Below are positions 1-64,000 of a stretch of DNA of 64,000 nucleotides, in pieces. The first letter of the stretch is position 1. Each line of letters starts with the position of its first letter. Both the position numbers and the translations under genes were made by a program. The stretch is taken from NCBI GenBank assembly GCA_027491435.1, contig JAOZFG010000017.1, forward strand, positions 32,001 through 96,000, written 5' to 3'. The notes under the pieces were generated by a model. That model saw nothing but the letters and a program-made list of their open reading frames with translations, was not told the origin of the DNA and searched no databases. This DNA comes from Thermoproteota archaeon (GTDB taxonomy: Archaea > Korarchaeota > Korarchaeia > Korarchaeales > Korarchaeaceae).

Positions 1-253
1 GGTCCATGATCCTGTCGGGTTGATCCCTCTGACTAACTGGCCTAAGCGGACATAGCTTATTGCCGGCCCTCACTAGCGCAGATCTCTCATAGGAGGTGGA
101 GACAGTCTCCTCTAACGTCTTTATAGTTTTGAGAAAGTTACTCTTACGATAGGATGCTAAGAGGAAGCTGTAAACTGGAAGTCCTTTGACCTTTCGGTAC
201 GCCTTGCCCAAGAGAGAGCTCGGGATTGCGTTCACCAATAGGGCTATTAACAT
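1..253 (-). CDS. hypothetical protein, partial (runs off window start)
   Basis: ATG at 253 with purine-rich GGGAGAGG upstream; frame stays open to base 1 (MLIALLVNAIPSSLLGKAY...). Confidence 0.5.
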   Translation of the reverse strand, partial: MLIALLVNAIPSSLLGKAYRKVKGLPVYSFLLASYRKSNFLKTIKTLEETVSTSYERSALVRAGNKLCPLRPVSQRDQPDRIMD

Positions 254-262
254 GCCTCTCCC

Positions 263-1147
263 TCATGGCCTAGCTATGTAAGTCACCCTAGTGACGTCTA
301 CCTGCTCCTGAACCTTTCTGGCGTTCTCCAATATATTGGGGTAGACGTTAACCCCTGTGAGTGGTCTCTCAGTTCCTATAAACAGGTAAGCGGCCTCCAA
401 CGTGACGTTACTGTATTCTATTCCTAAGCCCTCTATGGCTTTACCTATCACCCTTATGTCATCCACGGTTAAGCCTGCTCTTTGAGTGTAATCGAACTTT
501 ATAGTGATGTAAGAGTCGCCGAAGTAGAGGTAAGGATAGCCCCAGGGGATTTCTTTGTATAACCTCCACTTCAGCTTGCTGTAAAGGTAGGCGTTCGGTT
601 TAAGACCTGGAGCATCCACTATGATGGACGATCTGACCTTTATGCTTCTCACACCGAATTCGCCAGCTAACACTTTGGATAACTCTTCCAACCTATCTGC
701 CAGTTCATCTAAGCTCCTAGCGCTTATTGGATAAATATAGGCCCTTATTAAAGACGGAGCGGTTGTCTTGAAGGTTATCTTGGAGGCCGCAACGTCTTCT
801 ATATACGCGTTAGGCCCTCCTATGGTTATCCTCTTCCCTTTATACCAGCCGAACAGCCTGGTTTCGTAAGCCCAGGTAATCAGTACGTCGTCGTCGAATT
901 TAGACTTGTTCCCAGTCCAGATACCCTCAACCCTAGCCTCCACCACGTAACCCAGAGAGGATAGCCTAGAGTACTCCAGAACCGCGTTCTGTATGTTGAG
1001 ACCTGAGTAGGAGCTCACCTGAGAGGGCGGGGGTGCTAAGGTTGTGTATAAATAGTAACCAGAGACGGCCAGTATTAATAAAAGAATGAGGAGGTCAAAG
1101 GCATTTACACCTAGCACTTTGCCTTCCTTAGGGTCTATTAGTCTCAT
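263..1147 (-). CDS. membrane-anchored hypothetical protein, DUF4330-like N-terminus
   Basis: MRLIDPKEGKVLGVNAFDLLILLLIL resembles the DUF4330 N-terminal motif; one TM helix then a soluble domain. Confidence 0.55.
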   Translation of the reverse strand: MRLIDPKEGKVLGVNAFDLLILLLILAVSGYYLYTTLAPPPSQVSSYSGLNIQNAVLEYSRLSSLGYVVEARVEGIWTGNKSKFDDDVLITWAYETRLFGWYKGKRITIGGPNAYIEDVAASKITFKTTAPSLIRAYIYPISARSLDELADRLEELSKVLAGEFGVRSIKVRSSIIVDAPGLKPNAYLYSKLKWRLYKEIPWGYPYLYFGDSYITIKFDYTQRAGLTVDDIRVIGKAIEGLGIEYSNVTLEAAYLFIGTERPLTGVNVYPNILENARKVQEQVDVTRVTYIARP

Positions 1148-1155
1148 CCAGTGTT

Positions 1156-2820
1156 CTAGTCGAAGTCAGATTTAAACTCTCCGGGACCCCCTCCTTCCTC
1201 CTCTTCACCTTCCTTCTTTCCGCCCTTCTCCTCGTAGGGCTTAGCAGCTATTATGTCGTCGGTCTTTATTATCAATATTGCAGTCTCAGTGGCAGCCGTT
1301 ATGGCGTTCTTGACCCCTCTGTAGGTGTCAACCACGTCTAGCTTGCTCATGTCAGCCACCTTACCGTTTATAGCGTCGACGCCTACGTACGTCTGGCCGT
1401 TGGCGTGGGCGTTCCTTATCTCAACTAGGGCGTCCACTGGATCCATGCCCGAGTTTTCAGCCAGTATCCTAGGTATGCTCTCTAGAGCCTCGGCGTAAGC
1501 CTCCATAGCCAACTGCTCCTTACCCTTGACGGTGTTGGCGTAGTTCTTTAGCCTGAGGGCCAACTCGGCCTGTATGGAGCCACCTCCGTAGAAGACCTTA
1601 CCGTCCTCCACCACGTTCCTGGCCACGTAGAGGGCGTCCTTCAACCCCCTCTCGGCCTCGTCCAAGATAGTGTCAGCTCCAGCCCTGAGCAAGATCGTAA
1701 CAGCCTTCGGGTTCTTGCAGTCCTCCACGAAGATCATCCTGTCATCTCCTATCTTCCTCTCCTCAACTAGACCAGCGAAGCCCAGCTCCTCCTCAGTCAA
1801 GTCATCGAGGTTGTTGACTATCTTGGCACCAGTGGCCTTCTCAAGCCTCTGCATATCCTTCTCACTTACCCTCCTCACGGCCATTATACCGTGTTTAGCT
1901 AGGAAGTGCTGGGCTACCTCGTCTATGCCCTTCTGGCAGAACACCACGTTGGCCCCAGTTGCAGCTATCTTCTCAACCTTCTCCTTCAGTATCCGGGTCT
2001 CCTGCTCTATGAACTCCCTTAGCTCCTGGGGAGTTGATATCTGTATCTCAAGGTCTATCTCAGGCTTCTTTATCTCTAGAGACAAGTTGAGCAGCGCTAT
2101 CTTGGCGTTCTTCACGGATTTAGGCATGTCCCTGTGAACCACCTCTTTGTCTAACACGACCCCCCTTATGAACTGAGTCTCGGAGAGGCTCCCTCCCTTC
2201 TTCTTGACTATCTTTATGTTGTCTATGTCCACAACCCTCTTACCGTCCTTCTCCTCTTGAACCGCCTTAACGGCCTTGACAGCGATTTCAGCCAGCTTTT
2301 CCTTTTCAGCGCTAACAAGCTTGCTGCTCATAGCTGTAGCCGCTACCTTCTTTATCCACTCCTCATCCTCAGGGTCTACGGTGATAGCCAGTTTATCAAG
2401 CTCCCCCTGTATGAACTTAAGGGCCTTCTCAAACCCCTCAATTATTATGGTTGGGTGTATGTCCTTTTTGAGCAGGTTCTCAGCCTCGGCCAGGATTTCT
2501 CCAGCAAGGACTACGCTTGTGGTGGTTCCATCACCTACCTCCTTATCCTGAGCTTTGGCCAGGTTGACCATCAGCTTCGCAGCAGGGTGAGCGACCTCCA
2601 TCTCTTGAAGTATGGTGGCTCCGTCGTTGCTCACGGTGATATCGCCTAGAGAATCAACTATCATCTTGTCCATTCCCTTAGGCCCTAGAGTCGTCTTAAC
2701 AGCATCAGCTATGGCTCTAGCGGCCATTATGTTTATTCTCCTAGCCTCCTCACCCCTAGTCCTAGTGGTTCCCTCCTTAAGAATTAATACGGGCCTTCCA
2801 CCTATCGTCGCTAAGGCCAT
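1156..2820 (-). CDS. ths: thermosome (group II chaperonin) subunit
   Basis: TTLGPKGMDKM, NDGATIL, GDGTTT motifs; SD GGAGGTG before ATG at 2820. Confidence 0.98.
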   Translation of the reverse strand: MALATIGGRPVLILKEGTTRTRGEEARRINIMAARAIADAVKTTLGPKGMDKMIVDSLGDITVSNDGATILQEMEVAHPAAKLMVNLAKAQDKEVGDGTTTSVVLAGEILAEAENLLKKDIHPTIIIEGFEKALKFIQGELDKLAITVDPEDEEWIKKVAATAMSSKLVSAEKEKLAEIAVKAVKAVQEEKDGKRVVDIDNIKIVKKKGGSLSETQFIRGVVLDKEVVHRDMPKSVKNAKIALLNLSLEIKKPEIDLEIQISTPQELREFIEQETRILKEKVEKIAATGANVVFCQKGIDEVAQHFLAKHGIMAVRRVSEKDMQRLEKATGAKIVNNLDDLTEEELGFAGLVEERKIGDDRMIFVEDCKNPKAVTILLRAGADTILDEAERGLKDALYVARNVVEDGKVFYGGGSIQAELALRLKNYANTVKGKEQLAMEAYAEALESIPRILAENSGMDPVDALVEIRNAHANGQTYVGVDAINGKVADMSKLDVVDTYRGVKNAITAATETAILIIKTDDIIAAKPYEEKGGKKEGEEEEGGGPGEFKSDFD

Positions 2821-2927
2821 TTTCTTCACCTCCTTAGTTAGCGGTACCCATCGTCGGGCAGCATGAGTTATACCACCATCGAGTTATAAAAATTAGCGGT
2901 TACATACGGCATCTGGGAGGTGGTGTC

Positions 2928-3746
2928 TTGCCGAGAATAGCAATAATTGGGGGCAGTGGGGTCTACAGGGTTATGGATGAGAGGAAATCCACCTTAGTGG
3001 ACACTCCTTTCGGGACTGTAGAGGTCTTCCTAGGGAACCTGTCAGGCGAAGAGGTGGCTTTTATACCAAGACACGGAGAAAATCATGAAATTCCTCCATT
3101 TAAGGTGAATTATAGGGGAAATCTTTATGCTTTAATGGAGCTTGGAGTTGAGAGAGTGATAGCCACCAACGCCGTAGGGTCTCTGAGGGAAGACTACCCG
3201 CCAGGAACCATACTAATACCTGACGACTTCATGGACTTCACTAAGAGGAGGGATTACACGTACTACGATGGTGGGGAGATTAAAGTCAGGGGGAGGGTAA
3301 TTAGAGGAGTTGTTCACGTCTCAATGACTCCCCATCCCTACTGTCCGGAGATAAGGGCTGCCATTAAGAGTGCTTCTGAGAAGCTGGGCATAGAGCTAGT
3401 TGACAAGGGAGTTTACTGTTGTATGGAAGGGAATCGCTTTGAGACGCCTGCAGAAATAAGGGCCTTGAGAATTTTAGGTGGAGATGTAGTAGGAATGACC
3501 GGTTGTCCGGAGGCCACGTTAGCGAGGGAACTGGAGATGTGTTATGCTTCAATAAACGTGGTCACTAATTACGCCGCGGGGGTTGGGGGAAATGTCAAGT
3601 TAACCCAAGACGAAGTGGCCGAGATATTTTCAAAGAGAATAGAAGACGTCATCGCCTTGATAGAGGAGACCATCCCTCTGATACCGAAGGAGAGGGCCTG
3701 CCCTTGCTCTAGAGCTTTAGAGGGGGCCGTCATAACCAAGAAGTGA
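2928..3746 (+). CDS. mtnP: S-methyl-5'-thioadenosine phosphorylase (MTAP/PNP family 2)
   Basis: IIGGSG, PRHG, NAVGSL, EGNRFET.AE, VVGMT..PEA.LARE motifs. Confidence 0.92.
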   Translation: MPRIAIIGGSGVYRVMDERKSTLVDTPFGTVEVFLGNLSGEEVAFIPRHGENHEIPPFKVNYRGNLYALMELGVERVIATNAVGSLREDYPPGTILIPDDFMDFTKRRDYTYYDGGEIKVRGRVIRGVVHVSMTPHPYCPEIRAAIKSASEKLGIELVDKGVYCCMEGNRFETPAEIRALRILGGDVVGMTGCPEATLARELEMCYASINVVTNYAAGVGGNVKLTQDEVAEIFSKRIEDVIALIEETIPLIPKERACPCSRALEGAVITKK

Positions 3747-3840
3747 AAATTATTAACCGATAGCCCTAGCTGCATCCTCTATGCATGAAATCTTTTTTAC
3801 TTTTAGGCGCCAGCTGACCTGAGGTAGGCAAGGTGGAACT

Positions 3841-5046
3841 ATGAGGGTTAGGAAGGTCCTCACGCTGGATGACGTGGCCGTTGAAGGAAAGAAGGTCTTC
3901 CTTAGGGCTGATATGAACGTCCCCGTCGGAGAGGACGGGCAAATTATGAACAGTGAGAAGATTAAGCAGGCAGCAAAAACGTTAAAAGAGTTAATAGAGA
4001 GAGGGTCTGCCGTTATCGTGGGTACCCATCAAGGCAGGCCAGGTAGCAACGATTTCATCAGCACAGAAGCACATAGCGCCATACTATCAGAAATATTGGG
4101 AACTGAGGTCAATTACGTAGATGGCGTTATATCTAGAGAGGTCAGGGAGGAGATAAGTAACTTACAGGCTGGAGAGGTACTAATGTTAGAGAACCTGAGG
4201 TTTATGGCCGAGGAGAACATCGAGGGTGACCCTAAGGATTTGGTGAACACGCACTTCGTCAGGAGGCTAGCCCCTCTCTTTGACATTTACGTGAATGATG
4301 CCTTCCAGGCGGCCCATAGGAGTCAACCCTCTCTTGTGGCCTTTCCTTACATAAAACCATCGGCTGCTGGCAGGATAATGCAGAAGATGATCGCTGAAAT
4401 GGCTGAGATAGACGCTATAAAGGGCAAGAGAGTCTTCATCTTGGGAGGGGCCAAGGTATCCGACAAGCTCAAGGTAATAGTCCACGCCATCAAGAACAAC
4501 AAAGCTGCTGAAATACTGACGGGCGGACTTGTAGGCTCTCTAATGGCGTTAGCGGCTGGTCACAAGATAAATGGGGCCTTAAAGAGGTTGAGAGATTTGG
4601 ATTTGCTCCTCCCAGCTGCTAGGGACATACTAGAGAGGGCTTCAGGCAGGGTTTTATATCCAGTGGACTTCGTGGTCAAGGATGAAGAAGGTGAACTAAG
4701 AACCTACCCTGTGTACGCGATCCCTGAAGGCGGACAGATAGTGGATATAGGTCCGGGAACCATAGAAATATACAAGGAGAGACTTAAGGAGGCCGATTTA
4801 GCCGTGGCCAACGGTCCAATGGGCATATTTGAGAGGCCAGAGTCAAGGAGGGGAACTCTGGAGATTGTCAAGGCCATGGAAATGTACGCTAAGGAATCGG
4901 TTCTCTGTGGGGGTCACATGAGCACCGCTGCCAAGCTGGCAAACACAAAGGGGAGCAGGATATACACGGCCGGAGGAGCAGTTCTTTATGGGCTAGCCGG
5001 CTTGCCCCTCCCGGCTATCGATGCTTTGAGGGAAGGGGTCAGATGA
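3841..5046 (+). CDS. pgk: phosphoglycerate kinase
   Basis: RADMNVP, HQGRPG, LENLRF, DAF.AAHR, LGGAK, NGPMG.FE motifs. Confidence 0.95.
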   Translation: MRVRKVLTLDDVAVEGKKVFLRADMNVPVGEDGQIMNSEKIKQAAKTLKELIERGSAVIVGTHQGRPGSNDFISTEAHSAILSEILGTEVNYVDGVISREVREEISNLQAGEVLMLENLRFMAEENIEGDPKDLVNTHFVRRLAPLFDIYVNDAFQAAHRSQPSLVAFPYIKPSAAGRIMQKMIAEMAEIDAIKGKRVFILGGAKVSDKLKVIVHAIKNNKAAEILTGGLVGSLMALAAGHKINGALKRLRDLDLLLPAARDILERASGRVLYPVDFVVKDEEGELRTYPVYAIPEGGQIVDIGPGTIEIYKERLKEADLAVANGPMGIFERPESRRGTLEIVKAMEMYAKESVLCGGHMSTAAKLANTKGSRIYTAGGAVLYGLAGLPLPAIDALREGVR

Positions 5047-5672
5047 TAGACGTCATGGTGATCTTCTCCCCGAGAAATCTTCCACTACTGGAAATTATCA
5101 AAGAAGATCCTTCGATCCGACCTTCTATTTTTCTAAGAGAAAAGGATAGTTTGATAAAGTTGTTTGATGAAGTTTACGATGTATACGTCGACGAGGGGGT
5201 CGTAGAATTCGTGAAGAGGAAGGGAGTTAAGGTATCTGGGCTAGCCCCCCGAGGCGCTTACTCTCTCGATCTTCATGAGGATCACCTCAGGATAAGGGGG
5301 AAATGCGTTAGAGACGTCGATCCCCTCACGGTTCTCAGGTATAGGATAGGGGATCTGGTGGACGTTAGTGACATTAATCCCTACTTTGACGGGATAATCT
5401 GGGGAAAGCTTCCCAGTCTAAGCGTAGGCGTCATTCACTTGCTGGCTTCCAGAGACAGGGTCAAGTTCTTGCCCAAGGTTGGCTTAAGTGCCATGAAGGC
5501 CCTTCTTAAGGAAGCCTGCAGCCCGAGCTTAGTTAAGCCAATTTACCTGTTGAAGGGGCATTATTTCGTTATGAGCCCCCTGTCCCTAGGACTTGAGGCG
5601 TTAGACTTAATTAAGGAATGTGAAGGTATCCCAATTAAGGCCTCTAGAAGAATTAAGTTAGTGGAGGGTTGA
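5043..5672 (+). CDS. hypothetical protein, possibly a degenerate archaeal GAPDH homolog
   Basis: ATGA overlap with pgk; scattered resemblance to archaeal GAPDH but no GxGxxG or SCNT motif. Confidence 0.45.
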   Translation: MIDVMVIFSPRNLPLLEIIKEDPSIRPSIFLREKDSLIKLFDEVYDVYVDEGVVEFVKRKGVKVSGLAPRGAYSLDLHEDHLRIRGKCVRDVDPLTVLRYRIGDLVDVSDINPYFDGIIWGKLPSLSVGVIHLLASRDRVKFLPKVGLSAMKALLKEACSPSLVKPIYLLKGHYFVMSPLSLGLEALDLIKECEGIPIKASRRIKLVEG

Positions 5673-7870
5673 ACTTGAAAAGCAATTCTAAAGGCCCTTT
5701 CACGGTTAGGTCTGTTCTCCTATCTATCTTCTTCGGTTTATTCATGCTGTTCGCCCAAGGAATAATGGGGTCAGCCGCTGGCTACTTTTGGACGGGAGAA
5801 GCTGCCTTAGTCCTTATGATTGTGGGCTACTCCCTATCAACCCTAACTAGAGACCCCATGACGCCTTCGGAGCTGGGCGTCATATTCGGAGCTGTGGAAG
5901 TTATAACTGTACTCTTCATAGGATGGCAGTACTTCATCCCCTCTTGGGCTCTGGCCTTACTCTCCGATTCTATCCCTGCCGAGATCAAGCAGTGGATTCC
6001 TGACTTCTTGATCCCTAAGGACAAGGAAGCCCTCAGAACCCTCATAGTGGGCGGCAGCCTTAACCTCTCCATCTGGATAGTTCCTCTAACTTTTCTGATA
6101 GTGTTTGCCGTAGTGATATCGCTATTCGCCTACTTTAACATGATACCCTTCCACAAGTTCTACTTAGAGAAGGAGAAGCTCATATTCCCCGTAGCTACTG
6201 TAGCGTCCAGCATAGCAAAGAGGCTCAAGGAGGGAAGGGACACCAAGTGGATATGGCTTGGGGTACTGGCTGGGTTCACAATGAGCTTAATTCAGAGAGG
6301 TCATTTGCTCAACGTGTTATGGCCTGACTTTCCGGTGGCTAACCTCAACATCGACTTAACTCCCGCTTTACAGAAGGTTTTGCCAGGAGGCGCCTTCGGA
6401 ATGGACAAGGGAAGCCAAATCACGCCAGACCTAGTGGCTTGGGCTTACATAATTCCTTTGGAGGTACAGGCGTCCATGTGGATAACTGCCTTAATAGCTT
6501 ACCTGGCAATTCCGCCAATTTTAGTGAAGATAGGGCTGCTCCCCTACGAGCCCGGCGGAGACTTCCAGACGTATAGTTCAGTCGCCTCTCTGCATGGTCC
6601 TCTTCCATGGCACCATATATCAACGGGGCTCCTCGCGGCCATTGGTGTAGTTCCCCTGCTACTAGGTTATAAGTACATAAAGAAGTCGCTGGACGATTGG
6701 CAGGGACCTTTCAACAAGAGAATACTGTTTGTGGGGTGGGCTCTCACGTTTGCGGGTAGTGTGGCGTTGATCTCAGCGTTAGGACTCAGCCCAGGGGTAG
6801 CTATAGCGATCCTTATGCTACAGGTAGTTTACTGGCACGGATACGTGTGGACCATAGGCATGGGCAACTGGCTGATACCCACAGAGCTTGGAATTAGAGG
6901 ACTTGTGGACTCCCTCCTGTTTACTCCTGCGACTAGAATGTCTAGAGATGCCTTCTGGGCTGGAGCCTCAACGGCAATGGTATCCGACGTGGGATCGGCC
7001 CAGGCTACCTCCCTGATGGAGGGCTTCAGGTACTCCAGGAACATAGGGATGTCCCTCAAACACATGTTCAAGGCCCAGCTGATGGGGCTAATTATGGGAT
7101 CGGTGATAGGCGGCGTGATGCTATTGGCAGCTTACCACATCTGGGGGGCGGCTAAAGAGCCACTTAGAGCTGATAACGTGAAGTACCCGGCTACTGGCTT
7201 GCTTCAGATAACTGGACAGTTTGGAGGGTGGGAGCTCAGTTACTTCATCTTGGGATTCGCCTTTGGGGCGCTGATTTTCCTGATAAGGGGGGTCGTCCCT
7301 TGGTTAACCGTTAGCGCTGTAGGAGTCCTGTTTGGGCTAATGATACCGCATTACGCTGTGCTATACATGATGAGCACTGCTCTTAGAATTGTGGTGGATA
7401 GGACCAAGGGCAGGGAGTTCAACAGGAGGGTTATGATCCCCCTAATGGCTGGCTTCGCCGCCGGAGGTATAATAAACGTGATGGCCGCTGGCCTGGTGAA
7501 GATATTGAAGGTAATGGGCGCCGATGCCGCGGCACTTCTCTTAGGAGGCTTAATAATACTGGCCGTCTACCTGCTGTCCCTGAGAGCTTATCTTAGAGGT
7601 GAATCCAGAACTCGTGGCATTAGGGCAGTAGTTATAGAACCCTTCGGGATACTGGTAGACAAGGAGGTTGAGATAACCCCCTATGAGCTTGGAGTTGAGG
7701 GACTTGGATCCATCAAGCTATCGCCTGACGATGGCTGGACGCTGACCCCGATAGGAACTAGTGCCACTGTTAATGGTGAGCATGTTCCCGATGGATCTAG
7801 CTACAGGATTGATGGTGAGGCTGAGGTGTTAATCTGGGGAGTTAAGCTTAGCTTAAGGGTGGTAGAATGA
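5669..7870 (+). CDS. OPT-like polytopic peptide transporter with C-terminal FHA-like domain
   Basis: Many TM helices; R(S)VLL and EKEKLIFP motifs typical of OPT-related proteins; beta-rich tail with TVNG. Confidence 0.65.
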   Translation: MNLKSNSKGPFTVRSVLLSIFFGLFMLFAQGIMGSAAGYFWTGEAALVLMIVGYSLSTLTRDPMTPSELGVIFGAVEVITVLFIGWQYFIPSWALALLSDSIPAEIKQWIPDFLIPKDKEALRTLIVGGSLNLSIWIVPLTFLIVFAVVISLFAYFNMIPFHKFYLEKEKLIFPVATVASSIAKRLKEGRDTKWIWLGVLAGFTMSLIQRGHLLNVLWPDFPVANLNIDLTPALQKVLPGGAFGMDKGSQITPDLVAWAYIIPLEVQASMWITALIAYLAIPPILVKIGLLPYEPGGDFQTYSSVASLHGPLPWHHISTGLLAAIGVVPLLLGYKYIKKSLDDWQGPFNKRILFVGWALTFAGSVALISALGLSPGVAIAILMLQVVYWHGYVWTIGMGNWLIPTELGIRGLVDSLLFTPATRMSRDAFWAGASTAMVSDVGSAQATSLMEGFRYSRNIGMSLKHMFKAQLMGLIMGSVIGGVMLLAAYHIWGAAKEPLRADNVKYPATGLLQITGQFGGWELSYFILGFAFGALIFLIRGVVPWLTVSAVGVLFGLMIPHYAVLYMMSTALRIVVDRTKGREFNRRVMIPLMAGFAAGGIINVMAAGLVKILKVMGADAAALLLGGLIILAVYLLSLRAYLRGESRTRGIRAVVIEPFGILVDKEVEITPYELGVEGLGSIKLSPDDGWTLTPIGTSATVNGEHVPDGSSYRIDGEAEVLIWGVKLSLRVVE

Positions 7871-9210
7871 GCCTAATATTCACGCCCTTGGGAATTAGAG
7901 GGGTCTTCGGTGAAAGCCTAACCGTCGGTGACGTGTTGAAGCTATCTAACATATTCGGAGACCATTTAGGCGAGGGATCTACCGTAGTGGTGGGCAGGGA
8001 TACCAGGGACAGCGGACCGGCTGTAGAGAAGGCCGTCGTATCGGGACTGCTATCCGCTGGAGTTCACGTGATAAACTTGGGAGTGGCTCCCACCCCCATG
8101 ATAGAGTGGGCGGTGGACAGGTTAGAGGCTGATGGAGGTGTGATAATATCGGCAAGCCATAACCCGCCTGAGTGGAACGCTTTGAAACTGGTAGGGGAGA
8201 GAGGGGTCCTGCTCCACCCAGATGAGATGGAGGCCCTCAAGGAGAAGTTCTCTAAGGGGGAGCCCAAGACCGTACCTTGGAACAAGGTCGGATCGTACAG
8301 GGAAGTCAACCTAGTAGACGAGTACATAAGTGAGATAGAGTCTTTAGTAGACGGAGATCGGATAAGAGATGCTGGCTTTAAGGTAGTGTTGGACCTTAAC
8401 GGAGGGGCTGGGGCTATAGTTACCCCCTACCTGCTTCATAGGCTAGGTGTGAAGGTGATATCTCTCAACTCCGCCCCGGGAATATTTGTGAGGGAGATGG
8501 AACCCAGGCCAGACACTCTGGGCGACTTGGCCTCCACTGTAAAGGCCGTTAGGGCGGATGTAGGCTTTGCCCACGATACTGACGCTGATAGGTTAACCCT
8601 AGTAACCGAGTGGGGGGAGATCCTGACTGAAGACATAACTCTGGCTTTGGTTGTGGACTACCTACTTCAGAAGGAGGGGGGTGGCTCCTTGGTAGTAAAC
8701 GTGGCCTCATCTAAGATGTTTGACGACATCGCATCTAGCAGAGGCGCCACTGTTTACAGAACCCCCGTGGGAGAAGCCTACGTAGCTCATAAGATGTTAG
8801 AGGTGAATGCCACCGTAGGGGGGGAAGGAAGCTGTGGCGGCGTGATCTACCCCAAGTTCCATGTAGGGAGGGATGGGCCTTTAGCTGCAGCCATAATACT
8901 GGAAAGGATGTCCGTTGAGGGAAAAACGCTTTCACAGCTGGTGGATGAGCTCCCCAAATACTACATGAGAAGGGAGAGCATTCCAGCGAGGGTTAACTGG
9001 GACGAAGTTAGTGAGAGGCTCATCAAGTTCGCTGAGAGTAGAGGTATGAAGGTAAGCACGCTGGACGGGGTCAGAATGGATACAGATGACCTTTGGGCCT
9101 TGATAAGGCCATCTAAGACGGAATTTAAGGTAAGGTTCGTCGTGGAAGGCAGGGATAAGGGTGAAGTGGACGGCCTGTTAGATGAGCTGATGAAGCTCGT
9201 CATGTCCTAG
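7867..9210 (+). CDS. glmM: phosphohexomutase (phosphoglucosamine/phosphomannomutase)
   Basis: GRDTR, SASHNP, DTDADR, GGEGS, RPSKTE motifs. Confidence 0.9.
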   Translation: MSLIFTPLGIRGVFGESLTVGDVLKLSNIFGDHLGEGSTVVVGRDTRDSGPAVEKAVVSGLLSAGVHVINLGVAPTPMIEWAVDRLEADGGVIISASHNPPEWNALKLVGERGVLLHPDEMEALKEKFSKGEPKTVPWNKVGSYREVNLVDEYISEIESLVDGDRIRDAGFKVVLDLNGGAGAIVTPYLLHRLGVKVISLNSAPGIFVREMEPRPDTLGDLASTVKAVRADVGFAHDTDADRLTLVTEWGEILTEDITLALVVDYLLQKEGGGSLVVNVASSKMFDDIASSRGATVYRTPVGEAYVAHKMLEVNATVGGEGSCGGVIYPKFHVGRDGPLAAAIILERMSVEGKTLSQLVDELPKYYMRRESIPARVNWDEVSERLIKFAESRGMKVSTLDGVRMDTDDLWALIRPSKTEFKVRFVVEGRDKGEVDGLLDELMKLVMS

Positions 9211-9646
9211 CTTCTCCTTTCTCCCCAGAAAATTTCAGTCTACCCTCCACTTTATCTATAAACCTCTTCCAGGCTGACCCTAGACTACTTAAAGCTATGA
9301 TCATGAAGGAGAAGGTGGTAAAGGGGCCGTCTGGGGGGCCTATCATCAGCCCGGCGATCAAACCTAGGATGGGGATCCCAACCCCCGATATGAGGGAAGC
9401 CTTCTTGTACAAGGCGGCCTCACTCCCTTGTGAGAAGAGGAGGTGTCTGACATATCTATCAGAGGCGAAGAATAAGATGAGGGCGGCTATCATCAGCATA
9501 ATGCTTACCAGGGATCCGGTCACTCTGTCGGTCAGTCTAAACCTCTCTACGGCAAAAGAGACTATAACCAAAGTAAACGCACTGAAAGAAGCTATCCAAG
9601 CTGTAAACTCCCTTAGTTTAGTGATCTCTTCTCCTCTCACGGTCAC
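9200..9646 (-). CDS. hypothetical 4-TM membrane protein
   Basis: Four hydrophobic segments; start moved to the GTG near 9646 to avoid overlap with EF-1alpha. Confidence 0.6.
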   Translation of the reverse strand: MTVRGEEITKLREFTAWIASFSAFTLVIVSFAVERFRLTDRVTGSLVSIMLMIAALILFFASDRYVRHLLFSQGSEAALYKKASLISGVGIPILGLIAGLMIGPPDGPFTTFSFMIIALSSLGSAWKRFIDKVEGRLKFSGEKGEART

Positions 9647-9728
9647 TGAGTACCCTTCATGGGTCGACACGTTTAGTTTAAAAATACATTCAAGGTCTTG
9701 GAAGTAGGGAGTGTACCCCAGTGAGGTG

Positions 9729-11000
9729 ATGCAAGTGGCCGAGAAGGAACACATCAACCTAGTATTCGTGGGCCATGTAGACCACGGTAAGTCCACCCTG
9801 ATAGGGAGGATGTTCTACGACCTCAAGCTGGTAGAGGACCTTCCTCCCGAGGAACAGGCTGCTGACGCCCAGTTCGCTTGGCTGGTCGACAGGCTTAAGG
9901 AGGAGCGAGAGAGAGGTATGACCATAGACCTCTTCCACACCAAGATAGAGACCCCTCATAAGATGATCACCATAATCGACGCACCAGGTCACAGGGACTT
10001 CGTTAAGAACATGATCACCGGGGCCAGCCAGGCCGATGCCGCTGTCCTGGTGGTTTCAGCTAAGTCCGGAGAGGGAGTCCAAGCTCAGACAATAGAACAC
10101 GTCTTCCTGATAAAGACTTTGGGAGTTAACCAGCTGGTCGTGGCTATATCCAAGATGGACGATCCAACCGTTAATTACAGCCAGGAGAGGTTTGAGGAGG
10201 TAAAGGCTCAAGTAGCAGAGTTGCTCAGAAAGGTAGGGTATAACCCGGACAAGATACCTTTCATACCCGTGAGCGGTCTCAAGGGAGACAACGTGGTTAA
10301 CAAGAGTGAGAACATGCCTTGGTACAAGGGTCCAACTCTCTACGAGGTGCTTGACACGTTTAAGGCTCCGCCCAAGCCTATTGACAAGCCTTTCAGGCTT
10401 CCGATACAGGACGTGTTCTCAATAACCGGAGTCGGAACCGTAGTCGTCGGGAGGGTGGAGACTGGAGTTCTGAGGCCCGGAGACAAGGTTATAATAGAGC
10501 CTTTGGGCAAGACCGCCGAGGTTAAGAGCATAGAGATGCACCACGAGAGACTTGACAAGGCAGAGCCCGGCGACAACGTCGGAGTCAACATAAAGGGAAT
10601 CGACAGGAAGGAGATAAAGAGAGGGGACGTCATGGGTCACGTGGATAACCCGCCCACTGTGGCTAAGGAGTTCACCGCCCAGATAGTGGTGCTTCAGCAC
10701 CCGACCGCCATAGCTCCTGGTTATACCCCTGTTATACACGCCCATACCGGCCACATGGCTTGTAAGATGGTGTCAATAGAGAAGAAGCTAGATCCCAGGA
10801 CTGGTCAGGTGATAGAGGAGAACCCGAGCTTCATTAGGAAGGGAGAAGCTGCTATCGTGAAATTCCAGCCACTCAAGCCCTTCGTCATAGAGAAGTATAG
10901 CGAGTTCCCGCCTCTAGGAAGGTTTGCCGTCAGGGACATGGGAATAACGGTCGCCGCAGGCATAGTGCTGGATGTCGTGCCGCTGGAGAGGAAGAAATAA
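9729..11000 (+). CDS. tuf: translation elongation factor EF-1 alpha
   Basis: [36 protein letters not shown] motifs. Confidence 0.99.
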
Positions 11001-11034
11001 AAACCCTCTCCCTTTATTTATGGAGTGATTGAAA

Positions 11035-11346
11035 ATGGGGGAGACTCTAAGGATAGAGATGGTCAGCACCAACCCAAGGAGCCTGGACGAGGTATCTCGG
11101 AAGTTCAAGGAGATAGCTGTCCAGATGGGAATAAGGATAAAGGGGCCCATACCTCTACCCACCAAGAGACTCAGGGTTACAACTCTGAGGAACCCCTCTG
11201 GAGAGGGCACCAACAGATACGACAAGTTCGAGCTCAGAATCCATAAAAGGATAATAGATATACCTAATCCCGATGAAAGGTTCATAAGAAGTATAATGGG
11301 CCTCCCCATACCAGATGATGTTAAGATAAGCGTCGTTATGCTGTAA
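11035..11346 (+). CDS. rps10: 30S ribosomal protein S10 (uS10)
   Basis: GPIPLPTK, FELRIHKR; follows tuf. Confidence 0.97.
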   Translation: MGETLRIEMVSTNPRSLDEVSRKFKEIAVQMGIRIKGPIPLPTKRLRVTTLRNPSGEGTNRYDKFELRIHKRIIDIPNPDERFIRSIMGLPIPDDVKISVVML

Positions 11347-11400
11347 TATGCGCAATACTTTTTCTAAACCTGTTTTTAAGGAGTAGCTATTCTTGTTAAG

Positions 11401-11487
11401 CGCCGGGGGAGGGATTCGAACCCTCGCGGCCCGGAGGGCCACCCGCTCTCAAGGCGGGCACCTTGGTCCTGGCTCGGCCACCCCGGC
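11401..11487 (-). tRNA. tRNA-Ser(TGA)
   Basis: GCCGGGG acceptor, CCCGC-CT-TGA-GA-GCGGG anticodon arm, long variable arm, GTTCGAATC. Confidence 0.96.
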
Positions 11488-11522
11488 TACAAGTATGATA
11501 GAAGGAGAGGGGTATAAAAAAC

Positions 11523-11921
11523 TCACTTGAGGGGGACGAACTTGCTCGACCTGGTGGCTCCCTTCCCTGGCTTTCCATGCCTCACTATCCTGTTGGTCAT
11601 GGCGAACTCCCCAAGGTAATGGCCTATCATCTCTGGGACTATCTCCACTTCAACGAATTCCTTTCCGTTATGTACTGCTATCTTCATGCCCACCATCTCC
11701 GGCAGGACGGGCATGTCCCTCCTGTGTGTTCTTATCACTTTGTTTATCCCCTTCCTCTTGTATTTTCTTATTTTGTCCAATAACTTCTTGTTCTCGGGTG
11801 AAAGCCCCCTCTTTAACGTCCTCCTCATTCTAGCTGGCATTATCTCAGCTAGATCATCTAAGGACATCTCCATCAGCTGTTCAAGGGTATAACCCTTGTA
11901 AGTGAAGGCCTTGGACGACAT
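11523..11921 (-). CDS. rps19: 30S ribosomal protein S19 (uS19)
   Basis: [33 protein letters not shown]. Confidence 0.98.
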
Positions 11922-11952
11922 GTTCCTCTCACCTCACATAGGGCGTGGGGGT

Positions 11953-12687
11953 TTATAAGCCTGCCCTTCTCTTGGCCCTGCCCGTCTTTCTGGCAGCAAT
12001 GTGTCCCACCTTCTGTCCTGGAGGAGCTGTCCTAGCCACAGTTGTCGGTTTACCAGGCCTCTTGTGCGATCCCCCGCCATGCGGATGGCTCACTGGATTC
12101 ATAGCAACGCCTCTGACCACCGGCCACCTCTTCGGGTGCGTTCTTTCGTGGTGATACTTGTTTCCTGCCTTTAAGAAAGGCTTCTCCGTCCTGCCTCCTC
12201 CGGCTACAACACCTATGGTGGCCCTGCAGTCGCCAGTCACCACCTTTTCCTTTCTAGAAGGTAACCTCAATATCACCTTATCTCCGTCGTGAGAGAACAC
12301 CAGCACATAAGTCCCGCTCCTCCTCGCTATCTTGCCGCCGTCACCCTTCCTTATCTCGACGTTGCACACCAATGTTCCATCGGGTATTTTTGACAGGGGT
12401 AGTACATTTCCTGTCTTGAGCTCGGCGTCTGGCCCTATCTGAATCTCCTGACCTACATAGACACCCTCAGGGGGTATGTAGTACATGACCTCCCCATTCT
12501 CCAGGACTACTTTAGCTAGGGGGGTGTGCCTCCCCGGCTCATGTATGAACTCCTTGATGATTCCCTTGATCGTGGAATTTATCCCTAGTTCAGCAGGGTA
12601 TTTGGCTGGAGCGACCTTAAGGTGGGCCCTTGACCTAAACTGTATGCCGCCCCTTCCCTTCCTCTGAACGAGGATCCGCTTCCCCAT
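11953..12687 (-). CDS. rpl2: 50S ribosomal protein L2 (uL2)
   Basis: MGKRILVQRKG, VRGVAMNPVSHPHGGG. Confidence 0.99.
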   Translation of the reverse strand: MGKRILVQRKGRGGIQFRSRAHLKVAPAKYPAELGINSTIKGIIKEFIHEPGRHTPLAKVVLENGEVMYYIPPEGVYVGQEIQIGPDAELKTGNVLPLSKIPDGTLVCNVEIRKGDGGKIARRSGTYVLVFSHDGDKVILRLPSRKEKVVTGDCRATIGVVAGGGRTEKPFLKAGNKYHHERTHPKRWPVVRGVAMNPVSHPHGGGSHKRPGKPTTVARTAPPGQKVGHIAARKTGRAKRRAGL

Positions 12688-12696
12688 TCAATCACC

Positions 12697-12972
12697 CTAC
12701 ACGAGTATGCCCAGTTTAGGAGCCACGTCTGAGGCTTTATACTTTGGTTTGAGCTTAACGTAAGCCTTCTTCCTTCCATCGGGAGTTATTAGAGTCCAGA
12801 CCTTATCTACCTTGACCTCCAGTATCTCCTCCACCGCCCTCTTTATTTCCTGCTTGTTAGCCCTTAGGTTAACGTAGAAGGTCAATTTATTCTCCTCATT
12901 TATCAATCTAACGGCCTTCTCGGTTGACACAGGACTTATTATAACATCATAAGGGTCAAACTTCTTATACAA
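12697..12972 (-). CDS. rpl23: 50S ribosomal protein L23 (uL23)
   Basis: TEKA, ANK.EIK.AVE, KKAYVKL. Confidence 0.97.
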
Positions 12973-13756
12973 GCTTAACCACCTCCATAAGCTTGGAAAG
13001 GGCCTCGTTAGACCAGACGGTAAGCCTGCCGGGTACTCCTCCGGGAGCCAAGTGCATTACGCTTAGGTTTCTTAGGCTTACTACGTCGACGCCCGGGATG
13101 TTCCTGGCCGCTCTAGCTATGGGGGCTCCCTCATTCATGTAGACTATCAGGGGGCCCTTGGCCCTCTGCCTTACTCTTCCCCTCATCTTGCCCCTACCAG
13201 CTCTTATCTTCCTGAACCTATACTTAGTTCTCTCCAGTTCATCCTGAAGGCCCAGCGAGATTAGTAGGGAGTAAACTTCCTTAGTCTTCCTCAAACTCTC
13301 TAAATCGTCAATTACAACCAGGGGGAATTGATCTATTCCATCGACCCTGTGCCTAGCCCTCACCAATTCAGGCACTGAGGTGGCGGCTATAGCTGAAAGG
13401 AGAGCCAACCTCCTCTCCTTCCTGTTTACCCTCTCCCATATTGATCTGGGAGACCTTGGGGCCATTACCCTAACTCCCCCAACGGCCATGGCTGCCCTGG
13501 CGGCATTCCCGGCCTTCGGATACCCCCTTCCCTTAACTCTAGGGACTCTTGCCACTCCATGGCCAGCCCCCCAGGATTCGGCCGAGGTCCTCAGGCCAGC
13601 TAGGGGATCCCTATACTTTTGCTGAATTCTAGCGGTCAACTGGGATAAGTATACCCTTCTGATCACGTCGGGCCGTACTACGTAATCGAACACCTCTGGC
13701 AGGGTAACCTTACCTACTTCGTTACCGCTGAGATCGTAAAGCGGCACCTCTCTCAT
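12965..13756 (-). CDS. rpl4: 50S ribosomal protein L4 (uL4)
   Basis: TSAESWG.G.GVARVPR, HLAPGG.PGRL. Confidence 0.98.
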
Positions 13757-13770
13757 TTTGATCAACCCCT

Positions 13771-14796
13771 TCACTTCTTCAGCCAGCCCACCGAGCTTAT
13801 ATAGGTTATCTCCGGAGCTGGCAGTTCATCGTAAGTGGGCCTTATCGGATCCCTCATCATGACGAACCTCTTGGCCGGCCCTGGAATTGAGCCGGAGAGC
13901 AACACGTAGTGCGTTCTAAGCACGCCGTAGTTCTTGAAACCTCCCTTGGGAGTTACGTCAATCGAGTCCTCCTTTGTGGGGTCTGCTATAAGCAATATCC
14001 TCTTGTTATACTCCGTCCTCTTGTGGTATCCAGTCTGCCCGGCCCTAGGAACCCTCCAAGTAACGTAGGGCGGATGCCTGGAGCCTAAGCTGCCGACCCT
14101 CCACCTGCCCTTCCCGGCTTTGTGTCTCAGCAGTTCCACGCCAAACCTCCTGACAACTCCCTGCCATCCGTGTCCCTTGGTAACCGCTGTCACGTCAACT
14201 AACTGACCTGTCTTAAACACGTCGAAGATGCTGACCTGTTTTCCTACGAGGGACTTGACATATGCAAACCTCTCGGCCATATCAGCTCCTTTTACAGGTA
14301 TTTCAAGGAATTCGGGCTTTTTCTTATGGATTCCTGCCAGATCTGGCCGTGTATAGGCTAAAATTCTAATCTCCTCCACTTCAGACAAGTTGTCCTCTAT
14401 CTTGGGAAGGGCCTTATCTAAGTTGTCTATGCTGTTCTTTTTACCCATGGTCAGCCTTATCCTAGGAATTACTTTATTTTTCTCTTCTTTAACTATTCTG
14501 AGGGCGGTGGTTATAGGTTTAAGTCCATAAGGCGTCCCTCTATAAGCCCTAACGCCCACTACATTTATTGGAGGTGATTCAACCACCGTCGAAGCTAGAG
14601 TTATGTACTGCCCCTGAAGCAGCTTGCCCGGCCTGTCCTCCTTCATGTAAACGTGAACCATACCTACCTTGTAACCTGGGAAGGCCACTAGCTTGGGATT
14701 TTCTATCTCCAGTTCAGGGTAGGACCTGAAGGTTGCCTTCTGGGTCCTAGCTCTTTTCCTAGGCCTGAACTGAAGAGAACCGTGTCTCCTAGGCAT
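13771..14796 (-). CDS. rpl3: 50S ribosomal protein L3 (uL3)
   Basis: GSL.F.PRKRA, GYKVGM, TKGHG.QG, RAGQ.GYH.RTEYNK. Confidence 0.98.
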   Translation of the reverse strand: MPRRHGSLQFRPRKRARTQKATFRSYPELEIENPKLVAFPGYKVGMVHVYMKEDRPGKLLQGQYITLASTVVESPPINVVGVRAYRGTPYGLKPITTALRIVKEEKNKVIPRIRLTMGKKNSIDNLDKALPKIEDNLSEVEEIRILAYTRPDLAGIHKKKPEFLEIPVKGADMAERFAYVKSLVGKQVSIFDVFKTGQLVDVTAVTKGHGWQGVVRRFGVELLRHKAGKGRWRVGSLGSRHPPYVTWRVPRAGQTGYHKRTEYNKRILLIADPTKEDSIDVTPKGGFKNYGVLRTHYVLLSGSIPGPAKRFVMMRDPIRPTYDELPAPEITYISSVGWLKK

Positions 14797-14879
14797 TTCA
14801 CTTACACCCTGTCAATCCATACCAAGGTTTGATTTAGGTATATTAAATTTGACGGTCCTCGGGCCGGGCTTGAAATCAC

Positions 14880-15536
14880 TCACTTAAGCACCTTGCCCGT
14901 CTCCATGTACCAGAGGTAGAGATCTAGCTCCCCTAAGGGGACGCCTACCTCCTCAGCCACCTTCTTTAGGATGCCCTCTAACTCTAGGTACCTTCGTTTG
15001 GTTAGGGTCTTTGGCTTCTTTATTATCCCATACCTTTCGAGTAAGTCAAGTATGTGGTAATCGATTATGGCCACGTTCTCAAACCCCACGTTTCTAAGAA
15101 AGTGGCTCGCCTCTTTGTAGCCTAGGCCCTTAACGTTCTTAGCCAACCAATCCCTCAGGTTATTCACGTCTTTATAGGAGCTCAGTATTCTCTTAAGGTT
15201 GCCGAGCAATCTCCTAGCTTCGACTATATACTGAGCTCTAGCCTTAGGGTACCTGTGACCCATCTCCCTGAGCTTCTCCTCCAATTCCTCTTGGTTTAAG
15301 TATATAAATCCATTTCCCAATTTCTCTTGAATTCTTATTCCTCCCATGGCACTATAGTTAGCGGTTAATAGACAGAAGCAGAGTTCTTGAAATATTCTCT
15401 CCTCAGTACTCTGGCCGATCCTCTTGAACTCCCTCATCCTCTCCTTAACGGCCCTCTTTACCTTCTCATCGTTCATTACCCTCCTAAGGTCCTCTATTAA
15501 CTTACTCAGGTTGTTTAGGTTGACCTCCATGGGCAT
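14880..15536 (-). CDS. ogg: 8-oxoguanine N-glycosylase/DNA lyase (Ogg)
   Basis: ELCFCLLTAN, VKGLGYKEASHFLRNVG, ELDLYLWY. Confidence 0.93.
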   Translation of the reverse strand: MPMEVNLNNLSKLIEDLRRVMNDEKVKRAVKERMREFKRIGQSTEERIFQELCFCLLTANYSAMGGIRIQEKLGNGFIYLNQEELEEKLREMGHRYPKARAQYIVEARRLLGNLKRILSSYKDVNNLRDWLAKNVKGLGYKEASHFLRNVGFENVAIIDYHILDLLERYGIIKKPKTLTKRRYLELEGILKKVAEEVGVPLGELDLYLWYMETGKVLK

Positions 15537-15539
15537 CAC

Positions 15540-15950
15540 TTAAAGATCCACTATAACTGTTGCCCTCCAGAGGCCATCCTCTTTCTTAACTGAGAACCTG
15601 TGATAGGTTATCGCCTTGATCTCGGTCTTGGGATCGTGTTTCTCCGGATTTATTTCCTCACCCTTGCACACGGCTTCGAGCCTGTTATCCTCTATCTTAA
15701 CGTCAAACTGAGAGAATACTAGGCCCTCAACGTCTGTTATAAACAGGAGTTCTGAAAGCCATGAGTGCAATAACATGCTCAGGTCAGGGGCCTCTAGCCT
15801 TATCTCCCTGGAAACGATCGGCTCTACCTTACTCACGTCCACCATTATGTGGTAAAGGGCTAGCGCAGCTTCTTTGAACAACCCTTCGAGCGTCTCAGAC
15901 CAGACCTCGAAGCCTATGTCTGCCTCAACTTCGATGAGCCTCCTGCCCAT
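15540..15950 (-). CDS. archease (RtcB cofactor)
   Basis: ADIG, WLSELL, EIKAITYH, VIVDL motifs. Confidence 0.92.
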   Translation of the reverse strand: MGRRLIEVEADIGFEVWSETLEGLFKEAALALYHIMVDVSKVEPIVSREIRLEAPDLSMLLHSWLSELLFITDVEGLVFSQFDVKIEDNRLEAVCKGEEINPEKHDPKTEIKAITYHRFSVKKEDGLWRATVIVDL

Positions 15951-16814
15951 TCAGCCACCCTTAACAATAACGTACGCGCGATCATTAATCCTTATAGTCT
16001 TCTCCTTGAACTTAGCAGGCCTTTTATCGAATATGTCGTATCCTCTCTTTGCCCTAACCACGTTAAGGAGGTTTCCTACTGGGGATGAATCAACCTCGTC
16101 CAGGTTTATCTCCTGAGACAGTAAGATTACCCTGTAATTCTTGAAGTACACGCTGAATTTAGTGCCGTTGATGGCTACCTTAGAGGAGCTTCCATCTTCT
16201 ACCTTGACACCGTTTATGACTAAGGAGCCTTCCTTAACGGACATGTTAACTCCCTTCAGCAGAACGGCTATCGCGTTATCATCTTTAACGTCGTATACGC
16301 TGGAATTCGCTTGTATGGATAGAGAGCCCCCTTTAATCAACAAAAATACGTCCCTCATTAGGTATTTCCCTTCATCAACTCCACATAACCCTAAATAGGC
16401 CGCCTCTACCTTGGAGTTAGAGAGGGTCAGGTTAACGCAGTTGTACCCGCTAAGCCCGGTTAGATTGGGAGGGGCTAACGTCCCGTTCCTGAACTCTAGA
16501 TTATAGATTCCTGAGTTATTATGGGCCTTGACAAAAAGGATTGTAGGTCCTCCCCCCAACAGATTCAGTGAAATTATCCAGAACATTAACAGGGCTAAGA
16601 AAGATGAGCCGGCTCCCTCCCTGTAGATCTTCGTCAGCCCCATGTCCCCTAGCTTCGATCCCCAAGCCTTCAAACTCATTGGAACGGACAAAAAGAACGC
16701 TAACACGTAAAGGCTGAGTCCCTCAGCTGGACTTAGATTAAGAATTCCGCTTACCATGCCCACAATAATCGCTAAGGCTATTTTTAGTGAGAACACCTTA
16801 TTCTTCGGGTCCAT
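15951..16814 (-). CDS. EMC6-like 3-TM protein fused to an extracellular domain
   Basis: First ~86 aa match the EMC6/Rab5ip pattern (G..SGIL.L...G...Y; G.G...L.FW); C-terminal part has many N-x-S/T sequons. Confidence 0.55.
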   Translation of the reverse strand: MDPKNKVFSLKIALAIIVGMVSGILNLSPAEGLSLYVLAFFLSVPMSLKAWGSKLGDMGLTKIYREGAGSSFLALLMFWIISLNLLGGGPTILFVKAHNNSGIYNLEFRNGTLAPPNLTGLSGYNCVNLTLSNSKVEAAYLGLCGVDEGKYLMRDVFLLIKGGSLSIQANSSVYDVKDDNAIAVLLKGVNMSVKEGSLVINGVKVEDGSSSKVAINGTKFSVYFKNYRVILLSQEINLDEVDSSPVGNLLNVVRAKRGYDIFDKRPAKFKEKTIRINDRAYVIVKGG

Positions 16815-16866
16815 CGGGTTGAATGATAGCTTCTATTTAAAAAGGGGACCCTCTTTTACCGGGACC

Positions 16867-18759
16867 ATGAGGCGGCTGACTGGCTTGGACTTACGTCACC
16901 TCGTCAGGGAACTGGTCGGTCTCCAGGGTAATATTGTTAAGAAGATTTACTCTAGTGGCGATAAGTTATTAGGTATTTCAATCTATCCAGGAGTTACAGG
17001 GAAGAGAGACCTCATAATAGACCTCAGGGGGTACTCCTTCCTGAGCGATAGAAAGTGGAGCTGGCCGCAGGTCCCTCCTGCCATAGCCATGGGGCTTAGG
17101 AAGCACTTAGTTGGTAGGAGGATAGCGTCAATAAGGCAACCCAGGATGGAGAGAATACTTGAATTTGAATTCGGATCCAATATTAAGTTAATAGTTGAGT
17201 TGTTTGGCGGGGGAAATATCATACTTGTAAAGGATGGAAGCATAAAGTTGATAAAGGAGAGGGCCTCTTTCTCCGAAAGGGTTCTTAGGGAGGGCGTCGA
17301 GTACACCTATCCACCGTCACGATCGATTGATATTAGAGGCCCGGACGATGTGTTAGACGCTTTGAAGGAGTTTCGGGGAGAGGTGTGGAGGGCTTTAACT
17401 AACTTGTTCGGCATAGGTCCCCCTTACATAGACGAGGTATGCTCATACCTGAGAGTAGACCCCAGGAGTCCTCTAAGCGAAGTTAACTTGGAGGAGTTGG
17501 CCCATCAGGTTTACTCTTTAATTTCAGCTGAGTCCAGGCCCACAATTTACCTGAAAGGCGGTAAAGTCGTCAACTTCTCAGTAGTTCCCTTAAGCACGCT
17601 AGAAGGGTTTGAAGTTAAGGCCGTCCCTACACTTTCAGAGGCCGTAGAGATGTACTACCTAGATAACGCTATTACCCAGATTGAAGATAGGCGTGTGGAA
17701 TCTTTAAGACACGAGATAGAGAGACAGAGATCGCTGAAGGAGGGCTACTTGAGGAAAGCTGAGGAGCTTAGGAGAAAAGGGGATCTAATCTATCAGAACA
17801 TCTATTACCTAAAAGGGGTTCTAGAGGATGTGAGGAAGGGGTTAGCCCCTAAGGGAGTCGTCTCCCTGAATAAAAAGGAGCACAGAGTGGTAGTCAGCGT
17901 GAATGGTGTGAACGTTGAGATGGACTTCCTGAAGAGCCCGCAGGAAAACGCCGCTGATTACTACAACAAAGCCAAAAAGCTAGAGGAGAAAGCCTCCAAG
18001 ATAGATGGAGTGGTTGAGTCCTTAAGTAAGAGAATGGAAGAGCTTGCCAGGGAAGTTGAGGAGAGAGCTGAGGCTTATAGACCTAAGAAGAGGAGGAAGA
18101 AGAGGTGGTTTGAGAGGTTCAGATGGTTCTACACAAGCTCGGGAAAGCTGGTTCTCATAGGCAGGGATCAACAGACTAACAGTGAGCTAGTATCCAGATA
18201 CTTAGAGGATGAAGATCTTTTCTTTCACGTTGACATGCCTGGCGGGGCTGTGGTCATACTAAAGTCCTCGGGCGAACCTGATGAAGACTCCATAGAGCAA
18301 GCAGCCGCTGCTGCAGGAGTTTACTCAAGGGCTTGGCGAGAGGGCCTCTCCGTCGCCGACGTTTACTATGTTACAGGTAAGCAGGTCTCCAGACACGCTC
18401 CTTCCGGCCTTTACGTGCCCAAAGGAAGCTTCTACATATCAGGAAGGAGGAATTACGTTAGAGTAAAGTTAGTCATATGCGTCGGCTTTCAAGAGGTTGA
18501 AGGGGAACTTAGGGTGACAGCCGCCCCGCCAGGAGTTCCTCTGGTAGGCAAAATATGTCTAGCACCGGGCTTTATCAGTAAGGAGGAGATCTCAAAATTT
18601 TTAGTAAAACTCCTTAATGAAAAACTCGGACGTGTGATGCATGGGTCAGCCACTGATAAGTCTAAAAGGGAGACCCAACAGATTAATGATGGGATCATAG
18701 TAACAGTAGATGATGTGATGAGGATCCTTCCATCAGGTAGATTCAAGGTCTTGGAGTGA
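16867..18759 (+). CDS. rqcH: ribosome quality-control factor Rqc2/NEMF (aRqcH)
   Basis: LRKHL, ELFGGGNIIL, WFERFRWF, GRD...N, FH.D..G NFACT motifs; likely start ATG 16867. Confidence 0.93.
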   Translation: MRRLTGLDLRHLVRELVGLQGNIVKKIYSSGDKLLGISIYPGVTGKRDLIIDLRGYSFLSDRKWSWPQVPPAIAMGLRKHLVGRRIASIRQPRMERILEFEFGSNIKLIVELFGGGNIILVKDGSIKLIKERASFSERVLREGVEYTYPPSRSIDIRGPDDVLDALKEFRGEVWRALTNLFGIGPPYIDEVCSYLRVDPRSPLSEVNLEELAHQVYSLISAESRPTIYLKGGKVVNFSVVPLSTLEGFEVKAVPTLSEAVEMYYLDNAITQIEDRRVESLRHEIERQRSLKEGYLRKAEELRRKGDLIYQNIYYLKGVLEDVRKGLAPKGVVSLNKKEHRVVVSVNGVNVEMDFLKSPQENAADYYNKAKKLEEKASKIDGVVESLSKRMEELAREVEERAEAYRPKKRRKKRWFERFRWFYTSSGKLVLIGRDQQTNSELVSRYLEDEDLFFHVDMPGGAVVILKSSGEPDEDSIEQAAAAAGVYSRAWREGLSVADVYYVTGKQVSRHAPSGLYVPKGSFYISGRRNYVRVKLVICVGFQEVEGELRVTAAPPGVPLVGKICLAPGFISKEEISKFLVKLLNEKLGRVMHGSATDKSKRETQQINDGIIVTVDDVMRILPSGRFKVLE

Positions 18760-18765
18760 TAAAAT

Positions 18766-19257
18766 ATGTGGGCCCTGATACCCCCTGATGAGGATGAGGA
18801 GGCGAGGGTTAGGCTTACAGTATCAGATATAATGAACAGGAACATAGTTTACGTGGAGCCAGAGGACAGCGTGTACAAAGCTGCAAAGCTAATGAAGGAG
18901 CATGGCATCGGTTCCGTTGTGGTCCTCAAGAGCGGAGAGTTAAAGGGATTAGTCACTGAGAGGGACCTCATAACAAGGTACATAGCTAAGGGCGATGGGA
19001 GGAGGCCTGAAGACGTTAAGGTAAGTGAGGTCATGACGTCTAACCCGGTAGTAGTTAAGGAAAACACGGAGGTGGACGAAGCCGCCAGGCTTATGGTGGA
19101 GAAGAATATAAGGCGTCTCCTCGTGGTTAACTCATCTGGAAAGCTTGTAGGAATAGTATCAAGTCGGGACATAATCAGAATAGCTCCTCACATATGGTTT
19201 ATCCTATCGGAGAAGCTTAGGATGGCCAGGTCCAAGAGGGGGTGGAGCCTTATCTAA
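18766..19257 (+). CDS. CBS domain pair protein
   Basis: Two CBS repeats (GLVTERDL, GIVSSRDI). Confidence 0.9.
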   Translation: MWALIPPDEDEEARVRLTVSDIMNRNIVYVEPEDSVYKAAKLMKEHGIGSVVVLKSGELKGLVTERDLITRYIAKGDGRRPEDVKVSEVMTSNPVVVKENTEVDEAARLMVEKNIRRLLVVNSSGKLVGIVSSRDIIRIAPHIWFILSEKLRMARSKRGWSLI

Positions 19258-19273
19258 CCCCCACGATCCCCCT

Positions 19274-20119
19274 GTGGAGGGTGGTGTCTTGAGGAAGGTT
19301 AGGGATTACATGAGTAGGAATGTCGTTTTTGTCAGGCCTACAGACACCTTGGGAAAGGCCAGGAATTTAATGTTAGAAAACAGGATAAGGCGTCTCGTGG
19401 TGGTCGATAACGGGAAGGTTGTGGGGATAATCACTGCCTTTGACATAGCTAAAGCCCTCTCTAGGAGGGGAGCCCCCTGGAGGTGGAGGAACCCAGAGAG
19501 CTCCCTGGTGGAGAGGTTTATGGCCCCAAACCCCGTGACGATAGAGCCTGAGTCCAGCGTGTTCTCTGCTGCCGAGCTAATGCATGAACGCAGAGTAGGA
19601 GGACTACCTGTTGTGGATAACGGCACCCTGGAGGGCATTATAACTGAGACCGACGTGACTCGGTTCTACGCTGAAAACTTGCACGGCAGGTTTAGGGTTA
19701 GGGAGCTCATGGACGAGGACTACGTTACGGTCACGCCCAACGCTAACCTGAAAAGGGTAGCTAAGCTGATAACCAAGGACAGGAAAGGTCATGTCTTGGT
19801 GGTAGACAGCTCAGGAAGGCTTCTGGGAATAGTGACTGAGGGAGATCTAGCGTTGTGGGAACCTTCGCTAGCTAGGAAGTACGTGCTTATCCCCTCCAAG
19901 ACTGGAAGGATGTCCAAGGACTTGAGGGCAAAGACGGTGGAGCAGATAATGAGAAGGGTTGACGTGACTCTATCCACGGAAGATGACGCCAGTAAGGCGG
20001 CTAGAATGCTCATAGAGTGGGGATTAAACGTCTTTCCAGTTGTAAACAGTTCTGGGAAGATAGTGGGCGTTATAGATAAGAAGACTATAGTGAGGGGTGT
20101 CGTGAATGCGTCTAACTGA
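19274..20119 (+). CDS. four-CBS-domain protein
   Basis: Four CBS repeats (GIIT..D type motifs). Confidence 0.9.
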   Translation: MEGGVLRKVRDYMSRNVVFVRPTDTLGKARNLMLENRIRRLVVVDNGKVVGIITAFDIAKALSRRGAPWRWRNPESSLVERFMAPNPVTIEPESSVFSAAELMHERRVGGLPVVDNGTLEGIITETDVTRFYAENLHGRFRVRELMDEDYVTVTPNANLKRVAKLITKDRKGHVLVVDSSGRLLGIVTEGDLALWEPSLARKYVLIPSKTGRMSKDLRAKTVEQIMRRVDVTLSTEDDASKAARMLIEWGLNVFPVVNSSGKIVGVIDKKTIVRGVVNASN

Positions 20120-20897
20120 TCCCGTATCATCTGTGATGAGGAGCCCTGTTATAACCATTGATAAGGGATCTGAGGTGGGAGAGGCCCTAGAGCTCATGGA
20201 GAGAGAGGGGATAAATCACCTGGTGGTAACCTCAGGCGACAGGGTAGTGGGGGTCGTAAGCGTTAGGGATATAATGGAGGGCCTTGGATCTTCCAGATTT
20301 GGCAAGATACCGGCTAGAAGGATTTACGTGAGCTCCGTGATGACTGAACCGCCGATCACTATAGAGGTGAACAACAGCATAAGGGAGGCGATAGAGACCA
20401 TGTTAAGCAAGGGTATTAGCTCCCTACCAGTGATAGATGACGGTCAGCTGGCAGGCATAGTCACCGAAACTGACCTGATAAGGTACATGGACAGGGATGA
20501 TGATATATCAGGCCTTGTAAAGGCAGACCATCCTAAGGTGATGCCCACTGACAGGATAGTGCATGCCAGAAACATAATGTTGGAGAGGGGTGCTAGAATC
20601 CTGCCAGTGGTTGATCAGGGTAAACTGGTGGGGCTTGTGACTGAAATTTCATTAGCCAAGGCGTTTTATGATATAAGAGAGGAGATAGACCCAACTTATA
20701 TGGATAACGTGGCCAGAAGGGTTCTTGTCGAGGACATAATGGTTGAGGCTCCTAAGAAGGCTGTAAAGGGACAAAGGCTTAAGGCTGTGAGGGACCTGTT
20801 CGTGAAAACGGGACTTCCAGCTATACCAGTGGTCGGCGAAGACAACTCGGTGGTTGGGGTGATAAGCAGGAAGAGCCTCCTCAGGCTCCTGTTATAG
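20106..20897 (+). CDS. four-CBS-domain protein
   Basis: Four CBS repeats (GVVSVRDI, GIVTETDL and others). Confidence 0.9.
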   Translation: MRLTDPVSSVMRSPVITIDKGSEVGEALELMEREGINHLVVTSGDRVVGVVSVRDIMEGLGSSRFGKIPARRIYVSSVMTEPPITIEVNNSIREAIETMLSKGISSLPVIDDGQLAGIVTETDLIRYMDRDDDISGLVKADHPKVMPTDRIVHARNIMLERGARILPVVDQGKLVGLVTEISLAKAFYDIREEIDPTYMDNVARRVLVEDIMVEAPKKAVKGQRLKAVRDLFVKTGLPAIPVVGEDNSVVGVISRKSLLRLLL

Positions 20898-21720
20898 GGT
20901 CCAGCAGCATGCCCAGAAGGCCTAAGAACATCGCCAATTTCAGCATAGAGCTCACATTCCTCGCATTTTCTACCCTCAGCTCCGCCCCCTTAATTGCGAC
21001 TTTTATCAGAATAAGTGAGGAGAGTACCACAGAGAGTATTGCGTAAGTCATGCCGACCATGCCCATTGCCAGGGGGATTGCTGATAGAAATGCTGAAGCT
21101 ACCGCCAGCAGGGCCACAACCCGCCCTGACCTCTTAAAGCCGTACCTTACTGCGAAGGTCTTAAGGCCATAGGCCTTATCTCCCTCTATATCTTCTACAG
21201 TTTTCACTATCTCTCTGGCCAAGTTTGAAGTGAAGGCCACCGAGGAGAAGAGGACTACCTTGAGGTTTAACTCTCCAGCGGCCAAGGAGCCGAATATTAA
21301 GGTGAAGGCTACTCCCAAGCTCACCAGCACGTTACCAGGCAATCCGGTTCCCTTCAGCTTCCAGGCGTAAATGTACCAGGCTATTGAGAAGAGCGCCGCT
21401 ATGACCACCTCCTCCAGGCCAAGAGTAACAGAGGTTAATACTCCTGCGATAGAGAATATCACGTATACTAGCTTAGCTTCCTCTAAGGACATTTGCCCTG
21501 AGGGTATTGGCCTGTCCGGTTTGTTAATTTTATCTATGGGAGCGTCGAAGTAGTCGTTTATCGCGTTGCCTCCCATCAGCACAAGGGGAGGAACCGCTGC
21601 AGCTAATAAGAGGCGCCAGTTTAATTCTGTAGTTACAGCAAGCCAACCAACAATTACGCCTATAGCAGACATTATAGCGTTCTTAGGCCTTAAGAGTCTC
21701 AGCAAACCCTTCAGAGTCAT
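20881..21720 (-). CDS. digeranylgeranylglyceryl phosphate synthase (UbiA family)
   Basis: NDYFD..IDKINKP.RPIPSG and REIVK..EDIEGD motifs. Confidence 0.9.
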   Translation of the reverse strand: MTLKGLLRLLRPKNAIMSAIGVIVGWLAVTTELNWRLLLAAAVPPLVLMGGNAINDYFDAPIDKINKPDRPIPSGQMSLEEAKLVYVIFSIAGVLTSVTLGLEEVVIAALFSIAWYIYAWKLKGTGLPGNVLVSLGVAFTLIFGSLAAGELNLKVVLFSSVAFTSNLAREIVKTVEDIEGDKAYGLKTFAVRYGFKRSGRVVALLAVASAFLSAIPLAMGMVGMTYAILSVVLSSLILIKVAIKGAELRVENARNVSSMLKLAMFLGLLGMLLDPITGA

Positions 21721-21781
21721 TTTCCAATAGAACGTTGAGAACTTATTTTTATAATAACCATTAGTTTCGAGGTGTCCTCAG

Positions 21782-22723
21782 TTGGTAGTCAGGGTAGGAG
21801 TTATAGGTTGTGGTTGGTTCGGGTCAGCGCACGCTAGGGTCTACAGGCAGATAGGCGAAGCTGAACTAGTAGCCGTAATGGATAAGGATCCTGTAGCCGC
21901 TAGGAGGTTGGGTGAGCTTTACCACATAAATTATTACACGTCCATAGAGGAGATGTTCCGTAAGGAGGAGCTAGACGCTGTTAGCGTGGTGGTTACTCCA
22001 CAGAAACTGTTCGAAACTTCTATGAAGGTTATAGAGCATGGAGCCTCTCTGCTAGTTGAGAAGCCGGTAGTCGTCAGCAGGGATGAGCTATCTAAGTTCG
22101 TGAACGCTGTGAAGAGGAGTGACGTGATATTCATGCCGGGCTTTATTGAACTCTTTAACCTAGCGGTTGTTAAGGCTAAGGAGCTGATGGATAGGGGTGA
22201 GATTGGCGAGATACTGGCCTTGTGGTCCAGGAGGGTAGGGAGAACTCCTAAGAAAAAGCTAGGATGGAAGATAGGCGTCTCTCTTGACTTAGCGGTGCAT
22301 GAAGTCTACGTTTACAACAGATTAATGGGGGGTAGGCCGAACCACATCGCCTCCTTCACCGCCAAGGTGTTAAACGAGGGAGGTGAGGGCGAAGACTTGG
22401 CCATCTTCATAATGGAATACGGAAGAGTTGTGGGCAGCATAGAGACCAACTGGTTAACCCCCGTGGGCATAAGAGAGCTCCTAATATCTGGAGAGACAGG
22501 TACCTTGATAGTTAACTACGTGAATCAGGCTGTTGAGGTGAACAAGGGTGACGTAAGCGTGATCCCTAAGTACAGGAAAAAGGAGACTCTCTTGAGCGAA
22601 TTAGAGTATTTCGTGACTCACGTTAAGATGGGTGAGAGACCAGATATAGGCATAGAGATGACTAAGGAGGTTTTAGGAACGTTATTTGACGGATTGGAGA
22701 GCAGCATACCGCTGGGGAAATAA
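21782..22723 (+). CDS. Gfo/Idh/MocA family NAD(P)-dependent oxidoreductase
   Basis: GCGWFG..H, LVEKP, DLAVHE motifs. Confidence 0.88.
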   Translation: MVVRVGVIGCGWFGSAHARVYRQIGEAELVAVMDKDPVAARRLGELYHINYYTSIEEMFRKEELDAVSVVVTPQKLFETSMKVIEHGASLLVEKPVVVSRDELSKFVNAVKRSDVIFMPGFIELFNLAVVKAKELMDRGEIGEILALWSRRVGRTPKKKLGWKIGVSLDLAVHEVYVYNRLMGGRPNHIASFTAKVLNEGGEGEDLAIFIMEYGRVVGSIETNWLTPVGIRELLISGETGTLIVNYVNQAVEVNKGDVSVIPKYRKKETLLSELEYFVTHVKMGERPDIGIEMTKEVLGTLFDGLESSIPLGK

Positions 22724-22724
22724 C

Positions 22725-23780
22725 ATGAGGGGGGTCTTAGTAGGTAAGTACGTGTACGTGGAGGAGAAGGTGGATAAGCTCTATAAGCAGGGGTTCGGAG
22801 AGCTATCTGGAGGTAAATTAGAGCTCCACGTAGCTGAAGCTACTTACTTAGCTCATACAGGCAGGTTGAAGGTGTATGAAGGCGACAGGGAGTTGGGTGT
22901 ATCGGACCTCCTGTTGATGCTTGAGGGAGACCAGTTCGTCAAGTACGTGGCTTATTCAGATCTCCGTAGGAAGGGAAGGGTTGTCGTTTACGAGAGGGCC
23001 ACTGAGTTCCTCAGGTTGTACCCAAAGGGGAGGAGGGTTGGAGATGCACCCGCCAAGGAGCTAGTCTTTCCTCTATCAGAGGACAGCCTAGTTAAGCATA
23101 AGCTCATACTTGACGTCGTGGAGAAGGTGGCTAGGTTGAGGAAGAGGCTTGTGCTGGCTGTGGTTGATGATGAGATGAACGTCACCTACTACACGGCTGA
23201 GAACTTCATGCCGGAGAAGAGGGAGCCTAGCTGGAGAGTCCCGGAAGGCGAGTTTCGAGGTTACCTTGTGGGAGATAGAGTCTTAGTGGTGGATGGCGGG
23301 TCTCTATACAAAGAGGGCTTCTGGGGCCATCCCCTGGGAGTTGAAAAGCCAAGGCCCGGGGAGTTGTATGATGCTCCTTTGCAGCTCACCCTGATAGAGG
23401 CTATTTACCTCATCAGGAAGGGGGCTTTGACTGTTTACTCCGGAAAAAAGGTTATGACCGCTGAGGAACTCGGTAAACTGCATGAGAAGATAAGGGAGAG
23501 GGGCAAGGTTAAGGAGAGGGTCTTCGCCTACTGGAGGGACTTGGGTTACGTACCAAAGGCAGGATCTAAGTTCGGGGCGGACTTCTTAGTTTACGAGAAG
23601 GGACCCGGGCTAGAACACGCCCCTTACCTGTGCATCTCTGGGGGTGTAGAAGAGGAAGTCAGGCCAGTGGACCTAATAAGGGCGGGAAGGCTAGCCACGT
23701 CCGTCAGGAAGGACTTGGTAGTGTCTTTGATTTCAGGTAACAGGGTCATCAGTTACAGGATTAAGTGGTTCAAACCCTGA
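22725..23780 (+). CDS. endA: tRNA-intron endonuclease, two fused units
   Basis: Duplicated units; catalytic unit has G.KFGADFLVY..GP..EHA and VRK. Confidence 0.93.
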   Translation: MRGVLVGKYVYVEEKVDKLYKQGFGELSGGKLELHVAEATYLAHTGRLKVYEGDRELGVSDLLLMLEGDQFVKYVAYSDLRRKGRVVVYERATEFLRLYPKGRRVGDAPAKELVFPLSEDSLVKHKLILDVVEKVARLRKRLVLAVVDDEMNVTYYTAENFMPEKREPSWRVPEGEFRGYLVGDRVLVVDGGSLYKEGFWGHPLGVEKPRPGELYDAPLQLTLIEAIYLIRKGALTVYSGKKVMTAEELGKLHEKIRERGKVKERVFAYWRDLGYVPKAGSKFGADFLVYEKGPGLEHAPYLCISGGVEEEVRPVDLIRAGRLATSVRKDLVVSLISGNRVISYRIKWFKP

Positions 23781-24197
23781 TAGCGTCTTCTGCTTCCCTA
23801 TTGCTATGGAGGCGAAAGTCCTCGCATCTATCCCCTTACTTTTCGCCGTTTCGAGGTCGACTATAGCGCCAGCATTAGTTATTCTAGCATCTTCCAGTTT
23901 TACCATGAAGAACTTACCCCTCTCCTTAGAGAACTTGATAGCTATCCAGCTCTCAGCTCCCATCATGGCTGATAACTTCTGTAGGGAGTCAACCTCTTCC
24001 TTCCTTATGTAAACGTAATCCTTAGAGGTCGTCTTAACCTCTATCACGAATATCCTGCCGTCAACGGCTGCTATCAGGTCTGTTGATGGGTGGCTTGTGG
24101 AACCGCTTCCCGCCACCCTTAGGGTGGCCAGCCCGCCCCTCCAGAAGAGGTCCATTAGCTCCCTTTCGGCCCTTATGCCTTTGGCCTTCCTCCTCAT
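23733..24197 (-). CDS. hjc: Holliday junction resolvase Hjc
   Basis: G...EREL, R.AGSG, DLIA, IEVK motifs. Confidence 0.92.
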   Translation of the reverse strand: MRRKAKGIRAERELMDLFWRGGLATLRVAGSGSTSHPSTDLIAAVDGRIFVIEVKTTSKDYVYIRKEEVDSLQKLSAMMGAESWIAIKFSKERGKFFMVKLEDARITNAGAIVDLETAKSKGIDARTFASIAIGKQKTLSGFEPLNPVTDDPVT

Positions 24198-24198
24198 T

Positions 24199-25098
24199 TC
24201 ATTCGCCCGTCAAGCGAATGGCGCCTTCCGAGGTCACTAGTACAGTGTCCTCGTATTGAGCCACCACTTTACCGGAGTGTTCCACCAGGGGAGGGTAAGC
24301 TATAAGAGCCCCCCTCCTTACTAGCCTGAGCAGGGCGTAATTAACCCTGTGTCCTAGCTCACTCACCAGCCACCTTTCACAAAACGGAAGCTTTGAGAAC
24401 TTGTTTATTGCTAGCTTTTGAATCTTCCTTTCAATCTCATCCCTAGTACCTACCTTCTTCCTGATGGAGAAGATGTACGGCTCCCCTTGCTGTACCACCT
24501 CACCCCTAGCATTTGGAAGCGTTGCGAACGGCTCTATAGCAAAAACATCCCCTTCTTTAAACTTGTAGACTCCTCTGACAGGGACGTTAGGTATATCTAC
24601 ACCTGCATGAAGCTTGAAAGGCTCTATCTTGTGCCCTGACAGGTTTCTTATCGGCTTGAAGCCCGCTGATACTATGGTATCGTAGATAACCTCGCTGACA
24701 TCCCTCACCCTAACCCCAGGCTTAATAACGCTTATCGCCTTATCCAAGGCATCCCTAACGACCTCGGATAGCTCAACTAAGTTGTCATCCAGAACAGCCG
24801 GCCTCGCCATGTCCACGATTAACCCTCCTGAGTGGGCCCCAGCGTCCAGCTTAATTATCCCGGGTATTATTCTGAGGTCGTCTTCTGGAGGAGAGGTGTA
24901 GTGGGCGGCCGTCTCGTTAATTGACAGGTTCGTTGGAAAGGCTGGTTTGAATCCAGCCTCAACTATCCTCCGTTCCACCTCTTCAACTATGGAGATTACT
25001 AGATCGCCCTCTTGTATTCTGGAGGCCACGTCTTTAACGATGTAACTTACCACTTCCCCCAGCTTAAGGTAATTATTCAGGGCGTCTTCATCTAACAT
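24199..25098 (-). CDS. map: methionine aminopeptidase type II
   Basis: AFP..LS.N..AAHY, KLD.G.H, NL.GH, FAIEPF, AQ.E.T. Confidence 0.95.
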   Translation of the reverse strand: MLDEDALNNYLKLGEVVSYIVKDVASRIQEGDLVISIVEEVERRIVEAGFKPAFPTNLSINETAAHYTSPPEDDLRIIPGIIKLDAGAHSGGLIVDMARPAVLDDNLVELSEVVRDALDKAISVIKPGVRVRDVSEVIYDTIVSAGFKPIRNLSGHKIEPFKLHAGVDIPNVPVRGVYKFKEGDVFAIEPFATLPNARGEVVQQGEPYIFSIRKKVGTRDEIERKIQKLAINKFSKLPFCERWLVSELGHRVNYALLRLVRRGALIAYPPLVEHSGKVVAQYEDTVLVTSEGAIRLTGE

Positions 25099-25145
25099 AC
25101 GGTGTGTGAATCCTGGTGGAATTTAAAGAGGTTGTGGGGAGCGAA

Positions 25146-25766
25146 ATGCTGTGGGTAAAGGTACATGAACGCTGTGAAAGATGTTACGAATTGGCTATCA
25201 ACGTTTTAGAGAAAGGAGGTCTCATAATATATCCCACTGACACGGCTTACGGTTTAGGAGCCGATATAAGACAGGAGGACGCCGTGCTTAAGGTTTATAG
25301 GGTGAAGAGGCGCCCTTTAAGTAAACCCCTGACCATAGCTTTGGCCAGCGTTGAAATGATACCTGAGTACGCGGAGGTGGATGAGAGGCTCCTCAAGTTC
25401 ATTTCCAGATTTCTCCCTGGCAGGGTCACTTTCATATTGAGGAAGAAGGGCTCTGTTCCTGACCTAGTTAACCCCAAGGCAATAGGGATCAGGGTTCCAG
25501 ACAATGAAGTGGCGCTAGAGCTTATAAGGAGGTTTGGAAGAGCCATCACAGCTACTAGCGCTAACTTGAGTGGAAGGCCCCCTAAGTATAGGGTCAGCGA
25601 CGTGGTGAAGGAGATAAGGGTAGATCTAGCCCTAGATATTGGTGATCTAGGGAGGACGGAGCCCTCCACCATAGTCGAGCTTATTACTGGGAAGCCCAAG
25701 TTAATCAGAGAGGGGCCTGTGCCCTTTCAGGAGATAGTGAGGGCCTACAGGGAGGAGTTCTCTTGA
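25146..25766 (+). CDS. tsaC: threonylcarbamoyl-AMP synthase (single-domain TsaC/Sua5)
   Basis: YPTDTAYGL, K.R...KP, TSANLSG, STIV. Confidence 0.93.
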   Translation: MLWVKVHERCERCYELAINVLEKGGLIIYPTDTAYGLGADIRQEDAVLKVYRVKRRPLSKPLTIALASVEMIPEYAEVDERLLKFISRFLPGRVTFILRKKGSVPDLVNPKAIGIRVPDNEVALELIRRFGRAITATSANLSGRPPKYRVSDVVKEIRVDLALDIGDLGRTEPSTIVELITGKPKLIREGPVPFQEIVRAYREEFS

Positions 25767-26740
25767 TAGCCCTGGGCATTGAGTCTACCGCTCACACTTT
25801 CGGGGTTGGAATAGTGGATGAGGAGGGTAACATCCTAGCCAACGTTTACGACACTTACAGATCTGAGACTGGGGGGATGAGGCCCTTCGACGTAGCTGAA
25901 CACCACTCCAAAGTCGCCGTTGAGGTGATAAGAGAAGCCTTGAGAGAGGCTGGAGTTACTTTGGACGAAATAAGCGTTATAGGGTTCTCTAGAGGCCCGG
26001 GAATAGGACAACCACTTCAAATAGGGGCTGTAGTAGCTAGATCTCTTGCTATAACAGCTAAAAAGCCGTTAGTAGGCGTTAATCATCCCCTCGCCCACGT
26101 TGAGATAGGAAGGAAGGTAGCCAAGAGCTACGATCCAGTTGCTCTGTACGTTTCAGGAGGAAATACACAGGTTATAACCCACTCCGGAGATAGGTACGTA
26201 GTTTTAGGGGAGACTCTGGATATAGGGATAGGTAACGCTCAAGAGAAGCTCGGGAGGGAAGTAGGACTCCCCTTTCCAGCGGGCCCTCACTTAGATAGGA
26301 TAAGGGGGAGCTGGGTTCCCTTGCCTTATGTAGTCAAGGGTATGGACCTCTCTTTTAGCGGGCTGGTCACCGAGGCGGTGAGGAGGATAAAGAAAGGGGA
26401 AGGAGTAGAAGACGTGCTTTGGAGCTTTATGGAGGTGGCCTTCTCCATGTTAATAGAGGTAGCTGAGAGGGCCTTGGCCATGACTGATAAGAAGGAACTT
26501 TTGCTGGTAGGAGGAGTAGCGGCCTCTCCTAGACTTAAGGAGAAGGCAGAGATCATGTGCAGGGAGAGGGGAGCTACTCTGAAGACTGTACCTCCTAAAC
26601 TAGCCAGGGACAACGGAGCTATGATAGCGTGGACCTCGATACTAGCTTATAAGGTATTCGGGGCTGATAGGCCGGAGCGCACCCACGTGCTCCCGGACTG
26701 GAGGATAGACGACATAAGGTGGCCTCTATTGGAGGTGTAG
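25763..26740 (+). CDS. kae1: KEOPS t6A synthase Kae1
   Basis: GIESTAHT, H...HVE, YVSGGNTQ, DNGAMIA. Confidence 0.96.
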   Translation: MIALGIESTAHTFGVGIVDEEGNILANVYDTYRSETGGMRPFDVAEHHSKVAVEVIREALREAGVTLDEISVIGFSRGPGIGQPLQIGAVVARSLAITAKKPLVGVNHPLAHVEIGRKVAKSYDPVALYVSGGNTQVITHSGDRYVVLGETLDIGIGNAQEKLGREVGLPFPAGPHLDRIRGSWVPLPYVVKGMDLSFSGLVTEAVRRIKKGEGVEDVLWSFMEVAFSMLIEVAERALAMTDKKELLLVGGVAASPRLKEKAEIMCRERGATLKTVPPKLARDNGAMIAWTSILAYKVFGADRPERTHVLPDWRIDDIRWPLLEV

Positions 26741-26742
26741 AG

Positions 26743-27318
26743 ATGAGAAAGTTCAACATATGTCTATCTGGACTTACTGGAAGCGGTAAGAGCACTTTAG
26801 CCAAGAGGTTGGCCCAGAAGTATAACCTAAGGAGGGTCTCCGGCGGGGACATATTGAAGCAATTGATAGGAGGGAAAGAGAGCTTAAGAGACCCGGGCTG
26901 GTGGGAGAGAGATACAGGAAAGGCGGCCATGGAAGTTAGAAAGAGGGATCACACGATAGACTTGGAGGTAGACAGGAGGCTCTCCATGCTAGCTGAAGAG
27001 GGGGGATATGTGCTCGACTCGTGGACCATGGCCTACTTGCTCAAAGGCGATAAGTGTGTCAAAATATTCTTGAAGGCTGACATTGAGGTCAGAGCTAGGA
27101 GAGTATCTAGGAGAGATGGAATATCTTTTGAGGAAGCTCTGGAAAAAATAAGACAGAAAGATGAGGAAACCTACATGATATACAGGGAAATATACGGGTT
27201 CAGGTTAGGGGAAGATTTGACACCATTTCACCTGGTATTAGACACCTCTAAGCTGGGACAGGACGATGTGTTTGAAATAGTTACTAAATTTGTGGACGCC
27301 TGGTTGAGGAGGGCGTAA
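26743..27318 (+). CDS. cmk: cytidylate kinase (archaeal type)
   Basis: SGLTGSGKST P-loop, D...D, R.RR..RRD, Y..IYG. Confidence 0.85.
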   Translation: MRKFNICLSGLTGSGKSTLAKRLAQKYNLRRVSGGDILKQLIGGKESLRDPGWWERDTGKAAMEVRKRDHTIDLEVDRRLSMLAEEGGYVLDSWTMAYLLKGDKCVKIFLKADIEVRARRVSRRDGISFEEALEKIRQKDEETYMIYREIYGFRLGEDLTPFHLVLDTSKLGQDDVFEIVTKFVDAWLRRA

Positions 27319-27357
27319 TTTATTACCGGGAAAATTTCGATTAATAGTGAAGGGATC

Positions 27358-28230
27358 ATGACGTACCAAGACTTGCTAGATGAGGTAGAGACCCTCTGTT
27401 CAAAGGAGGGAATCGTAGGCAGAAGGGAGGAAATAGCTAAGATCCTGCTGGCAGCTAAGGCGGGGAAGCACGTGTTGCTTGAGGGACCAGTAGGGGTTGG
27501 AAAGACGTTCCTAGCCAGGGCCGTCGCCAACTACTTGTCAAGGGATTTCATAAGGGTTGAGGGAGACGAGAGAATAACCGAAAATAAGTTAATAGGTTAC
27601 TGGGATCCGCCGATGGTCTTAAAAAAAGGATACGTTGAGGAGGCCTTCGTGCCCGGCCCCCTGACCAGGGCTGCGCTATCCGGAGGGGTACTATTTATAA
27701 ATGAACTTAACAGATTGCCCGAATCCGCACAAAATGCCTTACTTCCTGTAATGGACGAGGGGATAATTTACGTGCCTCATCTAGGCTCCTTAAGGGCCAG
27801 AGATGGGTTCTTAATAATAGCGACTCAAAACCCTGAGGAGAGCGTTGGGGTTACCAGGCTCTCAGAGGCCTTGAGGGACAGGTTCATCTACATATCTCTA
27901 GGGTACCAACCAGCCGAGGAGGAGAAGGATATAGTCATGCAAAACGTGCCGATAAGCGAAGATGAGGCTTGGATAAGCGTTAAAATTGTGAGAAAAACTA
28001 GAGAGCACCCTAGGATAAAGAGAGGAGCTTCTGTGAGAGCTTCTATCGACATAGCTCATCTGGCCAGATCCCTCGAAGGGGACCCGGATAGATGGCTTAA
28101 GTCATCTCTGATGGTCCTTCCTCAGAGAATTGAGCTTAAGGAAGGGCAGAGGGTTAGGGTAGAGCAAGTTATAGAGGAGATAGTCAGGGAAGTCCTTGAG
28201 GGGGAAAGCAGGGAAGAATTTTTTCGATAA
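27358..28230 (+). CDS. MoxR family AAA+ ATPase
   Basis: LLEGPVGVGKT, INELNR, ATQNP, LSEALRDRF. Confidence 0.92.
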   Translation: MTYQDLLDEVETLCSKEGIVGRREEIAKILLAAKAGKHVLLEGPVGVGKTFLARAVANYLSRDFIRVEGDERITENKLIGYWDPPMVLKKGYVEEAFVPGPLTRAALSGGVLFINELNRLPESAQNALLPVMDEGIIYVPHLGSLRARDGFLIIATQNPEESVGVTRLSEALRDRFIYISLGYQPAEEEKDIVMQNVPISEDEAWISVKIVRKTREHPRIKRGASVRASIDIAHLARSLEGDPDRWLKSSLMVLPQRIELKEGQRVRVEQVIEEIVREVLEGESREEFFR

Positions 28231-29230
28231 ATGGGAAGATATCCAGGCGCCTGACTTAATCCCCGCACTTTTTTGGAAGGATCTTGAGAAAATGGATTAC
28301 GAGAAGCTTAAAAAGGTGGTCATCAGGGCGCTAAGCCTCTCTAACACTAAGCTGTTGGTCAAGATAGCGGAGATAAATCATGTGGTGGTGGCTAGGGCCC
28401 TCTCAGAGAGCCTGCATGAGAACTTGCTTGACTCCATCGTAGAGAGGGATCCAGAGTCCTCAATCAGGCTGTATAGGTTAGTCAGGTGGAAGTTAAATGA
28501 GAGAGCCAGGGCATTGTTCAGGAGCTTGCTAAGTAAGGTCATATTAAGGCGCTCGAGGGTATCGATGAACCTCTTTGAGGGCAATGGGAGGGGCAGATAC
28601 TACGGCAGGTATGAAGCAGGGGACGACTTCGAGGTCGAGCTCACCATAGAGAGGTTGATCTCCTCGGGAAAGCCGATAGATCACGTGAGCTACGATGACG
28701 TGGTGGCCATAAAAAGGGGGAAGAGGAGGGGCGGGCTAGTGATAATATTGGATGCCAGCGGCTCCATGTCAGGCAGCAAGATCCTTAGGGCTGCGACGAC
28801 TGCCGCAATAGCCTCGCACTTTGTAGATAAGAGGGAGTTATCTGTGATAGGGTTCAACAATAAGGCATTTTTCATAAAGTCCATTAATGATAAGAAGAGC
28901 ATCAAGAAGGTTGTGGAGGAGATACTGGATATAGTTCCCCTGGGCTATACCAACATGTACGACGCCCTCAGGCTGGCGTTAGAGGAGGGTAGGAGGATGA
29001 AAAACCCATCTTACATACTGTTAACTGATGGAGAGTACAACGTCGGCGGGGATCCCTATGCTCTGGCTGAGAAGATTAGGCTTAACGTCATCTATTTATC
29101 GGATAACAGGAAGAGGGGCAGCAAGACATGTAAAGAATTAGCTGAAGCCGGCGGCGGCAGGTATTACGAGGTGAGAGATGTGAGGAGGATTCCTCACATA
29201 CTGACGGAACTTCTATCGTATGAATATTGA
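28196..29230 (+). CDS. VWA domain protein (MoxR partner)
   Basis: MIDAS motif DASGSM, GYTN, TDGE. Confidence 0.88.
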   Translation: MRGKAGKNFFDKWEDIQAPDLIPALFWKDLEKMDYEKLKKVVIRALSLSNTKLLVKIAEINHVVVARALSESLHENLLDSIVERDPESSIRLYRLVRWKLNERARALFRSLLSKVILRRSRVSMNLFEGNGRGRYYGRYEAGDDFEVELTIERLISSGKPIDHVSYDDVVAIKRGKRRGGLVIILDASGSMSGSKILRAATTAAIASHFVDKRELSVIGFNNKAFFIKSINDKKSIKKVVEEILDIVPLGYTNMYDALRLALEEGRRMKNPSYILLTDGEYNVGGDPYALAEKIRLNVIYLSDNRKRGSKTCKELAEAGGGRYYEVRDVRRIPHILTELLSYEY

Positions 29231-29294
29231 GGAAGGCGTCGACACGTGGCCTCTTATAAAAGTTTATATGGACGAAACCATCACAGACACAAGG

Positions 29295-29384
29295 GCGGGG
29301 GTGGCCGAGATAGGCCTAAGGCGCCAGCCTTAGGAGCTGGTGGGCGTAAGGCCCGCGAGGGTTCAAATCCCTCCCCCCGCACCA
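29295..29384 (+). tRNA. tRNA-Leu(TAG), CCA encoded
   Basis: CCAGC-CT-TAG-GA-GCTGG arm, long variable arm, ends ACCA. Confidence 0.97.
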
Positions 29385-29430
29385 AAAACTGGTTGTCTAA
29401 TTTTCTCTGGATGTTTTAAGAAAATCTGGA

Positions 29431-29507
29431 TGGTGCGGCCGCCGGGATTTGAACCCGGGTCGCCGGCTTGGGGGGCCGGCATCCTGTCCAGGCTAGACCA
29501 CGGCCGC
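29431..29507 (-). tRNA. tRNA-Gly(CCC), CCA encoded, atypical C33
   Basis: GCGGCCG acceptor; CCGGC-CC-CCC-AA-GCCGG arm. Confidence 0.93.
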
Positions 29508-29512
29508 TAAGG

Positions 29513-29590
29513 TGGCGGGCCCGGGGGGACTCGAACCCCCGACCTGCGGCTTAGGAGGCCGCCGCTCTATCCTTGCTGAGCTACGGGCCC
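29513..29590 (-). tRNA. tRNA-Arg(CCT), CCA encoded
   Basis: GCGGC-CT-CCT-AA-GCCGC arm. Confidence 0.97.
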
Positions 29591-29805
29591 AGTAAGATAG
29601 GTAGACCAGGGATTTTAAAAGTTTAGGGTCTGCATATCAGTAACACATATAAAGTAAATAGGAGTTATACGGGTAAATTATTCACTTGACATTTCTATAG
29701 TTCTAATTAACACGAGTTAAGGCTTTATTTGGTTTTATTCCTTTGGTCAGAATGTAAGAAGGGGTCCAGAACGCTTATATCCTTCGTTGGGGTAATATAC
29801 ATGCG

Positions 29806-29877
29806 GCCGGGTTGGCCGAGTGGTTTAGGCAGCGGGCTGCAGACCCGTGGACGGGGGTTCGAATCCCCCACCCGGCT
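29806..29877 (+). tRNA. tRNA-Cys(GCA)
   Basis: GCGGG-CT-GCA-GA-CCCGT arm, U73 discriminator. Confidence 0.96.
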
Positions 29878-31086
29878 CTACTTTAGCCTAAACCTCCCCT
29901 TTATAACCCCTGCCCTTCTTCTCTCATCTTCTGTGGCGTAAAAAGCCCTCTCTAACAGGAGCTCTTCGATGGGATCGGGTTCGACGCCCCTTCTAGGGCA
30001 CATCCTCCTATAAGTCCTTATGACTGAGTCTATCTCCAGCTCGTACATGCCGACCCCTAGGGTCTTAGCGTATATGGTAAAGGGAGGTACGTCCTCAAAG
30101 GCAGTTCCGTGTAGGTGGGCTGCGATCCCCAAGGATACTCCGGCATAAGTCTTGGAGCCTATCGATAGCTTAGAGTGATCGCCTATGAAGGCCCCTACTT
30201 TGTTAAGGCCTGTGTCCGTCCCTCTGACCTTTACGTTGCCGTACGTGTTTTTCAAGTTGGAGGTTATCATGCCGGCCCCTATGTTGACCCACCTCCCAAC
30301 GTAGCTGTGACCTAAGAAGCCGAAGTGATACTTGTTTGAGTACTCCATTATTATGGACGTGGATATCTCGCCGCCCGCTCTAACAGCCCTTCCTATATAT
30401 GATCCTCCTATCCTAGCTCCAGACACTATTAAAGCTCCTTCCTCTATGTAAAGAGGACCTTTCAGGTAAGAGAAGGGCTCTATGGTTACCTTAGGACCGA
30501 TGTAGACAGGACCTTCCCTAGCATCCACTACGGAAGGCCCGATCACCTGAATGTCCTCTGATATACAAGCGTTGCCCCTGTCCCCAACTATTTGGAGGCC
30601 AACGTCCTTCCAATCGCACTTAGGTATGTCCCGCCTAAGCTCCTTTATTAGGGATAGGGGGGAGAGATCCCACAAGTTTTCCACTAAGGGCAATCCCTCT
30701 ACCCTCTCGACCTGTAACTTAGAAGCCCATTGCCCGCTCATCACAGCTTCAAGCTCTTTAGGTGAGACTAAAGCGGCGATAAGGGTTTTTCCCTGGACCA
30801 GGGCCTTGCCTAAGGGGAGGCTTTTTATACGCTTGTACAAGTTGGGTTCGGGTATCACCCTGGCGTTTATTAGCAGCAGGGGTTCATCATCTGTGGGGCG
30901 TCTGTCCTCGCTCACCCTCTCCTTGACCTCCTCTCTAACCAACCAGAAAGTCTTTTCGCCCAGTGCCTCCTCATGTTTCGAGAAAATCCTCTTGGAGCCG
31001 TAAACGAGTAATTGAACTGGCAATAACGTTGTTAGAGGTCTCAACCTCAGGGAAGCTTCGTCCTCGAAGAGAGTAGGTTGGACCAT
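29878..31086 (-). CDS. GlmU-like sugar nucleotidyltransferase/hexapeptide acyltransferase
   Basis: LFED...L.PLT N-terminus; left-handed beta-helix; NKYH.GFLGHSYVG.WVNIGAG. Confidence 0.85.
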   Translation of the reverse strand: MVQPTLFEDEASLRLRPLTTLLPVQLLVYGSKRIFSKHEEALGEKTFWLVREEVKERVSEDRRPTDDEPLLLINARVIPEPNLYKRIKSLPLGKALVQGKTLIAALVSPKELEAVMSGQWASKLQVERVEGLPLVENLWDLSPLSLIKELRRDIPKCDWKDVGLQIVGDRGNACISEDIQVIGPSVVDAREGPVYIGPKVTIEPFSYLKGPLYIEEGALIVSGARIGGSYIGRAVRAGGEISTSIIMEYSNKYHFGFLGHSYVGRWVNIGAGMITSNLKNTYGNVKVRGTDTGLNKVGAFIGDHSKLSIGSKTYAGVSLGIAAHLHGTAFEDVPPFTIYAKTLGVGMYELEIDSVIRTYRRMCPRRGVEPDPIEELLLERAFYATEDERRRAGVIKGRFRLK

Positions 31087-31158
31087 CTCTCCTCCTTGAC
31101 CCATAACGTCGACACTTTATAAGCCGGCCTAGCCCACTATTTCGAAAGGGGTGAAAAA

Positions 31159-32400
31159 TTGTCAACTACGTACGAGCTCTATGAGTTCAGGAAGTTAATT
31201 AAGGAGCTTAAAAATAAGAGGGGTAGGGGTACTGAATTAATATCGTTGTACATACCACCCGGAAGAAATGTTTATGATGTTATCAAGTACCTGAGGAACG
31301 AGTACGACCAAGCGAGCAACATAAAAGATAAGCTCACCAGGAAGAATGTACAGAGCGCCATAGAAAGCATAATACAAAGGTTGAAACTCTACAAGAAGAT
31401 CCCAGAGAATGGACTAGTGATATTCTGTGGTGCCATACCTAGGGGAAAGGATAGGGGGACTGAGAAGCTGGAGATATACGTAATAGAACCCCCTGAGCCG
31501 GTAAGGTCCTTCACTTACCTGTGCAGTCATGAGTTTCACTTGGAGCCCCTAGAGGAGATGGCTAAGGAAAAGAAAGCTTATGGGCTGATAGTCATGGACA
31601 GAGGAGGGGCTGTGCTAGCCATACTCAGAGGAGCTAACTACAGGATTGTGGACGAGGTAACTTCTGACATCCCACCAAAGCACAGCGCTGGAGGGCAATC
31701 TCAGAGGAGGTTCGAGAGGATAAGGGAGGAGAGGGTTCATGACTTCTTTAAGAGAGTTGGCATGAGGGCCAATCAAGCCTTCCTACCCTTGGGAGATGAC
31801 TTAGAAGGCATCATAATAGGCGGGCCAGGGGACGCCAGGGAAAAGTTCGAGGAGGGTAACTTCTTGGATTACAGGCTTCAAAAGAAGATAATAGCCAACT
31901 TACCGCTATCATACACTGAGGAGCAAGGGGTTAGAGAGCTCATCATGAAAGCTGAGGACGTTCTCTCAGAGTCAGCCCTTTATAAGGAGAAGAGGGCTGT
32001 CGACGAGATATTCACTTTAATAGCTAAAGGGTCTAACAGAGTCGTGTATGGGCTTAGAGAGGTGGAAGAGGCACTTCTAGCTGGGGCTGTCGAGAAATTA
32101 CTCTTATTGGAGGATTTACAGGTAAAGAGAGTCACTATAAGGTGTACTCAGTGCAAGTACGAGGAGAGCAAGTTCGTGAGGCCAGAGAAGGGGCTGAAGT
32201 TGGAGTCCTGGGAGTGTCCTAGGTGTGGTTCAACTACTGCCGAGGTGGAGGAGCAGGATATAATAGAATATTTTGGCGAGTTAGGGAAGCAGACAGGCGC
32301 TGAGGTCATTATAATATCTGCGAATACCGAGTGGGGCAATCAGCTGAAGGCCATAGGAGGTATAGCCGCCGTGCTGAGGTACGAACTGCACGGCTACTGA
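31159..32400 (+). CDS. prf1: peptide chain release factor aRF1
   Basis: GTELISLYIP, NIKD, Y.C, GGQS; zinc-finger minidomain. Confidence 0.98.
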   Translation: MSTTYELYEFRKLIKELKNKRGRGTELISLYIPPGRNVYDVIKYLRNEYDQASNIKDKLTRKNVQSAIESIIQRLKLYKKIPENGLVIFCGAIPRGKDRGTEKLEIYVIEPPEPVRSFTYLCSHEFHLEPLEEMAKEKKAYGLIVMDRGGAVLAILRGANYRIVDEVTSDIPPKHSAGGQSQRRFERIREERVHDFFKRVGMRANQAFLPLGDDLEGIIIGGPGDAREKFEEGNFLDYRLQKKIIANLPLSYTEEQGVRELIMKAEDVLSESALYKEKRAVDEIFTLIAKGSNRVVYGLREVEEALLAGAVEKLLLLEDLQVKRVTIRCTQCKYEESKFVRPEKGLKLESWECPRCGSTTAEVEEQDIIEYFGELGKQTGAEVIIISANTEWGNQLKAIGGIAAVLRYELHGY

Positions 32401-32438
32401 GAGGAAACTTTTATTATGGCATGGCCCAACTATAAACT

Positions 32439-32512
32439 AGGCCGGTGGCGCAGGCTGGTAGCGCGCCGCCTTCGCAAGGCGGAGGTCGGGGGTTCAAGTC
32501 CCCCCCGGTCCA
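32439..32512 (+). tRNA. tRNA-Ala(CGC) with A1:C72 mismatch
   Basis: CCGCC-TT-CGC-AA-GGCGG arm; G3:U70 identity pair. Confidence 0.93.
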
Positions 32513-32515
32513 CTT

Positions 32516-32590
32516 GGGCCCGTGGCTCAGACTGGTAAGAGCGCCCGGCTGATAACCGGGAGGTCGGGGGTTCAAGTCCCCCCGGGCCCA
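32516..32590 (+). tRNA. tRNA-Ile(GAT)
   Basis: CCCGG-CT-GAT-AA-CCGGG arm. Confidence 0.97.
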
Positions 32591-32595
32591 TTAAG

Positions 32596-33006
32596 GTGAT
32601 CAGGTTGAGGATTAAGCGGATTATACTGGACACCTCATTCCTCCTGGCATTAGCTCAGATGAAGGGCGTCAGCCTACATCAAATAAAGGAGAGATTTCCT
32701 AGAGCTGAAATTATAACGGTATCTCAGGTCTTAGAAGAATTAAGAAAGCTTGAGGGGAAGAGATTTGGAACCGGCGTCGCCAGGGAAGTGCTCAGGGGAG
32801 TAAAGGTTATCCACGTTGAAGGATATGACAGCGCGGACGACGCCGTCCTGAGCCTGTCTGAAGGTTTAAAGGAAGTGGCCGTCGTCACCTTTGACCTAGG
32901 CCTTAGGAAGAGGCTAGTTGAGCGAGGAATACCCGTAATCTACCTGAGGTCTAGGAAAAAGTTATTAATAGATCATCCAGCTGGTTCCTACGAGGAGCCC
33001 CTCTGA
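32596..33006 (+). CDS. PIN domain protein (Fcf1/Utp24-like)
   Basis: LDTSFL, V.EEL, ADD, T.D..L; conserved position before rpoE1. Confidence 0.85.
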   Translation: MIRLRIKRIILDTSFLLALAQMKGVSLHQIKERFPRAEIITVSQVLEELRKLEGKRFGTGVAREVLRGVKVIHVEGYDSADDAVLSLSEGLKEVAVVTFDLGLRKRLVERGIPVIYLRSRKKLLIDHPAGSYEEPL

Positions 33007-33034
33007 ATCCGGAATCGGACTAGGTGATAGGTGA

Positions 33035-33604
33035 ATGTTTTACATCGCAGAGATGAGCGATATAGGTTATATAAGGCCCCTTGACTTGAAGGGGGATGTG
33101 AAAGAGATACTCAGGCGGCAGTTTAGCGGCAAGTATGTTGGTAAATACATTGAAGACTTAGGCTTGGTACTCGATGTATTGGAAGTAACTAGTGTTGGAT
33201 TGGGAAAATCTTTCATTGGAAGTCCCCATATATACCTAAAAGCTGGCTTCAAAGTATTAACGTATATGCCAATCAGAGACGAAATTATCGAAGGTGAAGT
33301 GGAAAATATAGTTGATTATGGAATGTTTGTATCGATCGGTCCGATAAACGGGTTCGTCCACATCTCCCAGTTAGGAAACGACGTGTTCATACATAGAGGG
33401 GGAATCCTTCAAGGTAAGAAGAAGAAAGTTAAGTTCTCAATAGGTGATGTGGTGAGAGCCAAGGTCACAGCTGTGAGTAAGCCCAACTTGGCAGCCGCCC
33501 TTAGGGGAGAGCCAATAGTTAGAGTTTCTTTAACCATGAGACAGCCCGGCCTAGGTAAGCTTGTAGAGGAAGGTGAAAAGGTTGCCAAAGTACAAAGCGT
33601 GTAG
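33035..33604 (+). CDS. rpoE1: RNA polymerase subunit Rpo7 (E')
   Basis: EGEV....YG.FV.IGP..G.VH.SQ, LTMRQPGLGK. Confidence 0.95.
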   Translation: MFYIAEMSDIGYIRPLDLKGDVKEILRRQFSGKYVGKYIEDLGLVLDVLEVTSVGLGKSFIGSPHIYLKAGFKVLTYMPIRDEIIEGEVENIVDYGMFVSIGPINGFVHISQLGNDVFIHRGGILQGKKKKVKFSIGDVVRAKVTAVSKPNLAAALRGEPIVRVSLTMRQPGLGKLVEEGEKVAKVQSV

Positions 33605-33770
33605 GATCTGTAAGGCCTTGACAACCGAGGACAGGTGTCCCATTTGTGGGTCTACCGATCTAACTTACAATTGGGAGGGAATAATAGCTGTAATTGACCC
33701 GCTAAGGTCCAAGCTAGCCCAGTCTTTGGGTTACAAGAAACAGGGGATATACGCCCTGAGGGTGAGATAG
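33582..33770 (+). CDS. spt4: transcription elongation factor Spt4 (RpoE'')
   Basis: KAC..C...CP.CGS..L...W.G, YALRV. Confidence 0.95.
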   Translation: MPKYKACRICKALTTEDRCPICGSTDLTYNWEGIIAVIDPLRSKLAQSLGYKKQGIYALRVR

Positions 33771-33811
33771 ATCTTTAAATATGTTAGGGATCGCCTGATG
33801 TGTTGGGAGGA

Positions 33812-34111
33812 ATGATGAAGGTGGAAATTATAGAGCGGAGGCCTAATGAGCTACTTCAGAGGGAGGAGGTGCTGGCCAGGATAGAGTTCGAGGGGGGAAC
33901 GCCTTCAAGGAAGGAAGTCAGGGAGGAACTAGCCAAGGCTTTGGGCAAGTCACCTGATGCGCTATTCATAAGGAAGATAGAGACCGAATACGGTTTAACT
34001 GAGGCCAAAGTGTTCGCTATGGCCTACTATGACAGGAGGATCGCTCTGATGATAGAGCCCGAGCATATCATAAGGAGGAATGAGGGAGGAGGTGAGAAGG
34101 GTGAAGCATAA
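33812..34111 (+). CDS. rps24e: 30S ribosomal protein S24e
   Basis: N.LL.R.E, TPSR.EVR, EP.HI..RN. Confidence 0.95.
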
Positions 34112-34259
34112 ACCCGTTCAGGTTTGGAAGTATTATTCGATAGAGGGGGATAAGTTGGTCCTTAAGAAGAGGAAGTGTCCTAGGTGCGGCTCGTTCATGG
34201 CGGAGCATAAGGATAGGTGGACCTGCGGCAAGTGCGGCTACACCGATTTCAAGAAGTAA
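34101..34259 (+). CDS. rps27ae: 30S ribosomal protein S27ae (absent from ORF track)
   Basis: Manual translation [52 protein letters not shown]. Confidence 0.95.
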
Positions 34260-34337
34260 CGTCCTCGACTACCGACGATTGATGTATTTCCTTTTAAATA
34301 GGTTGGGTACAGGATACCTGATGCTTTAGGCGAGGGG

Positions 34338-35564
34338 ATGAGCTTGAAGTCTATAATCAAGTCTGCCTATAAGAGAGCTGAAGAAGAGCCTATTGAAACC
34401 CCAGATAAGGTGGCCCCTGAAGATTCCATGCTTAAGGAGTTCGTTGAGAAGGTAAAGGCTAGGATAGTTATCATGGGGATAGGAGGTGCCGGCAGCAATA
34501 CGATCACTAGGCTGAACGCAATTGGTATAGATTCCGTAGAGACCATAGCTGTTAACACCGACGCCCAACACCTCCTCACCACCTCTGCTGACAGGAAGAT
34601 CTTGATTGGAAAGGAAGTATGCGGGGGCAACGGCTCTGGAGGGGATCCTAGGATTGGTGAAGAGGCCGCTAGAGAGAGTTCTGAGGATATTAAAGAGATA
34701 CTGGCTGGGACCGATATACTCTTCCTGATGGCTGGGCTGGGAGGGGGCACCGGGACGGGCGCCAGTCCTGTAATAGCGGATATAGCTAAGCAGCTAGGGG
34801 CTGTTGTAGTGTCAATAGTGACCCTTCCGTTCTCTGCCGAGGGGATGAAGAAAAAGGAGATAGCCATGGAAGGACTTGCTAGGCTAGCTAAGTCCTCAGA
34901 TACTATAGTCGTGGTAAACAACGACAGGATCTTGGATATAGCCAAGGAGCTCCCCCTGTATCAGGCGTTCTTCATATCCGACGAGATAGTCGCCAGGGCC
35001 GTCAAGGGAATGGTGGAGATAGTCATGAAGCCCGGACTCATAAACGTGGATCTGGCTGACCTTAGAAACGTACTTGAGAAGGGAGGCCCAGCCGTACTCA
35101 CCTTCGGCGAAAGCGATGGAGAGAACAGGGCTATAGAGGCAGTAGATGACGCGTTAGAAAACCCCTTGCTGGACGCTGATATATCTGGCGGGAAAGCGGC
35201 CATAATTAACATAACCTCTGGACCTGATTTCTCCCTGAACGAGATGGAGCAGATCGTCGAGACAATTGTCGGATCATTAGATCCCAACGCTAACGTTATA
35301 TGGGGAGCTAGGATAGACGAGAGCTTGAAGGGATCGGTCCAGGTGTTGTTGGTGGTTACGGGGGTCGCTTCCCCATCAGTAGAGGCAGCACTTCAGGGCG
35401 AGTTTGAGGCCCCGGCTACCTTGGAGAGAACTACAGTTCCTAAGGTGGAGGTTAAGACTAAGTTGAAGGGTAAGAAGACCTTAGAGAGGAAAACCGTCCC
35501 TATAAGACAGGCAGGAAAGAAGAGGGAGAGTTACAGTGGAGACTTCGGCATAGACGAACTGTGA
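34338..35564 (+). CDS. ftsZ1: cell division protein FtsZ1
   Basis: GGAGSN, AGLGGGTGTG, NVDLAD; precedes secE-spt5. Confidence 0.97.
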   Translation: MSLKSIIKSAYKRAEEEPIETPDKVAPEDSMLKEFVEKVKARIVIMGIGGAGSNTITRLNAIGIDSVETIAVNTDAQHLLTTSADRKILIGKEVCGGNGSGGDPRIGEEAARESSEDIKEILAGTDILFLMAGLGGGTGTGASPVIADIAKQLGAVVVSIVTLPFSAEGMKKKEIAMEGLARLAKSSDTIVVVNNDRILDIAKELPLYQAFFISDEIVARAVKGMVEIVMKPGLINVDLADLRNVLEKGGPAVLTFGESDGENRAIEAVDDALENPLLDADISGGKAAIINITSGPDFSLNEMEQIVETIVGSLDPNANVIWGARIDESLKGSVQVLLVVTGVASPSVEAALQGEFEAPATLERTTVPKVEVKTKLKGKKTLERKTVPIRQAGKKRESYSGDFGIDEL

Positions 35565-35574
35565 GGTGTCCGTG

Positions 35575-35736
35575 ATGTCCCTGTTGGAGGACATAGTACA
35601 GGCTTTAAAGCTCGCCGAGAAGCCCAAGTTCGATCAGGTGATGACCACGTTCAAGGTCACAATGGCCGGCTTTCTCATAGTTGGTATAATAGGCTTCATC
35701 ATACAGCTGACGGCAACTCTCCTGTCGACTGGGTAG
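35575..35736 (+). CDS. secE: protein translocase SecE/Sec61-gamma (absent from ORF track)
   Basis: Manual translation MSLLEDIVQALKLAEKPKFDQVMTTFKVTMAGFLIVGIIGFIIQL...; LA.KP plus TM helix; conserved position. Confidence 0.9.
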   Translation: MSLLEDIVQALKLAEKPKFDQVMTTFKVTMAGFLIVGIIGFIIQLTATLLSTG

Positions 35737-35748
35737 GGTGTACCTTGG

Positions 35749-36252
35749 ATGGAAGGGGCTGCTGAAAGAGAGGAAGTTAAGGCCAAGGCCATATTCTTCG
35801 TAGTAAGGACCAGCGCTGGTCAAGAATTGAACGCTGTGAGGCTTTTAGCGGCCAGAGCCAACACTATGGGAGCCAAAATTAGGTCTATCCTCTTTATTCC
35901 CAAGTTTAAGGGGTACTTGTTTGTGGAGGCTGACAGGGAGTATGAGGTGAGGAGGCTGGTTAGGGGATCCTCTAAGGTAAAGCTTATGACCACGAGTCCC
36001 GTGTCCATGAGTGAAATAGAGGATCTCCTGGCTTCAGAAGCTTCCACCATCGAGATAGAGAAGGGAGATATAGTCAAGATAGTCAAAGGAAACTTTAAGG
36101 GGTACAGGGCTAAGGTGCTCTCTGTATTGGAAGGAGGTAAGGGGATGATCTTGGCAAAGCTACTGGATATAGATAGGGATTGGGAGGTTAAGATCCCAAT
36201 AGATCATGTGAAGCTTGAGAAGAAGGTTGAGAAGGAGGAAGAGGTGAGGTGA
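35749..36252 (+). CDS. spt5: transcription elongation factor Spt5 (NusG)
   Basis: [16 protein letters not shown] motif GD.V.I..G.FKG. Confidence 0.95.
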
Positions 36253-36253
36253 A

Positions 36254-36736
36254 TTGGCTAAGAAGGTCGTTAGAGTGATGGTCGTTGGAGGAAAGGCCAC
36301 ACCTGGTCCGCCCATAGGGCCTGCCCTAGGAGGACTGGGCCTCAACATGGGGCAGGTTGTAAAGGAGATCAACGATAAGACTAAGGAGTACGCTGGCATG
36401 AAAGTGCCTGTCGAGATAGAGGTAGACCTGGAAACCAGGCAGTTTGAGGTGAGGGTTGGCACTCCGCCCACCTCTATGCTAATATTGAGGGAGCTAGGGC
36501 TTGAGAAAGGATCCTCTGACGCTGGAGGGAAGAAGGTAGGTGACCTAAGCATGGAACAGGTGGTCAAGATAGCTAAGATAAAGTTGAACGATGCCAACAC
36601 CAAGGACCTGAAGAAGGTCGTCAAACAAGTCCTTGGGACAGCTTTATCTATGGGGGTCACAGTAGAGGGAAAGGACCCAAGGGAAGTTCAGAAGGAGATA
36701 GATCAGGGTCTCTGGGATCAGGTTATAGCAGGGTGA
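36254..36736 (+). CDS. rpl11: 50S ribosomal protein L11 (uL11)
   Basis: [21 protein letters not shown]. Confidence 0.98.
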
Positions 36737-36740
36737 TCTC

Positions 36741-37424
36741 ATGTCTCACGTAATTGTTGAGGATAAGGCCCTAGAGATAATAAGGAAGGTTCTGGAGGAG
36801 AGCCCTAAGAGGAGGTTTAAGGAGGCGGTGGACCTCACAGTGGTGCTCAGGGGTATCGACTTAAAGAGGGACCCTAACGCCAAGATAAACGAAGTTGTAG
36901 AGCTTCCTCACATGCCCAAGAACAGACCCGTCAAGATAGCTGTCATTGGAAAGGGGGACTTCGCCCTCAAGGCTAAGGAAGCGGGAGCCGACGAAGTGTT
37001 GAGTTTGGAGGACATAGAAGCTATGGCCGGTAACAAGAAGGCTTTGAAGAAGTTAGCCAACAAGTACGACTTCTTCATAGCACAGGCGGATCTGGTACCG
37101 AAGATCGCTAGGATCATAGGTCCTGTCTTTGGCCCTAGGAACAAGATGCCGGTAACCCTGCCTGCCACAGCTGTGGACAAGTTGCCGGACATGATTAACA
37201 AGCTTAGGAAGTCCGTGAGGATAAGGATGAGGGATCAGCCCCTGTTCCACGTGAAGGTGGGGTCCCGAGATATGTCTCCTGAGGAGATACTGGAGAACGT
37301 AAAGACCGTCCTGTCCGTTGTTGAGAGGAAGTATGAGGATCCCAACAAGATAGCCAAAGTGTATATAAAGACGACAATGGGACCAGCATATGAGTTGCCC
37401 ATAGTCTATCATAAGAGGAGGTAA
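36741..37424 (+). CDS. rpl1: 50S ribosomal protein L1 (uL1)
   Basis: RRF.E.VDL, GPRNKMP, KTTMGP. Confidence 0.97.
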   Translation: MSHVIVEDKALEIIRKVLEESPKRRFKEAVDLTVVLRGIDLKRDPNAKINEVVELPHMPKNRPVKIAVIGKGDFALKAKEAGADEVLSLEDIEAMAGNKKALKKLANKYDFFIAQADLVPKIARIIGPVFGPRNKMPVTLPATAVDKLPDMINKLRKSVRIRMRDQPLFHVKVGSRDMSPEEILENVKTVLSVVERKYEDPNKIAKVYIKTTMGPAYELPIVYHKRR

Positions 37425-37428
37425 GATC

Positions 37429-38304
37429 ATGTCTTTGCTTATAGATCCTGGAAGGAGAAGCAAGCAGAGGATTAGAAAGGCCAAAGTGATGGAGAAGTTC
37501 ATAAAGCTGGTTCAGGAGTATCCAGTGGTAATGTTGGCTGACTTCACCAGGGTACCGGCGGATCACTTTCAGAGGGCCAGGAAGGAGCTAGCTCCTAACA
37601 TTAAGTTCTACGTGATAAAGAAGAGGTTAGCAAAGAAAGCGGCCGAGATGGTGGAGAGAAAGGGGTTAAAAGAGCTCCTGGAGAGGATGCCCCAGAACCT
37701 AGTAGTCATATTGAGCAAGGAGGATCCATTTGAAACCTACAGAAAGGTGACTGAGAGTAAGGCGGAGGTCTTTGTGAAGCCTGGAGAAGTCGCTGAGGAC
37801 GATATAGTCATACAGAAGGGTCCAACTGACTTGGCCCCAGGGCCCATACTCACAGACCTTAGAGCCATGAACATCCCAACCAAGATCCAAGGAGGTAAGA
37901 TAGCCATAGCCCAGGACGTCGTCATCGTCAAGAAGGGGGAGGTGGTCTCCAAGCAGGTGGCCGACGTGCTTAAGAACTTGGGAATAAAGCCAGTTAAGGT
38001 AGGTTTCAAGGTCACTGGAGCCATAGATGAGGAAGGCATACTCTACTTGCCTGAGGTGCTTGCCGTAACTAAGGAAGAGATATTGGAGAACCTAAGCGCT
38101 GCCATATCTAGGGCGTTGACCCTCGCCTTGGAGATTGAGGAGATAAACAAGTATACCGTGAGGCCTCTCACAACCAAGGCTGTGCTTCAGTCCATGGCCT
38201 TGGCCACTGAGATAGGGTGGATAACCGATAAGACGCTCAGGCCAATAATTGCTAAGGCAGTGGCCGCTGCTAGAGCCCTCAAGGAAAAGGTAAATTTTGA
38301 GTGA
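37429..38304 (+). CDS. rpl10: 50S ribosomal protein L10/P0 (uL10)
   Basis: GPT.L.PGP, IPTKI..GKI.I, L.IKP; three stalk helices. Confidence 0.95.
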   Translation: MSLLIDPGRRSKQRIRKAKVMEKFIKLVQEYPVVMLADFTRVPADHFQRARKELAPNIKFYVIKKRLAKKAAEMVERKGLKELLERMPQNLVVILSKEDPFETYRKVTESKAEVFVKPGEVAEDDIVIQKGPTDLAPGPILTDLRAMNIPTKIQGGKIAIAQDVVIVKKGEVVSKQVADVLKNLGIKPVKVGFKVTGAIDEEGILYLPEVLAVTKEEILENLSAAISRALTLALEIEEINKYTVRPLTTKAVLQSMALATEIGWITDKTLRPIIAKAVAAARALKEKVNFE

Positions 38305-38379
38305 AATGAGAAGAAGCAGGGGGATGACCGGAGGCACCAGCCATGAGGGAGTGATTTAATGCGCGCATTAGGGACCCCC

Positions 38380-39513
38380 TCAGGAAACATCCCCCAGATA
38401 TGGCTTATAGGACTCCAAGGCGTCCTTCCACTCTTTTTCTCCGAATAACCCCTTCTCCTTTTGCCACTTTTGTAATTCGTAAAGAGGCCTTAGCAGATCC
38501 GGATCACTCATGAACTTCTCTCTTAACCCCTTGAACTCGTTTATAAAGTGTTCAGCAACGAAGTGTTTCAGGTCCAGTGGATGTATCTCCCCCTCCCTGT
38601 ATGCCCTTTCCAGCTCCTCATAACTGTTTATTTCTATCTCACCTCCTCCCCTTGACCTAGATCTAGGCAACTTAACCGGAGACTTCCATGGCAGGATTAA
38701 GTACTTCATGGCGGCCAGCATAGGGTTTATCAACCTCCCCTCCTCATCAAAGCTCTCATTCCATGGAGGGCAGAAGGCTGCCTTCACCTTGGAGGCTATT
38801 ATCTCCGGAGGGTCGTGGACTGCTATGTGTGATTTAGGTACGCTGCTGCTCATCTTCCCACCTTTCTCCAGACCTGGTATTAAAGGCAGGTGGATAGCTG
38901 AGGGCACGTACTTCTCGACCCTTAACTGAACTGGCGATGAGAATACATCCCTAGCTAGAGCGTGTATCTTCCTCTGGTCCGTTCCACCTATGGCTACCTT
39001 AACCCCCAGGTAGAGTATGTCCAAGGCTTGCATCAACGGGTAGACTATATGTGACACCATTGGATCCTTGCCCCTGGCTATGATAGTCATGGCCCTCCAA
39101 GCCCTGTTCACCGTTACCTTCTGGGAAAGGGTGAGCAGGTCCATCACGTAGTCCTCAGAAAGTTCAAAGTCGCTACCCAACACGATCTCTATTTCAGGAC
39201 TACCTAGCTCGTGAAAGACCGTCTTCCAGTAAGTCATCGATACCTCTTTTATCACATCTTGGGGTCCCTTGAGGTTTAGTATGGCGTGAATGTCTGCCAT
39301 TAAGGCTATGGAGTGAAAGCCCGCTTCTATCATGTCCCTAAGCTTGTAGATTGTTATTAGGGTTCCCACGTGAATGGGACCTGATGGCTCGTACCCTACG
39401 TATGTGTTCGGCCTACCTCCTTCCTTTACTATTCCCTCAATCTCGTCGATCGTCATCACGAACTCTTCCTGAGGTTCAGCTACGTTTCTGAGAACTAACT
39501 CGATGGGGTCCAA
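38380..39513 (-). CDS. tyrS: tyrosine--tRNA ligase
   Basis: YVGYEPSG.IHVG, YPLMQALD, GG.DQRKIH, KMSSS. Confidence 0.96.
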   Translation of the reverse strand: MDPIELVLRNVAEPQEEFVMTIDEIEGIVKEGGRPNTYVGYEPSGPIHVGTLITIYKLRDMIEAGFHSIALMADIHAILNLKGPQDVIKEVSMTYWKTVFHELGSPEIEIVLGSDFELSEDYVMDLLTLSQKVTVNRAWRAMTIIARGKDPMVSHIVYPLMQALDILYLGVKVAIGGTDQRKIHALARDVFSSPVQLRVEKYVPSAIHLPLIPGLEKGGKMSSSVPKSHIAVHDPPEIIASKVKAAFCPPWNESFDEEGRLINPMLAAMKYLILPWKSPVKLPRSRSRGGGEIEINSYEELERAYREGEIHPLDLKHFVAEHFINEFKGLREKFMSDPDLLRPLYELQKWQKEKGLFGEKEWKDALESYKPYLGDVS

Positions 39514-39573
39514 CGTCCCACCGGGAGTTGGGGCTAGGGGAATTAATGAACTTTAGGTGTGAGGGAGGTAGTA

Positions 39574-39633
39574 GGCCTCAGGGTAGGTCAGTCAACACAT
39601 CCAGTTCGTAGTCGTCGCCAATCATCATTGGCC
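39574..39633 (-). ncRNA. C/D box guide sRNA (predicted targets in 16S helix 34)
   Basis: GGCC-A-ATGATGA(C)...ACGA(D')...TGTTGA(C')...CTGA(D)-GGCC; both guides complementary to conserved archaeal 16S segments. Confidence 0.85.
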
Positions 39634-39637
39634 AACC

Positions 39638-40120
39638 TTATGGGCCAAGGGACATCTTAACCTTTATGGATCTGGCTTTTAGGAGCATTCGTAACATCTG
39701 CCAGTAATGAGTTGCAAACCAGTAAACATTACCACATTTATTGCATCTTAGAAATATATTATTACTCTTTATGACCTCTCTAGGTAGATTATTTAGGATA
39801 ATTTTGCTAACTGGAGACATGGGAGAATTGCAGAAGGGACACCTTGTGGTCCTGGGATCTATTCTCAACCTAAGCCCAAGCTTAAGGGAGAGGAGGGCTA
39901 ACGCCTCCTCCTGTCTCTCAGGAACTAGCAAATAGTTAATCCTTCTTTTAGAGACCCTCTTAGCCAATTCCTTATCTCTTGTGAGGAAAACCCTGCCGTT
40001 AAAGTCCATGCTCAGAATTTCCTCATCCATTAAGTCTGGGGAAATGAGCTCCGAGTCGTGGCCCAGTATCCTGAGCCACTTAGCCAGCTTGCCCAGCATT
40101 GCGTCAACTATAAACTTCAT
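39638..40120 (-). CDS. Mut7-C RNase domain protein
   Basis: F.VDAMLGKLAKWLRILG.D, LTRD, RC..CN, C..C..VYW..H. Confidence 0.92.
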   Translation of the reverse strand: MKFIVDAMLGKLAKWLRILGHDSELISPDLMDEEILSMDFNGRVFLTRDKELAKRVSKRRINYLLVPERQEEALALLSLKLGLRLRIDPRTTRCPFCNSPMSPVSKIILNNLPREVIKSNNIFLRCNKCGNVYWFATHYWQMLRMLLKARSIKVKMSLGP

Positions 40121-40150
40121 CGGCCGAAAGAGTAGGGAGGAAAAATATTA

Positions 40151-40226
40151 TGGTAGCCCCGCCCGGATTCGAACCGGGGTCTCCGGGTCCAAAGCCCGGC
40201 GTGCTTGGCCGCTACACCACGGGGCT
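40151..40226 (-). tRNA. tRNA-Gln(TTG), CCA encoded
   Basis: A1-U72 pair; CCGGG-CT-TTG-GA-CCCGG arm. Confidence 0.97.
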
Positions 40227-40234
40227 TCAAAAGT

Positions 40235-40324
40235 TGGTGCGGGGGGTGGGATTTGAACCCACGCGGGCCTGACGCCCACCGGACCCTGAATCCGGCGCCT
40301 TGGGCCTGGCTTGGCTACCCCCGC
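40235..40324 (-). tRNA. tRNA-Leu(CAG), CCA encoded
   Basis: CCGGA-TT-CAG-GG-TCCGG arm, long variable arm. Confidence 0.97.
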
Positions 40325-40326
40325 TT

Positions 40327-40404
40327 TGGTGCTCCGGCCGGGATTTGAACCCGGGTCTGGGGCTCGAAAGGCCCCTATGCTTGGCCGGGCTACACCACCG
40401 GAGC
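40327..40404 (-). tRNA. tRNA-Glu(TTC), CCA encoded
   Basis: GGGGC-CT-TTC-GA-GCCCC arm. Confidence 0.97.
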
Positions 40405-40450
40405 CCCCAATCCCATACTCTAATAAGAAGGATATAAAAACTTGACGAGT

Positions 40451-41551
40451 TCAAATTGAGATACCTAGGTGCTCATCTAGCTTCATTCTTAAGTACTCCA
40501 CGAACAGATCCTTGAGTTTCCTGGCGGTAGGACTCATAGCCTTGAATATCTCCAACTCAGCTTTTTTCTTCTTTTCAAGGAACCACTGGTTCTCTCTTTG
40601 CCAGAATTCGTTCTGCAGGTTGGGCAGATACACGTTATCTTGGGCGGCTTTAAGGTCCGCCGGGGTCAGCGGTTCAAGCGCGAACTGGTAATCCTTGAAG
40701 AACCCCTCTTCCACGTCTCTGGTCAGTATACCTATGAACCTGGCCTCTGGAGAGGCCAGATGGGGTATGTGAGCCGAATTTATGCTGTTGTATATGACTG
40801 TAGCGGCGATCCTAAGGGACCATGGCGATAAGTCCGTCAGGATGGCTATGGGAACCCCTTCGTCGGATAACATTCTCAGAAACCTCCTCATGCTCCTGGA
40901 GGCCTGTCCTTGAAGTATTGCTATCCCTATCTTTTTCTCCTCTGGTATGCCGAGCTCTATCATGTTCTTAGCAGGGCCCACCTTCTCTATGGCGATGACC
41001 GCTTTGACCCCTATCCTCTTGAACTTTATGTTTTCAGGCCTTGGAGGAACTGAGTAACCCATCTCTCCCACTTGATCTGCCCTTATTAACCTTCCAGACT
41101 TGTCTATGAGCTCTATATCTCCATAAATCCACCCTCTAGGGTCGCTAGTTATGGAGAAAGCCTCCCTCGGGTAGCCCAAGACTAACTCCATCAATATTAT
41201 TCTGGCGTCGGTCTCCCTCTGGTCCTCTGGGAATAGAGTTCCTTTGAGCTTCTCCACCTTGTGAACGTAGTAGAAGTCCCTTTTTGTCATAGTGAGCCCG
41301 TTTTCTAGGTGGTCTAGGGCCCTACTTATGCCGTAAAGCAAGCCAGCCAGCGTTTTGAGGCTCTTTATCCTGGATCCAGTTATCCTGCTGTAGGTCTTAG
41401 GCTTGAACACGTAGCCGACGTCTTCCAAGAACTCTATGTTAGACTGGCTGTTGGGCGGATACTCTATCTCAGGGAACTCACCCCTCTCTATCGCTTCAGC
41501 TATTCTCTTAGCCAGCTCCAGAGCTCTCCTCCTCACTTCCTCCTTCATCAT
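40451..41551 (-). CDS. top6A: DNA topoisomerase VI subunit A
   Basis: TKRDFYY catalytic Tyr, IEK, TOPRIM D..PW, KAELE. Confidence 0.93.
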   Translation of the reverse strand: MMKEEVRRRALELAKRIAEAIERGEFPEIEYPPNSQSNIEFLEDVGYVFKPKTYSRITGSRIKSLKTLAGLLYGISRALDHLENGLTMTKRDFYYVHKVEKLKGTLFPEDQRETDARIILMELVLGYPREAFSITSDPRGWIYGDIELIDKSGRLIRADQVGEMGYSVPPRPENIKFKRIGVKAVIAIEKVGPAKNMIELGIPEEKKIGIAILQGQASRSMRRFLRMLSDEGVPIAILTDLSPWSLRIAATVIYNSINSAHIPHLASPEARFIGILTRDVEEGFFKDYQFALEPLTPADLKAAQDNVYLPNLQNEFWQRENQWFLEKKKKAELEIFKAMSPTARKLKDLFVEYLRMKLDEHLGISI

Positions 41552-43082
41552 TTATACCAGCCTCTCCGGCCACCTTGGTCAGGAGCTTCTCAATCGGGGG
41601 CCTTCTGCCGACCAGCTCCGTTAGGACCTCAGCTATTATCTGGTAGTACATCTTGAATATCTCATATCTCTTCCTCATCAGTTCCTTTCTCCTCTTTCTA
41701 TTTAGGTATATCCTCAGCTCCCTAGCACATATCCTTAAGCCTAGCTCTATTTCCCTAGCTACTTCAGGCACGTTAGCTATGAACTCCTTGCCCACCGTCT
41801 TAAAGGGAACTTTAGTGGATACTATGTGGACGAAGAAGGCTACAGGCTCCTCCTCAGGGCTCTTTAAACCGTAATTGGTCCAATCAATTTTCTTTATCAC
41901 GTGATAAGACACGTCACTGGACACGTCGTAGAGCAGGGGTATCTTGTTTGCGTACCTGTAAAGCTGGATTTCTCCGGTTGGCTTAAGGGCCCCTCCATAC
42001 GCTATGGCAACCTCCACTATGAAGGGATTGGCTTCGTAGACCGATGGGGGCCTCTGAACCGCCTTAACGAACTCAGGCAGGAGCTCCTTCTTTATCCCCT
42101 CCTCGAACAGCTTTTCCCCTAAAGGGGCCAAGACTGATGGGTCCGGTGGCAAGAACTTCTTGTAACTTCTTAGAGCCCTAAACAAGGCTAATATCTCCTC
42201 TTTGGTTAGTTCTGATGGTTTCTTGTCCTCGGGTATTCCGGCGAGCTTGAGAACCTCTCTAGCGGTTTTCTCCCCTACTCTCTGAAAGTGTTTGGTCAAG
42301 AAGGACTTCATGTTCCTAGTATTGGTGATCTCTACCATCCTCTGCAATAACTCAAGGTCTACACCCTTAGGATGGAATAAAGACTCCTTTGGCCTCTTAG
42401 GCAGCTCTTCTGTGCTTTTAGGGAAGAAGTAAACGTTTCCATCTGGTTCTATGAACAGTATGTCCGCATAAGGGACTACTATAGCCGTCTGGTGTAGGTA
42501 CTCCACGATCTTCCTCCTGGCCCTCCCGTAGTTCCCCTCAAAGTGGGACTCAACTATGGTAAAGGAATTCCTCGATATGCCTCTGAGGATTCTCTTCTGA
42601 AGGATTTTGGGTTCATTCCTCTTTATGTCAATCATCATGGTTATCTCATAGGCCGGCTCACCCTCCCTGGCTGAGGTTATCCTAAAAGGTTTGTTGGTAG
42701 TTATCTGTCCGTAAAGTAAAGCCATGGTACCTCCTAAACCGAAGGTCCCTCTGCTCTGCATGAGCCTGTACTTGGAGCTCACGAAGACCCTGCCGAAGGC
42801 CTTAGGTATGTCATCGGGCTTGAGCCCTATGCCATTGTCGGCGACCGTTATCTTGTACCAGGGAAGGCCCTCGGACAGCGGGCCCTCTCTAGACTCCTCC
42901 TCTACGGATATGAGTATCTTGGGAGGGACGCCCTTCATTTCAGCCGCGTCTAATGCGTTTTCCACTAGCTCTCTGACTATTGTGTAGGTGGCCCTTACTG
43001 GATTGTCGAAGCCTGCCAGCGACTTGTTCCTGTAGAAGAAATCGGACGCGCTAATTTCCTCCAGTTCAACTTTGTCCGCCAT
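41508..43082 (-). CDS. top6B: DNA topoisomerase VI subunit B
   Basis: RELVENALDA, DNG.G, QSRG..GLG, RYANKIPLLY. Confidence 0.97.
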   Translation of the reverse strand: MADKVELEEISASDFFYRNKSLAGFDNPVRATYTIVRELVENALDAAEMKGVPPKILISVEEESREGPLSEGLPWYKITVADNGIGLKPDDIPKAFGRVFVSSKYRLMQSRGTFGLGGTMALLYGQITTNKPFRITSAREGEPAYEITMMIDIKRNEPKILQKRILRGISRNSFTIVESHFEGNYGRARRKIVEYLHQTAIVVPYADILFIEPDGNVYFFPKSTEELPKRPKESLFHPKGVDLELLQRMVEITNTRNMKSFLTKHFQRVGEKTAREVLKLAGIPEDKKPSELTKEEILALFRALRSYKKFLPPDPSVLAPLGEKLFEEGIKKELLPEFVKAVQRPPSVYEANPFIVEVAIAYGGALKPTGEIQLYRYANKIPLLYDVSSDVSYHVIKKIDWTNYGLKSPEEEPVAFFVHIVSTKVPFKTVGKEFIANVPEVAREIELGLRICARELRIYLNRKRRKELMRKRYEIFKMYYQIIAEVLTELVGRRPPIEKLLTKVAGEAGINDEGGSEEESSGAG

Positions 43083-43090
43083 AAGATCAC

Positions 43091-43684
43091 CTAGGACTCT
43101 TCAAGCTCTTTCTTCAGCTTTCTCCAATACATCTCCTCATAGCTCCTTCTACTCTCTATCTCGGAGATCTTCTTCTCCATCGCCCTGAAAGCGGTGGAAT
43201 GCATTGATCCTTCTAACAGCGAGAATATGGCCTCCCTTGCCGGGAGGATGTCATATATCTTCCCTATTATGGACACCGTGTGTCCATAAACTGATATGTG
43301 AGTGCCGGTCTTCTTCTCTATAAAAGTCCTAGACTTACCCTTCTCTCCAATTATTCTACCCCTCATCCTCCTGAGGGCGTTCTTACTGCTGCCCACAAAC
43401 CTCCTTATGTCGATGACCTCCAACACGTAGTCGTCCTCCAGTAACTTAATTGCTATCTCGGGGTTGAACCCCCTGCCTATAGCCCTCACCACAGACTCGA
43501 GCTTCTGGGGAAGCAGGGGGTCTTTGGGCATATCGTGGAACCTTATGGTGACCTCTCCCGTGCCACTATCAACTACTATCTCAGCTCCAGTGAGCTCCTC
43601 CAGCATGCGCTTTGTCGAGCCTCCTTTGCCTATTAGCACACCAATCCTCTCTCTTGGAATTCTAATTGATATTTCGTAAGGCAC
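43091..43684 (-). CDS. KH-domain pre-rRNA processing protein Pno1/Dim2
   Basis: RIGVLIG..G, AIGRGF, GRIIGE.G, G..H. Confidence 0.92.
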   Translation of the reverse strand: MPYEISIRIPRERIGVLIGKGGSTKRMLEELTGAEIVVDSGTGEVTIRFHDMPKDPLLPQKLESVVRAIGRGFNPEIAIKLLEDDYVLEVIDIRRFVGSSKNALRRMRGRIIGEKGKSRTFIEKKTGTHISVYGHTVSIIGKIYDILPAREAIFSLLEGSMHSTAFRAMEKKISEIESRRSYEEMYWRKLKKELEES

Positions 43685-43695
43685 AGGGAATCCCC

Positions 43696-44484
43696 CTACC
43701 CGGATATCTCTTCTGCTAACTTGTAGGGATCAGGTACAGTTAACTTGAACCTTCTATAAAAGAATTGAGTCACTCGTTCAAGGTCCCTGAGCAGCAAGGA
43801 GAAGGCCAGAGGATGAGTTATCACAACCGCTTGAGATACGTCTATTATCCAGTGACTGTCCTCCCAATACATTATGTTGTATTCACTCAGATCCCCGTGT
43901 ACCAACTCAGCTTCTCGATAGGCCTTCCTTATGTCTTCTATTATGGAGTTCATGATGCTCTCAGGATCGTCTAGGCTCTCTAAGTCTTTAAGCAGAGGGG
44001 CGGGGGTAGCGTCTTTGCCTATGAACTCCATAACCAGCACGTTTCCCGTAACATCTATGGGCTTGGGTACCTTTACCCCCGCCTCCCTAAGCCTCTTCAA
44101 GTTCCTAAACTCTTTTTTTGCCCACATTCTTATTATTTTATCTCTATCCTTTACAGGTATGAACCTATAGTCGCCAGCTAAGTAATCTACATATTTCTTG
44201 AAGTTAGCTGTGTAGACCCTGTAAACTTTGACCGCTACCTCCCCTTCAGGCCCCATCCCTGCCAGAACTAGCGCTTCTTTTCCCGCGCTTATGACCCAGG
44301 TTAGATCGTATAGGACGCCCTTATTGAAGAGTTTAAGTAGGGATCTCACGGTTCTCTGGTCAAAGGCTAGCTGCCTCACCTTGTAGTACTCCTCATCCTT
44401 TATCCGCTTGAACTTTTTCTCCTCCTTCCTGAATATCTCCTCGAGCTTGGCTTCTAGCTCCTCTACATCTTCCAACAAGAACAC
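43696..44484 (-). CDS. rio1: RIO1 serine/threonine kinase
   Basis: IS.GKEA, WA.KEFRNL, LVHGDLSEYN, IIDVSQAV. Confidence 0.95.
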   Translation of the reverse strand: MFLLEDVEELEAKLEEIFRKEEKKFKRIKDEEYYKVRQLAFDQRTVRSLLKLFNKGVLYDLTWVISAGKEALVLAGMGPEGEVAVKVYRVYTANFKKYVDYLAGDYRFIPVKDRDKIIRMWAKKEFRNLKRLREAGVKVPKPIDVTGNVLVMEFIGKDATPAPLLKDLESLDDPESIMNSIIEDIRKAYREAELVHGDLSEYNIMYWEDSHWIIDVSQAVVITHPLAFSLLLRDLERVTQFFYRRFKLTVPDPYKLAEEISG

Positions 44485-44487
44485 CCG

Positions 44488-44841
44488 TTAGAAGGCTTCC
44501 GTGTAAGTTCCCCACTCCTCGGGTATGTATCCCCTCTCCATTAACCAAGCGACCTGCTGCTGATTATACCTGACCACTATGTCCCCCTTACTCTTGTTAA
44601 ACGGCCATATCGAAACTAGCACTATATCCCCCCTCTTTATCCAGGATCTCCTGCCCCTCAACTTGCCCCTAACCCTACATATCCTAACTACGCCGTCAGA
44701 ACATTCTACTCTAAAGTGCCCTTTCCCGAGGGGCTCTAATACACGGCCAAAAACCTCGAGCTCCTCATCCGCTGGTAAAAGCTCCTCCATCTCAGCGTCA
44801 AGGGACCTCTCAACATCTCCTCTCTTCTTCTTTTTAGGCAG
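44488..44841 (-). CDS. eif1a: translation initiation factor aIF-1A (probable CTG start at 44841; first ATG at 44790)
   Basis: V.C.DG..R..R.RGK, WI..GD.VLV..W, KGDI..RY; SD-CTG-PKKKK extension. Confidence 0.93.
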   Translation of the reverse strand: MPKKKKRGDVERSLDAEMEELLPADEELEVFGRVLEPLGKGHFRVECSDGVVRICRVRGKLRGRRSWIKRGDIVLVSIWPFNKSKGDIVVRYNQQQVAWLMERGYIPEEWGTYTEAF

Positions 44842-44853
44842 TTAATCACCCCC

Positions 44854-45285
44854 CTATATCTTGGGTATTGGCGTCTCAGCTCCACAGGCAGTACACCTGA
44901 GCACCCAAGTTCTCCTGACCTTCACTATTACTGTGTCGGGCCTGCCGCAGTGTGGGCAGATTACGTAGGTTCTTATGAACTTCTGTATCCTGGCATCTAC
45001 CAGTTGAGGGTCCAGCTTTCTGGACAGTATTAACTTCCTTCCGTCCTCTGTGAGGAAGTAAGGCGAACCCAGTTCCTTAGAAAGGTACCTAGCCAAAAGT
45101 TTAGGATCCCTGTTGAGGGCTGTAACCAGCTCCTTAAAGTTTACTATGTGCGTCTGCTTGCCTTCCCACCTGACTATGGGCCTGGGAGGGGTAAACCTCT
45201 CACCGCTCTCAATTATATCAGGGAGAGCCTCTTTGGCAGCCCTTAGCATCTCCAAGTATTCCTCTCTTGTGGACAATCTTTTCAC
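44854..45285 (-). CDS. eif2b: translation initiation factor aIF-2 beta
   Basis: ERF, T...NF, LNRDP, YVIC..C..PDT, C.ACGA. Confidence 0.94.
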   Translation of the reverse strand: MKRLSTREEYLEMLRAAKEALPDIIESGERFTPPRPIVRWEGKQTHIVNFKELVTALNRDPKLLARYLSKELGSPYFLTEDGRKLILSRKLDPQLVDARIQKFIRTYVICPHCGRPDTVIVKVRRTWVLRCTACGAETPIPKI

Positions 45286-45288
45286 CTC

Positions 45289-45915
45289 CTAACCTATGTA
45301 ATAGTATCTTCCGTCTTCCTCATATATTAACCCTAGTTCCCTCAGCCTAGATAGAGCGCCCGACACCTTTATCCGCTCCTCCCCCATTAGGTCCGCTATT
45401 TCATCCTGAGACAACCCGTCCACCTCTCTAAGTAGCTTGAGGAGTTCTTCTTCCAAATTTTTTTCACTTCTTACCGGGGTCAGACTGGAGAACCTCAAAT
45501 CCCTCCTTATAACCTCCAGCTCTCTGAGGAGAACTAAGTTAGGATCCTTCACTTTAAGAACTATCAAAGGCGATAAGTAGGGCTTATCCTTCCAGCTTCG
45601 GATCTTTGCTATGACGTCTAGAATAGACCCCCTAGCGTAAAGCTCTCCGGTTTCCTCATCTACTAGCTTATCCACGCCGTCCTCCCAGGCCCTCAACTGG
45701 ATGATCCCAGTGCCGTCGAACAGGTCCAGCTTGGCAAAAGATCTGTTTTCGTGAACCCAAGTTGAAATTACCATTCCCAGAACCCTAACCTTAACGGCGC
45801 TACCCCACTTGAACCTGAAGTATCTCACGTGATCAACTGAAATGCTCTCAAATTCTCCCTCCAGTATCTCAGATATCCTGACTTTGTAGGCTGGCTCTGT
45901 AAGGCTCGACCCCAT
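45289..45915 (-). CDS. RPA32/RPA2-like OB-fold plus winged-helix protein
   Basis: VRVLG.V...D.TG.I....W OB fold; C-terminal wHTH (L..L.E.G.IYE). Confidence 0.75.
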   Translation of the reverse strand: MGSSLTEPAYKVRISEILEGEFESISVDHVRYFRFKWGSAVKVRVLGMVISTWVHENRSFAKLDLFDGTGIIQLRAWEDGVDKLVDEETGELYARGSILDVIAKIRSWKDKPYLSPLIVLKVKDPNLVLLRELEVIRRDLRFSSLTPVRSEKNLEEELLKLLREVDGLSQDEIADLMGEERIKVSGALSRLRELGLIYEEDGRYYYIG

Positions 45916-45972
45916 GACCCTCCCATAATATGGGTAATCCTTAAATAAAGGGTGGGGGTCTGTAAGTCAGGC

Positions 45973-46083
45973 GGGCCCGTGGCTCAGACTGGATAGAGCG
46001 CCCGCCTTATATGGCGGCTCCCGCTACATAACCGCCAGAGGAGAAGCGGGAGGTCGGGGGTTCAAGTCCCCCCGGGCCCACCA
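45973..46083 (+). tRNA. tRNA-Ile(TAT) with a 33-nt intron (46011-46043 or 46012-46044), CCA encoded
   Basis: Exons nearly identical to tRNA-Ile(GAT); CCCGC-CT-TAT-A[intron]A-GCGGG. Confidence 0.92.
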
Positions 46084-46298
46084 CCCCGTTTAAGCCTGGT
46101 AAACAATTCCCTGTTTATCAGGTACCAAACTAGAAGGGACATTGAAAGTATCAAGAAAGCTGAGATGACTTTAATAGCTGCTTCCAAGAACCCCTTCCCA
46201 ATCGAGAGGACAGAGACCTTTATAACTAGCATAGCAGCTATGGTGAGCGCCCAACCAGACAAGATTATCCAAATGGCCAACAACAACCCTTTGTCCAT
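46062..46298 (-). CDS. small 2-TM hypothetical protein
   Basis: Two hydrophobic helices; starts 4 nt after the GT4 gene; stop codon lies antisense within the tRNA-Ile T arm. Confidence 0.55.
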   Translation of the reverse strand: MDKGLLLAIWIILSGWALTIAAMLVIKVSVLSIGKGFLEAAIKVISAFLILSMSLLVWYLINRELFTRLKRGGGPGGT

Positions 46299-46302
46299 TT
46301 AA

Positions 46303-47274
46303 TCACCTCGGCGTCATCAGGTAATACGTAGTAAGCGAAAGTAGGCTAGACAGGGCCGTTAACGCTATTATTTCCTTGACCACCCTCCTTTCGTCCTTGC
46401 CCCTGTGCGAAACCAAGACGGCTATTAGGGTCATCGGGGCCTCGGGGTCTTCGTTAACGTAAAGCACCCCGTCCCTAACTACAACGGGCCTTTTCATCTC
46501 CCTCCTCTCCCTAAGCCCCTTTACACTGGCTATCACCACAAATCCGGAGACCATGAAGGGTATTAGGGCTATGAAGAAGAACATCTCCCTGTTGGACGTT
46601 GCCGCTATTGAGGCTATAGCTGAGCCTACAGAGAGCGAGAGCGTGTCCCCCCCAAAGGCATCAGCAGGGTATTTATTCTTCAGGAAGTAAGGGATAAGCG
46701 AAGATATTAGAAGCAAGGTCATCCACCTTGAGGAGGCGTCCATCACCGGGAGCAGCAGCATTAGGGAAGTTATCACAGAGCCTGGCATTAACCCGTTTAA
46801 CGCGTCCATCATGTTTATGGCGTTGGCGAATACTGAGAACATAATTGGTAGGATTAACCAGTAGACGTAATACAGTCTGGCCCTTCCGACTACGGGCAGC
46901 AGGGGCCTGGGGGTCAACACCCCCAAGGCTATCAGGGGGAGGGGGGTCACTAGGAGTAAGGCGGGCTTTGTTAGGGCCGACAGGTTTATTAGGTCATCTA
47001 TCATGCCTATAACCGCCCCTAAGGAGGTAGCAACGGCCACGGCTAAGAACTTAGGATTCCCTGTGATGCCGGATAGGACGATTAACGCTGACACGAAAGG
47101 TATTACCACGGCGGGCCCCACAGGCTCAGGAACCCACCTCTCCTCCCTCTTGTGATAGTCCCTAGACAATCTTCCAGCCTTCTTCAGTCTATAGATGTAC
47201 GACCTGAGAGCCCACTCCGTAAAGGCGGCCGTAACTATCAGAGAGAGTGGCACCAGCAGATCCTCAGCTGACAT
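46303..47274 (-). CDS. MraY/WecA/GPT-like glycosyltransferase family 4 (PNPT)
   Basis: GMIDD, NAINMMDALNGL, YPA..F.GD. Confidence 0.85.
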   Translation of the reverse strand: MSAEDLLVPLSLIVTAAFTEWALRSYIYRLKKAGRLSRDYHKREERWVPEPVGPAVVIPFVSALIVLSGITGNPKFLAVAVATSLGAVIGMIDDLINLSALTKPALLLVTPLPLIALGVLTPRPLLPVVGRARLYYVYWLILPIMFSVFANAINMMDALNGLMPGSVITSLMLLLPVMDASSRWMTLLLISSLIPYFLKNKYPADAFGGDTLSLSVGSAIASIAATSNREMFFFIALIPFMVSGFVVIASVKGLRERREMKRPVVVRDGVLYVNEDPEAPMTLIAVLVSHRGKDERRVVKEIIALTALSSLLSLTTYYLMTPR

Positions 47275-47327
47275 CGCCTTAAACTGATCGCTTAAATTAA
47301 AAATCGTTAGATCATGATTGAGATGAG

Positions 47328-48263
47328 ATGCCCTTGGAGAGCATTATCACGCTAATAGCTGTCGGTGTGGTTGCCTATTGGCTTCAGAAGCTGTGGATAT
47401 CTTCCTCCTGGAGGGCTAATTTGGTATCAAAGGACCTTCATAAAGCGGGGGAAGTGAGAGCCGTTAGGATAGGGGCCTTACCTCACGCTATGGTTGCTGT
47501 AATCTCCCTGTGCTGGGCAGTCTGGGCGCTAGACGTCCCCTACGTCTTAATGGCTTCTTCATACTACGCGCTATTAGGACTGGCGGATGACGTGATAGGC
47601 CTGAGGAATTTGGAGAAGATCATATACTCATCTTTCCCGCTAATAGCCGCCTATCACGTCTATAAACCGTTCAAGCTTTGGTTCGCTCTCCCATATCCTT
47701 TGATGGCAATAATATCTGTGTTGTTCGTCGTGTACGTGGCCAACGCCGTCAACACGTTAGCCGGGTTTAACGGATTAGAGATGGGGAGTACCGCTATAAT
47801 ATCTGGCTTCTTAGCTTTAATCTCTTTAATAAAAAAGTACGAAAATGCTTTCTTTGTTTACTTAATACTGTTTATTCTATCACTTATATTCCTTAAAGAT
47901 AACTGGTACCCGGCGAAGGCCTTTCCCGGCAACGTGGGCACGTTTTTCTTTGGAGGAATTTTAGCCCTAGCTTCTTCCATCTACGGGCTTTACTGGGAAA
48001 TGATTATTTTGACGTTGCCTCATGGGGTAGATTTCTTCCTAAAATTGATTAGTTGGAGGAGAACTGCCAAAAAAGTGCCTGCTAAGGTGAGGTCGGATGG
48101 TACCTTAGAACCCCCAGGAAACCTCTCTCTAGCTGCTATACTGATTAGAAAGGGGATAAATAAGGAGAAAAAGATAGTAGTAACCATACTAGCCGTTGAA
48201 GCACTTCTGGGGGTCGTGGCGCTCACCTACTCGCTTTTAACTTTATGTACATTCTCCAGGTGA
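47328..48263 (+). CDS. AglH/GPT-like UDP-GlcNAc--dolichyl-phosphate GlcNAc-phosphotransferase
   Basis: GLADD, NAVNTLAGFNGLE, WYPAKAFPGN. Confidence 0.8.
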   Translation: MPLESIITLIAVGVVAYWLQKLWISSSWRANLVSKDLHKAGEVRAVRIGALPHAMVAVISLCWAVWALDVPYVLMASSYYALLGLADDVIGLRNLEKIIYSSFPLIAAYHVYKPFKLWFALPYPLMAIISVLFVVYVANAVNTLAGFNGLEMGSTAIISGFLALISLIKKYENAFFVYLILFILSLIFLKDNWYPAKAFPGNVGTFFFGGILALASSIYGLYWEMIILTLPHGVDFFLKLISWRRTAKKVPAKVRSDGTLEPPGNLSLAAILIRKGINKEKKIVVTILAVEALLGVVALTYSLLTLCTFSR

Positions 48264-49752
48264 GTATGGGCTTCCTGTTGGCCAGAGTCTCATCCAACCT
48301 CCTCACGGAAGAGTTCTTTGGGGCCCTCTTAAGAGCTTCAGAATCCTCCATGGCCAGCTCCCTTATTTCTTTCATAGCCTTGACGTACTCATCTATTTCC
48401 TCCAAGCTATCCGACTCTGTGGGCTCCATCATAAACGCCTCCTTGACTATAAGCGGGAAGTATATGGTGGGCGGGTGCAGCCCCCTATCTATTAGGGCCT
48501 TGGCTACGTCGAGGGCCCTCACGCCATACTCCTTGAGGTCCTCCAGCGTTAATACGAACTCGTGCTTACAGGGCCTTTCCTTACCATAGGCCACCTTGTA
48601 ACCGTAGTCTACTAGTTTTCTTCTAGCGTAGTTAGCGTTTAGCACCGCTATAGAGGACACCTTCCTGAGACCTTCGGTTCCAATCATCTTAAGATATGCC
48701 CAAGATTTTATTAGAACTTCGGAATTTCCATAGAATGTTCTTATCTTTCCAATGGTTTTAGGAACATTATAATCAAAATAGAACTTATTTCCAGACTTTT
48801 TAATCAGAGGAACTGGCAGGAAGTCTTTCAGGTCCTCTGTCACACCTACGGCTCCTGCGCCCGGGCCTCCCCCTCCGTGAGGGGCCGCAAACGTCTTGTG
48901 CATGTTAAGGTGGGCTACGTCCACTCCCATATCAGATAGCCTAACCCACCCCAGTATTGCGTTTAAGTTAGCGCCATCGTAGTAGATTAGACCTCCTGCA
49001 GAATGAATCAAGTCGCTTATCTCTAGTATGTCCGATTCAAATATCCCCAGGGTATTCGGGTTAGTTATCATTATGCCGGCAGTCCTCTCCCCTACTACAG
49101 CCCTAAGGGCGTCTATGTCTATAGTACCCTCGCTAGACGTGGGCACCTTTATCACCCTAAAGCCCGCCATGGCTGCGGAGGCGAAGTTAGACCCGTGAGC
49201 TGAGACCGGTATTATCATCTCGTCTCTTTGCCTCTCTCCCTCGTCTAGGTGCTTGGCCCTTATGATAAGTGCGCCCACGAACTCCCCCTGAGCTCCAGCA
49301 GCTGGCTGCAGAGTGTAATGGGGAAGTCCAGTTATGGAGGATAGCATCTCCTGTAACTCGTACATAATCCTGAGGATATGTTGAGCTGCCTCAGTTGGGA
49401 TGAACGGGTGTAGCCTCCTCACCCTGTCGCTGCTAGCTATCCTCATGGCGGCTTTGGGGTTGTATTTCATGGTGCAGGATCCTAGCCAGTAAGAGCCGCT
49501 ATCCACCCCATAATTCATCTGAGCTAGTCTGCTGAAATGTCTGGCCACCTGGGGTTCGGCCATGCCGGGAAGGTTTATCTCCTTCCTTTTCATGTTCTCC
49601 GGTATCAGTTCGTCAGTTTCACCTACAATAGAGATTATGTCTGGGTCAGGCTCAGCGATTTTAGTCCCTCCTCTGCCCAAGACGCCTAGTTCGAATACCG
49701 TAGGCTCTAGGACTTCATTAGACTTCCTCCAGGTGGCCTGCCTGAATTTCAT
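48223..49752 (-). CDS. gcvPB: glycine dehydrogenase (decarboxylating) subunit 2
   Basis: LGSCTMKYNP, HLNMHKTF..PHGGGGPG, PT.YFP, EPTES. Confidence 0.97.
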   Translation of the reverse strand: MKFRQATWRKSNEVLEPTVFELGVLGRGGTKIAEPDPDIISIVGETDELIPENMKRKEINLPGMAEPQVARHFSRLAQMNYGVDSGSYWLGSCTMKYNPKAAMRIASSDRVRRLHPFIPTEAAQHILRIMYELQEMLSSITGLPHYTLQPAAGAQGEFVGALIIRAKHLDEGERQRDEMIIPVSAHGSNFASAAMAGFRVIKVPTSSEGTIDIDALRAVVGERTAGIMITNPNTLGIFESDILEISDLIHSAGGLIYYDGANLNAILGWVRLSDMGVDVAHLNMHKTFAAPHGGGGPGAGAVGVTEDLKDFLPVPLIKKSGNKFYFDYNVPKTIGKIRTFYGNSEVLIKSWAYLKMIGTEGLRKVSSIAVLNANYARRKLVDYGYKVAYGKERPCKHEFVLTLEDLKEYGVRALDVAKALIDRGLHPPTIYFPLIVKEAFMMEPTESDSLEEIDEYVKAMKEIRELAMEDSEALKRAPKNSSVRRLDETLANRKPILTWRMYIKLKASR

Positions 49753-51110
49753 GAGCAGAACCCCCGCAGGTTATCTATTAGCTCATCAATGTCCCTCTTG
49801 CAGTGCCTCTCAGTTGTGGCTAGTATAGCTAGGCTCTCAGGGAACTCCTTGTAAATCGTTGAGGGAACGAAGCCTCCAGCTATCCCTTTGTACAAGAGGT
49901 GCAAGTTAACTTCCTTCCAGCTTGGGCCTTCAGAGACAACCGGCAGATCCCTAAAGAACTTGGATTTGAATGGAACCTTAAAACAGGGCAATTCTTCTAT
50001 GGAACGTCTCAAATACTCGGTGTTTAGAAGTATCTTCCTTCCTAGATCCCTCAAGCCATCCGGGCCTAGAAGGGAGAGGTAGATCGCTGCCCTTAAGGCC
50101 ATTAGCTGGGAGTTTGTGGTTATGTTAGAAGTGGCCTCCTCCTGCCTTATGTGTTGCTCTCTAGACTGCAACACCATCATGTAACTCCTAGTTCCCTCTA
50201 AGTCCTTAGTCATTCCGATAAGTCGGCCAGGAACTTGCCTTATCATCTTTCTGGTGGACTTAATAGCAAATATTCCTAGGGATGGCCCCCCGAAGTTCAG
50301 ATAACCTCCTAAGGATTGTCCCTCGCCCACAACCACGTCGGCTCCGTAATCGCCGGGGGGCCGGATCACTCCCAGGGAAATGGGCTCGACGCCAACCACG
50401 AAGAGTCCGCCTTTCTCATGAACTAGATCTGCAACTTCCTCTGCCTCCTCCTCTATGATCCCGAAGAAGTTCGGGTTCTCCAGGTACACCATTGCAGTAT
50501 CTTCATTTAATTGGGCCTCTAGGCTAGCTAGAGAGATCCTTCCCGTCTCCTCATCGTAGGGTACGCTCACCAGCTCGACGTCTAGAGGACTAACATAAGT
50601 GCTGAGGACCGATAACCTCTCAGGATTGGCGTTCTTCGCGTAGATTATTCTCTTTCTCTTGGTAACCCTCATTGAAAATCTGGCCGCCTCCCCTAGGGCA
50701 GATCCAGAGTCATAGAGCGAGGCGTTGACCACGTCCATGTCTAGCAACTCTGCCATGAGAGATTGGTACTCGAATATGGCTTGCAACAATCCCTGAGAAA
50801 TCTCTGGCTGGTAAGGGGTGTAGGATGTGTAGAACTCCTGCTTAGAGACTATCTCATCGACTATGGCTGGAACGTAGTGATCTGCGATACCTCCTCCTGT
50901 GAAGGACAATCTGATCTCTGGAACCGAAGATGTAATCGACTCAAATAGTGAGCTCAAGTCCGCCTCCTTGAGAGGTGAACCTATCTCTGGGGGGTTACTC
51001 AACAATATCTCGTTGGGGACGTCGGAGTATAGCTCTTTTATGTCTTTTACGCCGATATAGCTCAACATAATCCTAATTGTTTCAGGATCATCATTCGGTA
51101 TTAGGCCCAT
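49749..51110 (-). CDS. gcvPA: glycine dehydrogenase (decarboxylating) subunit 1
   Basis: YTPYQPEISQG.LQ, NASLYD, FGGP, REQHIR...ATSNI. Confidence 0.97.
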   Translation of the reverse strand: MGLIPNDDPETIRIMLSYIGVKDIKELYSDVPNEILLSNPPEIGSPLKEADLSSLFESITSSVPEIRLSFTGGGIADHYVPAIVDEIVSKQEFYTSYTPYQPEISQGLLQAIFEYQSLMAELLDMDVVNASLYDSGSALGEAARFSMRVTKRKRIIYAKNANPERLSVLSTYVSPLDVELVSVPYDEETGRISLASLEAQLNEDTAMVYLENPNFFGIIEEEAEEVADLVHEKGGLFVVGVEPISLGVIRPPGDYGADVVVGEGQSLGGYLNFGGPSLGIFAIKSTRKMIRQVPGRLIGMTKDLEGTRSYMMVLQSREQHIRQEEATSNITTNSQLMALRAAIYLSLLGPDGLRDLGRKILLNTEYLRRSIEELPCFKVPFKSKFFRDLPVVSEGPSWKEVNLHLLYKGIAGGFVPSTIYKEFPESLAILATTERHCKRDIDELIDNLRGFCS

Positions 51111-51811
51111 GTGCACCCAAACATTGACGGGGCGGGAAAGATAATACGTTGTCGAAAGCACTGACACCAACTTAAGTGTACTAGGTAAGCTTATTTAATC
51201 AAACACTATTTCCCATTTCCCTATAAAAATTTAAAGGTTATGCGGTTAAATTATAACAAAGTACTCATTTAAGTAAGGACAGCGAGTTAAGGGAAGGTAT
51301 TTATTAGTAACAGGTAGAGGCTGAGAGGTCTTAAGACAATGCCCTCTTTTACAGCTCGGTATATATTCTCAATATCAACTCGAGCGTTACAAAACGCCGT
51401 TATAAGAGCGGAGTTGAAATGCATCCTCTAGTATATACCGAGCAGTTAAACGTAAATTAGCTGGCCAGCCTGGTGGGCTGTTAATTGGCTATCTTATATG
51501 GTAGAAAGGATTGTCATGAGAACTTCTACTATATACGCCCATTCATGACTTTATCATGTTATGTATCTCTTTAAGGATACAACAATCAAAGTGTTGTGAA
51601 AGTTAATTAAAAGTTATGCATCATAATCCGCAATTATTCCGATAATTATTTAATGATTTCCTCATATTTAGAATTTATTTTAAATTTTATTGTGATTGAT
51701 ATTAATATATTGCCTGTATTTCTTGATTAATACAAGTTGAATGAACCTTGACCTCAGGACGCCTTCTCATCCATTCATATACCCTCACTGGTGACCTTGG
51801 CGGTGATTTCG

Positions 51812-51973
51812 ATGGTGGTGATCTCACTACACGTCCCCCCTCCTCTAGCTGAGGAGTTGGAGAGGTTGGTGAAGGAGGCCGGATATACCAGCAAGAGTGA
51901 GGCCATAAGAGAGGCGATAAGGCTCCTGATAAGGGAGCACAGGAAGAAGGTTAGAGGAGGTGTTGCCACTTGA
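51812..51973 (+). CDS. cdrS: ribbon-helix-helix regulator CdrS-like
   Basis: ISLHVP..L...L..LV...GY.S.SEAIR.AIR; overlaps the ftsZ2 start. Confidence 0.8.
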   Translation: MVVISLHVPPPLAEELERLVKEAGYTSKSEAIREAIRLLIREHRKKVRGGVAT

Positions 51974-53214
51974 GCCTTAACATGAAGTACTCGTCCCCAG
52001 CTAAGGAAATGGCTGAGATGTTCAGTAAAATACTCGACATACCAGTTCTTGGAAACAACAAGGTCAAAGGCTTCGTCCCAGAGGTTAGCGATGTGGGCAG
52101 CGATGTGAGTAGTGAAGGCTTAAGCGGGGAGTCCGAAGTAGGTCAGGGAAACATAGTCATCGTAGGGGTAGGAGGGTGCGGCTCCAACACCGTGGAAACC
52201 ATAGCCAAGCTCAAGGTCAAGGGAATAAAGTTGGTGGCCATAAACACTGACAAGCATCACTTAGACGGGGTGGAGGTTCCTAACAAGATACTCATAGGAG
52301 AGAGCATAACCAACGGGCTTGGGGCCGGTGGCATACCAGAAGTCGCCAGGGCCTGCGCCGAACATGACGCACACAAGATATCAGAAGCCCTGGGCAGTAG
52401 ACCTGACCTAGTGTTCATAGCCGCTGGCATGGGTGGAGGGACGGGAACTGGAGCCGCTCCCGTGGTCGCTAAGATAGCCAAGGATAAAGGTGCAAAGGTA
52501 GTTGGCTTCGTCACCATGCCTTTCAGGACCGAGGGCAGACACAAGATGAGGATCGCTCAAGAGGGCGTCAAACAGCTTAGGAAGTGGGCAGACACCGTTG
52601 TCCTGATATCTAACGATAAGCTGTTACAGCTTGCTGGCGACCTATCAGTTGACGAGGCTTTCAAGATGGCTGACCTCACCCTGGCCACCATGGTCAAGGG
52701 AATAGCTGAGATAATATGGAGGAGGACTATGATGAACATAGACTTAAATGACATAAAGCTGTTGATGAGCGCCGGTGGAGTTGCTGCAGTGGGAATTGGG
52801 CAATCAAGCGATCCCAAGAGAAGGGCCTCTGAGGCCGTTAAGATGGCCCTTAAAAATCAGTTGATAGACATATCGCCGGACGGCGCTAAGGGTGCCCTGA
52901 TAGTCGTATACGGGGGTAACCTTAAGTTAAATGAGGTCTACGAGATAAGCGAGATAGTTACCTCCAGAATGTCTAGCGACGCGATAGTCAAGATAGGGGC
53001 TGACATAGACCCTAGCCTTGGGGATACCCTCAGGGTAATCCTCTTGTTGACCGGGGTTAAATCCCCTGATATACTGGGAGGGAATTTCATAGCCCCTAAG
53101 AAGTCCGTGCTCACGCCTGCCTCACTAAGTGGGGACGGCGGGTTCAGGTTCAATAAAGAGATAGACATAGATAGCATATCGGACATCCTAGGAGGGGAGC
53201 TGGGTTTCATATAA
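51970..53214 (+). CDS. ftsZ2: cell division protein FtsZ2
   Basis: GVGGCGSN, AGMGGGTGTGAAP, NIDLND. Confidence 0.95.
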   Translation: MSLNMKYSSPAKEMAEMFSKILDIPVLGNNKVKGFVPEVSDVGSDVSSEGLSGESEVGQGNIVIVGVGGCGSNTVETIAKLKVKGIKLVAINTDKHHLDGVEVPNKILIGESITNGLGAGGIPEVARACAEHDAHKISEALGSRPDLVFIAAGMGGGTGTGAAPVVAKIAKDKGAKVVGFVTMPFRTEGRHKMRIAQEGVKQLRKWADTVVLISNDKLLQLAGDLSVDEAFKMADLTLATMVKGIAEIIWRRTMMNIDLNDIKLLMSAGGVAAVGIGQSSDPKRRASEAVKMALKNQLIDISPDGAKGALIVVYGGNLKLNEVYEISEIVTSRMSSDAIVKIGADIDPSLGDTLRVILLLTGVKSPDILGGNFIAPKKSVLTPASLSGDGGFRFNKEIDIDSISDILGGELGFI

Positions 53215-54313
53215 CCTTTATAACCACCTCCTCCCTATATCCCGTTATAACCCTGGCGTAACCCCTAAACTTCTCGTTCACTTCCTCCTCGTCCAGGTCT
53301 ACGATCAAGTGGTCAACCCCTTCCACCTTATCCGGGGTGGCTACGATTATAAGGTCGCTTTTATCGATCCTCCTCAGCGCCGGGGTCAATTGCACGTTTC
53401 CCCTACCTAGGAGTACCCCAGTGCCGCCTATTGGAGTCACTATGACCTTGATCTTGGAATGAGAGCTAACAATCTCCTCCATCTGCTTCACATCAACGTT
53501 AAGCCATTCAGTGCCCCTGGAGTAGGCATCTACTCCCGTAATTGATTTCTTAAGCCCCATCTTTTCCGCTACGAACTTGACCGTACTTCCGGGACCCAGG
53601 ATTAGTAGGTCCCAATCTCCTAGAACTTCTAAGAGGTAGCGATATATCCCTTCCAGGGCCGCCTTAGGGTGCTGTTTAAAGTCCTTGCTTCTTTGGACTG
53701 AGGGAGCCAGGGGAACCTTCATGTAGCCATAAAGCCTGGGAGACACGATACCCCTCCTATAAGAGGACTCGTCCACGTCCACTACTTCCCTCTCATCCAC
53801 ATCGAGTAACCCCCTTACGTAGAGGGCAGCTATCTCCCCTGCTGCCTCTGGAGTCTCAGCGAACACCCCTGAGAACACCTTTACCCCCGAGGGGATTCCC
53901 AGTACCACAACACCCCCGTTAACCGCTGACAAGATGTCTCTGGCGGTGCCGTCCCCTCCGGAGAAAAGGAGGAGATCCACTCCTTTATCGGCCAGTTCCT
54001 CCGCTGACAGTAGGGTATCCTCCCCAGTGGTAACTTTCTTGGGTTTGTAGCTTATCTCCCTCCACATATTTTTAAGGCCCGCTATTTCCACTGATTTCTC
54101 CCCCATTAAACCTCTTGGCGATAGTATCATCACTTTCTCGTTAGATAAGCTATTCTTAAAGCTGATTAGCGCCTTGGAGGCTCTCTCAACCGATCTTAAC
54201 GGAATTCCCATGTCAACAGCTTTAGATACGACCTCTGGCCTATCGCTTCCCCCTTCCGCCAGGTAACCTCCTAGGCCAGCTATTGGGTTCACGATCAGGC
54301 CCACTTTCTTCAT
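53207..54313 (-). CDS. ATP-NAD/AcoX kinase family protein
   Basis: IVNPIAG.GG, GGDGTARD, GIPSGVK..SGVF, LGRGN.Q. Confidence 0.88.
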   Translation of the reverse strand: MKKVGLIVNPIAGLGGYLAEGGSDRPEVVSKAVDMGIPLRSVERASKALISFKNSLSNEKVMILSPRGLMGEKSVEIAGLKNMWREISYKPKKVTTGEDTLLSAEELADKGVDLLLFSGGDGTARDILSAVNGGVVVLGIPSGVKVFSGVFAETPEAAGEIAALYVRGLLDVDEREVVDVDESSYRRGIVSPRLYGYMKVPLAPSVQRSKDFKQHPKAALEGIYRYLLEVLGDWDLLILGPGSTVKFVAEKMGLKKSITGVDAYSRGTEWLNVDVKQMEEIVSSHSKIKVIVTPIGGTGVLLGRGNVQLTPALRRIDKSDLIIVATPDKVEGVDHLIVDLDEEEVNEKFRGYARVITGYREEVVIKVI

Positions 54314-54350
54314 TGTATCCCATGATATAGCTTAGCCCGCACCATTAAAG

Positions 54351-55925
54351 ATGTGTGAGGGGGTGGCTGGACACTTTCCTTACCCGAAGTACAGGCCGGG
54401 GCAGCTTGACTTAGTGAAGACCATCTGTGAGTCTATCCAGAGTGGGGGAATTCATGCAATTGAGGCCCCTAACGGTATAGGGAAGACCTCCTCCATATTG
54501 ACGAACGTAGCTTACTATGTTAAGGAGGGCTTGGTTGATGGTTTCATTTACCTGGTTAGAACTCACAGACAAATAGATAGGGTGCTTGATGAGCTCCCTC
54601 ACTTCAATTTAAAGGTGGCACCTCTCAGAGGTAAGGGAGAACTTTGTTTAATGGGATTCGCTAAGGAGGAGGTCTATGAAGCTTGTAATGAAGTCAGGAG
54701 ATCTGGGAGGTGTAAGTTCTCCAGATATGTAGATGATAAGGCTCCTTTGAGGGTGCAGGAGCTCATTGAAAGGTCTCTTCAACTTAAGACCTGTCCTTAC
54801 TATTGGTCTTTAAGGCGGCTAGGGTACTCGGAGCTCGTTGTAGCTCCAATAAATTACTTGTTGGAGGAGGAGCCCTGGAGGATGCTGTCTGAGTGGTTAA
54901 AGGGTAGGGATATAGTCCTCGTGGTGGATGAGGCACACAACTTGAGCAGGCACCTGATAAGCTCCCAGGTTAGACGGATAGACCTCAATCTAACGATCTA
55001 TGAGGAGATCAGGAAGGCCGGCGTTGATTTTATAGAGGTGCCTAAGGATTACGCCCAGAAGGCGTTAGGGTTAGAGGTGGAGGGCAGGCTTTTCGTGGAC
55101 GGGGATGGAAACTCCCTGACCTTATTGGATTTGCCCGATAAGAGGGAGAGGCTCAGGTCTTTTTACGCTGCTATCTTGGTATCTGGCACCTGGGGACCAG
55201 ACAGGCTAGTGAGCAGAGAAGTGGGCGTCAGGTTAAAGGTGAAGAGGATTTCCCCGGACTGGGGGTCTAATGCCATTGTTTTAGTGACTGAGGACCTGAC
55301 CACCAGGTATTCGGAAAGGGAGCGTAGCCTGAAAATGATTTATGAGATGGTAGTGGGCGTCGTCAACTCGATAGAGGGCAATGTAGGGGTGTTCACCCCA
55401 TCCTATGATATAATAAATTACTTCAGGGAGATGGGGTTGGAGGACCACGTGAATAAGCCTGTATACTATGAGAACGATTCCAACAACTCCGTGGAGGAGT
55501 TCAAGTCGATGGCCGACAAGGGAGGGGCCGTCCTATTAGGAGTTCAGAGCGGGAGGATAAGCGAGGGAGTTGATTTCCCTGGAAATGAGATGATCGCCTC
55601 GGTCGTCGTAGGGCTTCAGCTCCCTAGGCCTGGATTAGAACAAAGGCTTAGGAGGGTCGTCGAGCTCAACTTGTTCGGGGAGAGCGGAGAGATTGAGTTA
55701 CTGCACGCTGTCAGGTCAGCGAGTCAGGCGGCTGGTAGGTGCGTTAGAGGACCTGAAGACGCTGGCTTTATAGTGTTGGCAGATTATAGGTTCTTGATGG
55801 ACAATGTCAGGCCCATGCTCCCCTACTGGATGCTCAGGAAGATGACCCCTGTATCCTCTAAAGAGGTCCCTAAGTTGGCTAAGTCATTCAATAGGTTGAT
55901 AGGGAATGTTCAAACCGGGCCTTAA
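54351..55925 (+). CDS. xpd: XPD/Rad3-like Fe-S DNA helicase
   Basis: EAP.G.GKT, four Cys including CPYY, DEAHN, SEGVDF, QAAGR..R. Confidence 0.9.
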   Translation: MCEGVAGHFPYPKYRPGQLDLVKTICESIQSGGIHAIEAPNGIGKTSSILTNVAYYVKEGLVDGFIYLVRTHRQIDRVLDELPHFNLKVAPLRGKGELCLMGFAKEEVYEACNEVRRSGRCKFSRYVDDKAPLRVQELIERSLQLKTCPYYWSLRRLGYSELVVAPINYLLEEEPWRMLSEWLKGRDIVLVVDEAHNLSRHLISSQVRRIDLNLTIYEEIRKAGVDFIEVPKDYAQKALGLEVEGRLFVDGDGNSLTLLDLPDKRERLRSFYAAILVSGTWGPDRLVSREVGVRLKVKRISPDWGSNAIVLVTEDLTTRYSERERSLKMIYEMVVGVVNSIEGNVGVFTPSYDIINYFREMGLEDHVNKPVYYENDSNNSVEEFKSMADKGGAVLLGVQSGRISEGVDFPGNEMIASVVVGLQLPRPGLEQRLRRVVELNLFGESGEIELLHAVRSASQAAGRCVRGPEDAGFIVLADYRFLMDNVRPMLPYWMLRKMTPVSSKEVPKLAKSFNRLIGNVQTGP

Positions 55926-56358
55926 CCTAGTGATAGTCCCTAATGAGGAAGAGCTGTTCAGAATAATAAGCACAGTCGTCAAGCTCAGCGAGGGAAACGT
56001 CGTCTCCCTATTAGCCTCTCACTACCTCTCGTTAAAACTTTCCTACACTTTAGACAGCGAAGGCAGGAACTTCTACATGGTGAAGGTAGGAGGAGACACG
56101 TTGAGGGCCACAATCGTGTTCACAGGATATCTTTCAAGAGAGGATGTGGGAATGGGAGTCATCGACGATTTAGCGCTACGATTGACTGCATCACCGCCTG
56201 GGCTGGCTTTCAGGGGGTTAGCTTTTACAACAGCCCTCATCAGGTGGGCCTCGTTGGAGAGCGGGAAACCATGCGTTTGGGTGATAACCTCCGATCAGGG
56301 GGGTCTATTTTTAAAGATAATTGGACGGCTTTTAGACCGAGTGATTTACGCCCTGTGA
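55906..56358 (+). CDS. hypothetical protein, possible degenerate RecA-fold
   Basis: Walker-B-like GVIDD and C-terminal D.VI; no Walker A. Confidence 0.45.
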   Translation: MFKPGLNLVIVPNEEELFRIISTVVKLSEGNVVSLLASHYLSLKLSYTLDSEGRNFYMVKVGGDTLRATIVFTGYLSREDVGMGVIDDLALRLTASPPGLAFRGLAFTTALIRWASLESGKPCVWVITSDQGGLFLKIIGRLLDRVIYAL

Positions 56359-56368
56359 GGTTAAGATT

Positions 56369-56851
56369 ATGTGGAGCCCTCTAGACTACCTGCTGAGTGC
56401 CTTGTACTACATACTGCCAGCATACGTGGCCAATATGACTCCGGTAGTCTTTGGAGGGGGAAAGCCCATAGACCTGGGGAAGAACTTTGTCGATGGAAAG
56501 AGGATCCTGGGGGATCACAAGACGATTAGAGGGTTCTTATCAGGGGTGTTAGCTGGCACGTTAGTCGGAGTTTTTCAGGGGAGGCCCCTTTGCGGCCTTC
56601 TGTTATCACTGGGAGCCATGCTTGGTGACATGATGGGCTCTTTCTTCAAGAGGAGGGTTGACATTAAGCCGGGAGAATCGGCCCCCTTGTTGGATCAAGA
56701 GGGCTTCGTGATGGTAGCGCTGGCCTTATGCATGCCCTTTGAACCCTTAACCTTGATGGAGATACTGATCATAGTTCTAATAACTCCTCCGCTTCACTTA
56801 CTAGCTAACATGCTGGCCTATTTACTGGGGTTCAAGGGTGTAAGGCACTGA
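56369..56851 (+). CDS. carS: CDP-archaeol synthase
   Basis: PAY.AN, P.D.G..F.DG.R.LG..KT.RG, GD..GSF.KRR, LDQ. Confidence 0.93.
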   Translation: MWSPLDYLLSALYYILPAYVANMTPVVFGGGKPIDLGKNFVDGKRILGDHKTIRGFLSGVLAGTLVGVFQGRPLCGLLLSLGAMLGDMMGSFFKRRVDIKPGESAPLLDQEGFVMVALALCMPFEPLTLMEILIIVLITPPLHLLANMLAYLLGFKGVRH

Positions 56852-57726
56852 TGAACGTTGAAGAGCTCCTGAAGAAGTTGAAGGAGAGAGGGATTGATGT
56901 AAATGAGGCGCTAAGCTTAACCCCGAGAGAGCTGGCCGAAATGCTTAGAGTGGATAGGAAGGTAGCCAAGGTCCTACTTGAGGAGCTTTCTAGGAGAACC
57001 GTCGATCTGGTCAGCGCTGACAAGCTCCTGCCCGCCTCTCAGATAAAGCTCTCCACCGGTGTATCCGACTTGGACAGGGCCTTGAGGGGAGGGCTCCCCC
57101 TGGGATCCATAAACTTAATTTATGGACCCCCTGGATCTGGGAAGACGCAACTGGTCATGTTCTTAACTGTTAGATCCCTGCTTCCGCTTGAGGAGGGGGG
57201 AATAAACTCAGAGGTTAGCGTCTACATCGACACCGAAGGTTCTTTCTCGGCTGAAAGGTTGTCTAAAATTGCCGAGGCCATGTCTGTAAAGGAAGCGCTT
57301 GACAGGGTCTTAGTGATGAAGGTATCAGGCCCAGTTCAGCTGAAAGAGGCTATCAAGAAAGTCATTAGGATGGAAAAGATCAAGTTCATTTCAGTAGATT
57401 CCATATCAGCTCCCTTTAAGGGCTACACCGGCCTGAGTCAGTTGCCAGAGAGGCAAAGTGAGCTAGCTTCAATCCTGAGGTACTTCAGAAATTTCTCCGA
57501 TAGAGGGGGGATAGTTACCTTAACTTCCCACGTCACTGGAGGAAAGGAGGATCTGAGGCCTCTGGGTGGGTACTTAATAGGCCACATGCCTCAGAACGTT
57601 TTCTACTTGAGGAGGGTCAGGAGGGACATAAGGCTCTTAAAGGTCGTCTCCTCCCCCTACCTCCCGCCTACCGAGGCAGTCTTTAGGATAACGGATAGGG
57701 GCATTGAGGACCTGCATAAAAGTTAA
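56851..57726 (+). CDS. RadA/Rad51 family recombinase paralog
   Basis: STG...LD..L.GG, GPPGSGKTQ, YIDTEG.F, VDS, SP.LP..E..F.I...GI. Confidence 0.85.
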   Translation: MNVEELLKKLKERGIDVNEALSLTPRELAEMLRVDRKVAKVLLEELSRRTVDLVSADKLLPASQIKLSTGVSDLDRALRGGLPLGSINLIYGPPGSGKTQLVMFLTVRSLLPLEEGGINSEVSVYIDTEGSFSAERLSKIAEAMSVKEALDRVLVMKVSGPVQLKEAIKKVIRMEKIKFISVDSISAPFKGYTGLSQLPERQSELASILRYFRNFSDRGGIVTLTSHVTGGKEDLRPLGGYLIGHMPQNVFYLRRVRRDIRLLKVVSSPYLPPTEAVFRITDRGIEDLHKS

Positions 57727-57758
57727 AGGGAAAGCCCTCTACATCTCCATGATCCGAC

Positions 57759-58175
57759 ATGAACCCTCGAGATAGATTTTACACTAAGACCCATGAGTGG
57801 GTTAAGATAGAGGGTGATATTGCGGTTGTTGGGATAACCTCACACGCAATAGAGCAGTTAGGTGATATAACGTACGTGGAAATTAAGCCCGTGGGAACGG
57901 AGGTAAAGCAAGGTGAGCCCCTAGGAGACATAGAGAGCAGTAAAACTGCCGATAAGATATACGCCCCCGTGTCGGGGGTGATATTGGAGGTGAACAAGGG
58001 AGCCGGTATTTCCACAGAGGAAGAGGAAGGCGACGAGGAGGGCCTTGAGAAGCTATCGGATGACCCTTACGGGGAGGGTTGGATCGTCAAAATCAAGGTG
58101 AAGGACCCTGAGGAAGTAGAGAACCTCATGAGGGCTGAGGAGTACGAGGAATTCCTGGAAAGGGAAGCCCATTGA
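57759..58175 (+). CDS. gcvH: glycine cleavage system H protein
   Basis: HEWV, GIT..A...LGD, IES.K (lipoyl Lys), DPYG.GW. Confidence 0.95.
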   Translation: MNPRDRFYTKTHEWVKIEGDIAVVGITSHAIEQLGDITYVEIKPVGTEVKQGEPLGDIESSKTADKIYAPVSGVILEVNKGAGISTEEEEGDEEGLEKLSDDPYGEGWIVKIKVKDPEEVENLMRAEEYEEFLEREAH

Positions 58176-59380
58176 GGTACGTGAAGACCATCAAGGACCC
58201 GATACACGGTTACATAAGCCTCACCGAGTTAGAGCTCAGAATAGTGGATTCCGGACCATTTCAGAGACTTAGGAGGATAAGGCAGCTGGCAGGAGCAGAG
58301 TACGTCTACCCTGGGGCCATACATACTAGGTTTGAGCACTCCTTGGGGGTTATGCACCTGGCTGGCATAGCTGAGGAGAGGGTAATGCAGTACGACCCAA
58401 ACGTCGAGGGGCTTCTCAGGCTGAGCGGGTTGTTGCACGACATAGGGCATGGGCCTTTTAGCCACACGTTTGACGCTGTCGTTGAGAGGTTTGGGGGTAA
58501 GAGCCACGAGGAACGATCCGCCTGGGTTATTAAGGAAAGCGAGATTGGTGACATACTCTCGGCCAACTATGACCCATCTGAGATAAGCGACATCATAAGG
58601 GGAACTCACGTCAAGGCTTATTTATCCAAGGTGATAAACTCCTCAGCGGACGTTGACAAGATGGATTTCACGGTCAGGGACTCCTACCACACAGGAGCTG
58701 GTTACTCCGTTGACATAAGGAGGATAGCCCAGAACTACTCCGTTATAGGGGGGGACCTAGGGATACACAGGAGGGCCTTGGAGTCGGTTGAGGCCCTCTT
58801 AATGGCCAGGTTGTTATCTTTTAGGACGATATACTACCATAAGACCTCCAGGGCCGTCCAACTAATGTTGGAAAAGGGCATGGAGCTTCTAATAGAATCG
58901 GGTGAGTTGGACCTGGAGGCCATGCTAAACGACGTGAACTCTTTCCTAGACGTTGACGATTACACGATGTGGAGCTTTATGAAGATGCACGAAACTTCGG
59001 CAGAAATTCTGAAGGATATAGCCAACAGGAGGATATTCAAAGTGGCATACGGGGTTAATGGGGTATCCTTGAATGAGAAAGAGCTGAAAACTCTGAAGGA
59101 GGAGCTCCTAAACAAGACGGGGATTAAAGAAGAAGATCTGCTGATAGACAACCCTAGCATGGTGTTCATAAAGGATAAGGCCATACCCAGAATATTCGAT
59201 GAGAGCGGCACCTTCTCCCCGTTCGAGGTGTCTCCAGTCCTGAACAGGTTAAGGGACATTAAGATGAGCGTCCTAAGGGTTTACGTTAGACCTGAAATCA
59301 GGTCGCACGTTAAGAATAGGGTAAAGGAGGTCGTGAATCGATTCCTCGGAGATTTGCCTAGTGACAGGAAATCTTATTAA
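58172..59380 (+). CDS. HD-domain phosphohydrolase (SAMHD1/dNTPase-like)
   Basis: DPIHG, QRLRRI.QL, H.RFEHSLG, LHDIGHGPFSH, DVDKMD...RD. Confidence 0.9.
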   Translation: MRYVKTIKDPIHGYISLTELELRIVDSGPFQRLRRIRQLAGAEYVYPGAIHTRFEHSLGVMHLAGIAEERVMQYDPNVEGLLRLSGLLHDIGHGPFSHTFDAVVERFGGKSHEERSAWVIKESEIGDILSANYDPSEISDIIRGTHVKAYLSKVINSSADVDKMDFTVRDSYHTGAGYSVDIRRIAQNYSVIGGDLGIHRRALESVEALLMARLLSFRTIYYHKTSRAVQLMLEKGMELLIESGELDLEAMLNDVNSFLDVDDYTMWSFMKMHETSAEILKDIANRRIFKVAYGVNGVSLNEKELKTLKEELLNKTGIKEEDLLIDNPSMVFIKDKAIPRIFDESGTFSPFEVSPVLNRLRDIKMSVLRVYVRPEIRSHVKNRVKEVVNRFLGDLPSDRKSY

Positions 59381-59448
59381 GGGTTTTCAACTGAATGAGC
59401 ACAGGCCCCCATTATAGGTGATGGACAATACCAGTTACAGAGAAGTTC

Positions 59449-59952
59449 TTGGTCTGTGGAGAAAGCTGTAGAAACGTCTTGGCCAGCCTAATGATCTCGA
59501 TGACTAGGATGAACAACATGCACGAGAAGAGACTGCTTTCCCCGGGACACTTGCCTAGACAGGTAGAGGGGTTCGCCGTCTACGAGGTCGAGATGATAAG
59601 GAAGGATGAAGGTAAGAGGGTCAGCCAAGTTCCTTTCGATCAGTCCAGGGCCATGGCAGTGGTGCTCCCCATACTCCATGGTAAGGAGGATCCAATAGGC
59701 TATAAGTACCCCTTCTCCATCACCCTAAAGTATTACTACATGAAGGACGGACGGGCTGTCTACTTGAAGAGGGATGTCTACGAGCTCGTTTTGGTAGGCG
59801 TCGACAAGGGGGCTGAGGTAATCTTGTATCACAGGAGAGGCCTCCTCAGGGTGACCCCAGAGGAGCTTGTTGAAAAAATAGTGAATAGAGCTAGTCAAAT
59901 ATCCCAATCCCAACTCAAGTTTGACTACTTCGACTCCCTAATTCACTGTTGA
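59449..59952 (+). CDS. hypothetical protein (start uncertain)
   Basis: Fills the gap with typical codon usage; no motif recognised. Confidence 0.55.
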   Translation: MVCGESCRNVLASLMISMTRMNNMHEKRLLSPGHLPRQVEGFAVYEVEMIRKDEGKRVSQVPFDQSRAMAVVLPILHGKEDPIGYKYPFSITLKYYYMKDGRAVYLKRDVYELVLVGVDKGAEVILYHRRGLLRVTPEELVEKIVNRASQISQSQLKFDYFDSLIHC

Positions 59953-60298
59953 TTCTGACAAGCCTTTCGAGGGCTTCTAGGATCTTGTTTATCCTGTCCA
60001 GTGACTCAACTTCGCCCTCTCTTAAGTCCATAACCTCCCCCTCAAGCGCCCTCACTAGGTCCTCCATGACGCCTGCCAGCACGAGCTTTGTCCTCTCAAT
60101 CCTGCCCTCCTCATCAGAGCTGACAAGTATTACCCTAGTGCCGCATACCGGACATATCACTTCCCCGCTCGGCTTCCTGAATAGGGGAGTTCCACATACA
60201 GGACACGTTTCCGATAGCATTTTCCATCCTTTAAGCAAAGCTTCGGCCAATTTCTTGCTCTTTTCATCCCCTCCGGTGTCAGACACCCTCATAGCCAT
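59915..60298 (-). CDS. UPF0148 / autoantigen-p27 zinc-ribbon protein
   Basis: LLKG.KML...CP.CG.PLF....G...CP.C. Confidence 0.85.
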   Translation of the reverse strand: MAMRVSDTGGDEKSKKLAEALLKGWKMLSETCPVCGTPLFRKPSGEVICPVCGTRVILVSSDEEGRIERTKLVLAGVMEDLVRALEGEVMDLREGEVESLDRINKILEALERLVRINSELGSRSSQT

Positions 60299-60377
60299 TC
60301 TCTTAGAAATAGTGGGTAACAATTTTTAAGGGAGATGTGCCCGGTAAAACTGAACCTATTTGGGGGGTGTGAATACC

Positions 60378-60659
60378 ATGTCCAAGAAGGCACAGAAGAT
60401 TAAGGAGTATGAGAACTATATTTCTGAAGCAATAAAAAGATTGGATAGGATTTCCCAAGATAGGGGCGTTCCGAGAAATATTAGGAGGGCCACTACAGAG
60501 GCCATAGAGGCTTTGACCGACGAGAGCTTTTCCTACGGGGTTAGGGCTAACAAAGCCATTTCAATACTCAATGAAATAGTAAATGATATAAACATGCCTT
60601 TCCCAACGAGATCTGAGATACTACTCATAATAGGGATCCTAGAAAGGATAAAGGACTAG
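60378..60659 (+). CDS. UPF0147 family protein
   Basis: D..VPRNIRR, RA..AIS.L.E...D.NMP...R. Confidence 0.9.
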   Translation: MSKKAQKIKEYENYISEAIKRLDRISQDRGVPRNIRRATTEAIEALTDESFSYGVRANKAISILNEIVNDINMPFPTRSEILLIIGILERIKD

Positions 60660-61429
60660 AGGGTGGGCCGGGTCACCCGGCCCCTTAACATACTAACTTT
60701 CTGCGAGAGAACCTCTGCCTTTAGAGAGACGTTCTCCATTAAAACCTGAAGACACTCGCCCTTGCTCCCCCTAGTTAGGGACAACATAATGTCAGATAAA
60801 GCGGAAGCCGCCATCATAACCGCGTACCTCACATCCCCTGACCTGGGCACCTCGTCTAACACCCTGACCAAACCAGAAAGCGCGTTGGCTATGCTCTTTA
60901 GATCCTCGGCCGTCTCTTGTATGGACGGATCTCTAGACGCCTTAAGCAAATCAGAGGATATTGCCAATAACTCCTCTTTTAGGGGTCCTGCTTCTAGTAT
61001 TGGCTTATCTTCGTCATAGTTTAGCTCAATAACCTCCGTTAGCATATTCAGCTTAATTAAGCAGGACCTTATCGTTCCTATAGCCTTTCCCTTACCGTAG
61101 GTCATTGAATTTTCCTTCCTAGAAAGGAGCTGTTTTTTAGCCCATTCTACCTGTATCTCAAGTTCTTTTATCCTTTTTTCGGCTTTTATAATCATATTTT
61201 TTAATCTAGGTATGGCCTGAGGGCCATACTCTTCAAGGAATTTGTTGATCTGTTCTAGAGAGATGTCTGCCAAGTCCGCCAAGCCCTCTGGAACTCCTTT
61301 AGCTAGGTCATCGAAACATGTTATGCCGCTCCTCCTGAGCAGTTCTAGCAATTCTTTACCCTTAGACTCTCCAAAATATGATATCACAGATGACCTAAGG
61401 TACTCTGAGGGGGCGCCCTTCCTGCTCAT
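60656..61429 (-). CDS. hypothetical protein, HhH-like N-terminus plus helical/coiled-coil region
   Basis: L...GI....DLA...P..LA....IS pattern. Confidence 0.55.
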   Translation of the reverse strand: MSRKGAPSEYLRSSVISYFGESKGKELLELLRRSGITCFDDLAKGVPEGLADLADISLEQINKFLEEYGPQAIPRLKNMIIKAEKRIKELEIQVEWAKKQLLSRKENSMTYGKGKAIGTIRSCLIKLNMLTEVIELNYDEDKPILEAGPLKEELLAISSDLLKASRDPSIQETAEDLKSIANALSGLVRVLDEVPRSGDVRYAVMMAASALSDIMLSLTRGSKGECLQVLMENVSLKAEVLSQKVSMLRGRVTRPTL

Positions 61430-61448
61430 CTTACCTCACAACCTAGAG

Positions 61449-61521
61449 TGCCGGGGGAGGGATTTGAACCCTCGACCTTCCGGTCTTCAGCCGGACGCTC
61501 TCCCACCTGAGCTACCCCGGC
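61449..61521 (-). tRNA. tRNA-Phe(GAA)
   Basis: TCCGG-CT-GAA-GA-CCGGA arm. Confidence 0.97.
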
Positions 61522-61525
61522 AACG

Positions 61526-61601
61526 TGGTGGACCGGGGGGGATTCGAACCCCCGACCTCCCGCATGCCAAGCGGGCGCGCTACCAACTGCGCCACCGGCC
61601 C
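61526..61601 (-). tRNA. tRNA-Ala(GGC), CCA encoded
   Basis: CCCGC-TT-GGC-AT-GCGGG arm, G3:U70 pair. Confidence 0.97.
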
Positions 61602-62033
61602 AACTTTTCTGTGGTCTAACCAGTATATTAAGATAACTCAAGCTTACTAACAAGTCACCCTCTAGGTCCCCCCAGTATATTTTATTAATTTAACTATTTT
61701 GTATCTTAAATGTCAGTAATTAAATGATATATCAGATTATTAATAAATAATTTAATAGAAATTGGAATTTGGTTACTAGGGGCTGTTGGGTGGATAGTCC
61801 TGAATACCTTGATTAGAATAGCCGAAAGGCCCTCCTATAGAAGCCCCTGATGCTTGTAAAAATATCTTTGTAAACACAGTTGTTAGGCCAAGTCTAATTG
61901 GAAGATCCGCTTTAAGGATATAAAGCGCCGTGACCTGTCGGCTGACAGGTTTAGTGAAATAAAGGCAAGAGATACATGTATTCCAATAATGAGGAGGACG
62001 TGTATAGGTAAGGGTCTCTCAGTCAACCATGAA

Positions 62034-62222
62034 CTACACCACTCTGAGGCCCTTCCACCTCACTTTGTTAGCCCAATTGTAACGTCTCATTCTCTTACTC
62101 CTTCCAAAGCCACAGGCGGCACAGTAACCCTTCCTAACGTTGTAAGAGTGTCTACCACATCTCCTACATCTTATGTGAGTCTTACCCCTGCTCCTCCGAC
62201 CCATTGAAGGGGTTCCCTTCAT
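62034..62222 (-). CDS. rpl37e: 50S ribosomal protein L37e
   Basis: KGTPS.G, H..CRRCG..SY, C..CGFG. Confidence 0.97.
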
Positions 62223-62473
62223 ACCTCATCCTCCTCCTCTATTTTAGAAGTTGATATGGCAATTACGTTGTCCCCCCTAATTAAAACCCTTTTCCCTATC
62301 TTAGAGGAAGTAGGGCCATCAGGGGTCGTCACTATCTCCTCGGCGTTATCCAGTATGAGGTTAAGGTGATTGTCATAGGACTTGAGGATTCCCCTGATCA
62401 TAGAGCCGTTCTTAAGGGAGACCAATATGCTCGTGTTGATGCTCTTACTCAAGTACTTCATGGCGCTCGACAT
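62219..62473 (-). CDS. Sm-like protein (SmAP/LSm)
   Basis: G.L.SYD.HLNL.L..AEE, IRGDNV; adjacent to rpl37e. Confidence 0.93.
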
Positions 62474-62679
62474 TGTTGACCCCTTACACCTACTCATTCT
62501 CCCTACCCTCCACCCTTTAAATATGTTTCTTCCTGGACTTGAGACCACCTGCACATGGCCCTTTAGGTTGGAGAACGACGTGGAACGTAGGACACTTAAT
62601 ACTAGGACGTTACGGGTCCAAAGAAGTCTTTAAATAGGAATTATGTGGAGTTAACCGGGATTAAAGAGGAGGGTCTGAA

Positions 62680-63078
62680 TTGAGGTTCTTAAAGAAGATA
62701 TTCGGTAGAGCTGAGGAAGATGAGTACGAGGAATACCCAGAGGATGAGTTCGTCGAAGAGAGTTTCGAGGAAGAGTACCCAGAGGAACCGGTGAGGATGA
62801 GGTTCCCTTCAGAGAAGGCCATAACCGTTAAGCCTATGAACCTCAGAACCGCTGAAGATGTGGAGCAGGTCCTAAACGAGATAAGTGAGGGAAACATAAT
62901 ACTGCTTAGGTACGACGACCTGATATCTGAAGGTGAGGAAAGGCTGAAGTACATACTTCAAAGGCTTAAAGAAAGGGTAGCTGAAATGGGCGGAGATCTG
63001 GTAATGATAAGGGAGCAGGGCGCTCCTCCCCTGCTCATAGTGCCTAGGTTTGTTGAGATATGGAGGAAGCCCAGGTAA
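62680..63078 (+). CDS. sepF: cell division protein SepF
   Basis: Amphipathic MRFLKKIFG, GNI..L, GGD.......L..P..V.I. Confidence 0.85.
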   Translation: MRFLKKIFGRAEEDEYEEYPEDEFVEESFEEEYPEEPVRMRFPSEKAITVKPMNLRTAEDVEQVLNEISEGNIILLRYDDLISEGEERLKYILQRLKERVAEMGGDLVMIREQGAPPLLIVPRFVEIWRKPR

Positions 63079-64000
63079 TCAGGCCAGCCTGAAGGTCTCG
63101 CCCACGTGGGGCGCCGATATTCTCATCCCGCTTGGAGTTGACTTGTGGGCTAGAGGTATAAAAGACCTTATTTTACTTTCTTCTCCGTGAATCAGGAAGA
63201 CCCTGTGGGGCCTAGGTTCTATTGACCCTAGATAAGCCAGAAGCTGAACCTTATCCGCGTGAGCTGAGAAGCCCTCAACCTTGTACACCTTGGCGTTTAT
63301 CTTCACCTTCACCGGCTCAATCTCCCCTGGAAGTATGACCTCCTTGGCGCCGTCCCTTACTTTCCTACCCAAGGTCCCCTCAGCCTGATAGCTAACCAGC
63401 ACTATGGCGTTTTCCTCGTGAGGGGCTAGTAGCTTAAAGTATTCCACGCTAGGTCCGCCGGTGAGCATGCCTGATGGTGCTATTATGACTGCTGGCCCTC
63501 CCCTTGTGGCATCTGGCCTCTCCTCAGGGCTACTTATGAAGTTGAAGTGCGGGTCGGTGAACGGGTCCTTGTCTTCCTTGAACACCTTCTCACGTATATA
63601 GGGGGACAGGTAGTCTGGATACGCCGAGTGTATGGCTGTAGAGTCATAGACCATCCCGTCTAGGTAAACAGGTATATCTGGGAGTTTACCCCTTCTAAAT
63701 CCGTCAACTAGGGACACCATTATCTCTTGAGCCCTTCCAACGGCTAAAGCTGGTATGAGGACCTTACCCCCCTTCTCAGCGGTCTCCCGGATTATCTGGA
63801 ATAGCATCTCCTCAGCTTTATCGATGGGCGGGAGTATGTCCGTCTCCCCGCTATAGGTGCTCTCCATTATGAGGCTTTCCACCCGGGGGAACTTGTGGGA
63901 GGCCTTGTTAAGCAGTTTAGTGTCTCTAAATCTGAAGTCTCCTGTGTAGAGTATGTTGTATCTGGCGCTCTCCACGTTCAGGTGAACTAGGCTAGAGCCC
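63079..64000 (-). CDS. beta-CASP ribonuclease aCPSF1 (FttA), C-terminal part only
   Basis: YTGD, MESTY, GGKVLIP..AVGRAQE, SGML.GGP, YQAEGTLG, GFSAH.D. Confidence 0.9.
   Translation of the reverse strand, partial: GSSLVHLNVESARYNILYTGDFRFRDTKLLNKASHKFPRVESLIMESTYSGETDILPPIDKAEEMLFQIIRETAEKGGKVLIPALAVGRAQEIMVSLVDGFRRGKLPDIPVYLDGMVYDSTAIHSAYPDYLSPYIREKVFKEDKDPFTDPHFNFISSPEERPDATRGGPAVIIAPSGMLTGGPSVEYFKLLAPHEENAIVLVSYQAEGTLGRKVRDGAKEVILPGEIEPVKVKINAKVYKVEGFSAHADKVQLLAYLGSIEPRPHRVFLIHGEESKIRSFIPLAHKSTPSGMRISAPHVGETFRLA

Follow-up and report, generated by a model that had tools for sequence, protein, structure and literature searches.

How is the translation of aIF1A started in an archaeon whose gene carries CTG at the position where its relatives have a start codon? 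NCBI table 11 gives CTG as a possible start, and there are initiation-factor genes in which a non-optimal start signal serves autoregulation, such as infC (IF3) with its AUU start and eIF1 with its poor context. For archaea, the start codons listed in two reviews are AUG, GUG and UUG only (PMC7531240; PMC4705826), and no description of an archaeal CUG start was found in the literature searched. Initiation profiling in Haloferax volcanii assigned about 30% of putative alternative sites to near-cognate codons, but these were set aside (PMC7261190). In Escherichia coli, CUG initiates at 1–2% of the AUG level (bioRxiv 10.1101/063800), and a survey of 36 genome triplets counted a switch to CUG at one of 2,468 ancestral UUG starts (Belinky, Rogozin and Koonin 2017, PMC5622118). 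According to the same survey, non-AUG starts are associated with stronger or better conserved Shine-Dalgarno (SD) sites. A preliminary description of the present locus proposed that CUG is the true start of aIF1A and that it could provide a translational feedback loop. Here, we consider the locus, its relatives and the ways in which this gene could be initiated.

The aIF1A locus

In the window, by which we mean the whole stretch of 64,000 nucleotides that was analysed, aIF1A lies in its korarchaeal context, directly downstream of aIF2-beta, and is followed by the genes for a RIO-type kinase and a KH-domain protein; the kinase gene shares an operon-like cluster with aIF1A (Table 1). The protein passes the Pfam model PF01176 (eIF-1a): its score of 83.5 bits (E = 8.3e-24) lies above the curated cutoff of 30.2. 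It has 100 codons when counted from ATG 44790 and 117 residues when counted from the CTG, and between TAA 44844-44842 and ATG 44790 there is no in-frame ATG, GTG or TTG. The aIF2-beta protein ends in ...TPIPKI, followed by TAG. The stop codon is followed by a 12-nt spacer, GGGGGTGATTAA, the final three bases of which are TAA, and the SD-like run is composed of bases of this spacer and the G of the aIF2-beta stop. After the CTG, the codons are CCT AAA AAG AAG AAG AGA GGA GAT GTT GAG AGG TCC CTT GAC GCT GAG. The preliminary description had correctly recognized a CTG in the aIF1A frame that directly follows an in-frame TAA and is preceded by an SD, and its coordinates and peptide were right; the SD string it gave lacked one or two of the G residues present in the sequence.

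Table 1. Features of the aIF1A locus, with positions in the window.
Feature	Position	Strand	Remarks
aIF2-beta gene	44854..45276	(-)	140 codons and stop TAG 44856-44854; Pfam eIF-5_eIF-2B, 3.9e-31
SD site GGGGGGTGAT	44845..44854	(-)	first G is the final base of the aIF2-beta stop codon
TAA directly 5' of CTG	44842..44844	(-)	in frame; shuts the aIF1A frame upstream
CTG at ancestral aIF1A start position	44839..44841	(-)	TTG in clade-mates
N-terminal tail, 16 codons, PKKKKRGDVERSLDAE	44791..44838	(-)	aligns to tails of relatives and of solved a/eIF1A chains
ATG, first canonical in-frame start of aIF1A	44788..44790	(-)	begins 100-aa ORF; Met invariant in relatives; without SD
aIF1A OB-fold core and stop	44488..44787	(-)	stop TAA 44490-44488; Pfam eIF-1a; PDB aIF1A, 2.3e-22
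RIO-type kinase gene, directly downstream of aIF1A	43696..44484	(-)	Pfam RIO1, 8.1e-59
KH-domain protein gene (Pno1/Krr1-like), further downstream	43091..43684	(-)	Pfam KH_1, 2.2e-14; KH_KRR1_2nd, 3.8e-11

In the window, aIF2-beta and aIF1A are in the same frame. A read-through fusion of the two was considered and rejected, since in two relatives, L001 and L014, the offset is 14 nt, which is out of frame. Between the CTG and ATG 44790, an out-of-frame ATG (44814-44816, minus strand) with TTG right after it opens a frame of 26 codons; ribosomes moving downstream from the SD would be intercepted by it.

Start codons of aIF1A in relatives

A scan of species-representative genomes gave 32 loci, 30 of which are of the Korarchaeia type (59–81% identity); L031 and L032 (40–47% identity) were excluded from all counts. 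In all 30, aIF2-beta is directly upstream of aIF1A, and an SD-led start is found 11–27 codons upstream of an invariant internal Met. The preliminary description had looked to an alignment across Korarchaeota for a conserved non-AUG codon at this start. The SD-supported codon was TTG in 18 loci (L001-L007, L009, L010, L012, L014, L017, L019-L021, L023, L029 and L030), ATG in ten (L008, L011, L013, L015, L016, L018 and L024-L027) and GTG in two (L022 and L028), with CTG in none of the 30.

In a maximum-likelihood tree based on aIF2-beta and aIF1A, the window falls inside a clade of 15 rows (support 100/96), and each of the other 14 has TTG. The window CTG lines up in register with the TTG of two of these rows, L001 and L014, which likewise follows directly on a stop codon (TAG in L001, TAA in L014), and the architecture of these two loci, GGGGTGGT followed by the stop codon and TTG CCG AAG, matches that of the window. 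Throughout the clade, 9–14 nt separate the aIF2-beta stop from the aIF1A start, always with the SD inside this gap. Because all the clade-mates have TTG, the simplest history would be that the CTG arose by a single T-to-C transition on the terminal branch of the window and is not a conserved feature. The preliminary description would have taken ATG, GTG or TTG at 44841 in close relatives as speaking against its reading, and TTG is what all 14 carry.

In a subclade of the ATG loci (L008, L011, L013, L016 and L018; around 3930-4050), the frame is open for about 20 codons more upstream of the SD-led ATG. This additional stretch is arginine-rich and starts with TTG CCA (LPSRRRGKRKR...) behind a weak SD (−3.8); it may represent a longer isoform or a relic of a TTG-Pro start.

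Ribosome-binding signals

The strength of an SD was expressed as its duplex energy with a 10-nt anti-SD motif, which we take to be the appropriate one and which fits the GGAGGTGAT-like motifs preceding many starts of the window. The SD before CTG 44841 has −14.7 kcal/mol with this motif and −15.4 in a 12-nt scan, which is among the strongest values of the window; the corresponding value before ATG 44790 is −3.5 kcal/mol. A spacer of 3 nt separates the SD from the CTG, as in L001 and L014 and in L005, L009 and L010, and the near-cognate codon is provided in this way with a ribosome-binding site at a working distance. Across the clade, the SDs of aIF1A starts range from −8.7 to −14.7 kcal/mol, the window tying for the strongest.

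Is CTG used as a start elsewhere in this genome? Among the window ORFs of at least 100 codons, aIF1A is the only one with a strong SD directly before a near-cognate codon 0 of its stop-to-stop frame. Scans of the window for a strong SD followed by CTG gave two further sites, each inside a longer gene; the window has no second credible CTG start, and general use of CTG as a start in this genome was rejected on these grounds. The SD-TAA-start arrangement recurs at 46296-46311 (minus strand), where GGTGATTAA is followed by ATG and an ORF of at least 78 codons.

TTG as a routine start codon

With an SD of −9 kcal/mol or lower as the criterion, 38 SD-led starts are predicted for the window, of which 15 are ATG, 13 TTG and 10 GTG; in a stricter set of 21 located no more than 25 codons from the frame opening, the numbers are 11, 8 and 2, respectively. 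Genes starting with TTG include those for ribosomal protein L11 (36254, plus strand), FtsZ (51970, plus strand) and aIF2-beta (45276, minus strand), and further examples are found at 12972 (minus strand) and 2928 (plus strand). Start counts pooled over all loci were unfit as a background, the same few orthologous genes being repeated in them. With about one-third of the SD-led starts, the share of TTG is unusually high, and discrimination at the first position may be relaxed in this lineage.

The neighbouring aIF2-beta gene serves as a control. Its probable start is TTG 45274-45276 behind the SD GGAGGTGA (−14.2 kcal/mol); an alternative earlier GTG at 45285 overlaps this SD. In the clade-mates, aIF2-beta starts with ATG in 12 of the 12 loci scored (it was not found in L005 and L009), with SDs of −3.7 to −12.5, and TTG is found in the window and several outgroups. 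Since the aIF2-beta start is ATG throughout the clade-mates, constancy of a start codon across this clade can be regarded as ordinary phylogenetic inertia. A special status of TTG at aIF1A was considered and rejected for this reason, in addition to the frequency of TTG among the SD-led starts. In both adjacent initiation-factor genes, the window lineage has a weaker start codon than its clade-mates, each beside a near-maximal SD.

The N-terminal tail and its selection

An open stretch of 17 codons is not significant by itself, as its chance is (61/64)^17, or about 0.44. The N-terminal tails of 22 korarchaeal aIF1A proteins, which all carry ...E(R/S)SLDAEMEELLP, can be aligned with the extension. 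Among solved a/eIF1A chains, residues 5-105 of Pyrococcus abyssi aIF1A are matched by residues 11-111 of the long form, and human eIF1A is matched by residues 3-109. An aIF1A beginning at ATG 44790 would miss residues present in other a/eIF1A proteins. Judging from these alignments, a basic N-terminal tail preceding the OB fold is encoded and homologous to those of the relatives, and it would be made only if the CTG initiates. All 23 aligned proteins share the internal Met (position 18 in the long form), which is also present in all 30 Korarchaeia loci, although it has no SD; its role could be structural, or it could serve as a secondary start.

In the nine-codon DVERSLDAE block of the tail, the window differs from its 14 clade relatives by 3–6 synonymous and 1–4 non-synonymous changes, and from eight of them, including L001 and L014, by 4–6 synonymous and a single non-synonymous change. 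The pN of the block is about 0.047 against these eight and ranges from 0.047 to 0.19 over all 14. In the aIF1A core, pS between the window and the clade is 0.68–0.84, which means that synonymous sites are saturated, and pN is 0.11–0.16. A codon model fitted to aIF2-beta and the aIF1A core of 13 taxa (L005 and L009 dropped) put omega at about 0.03 and the length of the window branch at 3.0 substitutions per codon; the latter estimate is noisy, but the branch is clearly long. The window tail contains neither a stop nor a frameshift, and its sole length difference from L001 and L014 is one whole codon. By this pattern of substitutions, the tail is under purifying selection in all relatives. A branch-specific test restricted to window-unique bases found no non-synonymous change against 2.3 expected under neutrality (P ~0.10), its power being low because of the saturation of synonymous sites.

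Decay of the tail would be expected if it had evolved neutrally over anything longer than a small final part of the window branch. With so long a branch and an intact tail, either the change to CTG is recent or the tail is still translated. The case was noticed through its intact tail, however, so that a recent loss of the start would look identical; being noticed in this way favours recent events of any cause.

Gene calls in the closest database proteins

Nine database proteins that match eight of the TTG loci at 91% identity or more start exactly at the TTG, and P0021, a 100% match to TTG locus L029, has its start at an ATG 17 codons upstream of the TTG. Closest to the window are P0003 (95% identical, 100 aa), which starts at the internal Met, and P0001 (87%, 108 aa), which starts 8 codons before it at the codon homologous to GTT 44814-44812; compared with the 117-residue form, their annotations lack 17 and 9 residues, respectively. 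Since both calls skip the ancestral start, they suggest, indirectly, that independent assemblies of close relatives likewise have no canonical codon there. This would argue against a sequencing error private to the window and for an older, fixed state.

How is aIF1A initiated?

We give about an even chance to the reading that CUG remains the start of full-length aIF1A, aided by the strong SD and by coupling to aIF2-beta. The lineage would have inherited a TTG start that lay 9–14 nt past the stop codon of aIF2-beta, with a strong SD 3 nt in front of it, and a single T-to-C transition would then have turned TTG into CTG. Ribosomes positioned by the SD, some of them coming from termination on aIF2-beta 12 nt upstream, would put the initiator tRNA on CUG to produce the full 117 residues of aIF1A, basic tail included, although the efficiency would probably be lower than with UUG. 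What is observed at the locus is the CTG, its homology to the start of the relatives, the intact SD with its spacing and the conserved, selected tail, and from this we infer that CUG is decoded as a start and that coupling and the strong SD compensate for its weakness. Several points speak against the use of CUG: CTG was read in none of the 30 relatives, so that it has no support from conservation; the window offers no second credible CTG start; CUG is absent from the archaeal start codons given by the reviews (PMC7531240; PMC4705826), and aIF1 destabilizes non-AUG complexes (PMC6237735); and the invariant in-frame ATG 17 codons downstream is a fallback start. What stands of the claim that CUG is the true start is its agreement with the start position of the relatives, the working SD and spacing and the conserved tail; what does not stand is conservation of the codon.

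Could initiation at this position have been lost? It is possible, though on the unlikely side, that the change from TTG to CTG ended initiation there fairly recently, leaving a tail-less aIF1A of 100 residues made from ATG 44790 and 17 codons as an undecayed relic. In favour of this, no canonical start precedes ATG 44790 in the open frame, the relatives all share its Met, and P0003, the database protein nearest to the window, is annotated from it; in addition, measured initiation at CUG is poor (bioRxiv 10.1101/063800), and neutrality is compatible with the branch-specific test. However, no SD precedes this ATG, though operon-internal starts here usually have one, and the out-of-frame ATG 44816-44814 sits between the SD and ATG 44790. 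The tail is strongly selected in all relatives, so that losing it should be costly, the SD would need to have stayed perfect after becoming useless, and on a branch of this length the loss would have to be very recent. It is also conceivable, with a small probability, that the organism has TTG and that the C at 44841 reflects a wrong base call in the consensus or a variant not fixed in the population, as it is one transition away from the state of all 14 clade-mates. Consensus substitution errors are rare, however, and exactly this base would need to have been hit, in a window whose genes otherwise look intact; moreover, P0003 and P0001 come from other assemblies and are also called downstream, when the nine proteins of the eight TTG relatives are called from TTG and P0021 from an upstream ATG. 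A more far-reaching version of CUG initiation, which we consider improbable, is that CUG has become fixed as a functional start in a small subclade of Korarchaeum comprising the window and the P0003 and P0001 genomes and that full-length aIF1A reinforces its own synthesis there, because the eukaryotic basic tail promotes near-cognate initiation.

The least probable explanation, and in our view a very unlikely one, is the feedback loop of the preliminary description, in which CUG would be a selected, deliberately weak start that senses initiation stringency in the manner of infC (AUU) or eIF1 (poor context). In its favour, the product is an initiation factor, 18 of 30 relatives and every clade-mate retain a non-AUG start (TTG), and the SD is very strong, as would be expected if it compensated for a weak codon (PMC5622118). 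Nevertheless, the atypical start of infC or eIF1 type, conserved among relatives, has no counterpart here, CTG being found in none of the 30, and ten relatives use ATG for aIF1A. Nor does the conserved TTG help the idea of a weak start kept for feedback, since it is no special or weak signal in this lineage but a routine one (13 of 38 SD-led starts, 8 of 21 in the stricter set; aIF2-beta, L11, FtsZ). The factor that destabilizes complexes on non-AUG mRNA in archaea is aIF1 (PMC6237735), and it is this protein, not aIF1A, that acts as the fidelity factor (PMC6237735; PMC4705826). Yeast eIF1A, through its basic tail, favours initiation at suboptimal sites (PMC5756025), so that any feedback through aIF1A would be positive, unlike that of infC or eIF1, and thus of the wrong sign for a negative loop. 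A search for RNA structure masking or presenting the aIF1A start gave an MFE z of −1.32, with 22 of 200 shuffles folding equally well, which is not significant; no conserved structure and no other loop-specific feature was found at the locus.

Comparison with known systems

With the switches counted by Belinky, Rogozin and Koonin, this case shares the change from ancestral UUG to CUG in a conserved gene and a strong SD beside a non-AUG start; unlike it, the survey counted events without showing that CUG was used (PMC5622118), and here the gene encodes an essential initiation factor of an uncultured archaeon and the event would have occurred on a long branch. Bacterial CUG initiation is similar in that the mRNA is SD-led and the first position is mismatched to the initiator anticodon, but the measurements of 1–2% of AUG were made only in E. 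coli (bioRxiv 10.1101/063800). The infC and eIF1 systems likewise combine an initiation-factor gene with a non-optimal start signal; their atypical signal is conserved, however, and the factor itself discriminates against it, whereas here a single genome carries the CTG, and the known discriminator is a factor other than aIF1A (PMC6237735; PMC4705826). As in translational coupling, which in H. volcanii fades only beyond a spacing of about 30 nt (PMC12548453), co-oriented genes for interacting translation factors are separated by an SD-holding gap of 9–14 nt that is conserved across the clade, but for aIF2-beta and aIF1A it is this spacing alone from which we infer that the two genes may be coupled.

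The kind of event, a rare start-codon switch to CUG, is already known, and the locus is a further example; either way, it is a point change in a single lineage and not a conserved regulatory device. If CUG initiates, the accepted archaeal set of AUG, GUG and UUG would be extended, in a gene that acts in start-site selection. Such initiation would also flag a class of genes truncated by annotation pipelines, the P0003 and P0001 annotations being without all or most of the conserved tail, and it would offer a natural test of the extent to which coupling and a strong SD make up for a C·U mismatch in the first position at high temperature. If CUG were fixed in the subclade, it would be the first case of a naturally occurring CUG start in an essential gene of an archaeon, and with self-reinforcement the supply of aIF1A would be tied to start-codon stringency in a lineage that starts about one-third of its SD-led genes at UUG. 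If the tail has been lost instead, the conserved aIF1A tail would be dispensable in at least one lineage.

An intron-bearing tRNA located nearby was considered as a reader of the CUG start and rejected, as its UAU anticodon is unrelated. This tRNA (45973-46080, plus strand, 108 nt) is matched by Rfam with 57.5 bits and missed by ARAGORN; in the Rfam alignment, it has a 34-nt insertion after the anticodon loop, and the apparent UAU anticodon is of the tRNA-Ile type.

Follow-up and report, generated by a model that had tools for sequence, protein, structure and literature searches.

A conserved intron segment antisense to exon 2 of korarchaeial tRNA-Ile(UAU) genes probably shapes intron excision

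The tRNA-Ile(UAU) gene described here lies on the forward strand at positions 45973–46080 of the window (the whole 64,000-nucleotide stretch of korarchaeial DNA that was analyzed), with an encoded CCA that extends to 46083; it is interrupted by an intron, and it is located between two minus-strand open reading frames, outside any coding frame. The exons match the Rfam tRNA model RF00005 across the full model (positions 1–71; 57.5 bits, E 6.6e-12), giving a cloverleaf fold, and the Rfam alignment places a 34-nt insertion after the loop letters CUUAUA (CTTATA in the DNA). Based on RF00005 and the sequence, exon 1 (45973–46011) supplies the 5' strand of the acceptor stem, the D arm, the 5' strand of the anticodon stem (C27–C31, 46001–46005), and C32, U33, U34, A35, U36, and A37 (46006–46011), with the UAU anticodon (T34, A35, and T36 in the DNA) at 46008–46010. 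Based on the Rfam insertion and on the alignment of 37 orthologs, the intron, written here in the 37/38 position, is 33 nt long (46012–46044). Exon 2 (46045–46083) comprises A38, the 3' strand of the anticodon stem (46046–46050), the variable loop, the T arm, the 3' strand of the acceptor stem, and the encoded CCA. The gene was missed by ARAGORN in its default setting (no intron mode), and was detected with the -i option under an incorrect label, Leu(tag).

The genome that carries this gene (1.64 Mb in 43 contigs) belongs to a class represented by 40 species genomes. None of these 40 genomes, 23 of which are at least 90% complete, has a match to PF08489 (TiaS_FLD), the TiaS family, which was matched in each of the four archaeal genomes used as controls. 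Korarchaeum cryptofilum, Nanoarchaeum, and ARMAN have been described as archaea that possess tRNA-Ile(UAU) and lack TiaS (PMC6000648; PMC3239211), and, as an intron-bearing tRNA-Ile(UAU) gene of such a TiaS-less archaeon, the gene in the window is unexceptional. Its exons are identical at 70 of 75 positions to those of the tRNA-Ile(GAU) of the same genome, in agreement with the view of the K. cryptofilum UAU gene as a modified copy of the GAU gene that is given in PMC6000648; the UAU exons look like a copy of tRNA-Ile(GAU), unlike a descendant of a CAU gene. The splicing endonuclease is encoded in the same genome as a single 367-aa open reading frame with two tRNA_int_endo domains (PF01974 matched twice, 72.8 and 45.5 bits, G000:C10:54938-55756). 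The K. cryptofilum endonuclease was placed by Fujishima et al. in the broad-specificity (alpha-beta)2 lineage, where its catalytic unit roots, and this type of endonuclease is described as coexisting with non-canonical introns (PMC3239211); by analogy, a relaxed splicing substrate would plausibly fit an (alpha-beta)2-like enzyme.

There are 37 tRNA-Ile(UAU) orthologs among the 40 genomes of the class. BLAST of the class returned 29 full-length orthologs including this gene, distributed over four genera (20 in g1, five in g2, one in g3, and three in g4), and a covariance model built from 18 orthologs, together with fetched long hits, yielded eight more (four in g5 and two each in the families f2 and f3). 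The three remaining genomes (G025, G031, and G037; 72–80% complete) gave no ortholog in the sequence examined. The orthologs of g1–g4 have one intron each, those of g5 have two (at 29/30 and 37/38), those of f2 have three, and those of f3 have two. The motif of the 29/30 intron in g5, f2, and f3 uses G24–C27 and places C28, G29, and G30 in bulges.

The intron in the window opens with TGGCGG (46012–46017), which can pair either with 46032–46037 (helix h') or, through GGC(GG), with C28–C32 of exon 1. This is followed by the antisense block CTCCCGCT (46018–46025), a perfect reverse complement of AGCGGGAG (46045–46052), which corresponds to tRNA positions 38–45 of exon 2; the letters in which the initial annotation reported this complementarity are exact. 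In sequence, the block is like exon positions 24–32 with G26 and C32 replaced by U, which gives the perfect pairing to 38–45. ACA (46026–46028) directly follows the block and leads into a variable segment (46029–46034), which shows substitutions and indels even inside a genus and which also differs in a related metagenome DNA contig covering the gene. Three RNA sequencing runs gave no read at the locus, a result that carries no information on expression. The 3' part of the intron includes GAGG (46038–46041), the proposed 3' strand of a central 4-bp helix with C31, C32, U33, and U34 (46005–46008), and A-G-A (46042–46044), a proposed 3-nt bulge containing the 3' splice site, the middle base of which is G, A, or T among the orthologs.

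In an alignment of 18 sequences, 21 of the 33 intron positions are invariant: 1–4 (UGGC), 7–12 (CUCCCG), 15–17 (ACA), 24–27 (CCAG), 29–31 (GGA), and 33. CUCCCG(C/U) followed by ACA is kept in all 29 orthologs of g1–g4, with CTCCCG itself invariant, and ACA is present after the block in 35 of the 37 orthologs, the next base being variable. Between genera (59 between-genus pairs), intron positions 1–17 are 90% identical, compared with 25–27% for the 40-nt flanks on either side, which is the random level; in addition, the T stem carries paired substitutions in each genus. Given that both the T stem and the flanks have changed between genera, there has been ample time for the block to change, and as judged by sequence comparison the antisense block is under selection. 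The same comparison bears on the CAT-AA letters, whose conservation the initial annotation had likewise proposed to examine. This CAT, composed of the last two bases of ACA and T46029, is continued to CATAA in three of the 37 orthologs (this genome and two of g4), and ACAT occurs at the homologous spot in four of the 37. The bases after ACA are TAA, AGA, GGG, G, GAA, GGA, GAG, A, AA, or T, with indels even within g1; the first of them is A, G, or T within g1 and is A in g2, g3, and g5, which makes an ancestral T unlikely.

When the intron was shuffled 5000 times with dinucleotides preserved, 0.6% of the shuffles gave a Watson–Crick run of 8 nt with the initial 12 nt of exon 2 (p 0.006). The run against exon 2 is 8 nt in all 20 orthologs of g1, 7 nt in the five of g2 and the one of g3, and 7–8 nt in those of g4. 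In g4 the duplex extends to 9–10 pairs counting G:U, because GG at intron positions 5–6 has been replaced by AC or GC, which can pair with U47 and G46. In g5 the anticodon-stem pair 29:41 is G:C and not C:G, exon position 41 being C instead of G, and the g5 block, CUCCGG, complements exon positions 40–45 in all four orthologs. Thus, the antisense segment, which the initial annotation had proposed to follow through the Korarchaeota, retains its complementarity in 29/29 orthologs of g1–g4 and, in changed letters, in 4/4 of g5. The tracking of exon position 41 in g5 constitutes one evolutionary event, and the 6-nt run of g5 taken alone is not significant (p about 0.09–0.15). MAFFT places the g5 block two columns off, and the match of g5 to the changed exon base is obtained only in a shifted register of this alignment. 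Along the MAFFT columns, seven of the eight pairs of the block helix hold in all 19 distinct g1–g4 rows, and no pair has a double-sided change, because exon 2 is nearly invariant and the g5 block is aligned two columns off. An exon-2 antisense block is absent from f2 and likewise from f3 (two genomes each); a look-alike segment of f3, GGCUCCCCGG, pairs within the intron, with a compensatory change from G:C to A:U between G001 and G002.

As a control, 31 orthologs of the intron-bearing elongator tRNA-Met(CAU) were compared in the same manner. The tRNA-Met intron is far more variable, and its runs against exon 2 are 3–5 nt in 31/31 orthologs, indicating that the tRNA-Ile(UAU) block is not a general by-product of GC-rich sequence. 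CUGGAU, a candidate exon-2 antisense in the tRNA-Met intron, was rejected on these short runs, which signify that it is not conserved, and on its p value of 0.85. As a separate observation, the tRNA-Met intron possesses a different antisense segment, directed to exon 1, which is conserved in the clade with compensatory changes.

For the precursor, the minimum-free-energy structure predicted (-56.8 kcal/mol, z -3.29) is the alternative fold that the initial annotation had raised as a possibility, and none of 200 shuffles was as stable. In this predicted structure the acceptor, D, and T arms are intact, and two hairpins take the place of the anticodon stem. Hairpin 1 pairs exon C28–C32 with intron G2–G6 and holds U33–A37 and the first intron base in a 6-nt loop; hairpin 2 pairs the block with exon positions 38–45. 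The two-hairpin fold, with the block helix and not the anticodon stem, is the predicted minimum for 26 of the 29 g1–g4 orthologs (L029 was folded without its 5' end) and for three of the four from g5. At 37°C, the pairing probability of the block is 0.55–0.99 in 18 of 19 distinct sequences (0.99 in this gene), and at 80°C it is 0.57–0.86 in g1 and g4 and lower in g2 and g3; since RNAfold likewise gives no anticodon stem for the Met and Tyr precursors of the same genome, this predicted dominance of the block helix is weak evidence. According to these models, the anticodon stem of the unspliced RNA can give way to a pairing of the conserved block with the exon that follows.

The canonical bulge-helix-bulge register at 37/38 is present in all eight outgroup orthologs (g5, f2, and f3), in which C32–A35 pairs with UAAG, UAGG, or UGAG, followed by a bulge consisting of two intron bases and A38. 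In g1–g4, this register provides only two wobble pairs; in the gene studied here, they lie between C32–A35 and intron positions 28–31, with flanking mismatches. When the register is shifted one base in the 5' direction, C31–U34 is opposite intron positions 27–30 (G-R-G-G), and all four pairs are present in 19/19 distinct g1–g4 rows; the only variation in this central helix is U:A (13 rows) or U:G (six rows). The bulges of the shifted register are A35 U36 A37 on one side and A-N-A, with a free middle base, on the other. Helix h', UGGC:GCCA (TGGC:GCCA in the DNA), is paired in all 20 rows that have letters there. In solved structures, the cut falls after the second base of the bulge; such a cut in the shifted register, one base earlier on both sides (the 46010-46011 and 46043-46044 junctions), would yield an identical mature tRNA, because there is an A on both sides.

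The shifted register removes C31 from the anticodon stem and leaves A38 facing G30. The anticodon stem therefore cannot supply the outer helix h, and only a 5-nt bulge or the intron block could take its place. In g1 and g4, the block helix terminates in a pair with A38, which directly follows the shifted 3' bulge; the base facing A38 is unpaired in g2 and g3, and the 3' bulge there would accordingly be 4 nt. In g5, where the register is canonical, the block ends at C40, adjoining C31:G39. A role of the block in the splicing substrate itself is favored chiefly on account of this joint displacement of the block boundary and the register.

The antisense block probably shapes intron excision. As to the way in which it would do so, the account that we tentatively prefer, while holding it to be plausible and short of probable, is that the block helix sets C31 free and itself provides the outer helix of the splicing motif. 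The block would have been selected to stand in for the 5' strand of the anticodon stem: before splicing, it would pair with the 3' strand of the anticodon stem and the first bases of the variable loop, and the anticodon stem itself would not be formed. With exon 2 held by the block, C31 would be free to join C32, U33, and U34 in a 4-bp helix with the intron G-R-G-G, the two bulges would consist of the flanking triplets, A35 U36 A37 and the A-N-A that ends the intron, and the helix between the block and exon 2, which starts directly after the 3' bulge, would serve as the outer helix. Such a motif would be a relaxed bulge-helix-bulge of the hBH type, one base off the textbook register, built mostly by the intron, and pseudoknotted. 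Cutting would convert the block helix from an intramolecular helix to an intermolecular 8-bp duplex, which would be expected to fall apart at the temperatures at which these archaea of hot springs and vents grow, allowing the real anticodon stem to close for ligation. We infer that the endonuclease uses the block-paired form, cuts at these junctions, and releases the intron in this manner. Hairpin 1 of the predicted fold uses C31 and C32 and thus competes with the proposed central helix.

Other geometries were considered and rejected. The block helix and h' are mutually exclusive, as intron positions 6 and 7 adjoin without a linker and the block helix of g4 takes in positions 5–6, paired with the exon; a full hBHBh' motif with the block as helix h is consequently sterically impossible. 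The two-hairpin fold would not serve as a direct endonuclease substrate, as 13 bp of a single coaxial helix separate its splice sites, which lie at the two ends. Alternative splicing to a second tRNA with the block as a stem was also discarded, given that the would-be anticodon varies (CAU, CAA, or CAG) and that position 33 would be A.

The foremost alternative, possible and in our estimation somewhat doubtful, is that the block delays splicing: the two intron–exon hairpins would be a stable, splicing-incompetent resting state that hides both splice sites. In an equally tentative version, the delay would provide time for modification of U34/U36 or A37, or for other maturation, before the precursor refolds to the bulge-helix-bulge, and it may be, with the same reservation, that such a switch does in archaea what the separation of nucleus and cytoplasm does in yeast, where it sets the order of Pus1 action and splicing for pre-tRNA-Ile(UAU). 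The prevalence of the two-hairpin fold among the predicted minima of g1–g4 and g5 is consistent with a resting state, as is the core of hairpin 1 (G30C31C32:G2G3C4), which pairs in 23/23 distinct rows and is kept in g5 even though three of the four introns there have no GCCA partner for h'. Furthermore, tRNA-Ile(UAU) must avoid reading AUG, in a class in which no TiaS match was found; yeast Pus1 modifies only the intron-bearing form, with the compartment setting the order, as described in PMC4090602 and PMC11408192; and, in this clade, elongator tRNA-Met likewise carries an intron with a conserved antisense segment, directed to exon 1 and accompanied by compensatory changes. Against a delaying role, it would be unexpected for a helix that only inhibits to stop precisely at the shifted bulge or to shift together with the central helix, refolding would require the opening of 13 GC-rich pairs, and f2 and f3 manage without the block. 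Moreover, no modification enzyme was identified, and a scan for box C/D guide RNAs in the genome, using 9–11-nt complements and C/D boxes, gave no candidate: the stretch from tRNA position 27 to intron position 19 has 249 9-mer complements, not one of which is accompanied by C and D boxes together, and the 12 11-mer complements correspond to chance (about 17 expected).

It is unlikely that the block is a leftover of a multi-intron state, in which it once allowed the 37/38 motif to form while C27–G30 was occupied by the bulge-helix-bulge of the 29/30 intron, and that it has little present function in g1–g4. The orthologs of g5, f2, and f3 do still carry the 29/30 intron with C28, G29, and G30 in bulges, the block is present in g5, and ordered or conformational processing of multi-intron pre-tRNAs is of a described kind. 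However, a functionless block would decay like the neighboring intron positions and the flanks, and this one is instead invariant in four genera and lengthened in g4; in addition, f2 has the 29/30 intron and no block.

Somewhat less likely again is an action in trans of the excised (possibly circular) intron, with the block pairing to tRNA-Ile or to another RNA. The 7–8-nt block displayed in a loop and the conserved ACA would suit such a role, which we consider similarly improbable in the form in which it would resemble the Haloferax tRNA-Trp box C/D intron guide or the free yeast tRNA introns that pair with mRNAs, precedents that are described in PMC11408192 and PMC13079951. Yet C, D, and H boxes are all absent from the 33-nt intron, the reverse strand of the gene itself is the sole place in the genome where the exact 11-mer complement occurs, an intermolecular 8-bp duplex would be unstable at high growth temperature, and the partner indicated by the tracking of exon position 41 is the tRNA itself.

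The proposal of the initial annotation that the intron is the fossil of a tRNA-Ile2/Met(CAU) anticodon arm bearing a 7-nt insertion is highly improbable: deletion of CCCGCTA does leave, in this one genome, a perfect 5-bp stem (GGCGG and CCGCC) with the loop CTCATAA, and ACATAA recurs in two g4 genomes, but that deletion was chosen post hoc and the fixed ACA means that "CAT" needs just one more base, the full arm is found in one of the 37 orthologs, the g4 stem is just GGC/GCC, the seven "inserted" nucleotides are the most conserved part of the intron, the hypothetical 17-nt arm has no copy in the genome, the exons are those of a near-copy of tRNA-Ile(GAU), and any CAU ancestor would predate the class, since all 40 genomes are without a TiaS match, while the neutral flanks are already saturated between genera.

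With the block helix preferred, if tentatively, as the outer helix of a shifted motif, the precursor can be set beside known systems. Among the closest is the pre-tRNA-Ile(UAU) of ARMAN-2, which has a 25-nt intron with a strict hBHBh' motif at 37/38 (PMC3239211) and shares with the present gene the tRNA species, a TiaS-less archaeal host, and an intron adjoining the anticodon. As in canonical 37/38 introns, two 3-nt bulges and a 4-bp helix can be drawn, and an endonuclease gene is encoded; unlike in those introns, the 4-bp helix is one base 5' and uses C31 of the anticodon stem, the exon strand cannot provide the outer helix, and a conserved 7–10-nt antisense to exon 2 is present, which in predicted folds prevails over the anticodon stem. 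Relaxed motifs (hBH, HBh', and BHL), which occur with the broad-specificity endonucleases of Crenarchaeota, Nanoarchaeota, and ARMAN, likewise have one outer helix missing or replaced. In contrast to these, the outer helix here would be contributed by an internal intron segment and the 3' exon across the motif, forming a pseudoknot.

The euryarchaeal pre-tRNA-Trp intron is a box C/D guide that targets C34 and U39 (Clouet d'Orval 2001; Singh 2004; as summarized in PMC11408192). Like that intron, the korarchaeial one has antisense elements to both exons around the anticodon stem that are mutually exclusive with the splicing motif, but it is only 33 nt long, it has no C (RUGAUGA) and D (CUGA) boxes or C' and D' boxes, and no K-turn can be drawn. 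The yeast pre-tRNA-Ile(UAU) must be pseudouridylated before splicing, an order that is achieved through compartments according to PMC4090602 and PMC11408192. The eukaryotic Pus1 substrate is the same isoacceptor, with a kept intron and an anticodon that is engaged with the intron before splicing; the differences are another domain of life and enzyme set, and a conserved pairing that in the present case involves the 3' strand of the stem and not the anticodon.

Ordered splicing that depends on conformation offers a further comparison, as it also involves alternative pairings between exons and introns that decide the motif. Tocchini-Valentini et al. are said to have described such splicing in 2009 for multi-intron archaeal pre-tRNAs, and sister lineages of the present gene do have two or three introns. 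Unlike these multi-intron precursors, the single-intron genes of g1–g4 keep and extend the alternative pairing. A literature search of main texts retrieved no description of an exon-2 antisense block, a shifted central helix, a replacement of the anticodon stem, or a pseudoknotted outer helix; the exon-2 antisense block, the one-base-shifted central helix, and the predicted replacement of the anticodon stem look to be undescribed.

A broader and decidedly speculative generalization is that korarchaeial pre-tRNAs build or gate their splicing motif with intron stand-ins for strands of the anticodon stem, the block of tRNA-Ile(UAU) joining the 3' exon to form the outer helix of a motif that is pseudoknotted and displaced by one base, and the block of elongator tRNA-Met pairing with the 5' exon. 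If true, an archaeal intron would thereby direct its own excision in a manner not described before, or would time that excision relative to anticodon modification without compartments.

To our knowledge, archaeal tRNA introns have been treated as sequence-free passengers beyond a few bulge-helix-bulge bases. In the korarchaeial tRNA-Ile(UAU) gene, about two thirds of a 33-nt intron is frozen across four genera, and it is the exon, not the motif, at which the frozen part is aimed. Should the block helix belong to the substrate, the known rules by which archaeal endonucleases recognize splice sites would be widened; these rules are also used as tools for making circular RNA. Should the block act as a timer, archaea would have a first counterpart to the way in which eukaryotes handle tRNA-Ile(UAU) through its intron, with a bearing on how AUA and AUG are kept apart in TiaS-less archaea.

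The elongator tRNA-Met(CAU) gene of the window's own genome, G000 (contig C5, 94611-94720; loci L081/L086), also bears an intron, in which 6-9 nt form a Watson-Crick antisense segment directed at exon 1. The stretch targeted spans position 26, together with the 3' strand of the D stem before it and the anticodon stem's 5' strand after it. Across this gene and 30 orthologues (L087-L113, L049, L060, and L070), the exon-1 antisense was identified in 24 of 31, encompassing all orthologues from genera g1 (19/19), g2 (4/4), and g3 (1/1). The paired strands show compensatory changes (exon GAGCACCG with intron CGGUGCUC, versus exon GCGCCGG with intron CCGGCGC), and g3 has a compensatory pair of its own (exon GCGCGG, intron CCGCGC). 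In the tRNA-Met(CAU) of genera g4 and g5 and family f2, the exon-1 pairing is reduced to GCUC:GAGC only.

Certain relatives carry further introns in tRNA-Ile(UAU). All eight outgroup genes (L063, L067, L068, and L069 of g5; L061 and L062 of f2; L048 and L050 of family f3) have an additional intron at 29/30, within the anticodon stem, and in f2 the D loop holds a third. Because the 29/30 motif takes G24-C27 for its central helix, its formation is mutually exclusive with that of the D and anticodon stems. In one g4 orthologue (L029:1501-1620, minus strand; genome G034), the D loop is longer by about 15 bases (GGAAAGAAAGCTCCCAGAAAGAGC), which probably represent a second small intron absent from the other g4 genomes. 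The 37/38 intron of L067 (genome G039) measures 44 nt, against 25-27 nt, owing to an internal duplication (AAGCCAAGAAGCCUAAGAA); L063 and L069 contain a tandem double CUCCG.

No initiator tRNA-Met was found in the whole G000 genome, either by ARAGORN with introns allowed (46 genes) or with the Rfam tRNA model (43 matches). In G000, the gene at C35:19518-19653 has the appearance of a multi-intron tRNA-Trp(CCA), and that at C28:4868-4973 resembles a tRNA-Ser(CGA) whose D region is interrupted by an intron; ARAGORN assigns the wrong label to each. The window also holds eleven more tRNA genes, without introns, clustered at 29295-32591, 40151-40404, and 61448-61601; among them, tRNA-Ile(GAU) (32515-32591) immediately follows tRNA-Ala(CGC).

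The intron-bearing tRNA-Ile(UAU) gene shares the window with a tRNA-splicing endonuclease gene (about 22938-23756, plus strand; G000:C10:54938-55756), a single open frame of 367 aa that encodes two tRNA_int_endo (PF01974) domains (45.5 and 72.8 bits).
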